Shown here piece by piece: positions 1-12,996 of a stretch of 12,996 nt of DNA; positions within the stretch are counted from its first letter, which is position 1; each line of letters starts with the position of its first letter. Location of the stretch: contig JAPDKB010000011.1 in NCBI GenBank assembly GCA_029258795.1, forward strand, positions 1 through 12,996, in the 5' to 3' direction. Below the pieces are notes generated by a model, which was not told the DNA's origin, did not search any database, and worked only from the letters and a program-made list of their open reading frames with translations. Source of the DNA: an archaeon (lineage in GTDB: Archaea > EX4484-52 > WAPT01). Both the position numbers and the translations under genes were made by a program.

Positions 1-53
1 ATGGTTGGTAAGGTTGGTTTTGAGTCGGCAGGATTTTTGACTGTGCGGGGATA

Positions 54-68
54 GAAAAGGTTAAAAAA
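54..68 (+). promoter_or_regulatory. Putative archaeal-type BRE/TATA promoter (GAAAAGG-TTAAAAAA) upstream of the ATG at 89
   Basis: Purine-rich BRE-like GAAAAGG followed by TTAAAAAA at 61-68, which starts 28 nt before the ATG at 89. This spacing fits a leaderless or short-leader archaeal transcript. The AT-rich background lowers specificity. Confidence 0.4.
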
Positions 69-88
69 GTTTGCTGGGTTTAATTTGT

Positions 89-196
89 ATGCCTAAAAGG
101 TTGGGTGAAGAGCACATTCAGTTTATAGTTGAAAGGTTAAAACAAGGAAAACCTTTGCCGGAAGAATTTAAATGGTTGTTGTTTGGAGGTAGGTAA
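89..196 (+). pseudogene. 35-aa ORF, probable truncated N-terminal remnant of a type III Mod-like site-specific DNA methyltransferase
   Basis: Translates to MPKRLGEEHIQFIVERLKQGKPLPEEFKWLLFGGR*. The pattern 'I.E.L..GKPLPE.(F/Y)K..LF' matches, from memory, the N-terminal helical segment of many Mod-like methyltransferases, which normally continues into an 'EL.(W/Y).GK' motif. Here it stops at TAA 194-196. Not in the supplied ORF track. Confidence 0.55.
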
Positions 197-239
197 GGTA
201 AGAAACTTTACAGTTTTGAGAATAAGAAAAAGGTATAAA

Positions 240-3200
240 ATGATGATAAATAGAACTCGCTTAAAGGTAGAATTAAGTAATCTTCTGCCTAAAATTAGAA
301 CACCCGAGCATATTTTTAATTTATTTCACTTGTTAAATTATCCTAAAGATTGTTTTTTTGATACAAGTTATAAAAGAAAACCAGAAAAGTTCGATCTCAA
401 AGTTGGGGAAAAAAAGAAAATAAAAAATATTTATACTATTTTAAAATTCCAAGAAAACTTAACAGTTTTTCTAGTTGAGGTTAAAACACTCTCCTCTGTG
501 CTAGTAAGATATCTAGCAAAGTTTTTTTCTGATAATTATGATTCTGTTTTATTAGTAATAACGAAAGATTATCATAATATTTTATTTGTTTTACCTGATT
601 ACGAGAGAGGACAAAAGGGAAAACCTAGACTAAAAATTACGAAATTGTATGTTGAAAGAGGAGAGCCGTACTATACTGCCCTAGAAATCTTATCTAATAT
701 AGCCTATGAGGGTGAATCAGATTGGAGGAAAATAAAAAGAAAATGGCAGGAAGCATTTAATGTAGAGAGAGTAACAGAAAAATTCTTTGAAGATTATAAA
801 ACTATTTTCTTTAAGATTAGAAATTATCTTCTCAAGCAAAAGATAGGTAGAAAAGAGGCTCACCAATTTACTTTACAGTTACTTAACAGAATTATGTTTG
901 TTTACTTTGTGGCAAAAAAAAGATGGCTAAATAATGATACGAGATTCATGAGATTTTTCTGGCAAAGATATTTAGTTGAAAGAACTAAAGGAAATGTAAA
1001 GAAAGATAGTTTCTATGATATTTGGCTTAAGCAATTATTTTTTAAAGCATTTAATAACAGACAATCGGAGATTACAGATTTACCAAAGGATATAAAGGAA
1101 ATGTTCTATGATTTCCCTTATCTTAATGGTGGTTTATTTGCAGAAAATGAATTAGATAAATTAAATGTCAAACTAACTGACGATCTTTTCAAAGAAATTT
1201 TTTTATTTTTTGAGAAGTACAATTTTACGATAAAAGAAGACATGCCTTTAGAAAGGGAGGTTGCTGTTGATCCAAAGATGATCGGTTATGTTTATGAATC
1301 TCTTGCTAATGTAGCTGAGGAAATTTATGATAGGAACGATTTGGGTATTTTTTACACTCCTACTATTGAGGTCTATTTTATGTGTAGGAGATCCTTAGTA
1401 GAATATTTGTCAAACCATCTTCCTGAAATACCAAAAGAAAAAATTTACGAATTTGTATTTGATGAGGATAAAGAAAAAGTAGAGAAATATTTTGATAAAA
1501 TAAATGCTTGGAGAAGGATAAAAGATGTATTAGACAATCTTTCTGTTGTTGACCCTGCATGTGGTTCTGGCGCGTTTTTAGTAGGAATGATGAATGTTCT
1601 GTATGAATTATATAAAATTGTTTTTAAACATTTGGGGAGGAAATGGAATGCTTTTGATTTGAAAAGTTCGATAATAAGCAGATCACTTTATGGGGTAGAT
1701 GTGATGCCTTGGGCAATTCGTGCTGCTGAATTGAGATTATGGTTACAATTAATAATAGAAACAGAATTTAGCAAAGAAGATCTAAAGAAAAGACCTTTAT
1801 TGCCAAATCTAAATCTTAATCTTAGAATTGGAGATTCTTTAGTTCAGGAGATAGGAGGAATGATGATTAGTTTGAAAAGTCCAGATATTTCTGAAAGGTT
1901 AAAGAAAAAACTCTACTGGCTGAAAAAAGAAAAGGAGAAGTATTTCTTTAATATCTCAAGTGAATTTATTAGTAGAAAAGATATACTGAAAGAGGAAGTA
2001 AAGCTTTTTGAGGAAATTATAGAAGAAAGAAAAAGAAAACTTTTGAAAAAGAGACAATTACTCGAAGAGATATCCAAAAATAAAAAAGCTTCACAAAAAT
2101 CCTTATTTAAAACGGTATCAAAATATGATAAGATTTCTTTTGGCGAGATAGAAAAACGAAATATAAAACAATTATTGGGAAAAATCCCTTCAAGTTTAAG
2201 CGAATTTAATAAGTTAATTCAAACACAGATTGAGAGGATTGATAAAGAAATAGGTGAACTAGAAAAAATAAAAGAAAACCTAGAAGATCCTGAAAAGAAA
2301 CCTTTTATTTGGGAAATTGATTTTGCCGAAATTTTTGGAGATAAAGGTGGGTTTGATATTGTTATTGGGAATCCTCCCTATGTAAGGCAGGAAAAGATTT
2401 CTCCACCTAATAAGACAAAAGCTGAGGTAACTTTAGAAGATAAAAGAGAGTATAAAGAAAAGTTGATAAAATCTGTAAAGAACAGATTTCCTATAATCGA
2501 AAAAATAGATAAGAAGAGTGATTATTACATTTACTTCTATTTCCATGGCTTGAGTTTGTTGAATGAGAAGGGTGTATTTTGTTTCATAACTTCAAATTCT
2601 TGGCTGGACGTAGAATTTGGTAAAGATTTACAAGAATTTCTCCTAAAATATGTTCCAATAGTTGCTATCTATGATAATCCAAAAAGAAGTTTCGAGCATG
2701 CAGATATAAACACGATAATTGCTCTATTTGGTGCTCCTAAAATTGAAGAAAAATTGATAGAAGATCTAAAAATAGAAACTAATAACTGGTCAATGTTAAA
2801 CCATATTGCTAAATTTGTAATGTTTAAAAAACCATTTGAGGAGGTTTTAACTTCCGAGAACTTAATTAAAATTGATGAAATCGATATTAAAGTTAAACAT
2901 AAAGAACTGATGGACTTGGTCGATAATGTGCTTAATACCGAAGATTTCAGAGTTTTTCCGATTTTGCAGGGGGATTTACTTAAAGATGGATGGGAATATC
3001 CAGAAAATTACGACAAAAATAAAGGAAGATTTAAAGCTGGGCAATATGTAGGGAATAAATGGGGTGGGAAGTTCTTAAGAGCTCCAGAAATCTTTTACAC
3101 AATTTTGAAGAAGGGAAAGGGGAAATTGGTTAGATTGGGAGATCTTACTAAAGTTAGAAGAGGATTTACGACAGGTGTGAACGATTTCTTTTATTTACCA

Positions 3201-4022
3201 AGTAAATATTTCGATATTAAGGAAGAAGGAAATTATTACAAATTAATTCCTAAGCAAGATGGATTACCAAAGGATATTAAGATAGAAAAAGAATTTCTAA
3301 AACCTGTTATAAAATCTCCAAGAGAATGCAAAACGATCATAATAAAGCCAGAAGATTTGAAACACAAGGTTTTCATTTGTAACAAATCAAAAAAAGAATT
3401 GAAAGGAACGGGAGCTTTGAAATACATTGAATGGGGAGAGAAGATGAAGTTTAATAAAGTACCGACTGTGGAGGGGAGAAAATATTGGTGGAGTTTAGGT
3501 GAAAGAAAAATAAGTGATGCATTATGCATGATGAGTTATAATGATCGTCATATCTTTTGGAAAAATGGAAAGTTTTTAGTAGATGCCAGATTTTATGATA
3601 TTTATGCAAAAAAAGAATATTCCAAAAATCTAATATTCTCTTTAAATTCAACTATAACTTTCTTAAGTGTAGAATTAAATGGAAGAATAAACCTTGGTGA
3701 AGGTGCTCTTGATTTTAAAGTTTATGAAGCTAAAAATATTATGATTTTTTCTCCTATAGCAATCTCAATTAAAAACATGAATAAAGGATTGCTGACTCGT
3801 GAAATCCGCTCAATCTTCGAAGAACTCGGTTTCGATCCTTCCAGACCGATTCGTGGGCAAGAGCCGAATCCTCTACCAGACAGAGCCGAGCTTGACAATA
3901 TTATTTTTGACGAACTCGGTTTAACCGAAGAGGAGAGGAAAGAGGTTTATTGGGCTGTTGCCGAGTTGGTGAAACAAAGGTTGGAAAAGGCGAGAAGTTT
4001 GAAGAAAAAAGGAGGGGTGTGA
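240..4022 (+). CDS. Eco57I/type IIG-like N6-adenine DNA methyltransferase with C-terminal target-recognition region (about 1260 aa)
   Basis: YLNGGLF, GIFYTP (motif X), SAM-binding motif I DPACGSGAFL (1551-1580), LYGVD, GDSL, catalytic motif IV GFDIVIGNPPY (NPPY 2370-2381) and FITSNSWL: gamma-class order typical of Eco57I-like enzymes. Start placed at ATG 240 (ATG 243 possible) rather than TTG 183, which lies inside the upstream remnant ORF. No clearly intact PD-(D/E)XK site seen in the N-terminal domain, only a weak VEVK. Confidence 0.9.
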   Translation: MMINRTRLKVELSNLLPKIRTPEHIFNLFHLLNYPKDCFFDTSYKRKPEKFDLKVGEKKKIKNIYTILKFQENLTVFLVEVKTLSSVLVRYLAKFFSDNYDSVLLVITKDYHNILFVLPDYERGQKGKPRLKITKLYVERGEPYYTALEILSNIAYEGESDWRKIKRKWQEAFNVERVTEKFFEDYKTIFFKIRNYLLKQKIGRKEAHQFTLQLLNRIMFVYFVAKKRWLNNDTRFMRFFWQRYLVERTKGNVKKDSFYDIWLKQLFFKAFNNRQSEITDLPKDIKEMFYDFPYLNGGLFAENELDKLNVKLTDDLFKEIFLFFEKYNFTIKEDMPLEREVAVDPKMIGYVYESLANVAEEIYDRNDLGIFYTPTIEVYFMCRRSLVEYLSNHLPEIPKEKIYEFVFDEDKEKVEKYFDKINAWRRIKDVLDNLSVVDPACGSGAFLVGMMNVLYELYKIVFKHLGRKWNAFDLKSSIISRSLYGVDVMPWAIRAAELRLWLQLIIETEFSKEDLKKRPLLPNLNLNLRIGDSLVQEIGGMMISLKSPDISERLKKKLYWLKKEKEKYFFNISSEFISRKDILKEEVKLFEEIIEERKRKLLKKRQLLEEISKNKKASQKSLFKTVSKYDKISFGEIEKRNIKQLLGKIPSSLSEFNKLIQTQIERIDKEIGELEKIKENLEDPEKKPFIWEIDFAEIFGDKGGFDIVIGNPPYVRQEKISPPNKTKAEVTLEDKREYKEKLIKSVKNRFPIIEKIDKKSDYYIYFYFHGLSLLNEKGVFCFITSNSWLDVEFGKDLQEFLLKYVPIVAIYDNPKRSFEHADINTIIALFGAPKIEEKLIEDLKIETNNWSMLNHIAKFVMFKKPFEEVLTSENLIKIDEIDIKVKHKELMDLVDNVLNTEDFRVFPILQGDLLKDGWEYPENYDKNKGRFKAGQYVGNKWGGKFLRAPEIFYTILKKGKGKLVRLGDLTKVRRGFTTGVNDFFYLPSKYFDIKEEGNYYKLIPKQDGLPKDIKIEKEFLKPVIKSPRECKTIIIKPEDLKHKVFICNKSKKELKGTGALKYIEWGEKMKFNKVPTVEGRKYWWSLGERKISDALCMMSYNDRHIFWKNGKFLVDARFYDIYAKKEYSKNLIFSLNSTITFLSVELNGRINLGEGALDFKVYEAKNIMIFSPIAISIKNMNKGLLTREIRSIFEELGFDPSRPIRGQEPNPLPDRAELDNIIFDELGLTEEERKEVYWAVAELVKQRLEKARSLKKKGGV

Positions 4023-4025
4023 AAA

Positions 4026-4907
4026 ATGATAGTAAAACCTCATACAAGCCTAAAACATAGGATTTTAGGAGTATATTTTAAAATATGCAGAGAAGTGGCT
4101 AAAAGGAGGGATTTATACTATGTAGACCTCTTTGCTGGCGATGGAGAAGCAAAATGTGAAGAGACACCAATAAAAAAATGGGATTCTCCTCTAATACATT
4201 CATTATTGAAAAATGCTGAAAAAGAGAATCTAAAACTACACTGTTTTTTAAATGAATTAGATAGAACAAGATATGAGAAATTAAAAGAAAAAGTATCATC
4301 CTATAATAAATATGTAGAAGATATAGAAAATGAAGATGCAAACAAAATATACAAAAAATTTTTGGAGAACATACCAAAAAATCAATGGTCTATTTGGTTC
4401 TTAGATCCCAGCAAACACTCAGATTTAAAATGGACTACCATAGAAGGAATTGCTAATCACAAGGGATGGGACAATATAAGTAGAGTAGAGAGAAAACCAG
4501 AATTAATTATAAATTTTATGACTTATACAATGCAACGAAGTATAAGGAGAAATGATGAAAGTATTACAGAAGCATTAGGAACGGATGTATGGAAAGAAAA
4601 AATAGAAAAAAATCCTAAAACTCCTGTATATGAAATATTTTTAAAGCTGTTTTTAGATCAACTCGAAAGATTAGGATATAACTGTACTTGGTTTTCAATA
4701 GAACAAACTCCCCCTCAGAGAACGCATCTTTATTATCTAATATTTGCAAATAATATCCCTTCCGCAATAAAAATAATAGCTGAAAAATTTGCTCCTTGGA
4801 TTAAAAGGACTATTAGAGATAAGTGGACAAAAGAAAATTTCAAATGGAGAATGATGACAAAAGCTAAAAAGCAAAGATATAAATTATTATGTGAATATGG
4901 GGGATAA
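4026..4907 (+). CDS. tcmP: Three-Cys-motif partner protein (TcmP family; class I SAM-dependent methyltransferase-like fold)
   Basis: Family motifs in the expected order: HT.LKH.IL..Y, YVDLFAGDG (4119-4145), DSP, FLNELD, DAN, FLDP, W.TI, ELIINF, YYLIFA. SD-like GGAGGGGTG at 4011-4019. The symbol refers to the three-Cys-motif partner family, not the tetracenomycin methyltransferase. Confidence 0.8.
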   Translation: MIVKPHTSLKHRILGVYFKICREVAKRRDLYYVDLFAGDGEAKCEETPIKKWDSPLIHSLLKNAEKENLKLHCFLNELDRTRYEKLKEKVSSYNKYVEDIENEDANKIYKKFLENIPKNQWSIWFLDPSKHSDLKWTTIEGIANHKGWDNISRVERKPELIINFMTYTMQRSIRRNDESITEALGTDVWKEKIEKNPKTPVYEIFLKLFLDQLERLGYNCTWFSIEQTPPQRTHLYYLIFANNIPSAIKIIAEKFAPWIKRTIRDKWTKENFKWRMMTKAKKQRYKLLCEYGG

Positions 4908-4908
4908 A

Positions 4909-6903
4909 ATGGATTTGAAATGTCCTATTTGTGGATCTGAAATGAAAATAGACAGAAAATCAAAATTAGCCGAATGTATAAATTGCGGATTGATTGCTTG
5001 GTATTATGAAGAGCAAACAAAAATGAAGCATAAAGTATTCGAAGATTATTTTGATAAATGGGTTAAAATTCTCGGTAAGTACTATAAACTAAATTATGTT
5101 GATGGTTTTGCTGGAGCAGGTTTATACTATGATAGAAATGGTAACTTCCATTATGGTTCTCCGATCTTAGCTGCAAATATAATAAGAAAAAATAAGAAAA
5201 AAGCCAACTTAGTTTTAATAGATAAAAATGAGAAAATTCTTAGTAATTTAAAAAAAATTATTGATTTTATAGAATTAGATAAATCATCGAATTTGAAAAT
5301 ATTTATTATTTCTAAAGATTTCAATTCAACTATCAATGAAATACTAAAAACTACAAATGGTAACTTGGCACCCACATTTGTTTTTGTGGATCCGTTCGGA
5401 TTTAACGATGTAAAATATGAGACTTTGAAGAATATTATGGAAAAGGTGCCAAAGCCAGAAATATTAATAAACTTTATGTTTAATGCTATTACAAGATTTC
5501 TAGGGATTAGAAATCTTTCTAAAAGTTTTAAAGAAGTATTTGGGTTAAAAAATTGGAGAGAAGCACTTGAAAAAATTCAAGGCACTCGCGAAGATAAGGT
5601 ATTACAACTTTATATTTCTCAACTTAAAAAAATCTCAAAATTCGTTTTTCCTTATAGATTAACTTTCCCTCGTAAAAGAAGGACATATTACTATCTTATC
5701 CATCTTACTAACTACTTAAAAGGAGCTTCTATTATGAAATCTAGTTTTGCGAAATATTCATATGGGAGGGTTGAATGGCTTGGAACTTATGGAGGACAAA
5801 TGAAATTAACAGAAATAGGTACTGTAAAGCTCAGCGAAATAAAGGGCTATTTACTCAAAAAATATGATAAGAAAAAAATTACTTTTAAACAAATAATTGA
5901 AGAAAATATAGATACGACATCATATCTTGAAAGCGATTTTAGAAAAGTAATTAAAAAATTAGAAAAGGAGGGCATTGTGTATGTAGAAAGATTTCCGAAA
6001 ATTGGTAAAAATGGTAAACCTCGGGCTGGCTTAGATCTCAATGATGTCATTTATTTCAATACATTCCCAAGCATCAAAAGAAAAACACTTCTTTACAGAA
6101 CAAAAGTAGAGTATGGAAATTTTACAATAAATCACATTTTAGGATGTTCACATGGATGTAAATATCCATGTTATGCATGTATGCTTGCAATTAGATATGG
6201 AAAGGTTAAAGATTATGAAGATTGGATACATCCAAGAATTGTGTCAAATGCTTTAGAATTATTGGATAAGGAAATACCCAAATATAAAAAGGAGATCGAT
6301 TTTGTTCATCTATCATTTACAACAGATCCTTTTATGTACGATCCTGTAAATAAAAGAGTATACCCACAGATAAAAGAATTGACATTAAAAATTATTGAAA
6401 AATTAAATAAAAATGGAATAAAAGTGACTGTATTAACAAAAGGTATATTCCCTAAAGAGCTTGTAAATTTTGATAAATTCAGCAAAGAGAACGAGTATGG
6501 TATTACATTAGTTTCCTTAAATGAAGATTTTAAAAAGAAATTTGAGCCTTATTCTGCTCCTTTCGAGGAGAGAATATCTTCTTTAAAATTCCTTCATGAA
6601 AATGGGCTTAAGACATGGGTAAGTATCGAACCTTATCCTACACCAAATCTTGATCCAGGAGCATATAATATTGAAAGGCTTTTGAATACAATCAAATTTG
6701 TTGATAAAATAATTTTTGGTAAATTAAACTATAATGTGAAATCAAATAAATTTGAAAATAATGAAGAATATTATAGGGAATGTGCAAAAAAGGTAATCGC
6801 TTTTTGTAAAAAATATGGAATTAAATATCATATAAAAGAAGGCACACCTTATAGCAATAATAAAACTAAAACTATCTTTAAGAATGACAAAAAACTCTTC
6901 TAA
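4909..6903 (+). CDS. tcmP: Fusion protein: Zn ribbon + TcmP-family SAM-binding domain + probable winged helix + SPL-like radical SAM domain
   Basis: CPIC-x14-CINC (4921-4986). TcmP motifs KHKVFEDYF..W, YVDGFAGAG (5095-5121), GSP, FVFVDPFGF, EILINFM, YYLIHLT. wHTH-like YLESDFRKVIKKLEKEG. Radical SAM part: INHILGCSHGCKYPCYAC (Cys 6145-6180), SFTTDPF, VLTKG, GITL, FEP, ERI..LK.L...G.KTWVSIEP, as in SplB-like proteins. Start placed at ATG 4909, 1 nt after the upstream stop; GTG 4891 and ATG 4897 are alternatives. Confidence 0.8.
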   Translation: MDLKCPICGSEMKIDRKSKLAECINCGLIAWYYEEQTKMKHKVFEDYFDKWVKILGKYYKLNYVDGFAGAGLYYDRNGNFHYGSPILAANIIRKNKKKANLVLIDKNEKILSNLKKIIDFIELDKSSNLKIFIISKDFNSTINEILKTTNGNLAPTFVFVDPFGFNDVKYETLKNIMEKVPKPEILINFMFNAITRFLGIRNLSKSFKEVFGLKNWREALEKIQGTREDKVLQLYISQLKKISKFVFPYRLTFPRKRRTYYYLIHLTNYLKGASIMKSSFAKYSYGRVEWLGTYGGQMKLTEIGTVKLSEIKGYLLKKYDKKKITFKQIIEENIDTTSYLESDFRKVIKKLEKEGIVYVERFPKIGKNGKPRAGLDLNDVIYFNTFPSIKRKTLLYRTKVEYGNFTINHILGCSHGCKYPCYACMLAIRYGKVKDYEDWIHPRIVSNALELLDKEIPKYKKEIDFVHLSFTTDPFMYDPVNKRVYPQIKELTLKIIEKLNKNGIKVTVLTKGIFPKELVNFDKFSKENEYGITLVSLNEDFKKKFEPYSAPFEERISSLKFLHENGLKTWVSIEPYPTPNLDPGAYNIERLLNTIKFVDKIIFGKLNYNVKSNKFENNEEYYRECAKKVIAFCKKYGIKYHIKEGTPYSNNKTKTIFKNDKKLF

Positions 6904-7717
6904 AAAAGTGGATAACATAAGTAAATCTGTAATTAAAAAAATAAAAAAAGAAGTTGAAAAAAGCGGGCATCCTGTTAGTTTGAAAACTTCAATTATTTTA
7001 AATAAGAAAGGTTGGTATGTGAGAAATGCGCCCAGATACTTTGATTCAAATTTAAAAATTTCTCGTGAAATAGATATTGTTGCACAAAAGAAATCTATTT
7101 ATGTAAAAGATGCTATTGATGTATTAATTATTGAATGCAAAAAATCTAAAGGTAAGCCTTGGGTCTTTTTTAGACAAAATAAATTTAATGCTGATGTACT
7201 ATCACTTAATGTAGATATGGCAGAAACGACTGAAGGTGCAATTTATGATTGGTTAGGGAAGCATATATTCAAAAAACATTATTATTACAAAAGACCTTGC
7301 CATACCTACTACTTTGTAGCTAACGCAAATCCAGCTAGTAAGGCAGGTAAGCAAATTTTTGATGCAACAGAGCAAGTCCTAAGTGCCTTAAGATTTTATT
7401 TGGTACAAAGATTTAATTTATTTTCAGAATATAGACTAAAGCCAAAAATTCCCACGTTTTTTTATCCAATAATTGTTTTTGATGGGAAGATGTTTGAAGT
7501 ATCGGTTGAAGAAGCGGATATAAATATAAAAGAAACAGATTGGATTTCTCTGTGGATAGAAAAAGAACTTAAAGAACCGTTACTTATGAAATTCTTATAC
7601 AGACAAGGTTTTCGCAGAGTAGTATACTCAAAACCAATTGTAATCGATATTGTAAAACTCGATTACTTTGAAGAATTTTTAAAAAATTTTGATAAGTTAA
7701 GTAGTGATCAAAAATGA
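6884..7717 (+). CDS. PD-(D/E)XK restriction-endonuclease-fold protein
   Basis: SGHP...GWYV....YFD.....REIDIVA (7064-7084)...LIIECKKS (E 7133-7135, K 7139-7141)..PWVFF...FYPIIVFDG: D and ExK catalytic arrangement. Overlaps the upstream gene by 20 nt (alternative GTG at 6908) and the downstream gene by ATGA. Confidence 0.7.
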   Translation: MTKNSSKKVDNISKSVIKKIKKEVEKSGHPVSLKTSIILNKKGWYVRNAPRYFDSNLKISREIDIVAQKKSIYVKDAIDVLIIECKKSKGKPWVFFRQNKFNADVLSLNVDMAETTEGAIYDWLGKHIFKKHYYYKRPCHTYYFVANANPASKAGKQIFDATEQVLSALRFYLVQRFNLFSEYRLKPKIPTFFYPIIVFDGKMFEVSVEEADINIKETDWISLWIEKELKEPLLMKFLYRQGFRRVVYSKPIVIDIVKLDYFEEFLKNFDKLSSDQK

Positions 7718-10700
7718 CAATTCCACCACAGATAATAGACAACGAAAGAATAAAGCTTTTGGATTTTATAGTTGGTATTCTCAAAGACAGTCCTAATACC
7801 AATCTAGATATCGCTACAGCTTTCTTCAACATCAAAGCTTTTGAAATGATAAAGGATTATGTTAAAGGTATCAAGAGGTTCAGGCTTCTTTTGGGAAAGG
7901 CACCAGAAATTAAAAGTGATAAAACATTAGGTGAGGAGTTACTAAGGATTATTAAAGAAGAGGTTGAAGGTTTGGAATTATCAAAAGAAAATGAGGATAA
8001 TGTAAAAACTTTTATTGAATTTTTGAAAAAATCGAATGTTGAAGTAAGAATCTATGACAAACAATTTTTGCATGGAAAAGCATTCATATTCGATAAGGCA
8101 GTTATTATCGGCTCCTCAAATTTCACTCCTGCTGGCTTAACTCACAATACAGAATTAAATTCAGTACATTTAGAAGCCCAAGCAGAATACGTAAGAAAAA
8201 ATTGGTTTGAGAAATTCTGGCAGGAAGCAAGAGATTTTAAAGAAGAATTAATTGAACTCTTAGAAGCTTCAAGATTTGGAAGTAAAGAATATACTCCTTA
8301 TGAGGTATTTATTAAAGTTCTTTATGAATTGCAAAAAGAAGATATACTTGAACAAGAAAAGATGGAAGAAAGAGAAGGTGCTATTTCTTCCAAAGTTGAG
8401 TTATCAGAGTTTCAGGAAGATGCTGTAATAAGAGTGAAATCAAGATTAAAGAAGTATGGTGGGGTAATAATCGCTGATTCTGTTGGTTTGGGTAAAACAT
8501 GGATAGCAAAGAAAATAATAGAAGAATTTGGTTTTTATGAAAGAAAAAATTTCCTTGTGATATGCCCTCCACAATTAAGAAAAATGTGGAGTGATGAGAT
8601 CAAAAGCATAATGTTACCAGCAAATGTAATGTCTTTAGAAGAGCTTGCATCTGAAAAATTTCTAGAGAAGGCAAACGAGATTACTTCAGGTCATTTAGAA
8701 GATGTCGAATTAGTAATTGTAGATGAAAGTCATAATTTAAGAAATCCTTTGTCAAATAGATGGGAAAATTTCTATAATTTAGTTTGGGAACATATAGCAA
8801 AAAAAGGAAAAAGACCCTATCTTATATTTTTAACCGCTACACCTATTAATAACACAATTTGGGATCTGTATTGGCAAATAATGCTAATAGTCGGAATGGA
8901 TAGAACAGCCTTCATTAAAGAAGGGATCTCAGACTTATTTAAATTCTTCAAAGAAGTTGATAAGAGAGGAGATGCAACTTTACTGAATGATCTCTTAAAC
9001 GAAATATCAATAAGGAGAACAAGAGAGTATATAAAAAAGAATTATCCTAATGCGACTATAAAAGGTAAAAAAATAACATTTCCAGAAAGAATTCTTGAGA
9101 ATATAGAGTACAAATTGGGAGAAACCTATAGAGGGATGTATAAGAAAATAGCAAAAACAATAGCTGAAGACCTTACAATGGCGTGTTATCAATTACTGAA
9201 ATACAAAAAAGTTGAGAAGCTCAGTAAAGAAGAAGAATGGGAATTAAATGGGATGATTGCATTGTCTGGAATTTTAAAAACCATTTTTTTAAAAAGATTA
9301 GAAAGTAGTGTAGAAGCTTTTAGAATAAGTGTTAGGACACATATTCATTTTCTTCAAAAACTTAAGGAGTATATGAAGAAAGGAAAACTTCTAACAAAAT
9401 CAACTTTCAATAAGTACATTATGTGTTTGGATGAAGAGATAGAGAAATTTGAGGATAGATTAGAAAAGTTTAATCCAAATGAATATAACATAGATGAATT
9501 GTTTTCAGATATAGACAAGGACATAAAAATTTTAAAAGAAATTTTAAAGTCCGTTGAAGAAATAACACCAGAGAAAGACGCTAAGCTCAACGTAGTAAAG
9601 AAAAAACTATTAGAATTATCAAAAAAAGGTCAAATAATACTGTTTACTTATTATGAGGATACTCTAAATTATATTTGGAATCAGCTACAAAACTCCAAAG
9701 AATTTAAGAAACTAAAAATAGAAAAAATATCTGGTTCTACTTCAACACGCGAGAGAATAAGAATAGAAAAGGACTTATTAGCGAAAAAGATTGATATTTT
9801 GTTAAGTACAGATGTACTCTCGGAAGGAACGAACTTGCAATCGGCACGAATTATAGTTAACTATGACTTACACTGGAATCCTACGCGCATGCTACAAAGA
9901 GCAGGAAGAATAGACAGGATAGGTTCTCCTTATAAGAAAATTTTTGTTTTTAATGTGTTCCCAGAAGATGAGCTTGAAAGTTTGCTAAAGTTAGTGCAGA
10001 TCCTTCAAACTAAAATTACAAAGATAGATGAGGCTATAGGTTTAGATCAGAAAATTCTGGGAGAAGAGATTCATCCTAAAGTATTTGGTATAATTAGAAA
10101 GATAAGAATGTGCGATACAAAAATTTTAGATGAGTTAGATGAGATGGCTTTTGGAGGTGGAGAAAAATTCTATCAGCCAATAAAAGATTTCATGAAAAGG
10201 CGTGGGTTGGAGGAGTTGAAAAGAATTGAAAAAATTCCTTACGGGATACACAGCGGTCTTAAAAAAGGTATAAGAGGTATTTTCTTTTATTATAAATACT
10301 CTGATTTGTTTCATTTTTGGTATTTATATGATATTGAAAATAAAAAATTTATTACAAATAAATCGGAGATAATAGATTTTATTTCATGCTCGCCAAATGA
10401 AAAAAGAGTAATTCCAGAATTCTCCCAAAAAGTATATGAAATAAATGCTCGAGTGATCCAAAAAATAGAAGAAAATTATAAAGAATTCGAACAAGAACAA
10501 AAAGTGGATACCGAATTAGTAAGAATAGTTAAAGATAAAAGTTCGAGATTTATAAGGGATGTGATAAAAGAAGTTGAAATTTGTATCGATGAACATCTTA
10601 TAGAACATCCAGATGATCAAGATGTAATCTCTTTATGGGATAATGCAAGAAATAAATTGTTAACAATCTCTTTAACAAAAAAAAGATTACAAATTTTAAG

Positions 10701-10857
10701 AAAGATATGGAAAAAGTATAAAAAAACTGGTGATTGGAAACAACTAATAAGAGAAATTTGGAATTTTGTTAAGCAATTGAGTTCTAGGAAAAGAACAGAA
10801 ATTCCACAGTTTGAAAAGAATAAACTAAAGCTTGTTGCAATAGATTTCATTTCCTAA
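7714..10857 (+). CDS. Phospholipase D-family (single HKD) nuclease fused to SNF2-type SF2 helicase/translocase
   Basis: DIATAFF, HGKAFIFD (HxKx4D, 8071-8094) and GSSN (8110-8121). Walker A ADSVGLGKT (8473-8499), DESH (8722-8733), LTATP, KRLESS, TDVLSEG.NLQ, NYDLHWNP and motif VI QRAGRIDR (9895-9918). Confidence 0.92.
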   Translation: MTIPPQIIDNERIKLLDFIVGILKDSPNTNLDIATAFFNIKAFEMIKDYVKGIKRFRLLLGKAPEIKSDKTLGEELLRIIKEEVEGLELSKENEDNVKTFIEFLKKSNVEVRIYDKQFLHGKAFIFDKAVIIGSSNFTPAGLTHNTELNSVHLEAQAEYVRKNWFEKFWQEARDFKEELIELLEASRFGSKEYTPYEVFIKVLYELQKEDILEQEKMEEREGAISSKVELSEFQEDAVIRVKSRLKKYGGVIIADSVGLGKTWIAKKIIEEFGFYERKNFLVICPPQLRKMWSDEIKSIMLPANVMSLEELASEKFLEKANEITSGHLEDVELVIVDESHNLRNPLSNRWENFYNLVWEHIAKKGKRPYLIFLTATPINNTIWDLYWQIMLIVGMDRTAFIKEGISDLFKFFKEVDKRGDATLLNDLLNEISIRRTREYIKKNYPNATIKGKKITFPERILENIEYKLGETYRGMYKKIAKTIAEDLTMACYQLLKYKKVEKLSKEEEWELNGMIALSGILKTIFLKRLESSVEAFRISVRTHIHFLQKLKEYMKKGKLLTKSTFNKYIMCLDEEIEKFEDRLEKFNPNEYNIDELFSDIDKDIKILKEILKSVEEITPEKDAKLNVVKKKLLELSKKGQIILFTYYEDTLNYIWNQLQNSKEFKKLKIEKISGSTSTRERIRIEKDLLAKKIDILLSTDVLSEGTNLQSARIIVNYDLHWNPTRMLQRAGRIDRIGSPYKKIFVFNVFPEDELESLLKLVQILQTKITKIDEAIGLDQKILGEEIHPKVFGIIRKIRMCDTKILDELDEMAFGGGEKFYQPIKDFMKRRGLEELKRIEKIPYGIHSGLKKGIRGIFFYYKYSDLFHFWYLYDIENKKFITNKSEIIDFISCSPNEKRVIPEFSQKVYEINARVIQKIEENYKEFEQEQKVDTELVRIVKDKSSRFIRDVIKEVEICIDEHLIEHPDDQDVISLWDNARNKLLTISLTKKRLQILRKIWKKYKKTGDWKQLIREIWNFVKQLSSRKRTEIPQFEKNKLKLVAIDFIS

Positions 10858-11525
10858 TGAATTCCTACTTCTTAGGGTTTATTGGGGTATCTCTTCAACT
10901 TATTCTTATTTTGTCTATTAAAAGTTATTTACATCTTGAACGAGAAAAGCCGAATTTAAAAGATCAGTTTATTTGGACTATTGTTGGTCTTATTGGAACT
11001 TTATTTTTATTTTTCTTATTAAAAGTTTTTTTGCCTATAGATGAAAATAAGTCTAGTCTTTATAATGCTATATTTTTTATATTAGGGGTAACACCTCTTT
11101 TGGAAGAGTTTTTATATAGAAGAGTAATACTTCAACATTTCTTAAATTTAAAGGAGCAATCTTTTTCAATAAAGGAATTATTAGCATTAATATGGATGAG
11201 TATATCTTTAATTATTCCACCTACTTTTTTAGGACAATATACTTTAAAACATATTCTTTACACTTTTGTTGCTTTTTTACTTCCTTTCTGTTATTTTTCG
11301 TTTAAAAAATCAGAAAGGAAGAAACCTTTTATAAATTGTTTATCAAATCTTATTTTTTTAATTTCGCAGGATGTTTTGTTTGTTCTAGGACATGGAAGTT
11401 CCGCATCCATGTCTCTATTTTTTACAGGATTTTTATACGGTTTTCTTTATTTAGAGAGCAAAACAATTATACCCTCATTGATTGCACACTATTTCTATAA
11501 TTTTCTCATTTTTATTTATTCTTAA
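10857..11525 (+). CDS. CPBP (Abi / type II CAAX) family intramembrane glutamic endopeptidase
   Basis: Several hydrophobic segments; motif 1 PLLEEFLYR (EExxxR), motif 2 FVLGH (FxxxH), motif 4 SLIAHYFYN (HxxxN). TAATG overlap with the helicase stop. Confidence 0.8.
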   Translation: MNSYFLGFIGVSLQLILILSIKSYLHLEREKPNLKDQFIWTIVGLIGTLFLFFLLKVFLPIDENKSSLYNAIFFILGVTPLLEEFLYRRVILQHFLNLKEQSFSIKELLALIWMSISLIIPPTFLGQYTLKHILYTFVAFLLPFCYFSFKKSERKKPFINCLSNLIFLISQDVLFVLGHGSSASMSLFFTGFLYGFLYLESKTIIPSLIAHYFYNFLIFIYS

Positions 11526-11679
11526 CTTACTTAGCTTCTAAAATTTTGGCAAATTCTATTTACAAGAACAAAAAATCACCAAACTATTAGAAAACTTTTC
11601 GTATTCGTCTGAAACGGTTAATAGATCCGCAATAAGGGCATACGAGATATTTTGGAAGTATATGAAAATCTTCTCTAAA

Positions 11680-11718
11680 GGAAAGTTTATAAAGTTTTAT
11701 TTACTAAAGTAAATAAAA
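11680..11718 (+). promoter_or_regulatory. Putative BRE/TATA promoter with an adjacent 11-bp inverted repeat (possible operator)
   Basis: GGAAAG-TTTATAAA (TATA 11686-11693) followed by TTTTATTTACT-aa-AGTAAATAAAA (11695-11705 / 11708-11718), a perfect inverted repeat ending just before an ATG at 11719. Confidence 0.45.
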
Positions 11719-11822
11719 ATGGAAATGTTGGATGGTCTTTAGTTTGTTTGCTGTTCTGTTGGTTCTGATGTGTTAGATGACATGCATTATAGACTTTATA
11801 CTACAACACTTCATTAAGCAAA

Positions 11823-11840
11823 GTTGAAAAATTCTTCAAC
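11823..11840. repeat. 18-bp near-perfect palindrome GTTGAAAAATTCTTCAAC, possible regulator binding site
   Basis: 8 of 9 symmetric positions pair; lies about 40 bp upstream of the TATA-like box before the GH5 gene. Confidence 0.3.
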
Positions 11841-11875
11841 ACAAAGTTTAACTTGCCGAGTCAGTGATGCAGTAA

Positions 11876-11890
11876 GAGAATTATATAAAA
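11876..11890 (+). promoter_or_regulatory. Putative BRE/TATA promoter of the GH5 gene
   Basis: GAGAA-TTATATAAAA (TATA 11881-11888), ending 24 nt before the ATG at 11913. No SD directly before the ATG, consistent with a near-leaderless archaeal transcript. Confidence 0.45.
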
Positions 11891-11912
11891 AGGATGAACG
11901 TATTTAATATAT

Positions 11913-12860
11913 ATGACAAATAATAAGGTTGAGTATAGTTTTGTAAATCATAAAATAATGCTTAAAGGTGTTTCTATAGCAGACCCTCTTAAGCTTGTGA
12001 AAGATGATAAAATTGATATTAGGAGAAAATTACGGTTTATAAAAAAATATCATTTAAATACTATTCGAGTGCCAATTCTTCCAGGATTTTGGAGAGCTTA
12101 CCCAGATTTCTATTTTACATATTTAGAACAATTAGCAGATGCGTGTAAAAAAGAGGAAATGTTCTTAATTATAGATTGGCATGCCATAGGTAATCCTGTA
12201 AAAGGAGAAACTAGGATGGTAAACAAATACCTTTGTATAAAAAGAAAGAAGTTCTTACTTTATGACGCAAATATGGATATAGCTATAAAATTTTGGACAT
12301 CTATCTCTAATATTTTTCAATACGAGGATTATGTGATCTTTGAAATATTTAATGAACCTTGTCCAGATAGTAAACCTATTCCAAAATTAGGCTTATCTCC
12401 TTTATATTGGAAAGACTGGAAATCAAAGGCAGAAAAAATAATCAACATTATTAGGAGAAAAACATATAATTTTATATTAATTGGTACAATTAATTGGTGT
12501 AATAATATAGAGAAAGTTGTGGAAAACCCTATAAACGAGGAGAACATAGCTTATGTTCTTCACCCTTATCCAGGACATGAGGGTTGGATGAAAAATATAA
12601 AGCTAGCTATTAAAAATAATCTTCCTATATTTATAACCGAATGGGGATTTAAAGAAAATACTTCTTCTAAAATATTTAGAGGTAAGAAAGAAAGTTATGC
12701 TCTTCCCTTGTTAAACCTTTTAGAAAAAAATAAGATTAGTTGGATAGCATGGTGTTATGATACTGTGTGGGGACCTGCACTTCTTAATTCTTGGAGAAAG
12801 GATGATTACACAAAGTGGGGACAATTTCTTTTTAATTGGTTAAATAAGCATAAAAAATAG
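11913..12860 (+). CDS. Glycoside hydrolase family 5 (cellulase-family) protein
   Basis: LKGV, NTIRVPI, IIDWH, acid/base FEIFNEP (NEP 12351-12359), LHPY, nucleophile PIFITEWG (E 12639-12641) and ISWIAW: the conserved GH5 residues are present. No hydrophobic N-terminal signal visible. Confidence 0.88.
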   Translation: MTNNKVEYSFVNHKIMLKGVSIADPLKLVKDDKIDIRRKLRFIKKYHLNTIRVPILPGFWRAYPDFYFTYLEQLADACKKEEMFLIIDWHAIGNPVKGETRMVNKYLCIKRKKFLLYDANMDIAIKFWTSISNIFQYEDYVIFEIFNEPCPDSKPIPKLGLSPLYWKDWKSKAEKIINIIRRKTYNFILIGTINWCNNIEKVVENPINEENIAYVLHPYPGHEGWMKNIKLAIKNNLPIFITEWGFKENTSSKIFRGKKESYALPLLNLLEKNKISWIAWCYDTVWGPALLNSWRKDDYTKWGQFLFNWLNKHKK

Positions 12861-12868
12861 AAAATAAG

Positions 12869-12994
12869 CTATGACACGCACATTATTTGGCATTCACCAT
12901 TGACTATGTTTGGGAGACAGCCAGAGGAAAAGCAGAGCACTTCTATGCCTGTGTTTGTTGTCATTATTTTGCCTTTATCCTTGCATAGTTGCCA
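12869..12994 (-). CDS. Probable 3' end of a convergent gene with a Cys-rich C-terminus (partial, runs off the window)
   Basis: Open minus-strand frame ...WQLCKDKGKIMTTNTGIEVLCFSSGCLPNIVNGECQIMCVS* ends at TAG (12869-12871), 8 bp from the GH5 stop. About 41% GC by hand count versus much lower upstream. Confidence 0.45.
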   Translation of the reverse strand, partial: WQLCKDKGKIMTTNTGIEVLCFSSGCLPNIVNGECQIMCVS

Positions 12995-12996
12995 TA

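Follow-up and report, generated by a model that had tools for sequence, protein, structure and literature searches.

Restriction-like loci that house additional genes have been described from two directions. The Type-2 BREX-related systems described by Rakesh & Krishnan 2026 (PMC12839542) combine an N6-methylase with an HKD-Swi2/Snf2 helicase and contain embedded back-up nucleases; the embedding of defence genes ("guilt-by-embedding") is treated in Payne et al. 2024 (bioRxiv 10.1101/2024.01.29.577857), which, together with the PADLOC entries PDC-M30A, PDC-M41A and PDC-M41B, already cover TcmP-type candidates. The locus analyzed here likewise appears to carry passenger genes in a restriction-like frame: in a window of 12,996 nt, an archaeal contig, the genes of a predicted DNA methylase (g1) and an HKD-helicase (g5) enclose three genes for TcmP, radical-SAM (rSAM) and nuclease-like proteins (g2 to g4), and a sixth gene (g6) follows. 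With a probability of about two thirds, we read this arrangement as a two-gene restriction-modification (RM)-like frame whose inner slot harbours a cassette of passenger genes. The DUF499 ATPase and the DUF3780 protein that define Type-2 BR/Hma are absent from the window's frame, so that we infer, rather than observe, the autonomy of the frame as a restriction system. In line with the first-pass annotation, the proteins of the locus also stay under the curated cut-offs for DISARM, BREX and Dpd: g5 reaches 170 bits against the NCBIfam model of DrmD (cut-off 610) and 115 bits against DpdE (cut-off 500), and g1 remains far under the cut-offs of the NCBIfam models of BREX PglX.

Gene Order and Junctions

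Six tightly packed genes on the + strand span positions 240-11525, and the junctions, read directly together with the ORF list, are exactly those first annotated: g1 (240-4022, ATG...TGA), g2 (4026-4907), g3 (4909-6903), g4 (6884-7717), g5 (7714-10857) and g6 (10857-11525) are separated by +3 nt and +1 nt and then joined by overlaps of 20 nt, 4 nt (ATGA) and 1 nt (TAATG). Shine-Dalgarno-like runs (GGAGG and GGGGGA) lie 5' of g2 and g3; the start of g3 is the ATG at 4909, with a GTG at 4891 likewise open. Homologues of g4 begin about 10 residues later, so its start may be a GTG near 6908, and the g3/g4 junction is tight with either start. From g1 to g6, no terminator-like site was found on the + strand except at 499-518 inside g1, and a promoter scan, which is uninformative, gave 47 matches, fewer than the 62.7 ± 7.2 of shuffled sequences. 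The GC3 of the cargo genes g2-g4 (0.205-0.209) is slightly lower than that of the frame genes (0.246-0.261). Because the contig starts 239 nt upstream of g1, a partner gene further upstream is possible.

The Methylase-Helicase Frame

The 5' gene of the frame encodes a 1260-aa protein predicted to be a gamma-class N6-adenine DNA methyltransferase of the Eco57I/MmeI/PglX type. It matches the Pfam families Eco57I (1e-26), MmeI_Mtase (5.9e-12) and N6_Mtase as well as the PADLOC models REase_MTase_IIG (1.2e-52, with an alignment that starts only at profile position 188), DrmMI (4.4e-23) and PglX (3.8e-16), and it carries motif I (DPACGSG, residue 438) and motif IV (NPPY, residue 711). No conserved nuclease motif was found in its N-terminal region, where an E-V-K is not kept in seven homologues. 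The 3' gene, presumed to encode the restriction effector, specifies a fusion protein of 1047 aa. Its N-terminal nuclease, of the phospholipase-D type with a single HKD motif, covers residues 95-169 (nt 7996-8220 of the + strand), the core of a Swi2/Snf2 helicase spans residues about 222-800 (nt 8377-10113, same strand), and the C-terminal region is uncharacterised. Pfam assigns PLDc_2 (1.1e-11), SNF2-rel_dom, ResIII and Helicase_C (1.5e-23), PADLOC assigns C3a139 'HKD+Snf2' (1.4e-54), DrmD (4.8e-43), BrxHII (1.5e-30) and HmaA (9.6e-29), and the motifs HGKAFIFD (HxKx4D), GLGKT and DESH are intact. The trailing gene g6 encodes a 222-aa CPBP/Rce1-like intramembrane protease (Pfam Rce1-like, 4.6e-8, 33.7 bits, cut-off 22.4) that lies under the cut-off of the NCBIfam MrtJ model and has no match in PADLOC. 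Its start shares 1 nt with the stop of g5, and by this position it is judged to be co-transcribed; tblastn found no g6 match beside the helicase homologues of L081-L089.

The outer pair g1 and g5 constitutes a recurrent RM-like frame. The g5 protein matched 560 plasmid records, 41 of them at ≥80% coverage and thus near full length; we opened 15 of the 25 listed matches, the remaining 10 being Listeria plasmids that resemble one of those opened. An Eco57I-family methylase (Pfam) lies upstream on the same strand in 13 of these 15 loci, which bears out the earlier claim that the cassette is nested in a methylase and PLD-SNF2 helicase pair, and in L081-L087 the genes upstream of the helicase homologues are g1 homologues (tblastn E 2e-161 to 9e-8). 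Methylase and helicase genes are directly adjacent in four loci (L087, L088, L094, L095) and separated by one to three unrelated genes in nine. The slot holds SMODS+SLATT_4 in L081, AbiEi+AbiEii and a 601-aa ORF in L082, GmrSD_N and two ORFs in L083, a sigma-70-like protein in L085, and unknowns in L084, L086 and L091-L093. Elsewhere, then, it is filled by unrelated, known autonomous systems, and these cargoes are packed as tightly as those of the window, so that the missing intergenic space is no argument for one machine.

The TcmP/Radical-SAM Module

The stand-alone TcmP (three-Cys-motif partner protein) encoded by g2 (293 aa) belongs to a short subfamily without wHTH tail. It scores 113 bits against TIGR04474 (1.8e-32, cut-off 53), matches PDC-M30A (4.5e-12) and PDC-M41A (3.7e-10) in PADLOC, and retains the columns that are invariant in both TcmP subfamilies, D34 and G40 (DxFAGxG) and D127-P128; its homologues form 70 clusters, with a top non-self identity of 60%. 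The 664-aa product of g3 fuses four domains, all on the + strand: residues 5-26 (nt 4921-4986) form a Zn-ribbon, residues 35-283 (nt 5011-5757) a TcmP fold of the class-I SAM-transferase type (TIGR04474 2.5e-53, 181.7 bits), residues 305-357 (nt 5821-5979) a winged helix (Pfam GMT-wHTH 4e-6, 27.6 bits, cut-off 27), and residues about 389-650 (nt 6073-6858) the three-Cys/radical-SAM domain (Pfam Radical_SAM 1.7e-9, 38.5 bits, cut-off 29.5). The closest rSAM models in NCBIfam, all far under their cut-offs, are Rv2578c, PA0069 (SplB-like) and rSAM mobile pair B; of the nearest named Atlas clusters, 27/30 carry Radical_SAM alone and two more add DUF5131. A search with g3 gave 218 homologues. Across 17 homologues, the invariant cysteines are C413-x3-C417-x3-C421; the canonical CX3CX2C (C417, C421, C424) is present in the window's g3, with C424 outside the conserved columns. 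In the AF2 model (pLDDT 82), the TcmP domain resembles SpeE, Trm1 and RlmJ/DUF519. The earlier domain calls are correct.

The g3 fusion is equivalent to a widespread two-gene TcmP and rSAM pair. Among 522 g3 relatives in contigs sampled at one genome per species, 80 loci were kept, and in 50 of 79 the TcmP is either fused to the three-Cys/radical-SAM protein or encoded by the gene directly preceding it, in line with the partnership that had been annotated. Clustering of 775 neighbour ORFs from the 79 loci yielded TcmP/rSAM as the sole conserved family (79 loci; the next largest occurs in nine), and archaea and bacteria are interleaved in the rSAM tree: The unit stands on its own and is horizontally mobile. 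Few phage records (18 of 50,697, none of them at full length) and few plasmid records (20) contain it. By its profile matches, which for g3 comprise PDC-M30A (2.9e-25), PDC-M41A (1.9e-10) and, weakly, PDC-M41B (5.5e-4), the predicted unit corresponds to the existing PADLOC candidates PDC-M30/M41.

The surroundings of the pair were assessed in 74 loci, with Pfam applied to every one of the 281 neighbours that lie up to three genes away. RM components occur in 22 of them, or 21 without L072, which has a lone ResIII helicase; other neighbours include integrases, toxin-antitoxin genes, PIN, NYN, AbiEii, SMODS, RhuM/Fic and AlbA_2, and in L041 a type-III-like mod gene lies on one side of the pair and a res gene on the other. 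DNA-methylase genes lie at most three genes away in 19 of the 74 loci from many independent lineages, a label for which the rSAM tree requires 13 or more independent changes. Methylase-like genes make up 23/358 genes at distance 1-3 versus 11/537 farther away (odds ratio 3.3, Fisher p 0.001), an enrichment biased upward because the queries came from near genes. In L001, a Methanophagales MAG whose contig carries no helicase, a homologue of g1 (43% identical over 1223 columns) ends 2 nt short of a homologue of g3 (62%); this adjacency predates the window and could be functional. An Eco57I-type methylase also directly precedes the pair in L026, L074 and L046, with a fragment in L020. The recurrence beside methylases makes a link to methylation possible.

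The Nuclease-Like Protein and the Company of the Inner Genes

The remaining cargo gene, g4, encodes a 277-aa stand-alone PD-(D/E)xK nuclease-like protein for which Pfam, NCBIfam, PADLOC and PHROGs gave no match. Its homologues form 52 clusters, and 45 sequences invariantly keep D64, E84, C85 and K86, corresponding to a D64...E84-x-K86 triad. The AF2 model is confident (pLDDT 92.3, pTM 0.90); Foldseek returned no PDB match at E≤1e-3, and the partial fold matches are all PD-(D/E)xK nucleases, the best being R2 restriction-like endonuclease domains, AF1548, McrC, Hjc, HinP1I and Cas4. A profile search retrieved 5044 representatives, and none of 37 sampled relatives has a Pfam or PADLOC family. 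Sequence and model thus point to a large, uncatalogued PD-(D/E)xK family.

Contrary to a composite of inseparable parts, the inner genes hardly co-occur with the methylase and helicase elsewhere: in the 79 genome loci where a relative of g3 occurs, homologues of g4 or g6 and close homologues of g5 are absent, with two weak g5 matches only, and L001 alone has an adjoining g1 homologue. The match lists of g2 (70), g3 (120 listed of 218) and g4 (52) have no plausible contig in common beyond the window's own, which is listed for g2 and g4 only; apart from it, the lengths of the longest contigs coincide only at 1897 and 2051 nt, and contigs of these lengths are too short for both proteins. The g2-g3-g4 trio was therefore seen nowhere else in these loci and lists. 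Among the listed matches, a g4 relative is 93% identical versus 71% for the best g3 relative, which argues for different histories.

Alternative Readings and Proposed Mechanism

The first-pass annotation had proposed an undescribed composite of cooperating parts. In such a six-gene machine, the TcmP/rSAM unit would act on the same DNA as g1, writing a second self mark or hypermodifying or processing m6A, and g4 and g5 would read the combined mark. Translational coupling of all six genes and the g1-g3 succession in L001 speak for this, as do the methylase neighbours (19/74 loci) with their independent changes on the tree, their enrichment, biased as it is, the proximity of the TcmP fold to amino-methyltransferases (RlmJ, Trm1) and that of the rSAM domain to SplB-like DNA-acting families. 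We nevertheless consider it unlikely: in 52 of 74 loci the three nearest genes on either side include no RM gene, several contexts are purely housekeeping (L054, L055, L063), g4 is absent beside the pair in 79 loci, and unrelated autonomous systems occupy the same slot elsewhere. The nearby methylases differ in class (Eco57I, N6_N4, D12, C5), which does not agree with a chemistry tied to a single mark. In defence islands, defence genes of all kinds are found clustered with RM genes, so adjacency to RM genes alone is expected. Embedding and TcmP candidates are, moreover, already described; what stands of the earlier reading is the nested architecture, the recurring frame and the partnership of TcmP with a three-Cys/radical-SAM protein, whereas one undescribed machine of cooperating parts is not supported.

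Still less probable is a TcmP/rSAM pair outside defence, comprising RNA (tRNA/rRNA) or DNA-repair enzymes or a selfish mobile module in a permissive slot. The nearest structures of the TcmP domain are indeed tRNA/rRNA methyltransferases and aminopropyltransferases, annotation describes the closest rSAM families as SplB-like proteins of the repair type, some loci have housekeeping flanks only (the Patescibacteria synteny ProRS-MreB ... GNAT in L054, L055 and L063), and our literature search yielded no experimental defence data for TcmP, DUF5131 or PDC-M30/M41. Its patchy, inter-domain distribution, its many integrase, toxin-antitoxin, Abi and RM neighbours and the module between mod and res in L041 nevertheless argue against such a role, as does an S. 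meliloti expression table in PMC12445080 that lists a TcmP gene next to the Hna defence gene. To a small RM-like unit riding in the frame, in which g2 and g3 modify DNA and g4 cuts DNA lacking, or carrying, that modification, we give the least credence. It would suit the g3/g4 and g4/g5 overlaps (20 and 4 nt), the invariant D...ExK triad in a confident model and the GC3 common to the three cargo genes, lower by a small difference; the 0/79 pair loci with a g4 homologue, the lack of a common contig in the g4 and g3 match lists (120 of 218 g3 matches listed), the diverging identities of their relatives (93% vs 71%) and a family of 5044 representatives versus one observed pairing speak against it.

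Under the preferred reading of a frame with embedded cargo, family knowledge suggests that g1 would place m6A marks on host DNA at a specific site and that g5 would translocate on unmarked DNA with ATP and cut by its HKD domain; with one HKD motif per chain, it would probably act as a dimer. The cargo would be co-transcribed with the frame yet probably autonomous, and would comprise at least two units. One is the TcmP and three-Cys radical-SAM module, to which g3 contributes the fusion and g2 a further TcmP paralogue; its class-I methyltransferase fold, DPFG amino-methyltransferase-like motif, winged helix and SplB/DUF5131-like Fe-S domain make a nucleic-acid-directed SAM/radical-SAM enzyme pair most likely. 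The other is g4, a stand-alone PD-(D/E)xK nuclease that may serve as a back-up effector. The analysis establishes the gene order, the domain content, the recurring frame with its changing cargo, the self-sufficiency and mobility of the TcmP/rSAM pair and the integrity of the catalytic motifs; defence as the role of any part, the TcmP/rSAM chemistry and a cargo independent of the frame are inferred. Stacking defences by embedding is a known microbial habit, and the layout of the window would be an ordinary instance of it.

Gene content and layout of the operon

The window comprises 12,996 nt with about 29% G+C and carries seven genes on the + strand, six of which (g1 to g6, 240-11525) follow one another; the first three junctions measure +3, +1 and -20 nt, and the last two are ATGA and TAATG overlaps. 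Read directly in the sequence, these junctions confirm the tight co-oriented six-gene layout proposed in the first-pass annotation, whose domain assignments were likewise all borne out by Pfam, NCBIfam and motifs and, for g4, by homologue alignment and a structural model. The operon is framed by g1 and g5. Gene g1 (240-4022) encodes an Eco57I/MmeI-type N6-adenine methylase (Eco57I, 1e-26; motifs DPACGSG and NPPY); PADLOC profiles of type IIG enzymes align with it only from profile position 188 onward, and the E-V-K of its N-terminus is not kept in seven homologues. Gene g5 (7714-10857) encodes a PLDc_2 domain (residues 95-169) followed by SNF2-rel_dom and Helicase_C, with the motifs HxKx4D, GLGKT and DESH; the product joins a PLD nuclease with one HKD motif to a Swi2/Snf2 helicase, whose motor motifs are intact. 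Enclosed between these two lie the cargo genes g2 (4026-4907), g3 (4909-6903) and g4 (6884-7717). The last gene, g6 (10857-11525, + strand), starts at the final base of the g5 stop codon and encodes a CPBP/Rce1-like intramembrane protease, of which no homologue was found 3' of the helicase in the plasmid loci L081-L089. A GH5 cellulase gene follows 3' of g6 after a 387-nt gap and lies outside the unit.

Upstream of the operon, a 35-codon open reading frame (89-196, + strand) stops 44 nt 5' of g1; its peptide, which gave no PADLOC match, appears similar to the start of certain adenine methylases, and the frame may therefore be what is left of an earlier restriction-modification (RM) gene.

The repeat, tRNA and Rfam scans hold no trace of an insertion mechanism for the cargo: the repeats are all short, imperfect and AT-rich, with none on both sides of 4023-7713, and the tRNA and Rfam scans of the window returned nothing. 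Promoter-like sites are rarer than in shuffled sequences and terminators occur at chance level, counts that carry no information on the operon; moreover, the host may not use sigma-70 promoters. The third-position G+C content of the cargo (about 0.21) is slightly below that of the frame (about 0.25), and codon-frequency correlations among g1-g5 amount to 0.82-0.96; these differences are too weak to call a recent insertion.

A recurrent methylase-helicase frame with a variable slot

The g5 helicase is matched by 560 plasmid records, 41 of them near full length. We opened 15 of the 25 listed matches (L081-L095); the other ten are Listeria plasmids resembling the opened one. In 13 of these 15 loci Pfam places an Eco57I-family methylase gene (747-1375 aa) upstream on the same strand, one copy being disrupted by an IS630 element, and in L081-L087 this methylase is a detectable homologue of g1 (tblastn E-values of 2e-161 to 9e-8). 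The exceptions are the Listeria locus L089, which has another gene order, and L090, in which a 2289-aa open reading frame with sigma-70 and AAA domains (1014-7880) takes the place of the methylase upstream of the HKD-Snf2 helicase. Sigma-70 region 2/3/4 domains also occur in a frame cargo gene of L085 (6432-7988).

Methylase and helicase genes touch in four of the 15 plasmid loci and are separated by one to three other genes in nine. The occupants of this slot are SMODS and SLATT_4 genes in Microcystis, a 601-aa open reading frame with AbiEi/AbiEii in Thermococcus profundus, a GmrSD-like DUF262 protein with two open reading frames in Deinococcus radiophilus, a sigma-70-like protein in Planktothrix, and unknown open reading frames in Methanothermococcus, Nostoc and Calothrix. 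Since they are packed as tightly as the cargo of the window, tight junctions are no proof of one machine.

In four cyanobacterial frames (L086, L091, L092 and L093) the record annotation places a small helix-turn-helix gene about 200 nt upstream of the methylase, an arrangement reminiscent, by analogy, of RM controller proteins; the frame of the window has no such gene. A phage origin, considered for both the frame and the TcmP/radical-SAM genes, was rejected as their main habitat.

The TcmP and radical-SAM proteins

Both g2 and g3 exceed the cut-off of the TcmP model TIGR04474 (53 bits) by far, with 113.3 and 181.7 bits, respectively. The g2 product, the second TcmP protein of the window, belongs to a short subfamily of 70 clusters, with a best non-self identity of 60%, and two TcmP genes within one module were seen in the window only. 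The g3 product is a fusion of zinc ribbon, TcmP, winged helix and radical-SAM domain, the last of which scores 38.5 bits against PF04055 (gathering score 29.5). Among its 30 nearest named Atlas clusters, 27 carry PF04055 alone and two more PF04055 together with PF07505 (DUF5131); in two of the 120 listed homologues (218 in all) PF07505 was found. The zinc ribbon (CxxC...CxxC, residues 1-33, 4909-5010), modelled at high confidence, falls into mostly-gap columns of a 17-sequence alignment and is hence an addition in g3 or in few relatives only.

In the model of g3 (pLDDT 82), the TcmP domain sits among the class-I SAM-dependent transferases, with aminopropyltransferases, Trm1 and the m6A methylase RlmJ/DUF519 as nearest structures; a profile search of g3 against solved structures gave no match. 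DxFAGxG and D-P motifs are retained in the two TcmP subfamilies, and we take the D-P motif to correspond in position to (D/N)PPY of the amino-methyltransferases. A nucleic-acid substrate of g3 is suggested by the winged helix that separates its two enzymatic domains.

The closest models to the C-terminal domain of g3 are the SplB-like Rv2578c and PA0069, the best in NCBIfam, together with 'rSAM mobile pair B'; each scores far below its cut-off. RadicalSAM.org is described as placing DUF5131 beside spore photoproduct lyase (PMC9477430). The g3 branch may differ from these proteins in its cysteines: the window protein has C417-x3-C421-x2-C424 (CX3CX2C), whereas C413, C417 and C421 (CX3CX3C) are invariant in 17 homologues.

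Among the PADLOC phage-defence candidates, PDC-M41A is matched by g3 (1.9e-10) and g2 (3.7e-10), and PDC-M30A by both proteins as well; the match of PDC-M41B to g3 is weak (5.5e-4) and confined to residues 397-451. These candidates, themselves putative defence genes, are defined in the supplementary tables of Payne et al. 2024 (bioRxiv 10.1101/2024.01.29.577857), and their names are absent from its main text. The window differs from them in that TcmP and radical-SAM domain are fused, a zinc ribbon is added and a second TcmP gene is present. A literature search, outside which lay the supplementary tables of Payne et al. 2024 and of Rakesh & Krishnan 2026, returned no functional study of TcmP, DUF5131 or PDC-M30/M41. 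Later work testing or discussing phage-defence candidates reportedly treats other ones, and Ophion, another radical-SAM defence system, is reported to have another gene set.

Genomic settings of the TcmP/radical-SAM pair

A pattern scan of one genome per species yielded 522 relatives of the pair, that is, TcmP and a three-Cys radical-SAM protein either fused or as two genes, and 80 loci were kept (L001-L080). The partners, fused in g3, also adjoin as separate genes, TcmP lying at -1 in 50 of the 79 anchored loci. All-against-all clustering of the 775 neighbour open reading frames of the 79 anchored loci left the TcmP/radical-SAM proteins themselves as the single conserved family, the next largest being confined to nine loci. 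No homologue of g4 or g6 was found near the pair in the 79 loci, g5-like matches were weak and limited to two loci, and a true g1 homologue was adjacent in L001 only; an 866-aa open reading frame upstream of the pair in L003 was ruled out as a g1 homologue on comparison. The TcmP/radical-SAM unit stands alone.

Its surroundings were surveyed by a Pfam run on all 281 neighbours within three genes, covering 74 loci. Restriction or DNA-methylase components occur in 22 of these (21 if L072, with its lone helicase, is not counted), and 19 have DNA-methylase domains; integrases and PIN, NYN, AbiEii, SMODS, RhuM/Fic and AlbA_2 genes are present as well. The setting is mixed, rich in defence and mobile genes, and in several loci purely housekeeping. 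Methylase-like genes make up 23 of 358 genes at distance 1-3 from the pair versus 11 of 537 farther out, an internal control that is biased. A quick-search tree of the radical-SAM domain with 78 rows intermingles archaea and bacteria, and the label 'RM-adjacent' changes 21 times on it for 23 rows, at least 13 of these changes being forced by well-supported branches, with a clustering not above that of shuffles. Such repeated changes indicate that the association of the pair with RM genes arose many times.

Several loci deserve individual description. In L001, from a Methanophagales metagenome-assembled genome, a g1 homologue (6397-9978) is interrupted by a single in-frame TAA (7315-7317) and is followed 2 nt further by the g3 homologue; a helicase of the AAA_11/AAA_12 (Upf1-like) kind is encoded upstream, and the locus has no HKD-Snf2 gene. 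In L041 (7979-16284), a TcmP-radical-SAM fusion and an HATPase_c_4 gene are situated between an N6_N4 methylase gene (type-III-like mod) and a ResIII (res) gene, and upstream of them lies a gene for an ATPase of BrxC/BrxD type. L041 provides a second instance, independent of the window, of the pair embedded in an RM-like locus. In L048, genes for an AlwI restriction enzyme and for a methylase precede the pair, and an S-adenosylmethionine synthetase gene with an intein (4577-6451) lies two genes away. NYN-domain genes adjoin the pair in L053 (715-1308), L072 (4456-5469) and L074 (11985-12566), and a PLDc_2 gene lies directly 3' of it in two Omnitrophota loci (L079, 2710-3918; L080, 5920-7116). 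Their products may be recurrent partner nucleases in some lineages.

The predicted g4 nuclease and the co-occurrence of the cargo genes

Pfam, NCBIfam, PADLOC and PHROGs provided no family assignment for g4. Nevertheless, D64...E84-x-K86 is invariant in 45 homologues, and the model (pLDDT 92) places this triad on a restriction-endonuclease-like core: its credible structural matches are PD-(D/E)xK nuclease cores only, none full length and none at E<=1e-3, and the fold matches at a probability >=0.97 are R2 restriction-like endonuclease domains only, over about 60 columns. A profile search against solved structures remained at chance level (best E-value 0.011, an mRNA capping enzyme). The family comprises 5044 representative clusters at E<=1e-3, a number that falls to 314 at E<=1e-30; its members are mostly stand-alone proteins of 250-300 aa, and none of the 37 sampled had a Pfam or PADLOC match. 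Sequence and model thus point to an uncatalogued PD-(D/E)xK family. The Atlas neighbours of g4 are unnamed clusters, the nearest named one being the GAPS4 PD-(D/E)XK protein at 0.82, which we treat as a lead only. In plasmids, a single weak match (E 3e-4), beside two helix-turn-helix genes within a methionine-salvage operon, is not informative.

The first-pass annotation had viewed g2, g3 and g4 as one module, a grouping that was not found outside the window: no g4 homologue lies in the 79 pair loci, and an indirect check, comparison by eye of the longest-contig sizes of the listed matches of g2 (70), g3 (120 of 218) and g4 (52), yielded no plausible contig that any of the lists share. The 12996-nt contig of the window itself occurs in the g2 and g4 lists, the g3 self-match being absent among the g3 matches listed, and contigs of 1897 and 2051 nt recurring in the g2 and g3 lists are too short for both proteins. 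The closest relative of g4 is 93% identical and the best relative of g3 71%, which indicates separate histories.

Comparison with known defence systems

As the first-pass annotation had anticipated, the locus lies outside DISARM, BREX and Dpd, the curated cut-offs of which are missed by wide margins. With Class 1 DISARM it shares a DrmMI-like match of g1 (4.4e-23) as well as DrmD-like (4.8e-43) and DrmC-like (6.5e-7) matches, the latter two fused in g5; however, DrmD reaches 170 of the required 610 bits and DrmC 15.6 of 133, and the window has no DrmA or DrmB (DUF1998) gene, given that the DrmA match (E 1.2e-20) is confined to the generic helicase part of g5 and DrmB gave none. For BREX, neither PglZ nor BrxC has a match in the window, and the PglX models reach 47-63 bits where 400-900 are required. 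Similarity to the Dpd and Dnd sets is limited to generic helicase and PLD parts (DpdE 115 of 500 bits, DpdK 28.8 of 100, dnd_restrict_1 33 of 600). Like SauUSI, g5 unites a PLD-family nuclease and an SF2 helicase motor in a single polypeptide; SauUSI is modification-dependent and is not known to have a partner methylase, whereas the motor of g5 is of the Swi2/Snf2 type and comes with a cognate methylase.

The closest counterparts are the Type-2 BREX-related and Hma systems, with which the locus has in common an N6-adenine methylase, a helicase whose Swi2/Snf2 core carries an HKD endoDNase at its N-terminus, a presumed RM-like logic and frequent embedded extra genes. Type-2 BREX-related systems are described as consisting of a DUF499 ATPase, an N6-methylase, an HKD-Swi2/Snf2 helicase and DUF3780, with embedded back-up nucleases and a stand-alone DUF3780 gene within the locus in 98% of taxa (PMC12839542; Rakesh & Krishnan 2026). 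The DUF499 AAA+ ATPase (HmaC) and DUF3780 of the known system are both missing from the window: none of its seven proteins matches DUF499 in Pfam, NCBIfam or PADLOC, on a contig that ends 239 nt upstream of g1, and none matches the DUF3780 model of Pfam. The annotation of the 15 plasmid loci contains neither. The match of PADLOC HmaA to g5 is partial (E 9.6e-29) and poorer than those of other helicase models. Having methylase and HKD-helicase and lacking DUF499 and DUF3780, the frame is a reduced relative of Type-2 BREX-related systems and not a member.

The cargo conforms to the guilt-by-embedding pattern as reported by Payne et al. 2024, who found embedded genes in 62.7% of Hma systems: passengers on the same strand are tightly packed inside a methylase/helicase system and are also found alone elsewhere. 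It departs from this pattern in its host, a two-gene methylase and HKD-Snf2 pair that scores below the curated cut-offs.

Interpretation and significance

The locus had been put forward as an undescribed kind of composite system. The recurrent frame, the unrelated cargo in its slot and the autonomous TcmP/radical-SAM pair speak instead for a variation on a known embedding arrangement. In the reading that we favour, with a probability of about 0.68, g1 and g5 are an RM-like frame and g2-g4 autonomous passengers, g2 and g3 being a SAM/radical-SAM module and g4 a stand-alone nuclease. Judging from their families, g1 would methylate the host DNA and g5 would act as an ATP-driven HKD nuclease that attacks unmarked DNA. 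The passengers would ride in the cargo slot, transcribed along with the frame and acting independently of it, g2 and g3 as a nucleic-acid-directed module and g4 as a nuclease on its own.

The main competing explanation is that of the first-pass annotation, an integrated system writing two marks, N6-methyladenine and a radical-SAM-dependent modification. It draws support from L001, where the g1 homologue immediately precedes the g3 homologue without any helicase of the HKD-Snf2 kind, and from the repeated position of the pair beside DNA methylases; yet these methylases are of differing classes, most pair loci have no RM gene, and the same slot elsewhere holds unrelated cargo, which makes an integrated system unlikely. 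Another proposal takes the repeated, independent arrival of the pair beside DNA methylases of RM systems, and within the frame of the window, as functional coupling, not as mere co-residence in defence islands, and regards the pair as novel radical-SAM-dependent enzymes that modify or damage DNA on or alongside N6-methyladenine. Under such coupling, a second-layer mark or a hypermodified N6-methyladenine, for example, would be read by g4 and/or g5; we hold this proposal to be quite improbable.

If the reading of an RM-like frame with autonomous passengers is true, the locus is one further case of defence genes stacked within a restriction-like operon, and it brings to light a DUF499-free, two-gene methylase and HKD-Snf2 frame with a passenger-collecting slot, which could be mined for new systems as has been done for Hma, BREX and type I RM loci. 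Its passengers would belong to a widespread TcmP/radical-SAM group with more than 500 relatives in species-representative genomes and to a putative PD-(D/E)xK family of about 5000 representative clusters for which Pfam and PADLOC hold no model. Should the pair carry out methylation-linked radical chemistry on DNA, host-virus conflict would thereby gain a nucleic-acid modification of a new type.

Follow-up and report, generated by a model that had tools for sequence, protein, structure and literature searches.

The window analysed here, the whole 12,996-nt stretch of the archaeal contig JAPDKB010000011.1, holds a run of co-directional, abutting or overlapping genes on the forward strand: a type IIG-like methyltransferase, a solo TcmP, a fused TcmP–radical SAM gene, a probable PD-(D/E)xK nuclease and an HKD–SNF2 helicase. 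The first of these (183..4022, + strand, 1279 aa) encodes an Eco57I/MmeI-type (type IIG-like) N6-adenine DNA methyltransferase, recognized by PF07669 (E 1e-26, 94.5 bits), by the PADLOC model REase_MTase_IIG (E 1.3e-52) and by an NPPY motif; its residues 1–439 gave no HSDR_N or MmeI N-terminal match at E≤0.1. The solo TcmP paralogue that follows (4026..4907, +, 293 aa; TIGR04474 E 1.8e-32, 113.3 bits) has no winged helix and keeps the family-invariant residues (alignment A3), but carries DPSK in place of DPFG. It ends one base ahead of the fused gene (4909..6903, +), whose ATG at 4909 comes right after the upstream stop and has a Shine-Dalgarno-like GGGGG run 6 nt 5′ of it. The end of the fused gene is overlapped by the start of a gene for a 277-aa protein of no named family (6884..7717, +), for which we found 52 homologues with invariant D64, E84, C85 and K86. 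Foldseek aligned parts of this protein's model (pLDDT 92.3) weakly with the R2 endonuclease domain, Hjc, AF1548 and McrC, always at E above 0.001; on homologues and model together it is probably a PD-(D/E)xK nuclease. Next lie a 1047-aa fusion of a PLD (HKD) nuclease with an SNF2 helicase (7714..10857, +; PF13091, PF00271, PF00176, PF04851), which matches the PADLOC model C3a139 'HKD+Snf2' (E 1.4e-54) and stays under the DrmD and DpdE cut-offs, and a CPBP (Rce1-like) intramembrane protease (10857..11525, +; PF02517 E 4.6e-8), the start of which overlaps the stop of the helicase gene. Searches of the window revealed neither a tRNA gene nor an Rfam family, nor any meaningful signal for a repeat, promoter or terminator.

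The initial annotation described the fused gene as one uninterrupted 664-codon frame, and translation of 4909–6903 is indeed free of stops; an open frame of 2 kb is far from expected by chance at 29% G+C. The 664-aa product combines a zinc ribbon, a TcmP domain, a winged helix and a radical SAM domain, and its AlphaFold2 model has a mean pLDDT of 92.5 and a pTM of 0.89. At the N terminus, the C4 zinc ribbon (4909..5004, +; C5, C8, C23, C26) places its cysteines on three short modelled strands (pLDDT 86–92). The ribbon reported by the initial annotation is thus present in this protein, but it does not hold as a family trait: the full CxxC...CxxC pattern occurs in one of the 155 retrieved TcmP-bearing proteins, the window's own, and P0002, its nearest relative at 71% identity, has three of the four cysteines when counted from its annotated start. 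By this comparison the ribbon is lineage-specific and no feature of the family.

The TcmP domain, a class I Rossmann methyltransferase-like fold (5011..5757, +; residues 35–283), is complete, as had been claimed for it, matching TIGR04474 over positions 1–262 of 263 (E 2.5e-53, 181.7 bits, cut-off 53). It contains a motif I, D65-G-F-A-G-x-G71, and a motif IV, D161-P-F-G164; D65, S84, D161, P162 and E184 are invariant among the 48 aligned sequences. Foldseek matched this half to Trm1, RlmJ, TrmM, SpeE and CmoA, and the nearest solved structures (Trm1, RlmJ, SpeE, CmoA) are RNA or small-molecule enzymes. Profile searches of the PDB returned no significant match for either the TcmP alignment, whose only natural match was the putative methylase HI0767 (E 1.8), or the full-length alignment. 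In the ESM Atlas, residues 31–385 matched TcmP and GMT-wHTH clusters only, and a Foldseek search of viral models gave generic methyltransferase and radical SAM matches and no fused viral relative. The TcmP domain is followed by a winged helix-turn-helix, Pfam GMT-wHTH (5821..5979, +; PF22560, residues 305–357), which scores marginally above its gathering threshold (27.6 bits, cut-off 27) and is modelled as helices 304–319, 326–333 and 341–353 with strands.

The C-terminal half (6070..6858, +) is a radical SAM domain with a fold like that of spore photoproduct lyase (SPL). The boundaries of these last two domains agree with the initial annotation, which had a helix-wing-like segment at about 5820–6060 and radical SAM from about 6075. 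Residues 407–573 exceed the PF04055 Radical_SAM gathering score (38.5 bits, threshold 29.5), and stand-alone homologues align to residues 388–650. In the PDB, SPL ranks first by fold (Foldseek E 8.5e-7, TMt 0.53–0.56) and is the sole significant match of the radical SAM profile (E 1.1e-5). The initial annotation had contrasted DUF5131, the typical partner of TcmP, with an SplB-like partner here. That contrast dissolves, because this half is homologous to both (hhalign against DUF5131: probability 76.7%, E 2e-5, 203 columns) and passes the cut-off of neither. Membership of DUF5131 or SPL/SplB is rejected, since the protein fails every curated family cut-off: DUF5131 (PF07505) with 16 bits against 28.9, over profile positions 1–44 of 243 only; SplB-like PA0069 (NF033668) with 44.4 against 360; SplB-like Rv2578c (NF038135) with 44.5 against 430; and radical SAM mobile pair B (TIGR04470) with 33.6 against 410. 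The SPL family model PF20903 did not match this half at E≤1, and the SPL model TIGR04070 is absent from the protein's NCBIfam matches at E≤0.01. The label 'SPL-like' accordingly stands for the fold and for distant homology, but not for family membership. The sequence comparisons place this half in a third subfamily, sister to DUF5131 and homologous to both DUF5131 and SPL, a member of neither; these two share one RadicalSAM.org megacluster (PMC9477430).

The predicted cluster-binding triad is C413-x3-C417-x3-C421, followed by Y422 (6145..6171, +). All three cysteines are invariant (52/52 in alignment A1, 35/35 in A2) and align to the cluster cysteines of SPL. In 12 of 35 relatives P420 is absent, which restores the canonical Cx3Cx2C spacing. 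The apparently canonical alternative within the window protein itself, C417/C421/C424, is rejected as a conserved motif, C424 being a cysteine in this protein only. Y422 has SPL Y98 as its counterpart in the alignment and is kept by 52/52 (A1) and 29/35 (A2) sequences. The position of SPL Cys140, in contrast, is taken by Phe470, with Phe in 52/52 (A1) and 27/35 (A2) sequences. Cys140, which we take to be the H-atom donor of SPL, is mutated in several of the SPL PDB entries that we matched. Score and cysteines together assign the domain to the radical SAM enzymes, and SAM cleavage activity is predicted.

Could the fusion be an assembly or frameshift artefact that merged two genes? The split form is indeed the commoner one (see below). 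However, of the 120 homologue clusters listed, 49, from many sources, span at least 90% of the fused protein; fused ORFs recur in independent assemblies (loci L001, 645 aa; L004, 638 aa; L009, L011, L013, L056 and L070); and the homologue alignment runs unbroken through the TcmP/radical SAM junction. A stop or frameshift near 6060–6075, which had been raised as a possible flaw, is not seen in those assemblies, where the frame is open. As far as sequence comparison goes, an artefact is refuted, and we leave it practically no chance. Larger fusions (1163–3320 aa) were also sought and none was found, which is weak evidence.

To see how the two halves are arranged elsewhere, we surveyed 80 radical SAM loci, kept from a set of at least 592 that had been confirmed in bacterial and archaeal species-representative genomes. 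In 50 of these 80 loci a same-strand TcmP ORF lies immediately upstream of the radical SAM gene, the two are fused in 12, and in 3 TcmP adjoins the radical SAM gene in some other arrangement. TcmP is thus fused or adjacent in 65/80 loci, or 65/74 once loci cut by contig ends are excluded, and the remaining 9 of these 74 evaluable loci have a radical SAM gene without a detectable TcmP. Split TcmP-wHTH and radical SAM genes are the rule and the fusion is a minority form, which bears out the claim that TcmP and its cysteine-motif partner are usually separate neighbours; a Gordonia phage likewise has TcmP-wHTH beside a true DUF5131. The survey of fusion frequency that the initial annotation proposed gives the 12/80 above. 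Because the two are normally separate adjacent genes, their fusion argues for a functional link, as had been proposed. In a quick IQ-TREE tree of the radical SAM proteins with SH-aLRT support, fusions are confined to one clade, and archaea and bacteria are intermixed. Other kinds of fusion exist: P0069 and P0124 have a divergent TcmP without the winged helix, and P0227 is a fusion with a different, SPL-type radical SAM domain. A tblastn search of phages with the radical SAM half returned 16 records, with one close match (52%, unannotated); the remaining matches are radical SAM genes at 24–33% identity, and the single record inspected shows no TcmP next to its radical SAM gene.

Pfam domains of neighbours were assigned for 150 of 315 neighbour ORFs (37 loci), plus 25 chosen ORFs at methyltransferase-linked loci. 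Integrases, a terminase pair and toxin genes occur near the TcmP/radical SAM pairs, and many neighbours are housekeeping genes. By these comparisons the module appears widespread and horizontally mobile. The sole recurrent neighbour of the pair is a type IIG enzyme immediately upstream, found in 9 of the 80 loci and in the window. The nine Eco57I-type enzymes are co-directional with the pair, occur in both main radical SAM clades and frequently overlap it stop to start. Four carry HSDR_N (L050, L054, L071, L077), a fifth (L048) scores 24.5 bits, just below the 25-bit cut-off, and three (L048, L050, L054) carry the TaqI_C specificity domain; these five are accordingly complete type IIG proteins. 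Eco57I-type methyltransferases anywhere in the locus number 12/80 only, and DNA methyltransferase domains were seen near the pair in 6 of the 37 loci scanned. The operon-level adjacency to type IIG DNA enzymes favours DNA as the substrate. Against this, DNA methylation is supplied by the type IIG enzyme itself, which leaves a second modifier coupled to it without an obvious purpose. The nuclease and the HKD–SNF2 helicase of the window turned up with the pair in none of the 80 loci, with only weak helicase matches in L026 and L044, so that they may simply share an island with the fusion.

Among described systems, one of the closest is the TcmP + DUF5131 pair (TIGR04474 with PF07505), for example genes 42 and 41 of Gordonia phage ThankyouJordi. 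Gene 42 resembles the window protein in joining TcmP to GMT-wHTH (TIGR04474 186.9 bits, PF22560 37.5 bits), its DUF5131 partner is a homologous three-cysteine radical SAM-type barrel, and both modules are mobile; in a Gordonia prophage, TcmP-wHTH and DUF5131 adjoin the immunity repressor. The two differ in that the window has one chain and a Cx3Cx3C motif, whereas ThankyouJordi has two convergent genes and a Cx6Cx2C motif in gp41. SPL (PDB 4fhc, 4fhf, 4k9r) is like the window protein in fold and in the alignment of its cluster cysteines and the following tyrosine; the window protein, however, has P420 inserted in the cysteine motif and Phe at the Cys140 position, is fused to a methyltransferase-like domain and lies outside PF20903 and TIGR04070. 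Two PADLOC defence candidates also match: PDC-M30A the TcmP-wHTH half (E 2.9e-25, residues 30–359), as does PDC-M41A, and PDC-M41B, weakly, residues 397–451 (E 5.5e-4). PDC-M30 and PDC-M41 are listed there as candidates, and the fused form has no PADLOC model of its own. Like type IIG, DISARM, BREX and Dpd systems, the window operon groups a large N6-adenine methyltransferase with an SNF2 helicase and with nucleases of PLD or PD-(D/E)xK type. It is nonetheless rejected as DISARM, Dpd or BREX, since the models fall far under their cut-offs (DrmD 170.3 against 610, DpdE 114.8 against 500, PglX 62.7 against 900) and other core genes are absent: no DrmA/B, PglZ, BrxC or Dpd tRNA-guanine transglycosylase-type gene was found in the window.

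Our preferred interpretation, to which we give a probability of only about 0.42, is that the fused gene encodes, in a single chain, a mobile TcmP-wHTH + three-cysteine radical SAM module that modifies DNA bases in a restriction-modification-type system. The fused enzyme would be a SAM-dependent nucleic-acid base modifier with two active sites, probably acting on DNA, within a mobile cassette of defence type. The winged helix would bring the enzyme onto its nucleic acid, with duplex DNA the likeliest, and a base would be flipped out, as in SPL and amino-methyltransferases. The TcmP site would then perform a polar SAM-dependent transfer, probably methylating an exocyclic amine, and at the radical SAM site a 5′-deoxyadenosyl radical would drive a further step, either on that nucleotide or on the neighbouring one. 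The two steps would yield a hypermodified base, a mark that might form part of a self/non-self system of the restriction-modification type. Both that the two sites act in sequential steps on one substrate and that this substrate is DNA are what we infer, as the initial annotation did. A precedent comes from gp53 of phage M6, a radical SAM isomerase resembling SPL that serves to hypermodify thymidine in DNA; it works on 5-hmdU together with a kinase, with a transferase and with a PLP enzyme (PMC8989533). As a mechanistic precedent for acting on DNA bases it is apt; a TcmP-type domain is not among its partners. Set against the preferred interpretation are the structural neighbours of the TcmP half, the small number of Eco57I-linked loci, the housekeeping neighbours and the 9/74 loci with the radical SAM gene only.

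The first of these observations raises the alternative that the enzyme modifies RNA (tRNA or rRNA), in housekeeping or as a defence effector. Many radical SAM enzymes do modify RNA, and in structure the TcmP half is best matched by Trm1, RlmJ, TrmM and CmoA. An RNA target, however, sits badly with the patchy, horizontally mixed distribution, with operon-level linkage to DNA restriction-modification genes and not to translation genes, and with the fact that the closest relative of the radical SAM half works on DNA; we consider it rather unlikely. The kinship with SPL could instead mean a lyase that reverses a DNA lesion, TcmP serving as an accessory SAM- or DNA-binding subunit. SPL does rank first in both fold and profile searches, and the counterpart of Y98 is conserved, but Phe470 stands where SPL has Cys140, the SPL family models PF20903 and TIGR04070 are unmatched, and a mobile cassette linked to type IIG enzymes would be a surprising place for a repair enzyme, which makes repair a very improbable function.

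The radical chemistry might also be turned to attack. TcmP would mark self DNA while the radical SAM site attacked unmarked, invading DNA with a radical lesion, for example by crosslinking it or damaging a strand. The module does resemble a selfish two-gene cassette, being small and horizontally scattered, inserted among housekeeping genes, beside integrases and in a prophage immunity region, and it is a PADLOC defence candidate; restriction and modification in one chain also have a type IIG precedent next door. Yet a radical SAM gene without detectable TcmP, as in 9 of 74 loci, would then be toxic, two nuclease-type proteins are already in the window, and to our knowledge no radical SAM enzyme acts as a restriction effector. 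A radical-SAM-based restriction-modification system, using SPL-type chemistry as its weapon and, as a single chain, analogous to type IIG, is in our judgement distinctly unlikely. A milder reading is that both sites jointly build a hypermodified DNA base hitherto unseen.

In the literature searched we found no biochemical characterization of the TcmP/three-cysteine pair, nor anything beyond annotations made in passing and a single superfamily table; leads to Ophion, a ParA-linked radical SAM protein and DndC proved unrelated. The pair has been named for years with its function left blank, and three of the present results offer a testable hypothesis for it: the compact single-chain form, a partner that is a true SPL-related radical SAM barrel and the repeated operon coupling to complete type IIG enzymes. 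If DNA-base modification by the fused enzyme is correct, it would add to phage M6 gp53 a second case of radical SAM enzymes working on DNA bases, and a widespread one. With its 664 residues in one chain and its low-G+C source, the fusion is handy for reconstitution and structural work.

The initial annotation, made from the sequence alone, had claimed a single-chain fusion of a TcmP domain (three-Cys-motif partner) with a radical SAM (rSAM) domain resembling spore photoproduct lyase (SPL). Translation of 4909-6903 (+) bears out its uninterrupted frame of 664 residues, and three of the domains it named score above their cut-offs: TcmP (TIGR04474; residues 35-283, E 2.5e-53, 181.7 bits versus 53), GMT-wHTH (Pfam; residues 305-357, 27.6 bits versus 27) and Radical_SAM (Pfam; residues 407-573, 38.5 bits versus 29.5). 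These are preceded by four cysteines, C5, C8, C23 and C26. The upstream gene stops one base before the ATG at 4909, and a GGGGG run 6 nt 5' of this ATG makes translation of the N-terminal extension probable. An AlphaFold2 model, built on an alignment of 52 sequences, is of high confidence along the whole chain (mean pLDDT 92.5), and its pTM of 0.89 suggests a fixed packing of the domains.

A word-indexed search of 5.8 billion proteins with the fusion gave 218 matches, and 49 of the 120 clusters listed cover at least 90% of it, at 37-71% identity. These 49 come from both bacteria and archaea, and several bear the NCBI name 'three-Cys-motif partner protein TcmP'. The alignment of homologues has no break over the wHTH-rSAM junction, and independent genome assemblies likewise contain fused ORFs; these sequence comparisons rule out an assembly artefact. 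Public databases already contain the TcmP family under that name, together with fused members, and PADLOC lists TcmP proteins as candidate defence proteins; in the literature searched, with supplementary files outside its scope, we found no biochemical or genetic study of the family. The fusion is a variant of this known, functionally uncharacterised family. What the window adds is a fused variant whose rSAM half falls outside both named families (SPL and DUF5131, the usual three-cysteine partner), a corrected rSAM cysteine motif and a recurring cassette of type IIG enzyme, TcmP and rSAM.

The two halves are mostly encoded apart. We ran phmmer exhaustively over 1.84 billion representatives and obtained 4872 matches at E<=1e-3, of which 222 reached E<=1e-30. 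Most of the best 150 fall into two classes: TcmP-wHTH proteins of ~360 aa that stand alone and align to residues 30-383, and rSAM proteins of 255-290 aa, also stand-alone, that align to residues 388-650; among them P0043 alone spans 30-661 in a single stretch. In species-representative genomes, at least 592 loci were confirmed, 80 of which were kept for counting arrangements. Twelve of the 80 are fused (one, L003, known from tblastn only), while in 50 a TcmP ORF lies directly upstream of the rSAM gene on the same strand, with gaps of -19 to 252 nt. TcmP is adjacent in another arrangement in three, six are cut by a contig end, and nine have an rSAM gene without detectable TcmP. Other combinations exist: P0227 joins TcmP to a different, SPL-type rSAM (PF20903, E 2e-18), a group of 585-596 aa is a fusion with a divergent TcmP lacking the wHTH, and on haloarchaeal plasmids (L083, L084) the rSAM gene precedes the TcmP gene, the reverse of the domain order in the window. 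Because adjacency recurs, along with fusions of other TcmP and rSAM types and reversed pairs, the functional link that the initial annotation drew from the fusion is well supported.

When 79 rSAM domains were placed in a quick maximum-likelihood tree, all fused and half-fused (wHTH plus rSAM) forms grouped in one clade of 21 rows (SH-aLRT 96), and each of the remaining 58 rows is either split or lacks TcmP. Archaeal and bacterial sequences are mixed across the whole tree. The rSAM domains of L055, L056 and L070 (Rikenellaceae, Stahlbacteria and an unclassified bacterium) are near-identical, with end branches of 0.065-0.079, suggesting recent horizontal transfer.

Within the rSAM half, C413, C417 and C421 are invariant in 52/52 and 35/35 sequences of two alignments. 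C424, together with C417 and C421, would give the canonical Cx3Cx2C; we dismissed this as the conserved motif, as position 424 is Cys in the window protein alone, and the conserved motif is therefore Cx3Cx3C. P420 is absent in 12 of 35 stand-alone relatives, which gives them the canonical spacing. SPL is the first Foldseek match in the PDB (4k9r, E 8.5e-7; 4fhf, TMt 0.56) and the sole significant PDB family for a profile of 35 rSAM domains (E 1.1e-5, ~190 residues). The cluster cysteines of SPL align with the triad, and the Tyr after its third cysteine aligns with the invariant Y422; P420 is a one-residue insertion in the motif, and Phe470 falls where SPL has Cys140. With hhalign, this profile could also be aligned over 203 columns (probability 76.7%, E 2e-5) to gp41 of Gordonia phage ThankyouJordi, a true DUF5131 protein (Pfam E 3e-101). 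The gp41 motif is Cx6Cx2C. The rSAM half itself scores 16 bits against the DUF5131 cut-off of 28.9, has no match to PF20903 (SPL) at E<=1, and reaches 34-45 bits against cut-offs of 360-430 for PA0069, Rv2578c and mobile-pair B. The contrast of DUF5131 with SplB-like enzymes in the initial annotation thus does not go deep, since the rSAM half is homologous to both and, according to an excerpt of PMC9477430, RadicalSAM.org puts DUF5131 (sub-cluster 5-2) and SPL (sub-cluster 5-3) in a single megacluster. By its sequence, the domain is a member of a third subfamily between the two. Gene 41 of ThankyouJordi (L081) also weakly matches TIGR04471, 'radical SAM mobile pair protein A' (E 3.8e-18), and the subfamily of the window weakly matches TIGR04470, 'mobile pair protein B', which hints that the A/B mobile pair combines these two sister subfamilies.

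In the TcmP half, K40, Y47, D65, S84, D161, P162 and E184 (window-protein numbering) are invariant in 48 sequences and map to motif I, DxFAGxG, and motif IV, DPFG. We take this pattern to resemble that of exocyclic-amine methyltransferases, e.g. RsmD, Trm1 and RlmJ. The likeness is supported by the Foldseek search of the PDB with the N-terminal half (Trm1, SpeE, CmoA, TrmM and RlmJ/DUF519; TMt up to 0.59), not by the sequence-profile search of the PDB, which gave no match backing it. A full CxxC...CxxC within the first 60 residues was found in one of the 155 TcmP-bearing proteins retrieved, the window protein itself, and P0002 (71% identical) keeps three of the four cysteines, counted from its annotated start; the zinc ribbon is lineage-specific and not a family feature.

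The fusion belongs to a run of five abutting or overlapping genes on the + strand (183-10857). The run opens with an Eco57I/MmeI-type N6-adenine methyltransferase of 1279 aa with an NPPY motif (183-4022, +), in which we searched for a nuclease domain and detected none. The sole domain match in its first ~430 residues (183-1500) is a weak MmeI helical spacer (E 0.074); a FLVEVK stretch there could be an ExK nuclease motif. At L001 a separate ORF of 306 aa corresponds to this region. Next in the run, ahead of the fusion, comes a second, stand-alone TcmP of 293 aa without wHTH (4026-4907, +), which keeps the family-invariant residues, with DPSK versus DPFG in the fusion; of the 80 related loci, one likewise has an additional TcmP two genes before its rSAM gene. 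The fusion is followed by a 277-aa protein (6884-7717, +) with no match in Pfam, NCBIfam, PADLOC or PHROG. It has 52 homologues, with D64 and E84-C85-K86 invariant. Structural comparison of its model (pLDDT 92.3) brought up PD-(D/E)xK nucleases, but only as weak, local matches that all stay above E 0.001; the protein probably belongs to an unnamed family of such nucleases. The last gene of the run encodes a PLD(HKD)-SNF2 helicase (7714-10857, +), whose best match is PADLOC 'HKD+Snf2' and which misses the DISARM and Dpd cut-offs by a wide margin. Neither the 277-aa protein nor the helicase was found with the pair at any of the 80 loci. A CPBP/Rce1-like membrane protease is encoded next (10857-11525, +), its start overlapping the helicase stop, and a GH5 cellulase gene (11913-12860, +) follows after a 387-nt gap.

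Clustering of neighbours at the 80 loci revealed a sole recurrent partner, an Eco57I-type enzyme, at 12 loci; at nine of these it reads in the same direction as TcmP and directly precedes it, frequently with an overlap. The partner occurs in both main rSAM clades. It carries an HSDR_N nuclease domain (Pfam) at L048 (24.5 bits, just below the 25-bit cut-off), L050, L054, L071 and L077, and additionally a TaqI_C specificity domain at L048, L050 and L054; these count as complete type IIG enzymes. At L071 the partner resembles a type I methyltransferase, and a specificity subunit gene comes next. The three-gene units sit among housekeeping genes (pilus genes at L054; PNPase and DNA polymerase III delta at L050; lepA and signal peptidase at L077). 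A Pfam scan of 150 of 315 neighbouring ORFs, at 37 loci, found DNA methyltransferase domains at six loci, phage-type integrases at four, a terminase pair at one, and McrBC, type I R subunit, PIN, RadC, Schlafen/AlbA, NACHT, SLATT and HEPN genes, all intermixed with ordinary metabolic genes. The TcmP-wHTH gene of ThankyouJordi comes after the immunity repressor and is convergent with the DUF5131 gene.

In the fusion, a winged helix and two active-site scaffolds of SAM type share a single compact chain, and the rSAM half is homologous to a DNA-acting rSAM enzyme. The module is mobile, and its coupling to DNA restriction-modification enzymes recurs. We propose that the fusion would bind nucleic acid, most likely DNA, and act twice on a flipped nucleotide, first at the TcmP site, where SAM would be the donor in a polar transfer, and then at the rSAM site, by 5'-deoxyadenosyl-radical chemistry. 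The product would be a hypermodified base that marks self or, in phages, gives protection. There is a precedent in phage M6 gp53, an SPL-like rSAM which, according to an excerpt of PMC8989533, builds a modification of DNA. A point against this reading is that a type IIG enzyme already methylates DNA, with no evident need for a second modifier coupled to it. The module might instead make a restriction-like radical attack on unmarked DNA, or the substrate of the fusion might be RNA, making it an RNA modifier. An SPL-like repair lyase is the weakest of these rivals, because Phe replaces Cys140 of SPL.

An Actinomycetota contig (L040, 9977-11953 and 14566-16332; counted among the 50 loci with TcmP directly upstream) bears a split pair of 364 + 281 aa as well as, on the opposite strand 2.6 kb off, a fused 588-aa form, with the two rSAMs in different clades. 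At L083 and L084 a second, larger, divergently transcribed rSAM gene lies alongside, and L084 has an integrase nearby. At L080 a gene for a GmrSD-type modification-dependent restriction endonuclease (6867-8027) lies directly downstream of a unit of methyltransferase, TcmP and rSAM. Within the same rSAM subfamily, P0129 (1002 aa) has a 740-residue N-terminus without domain assignment, P0153 a C-terminal sigma-70 region 4 HTH and P0207 a CxxCxxCC domain.
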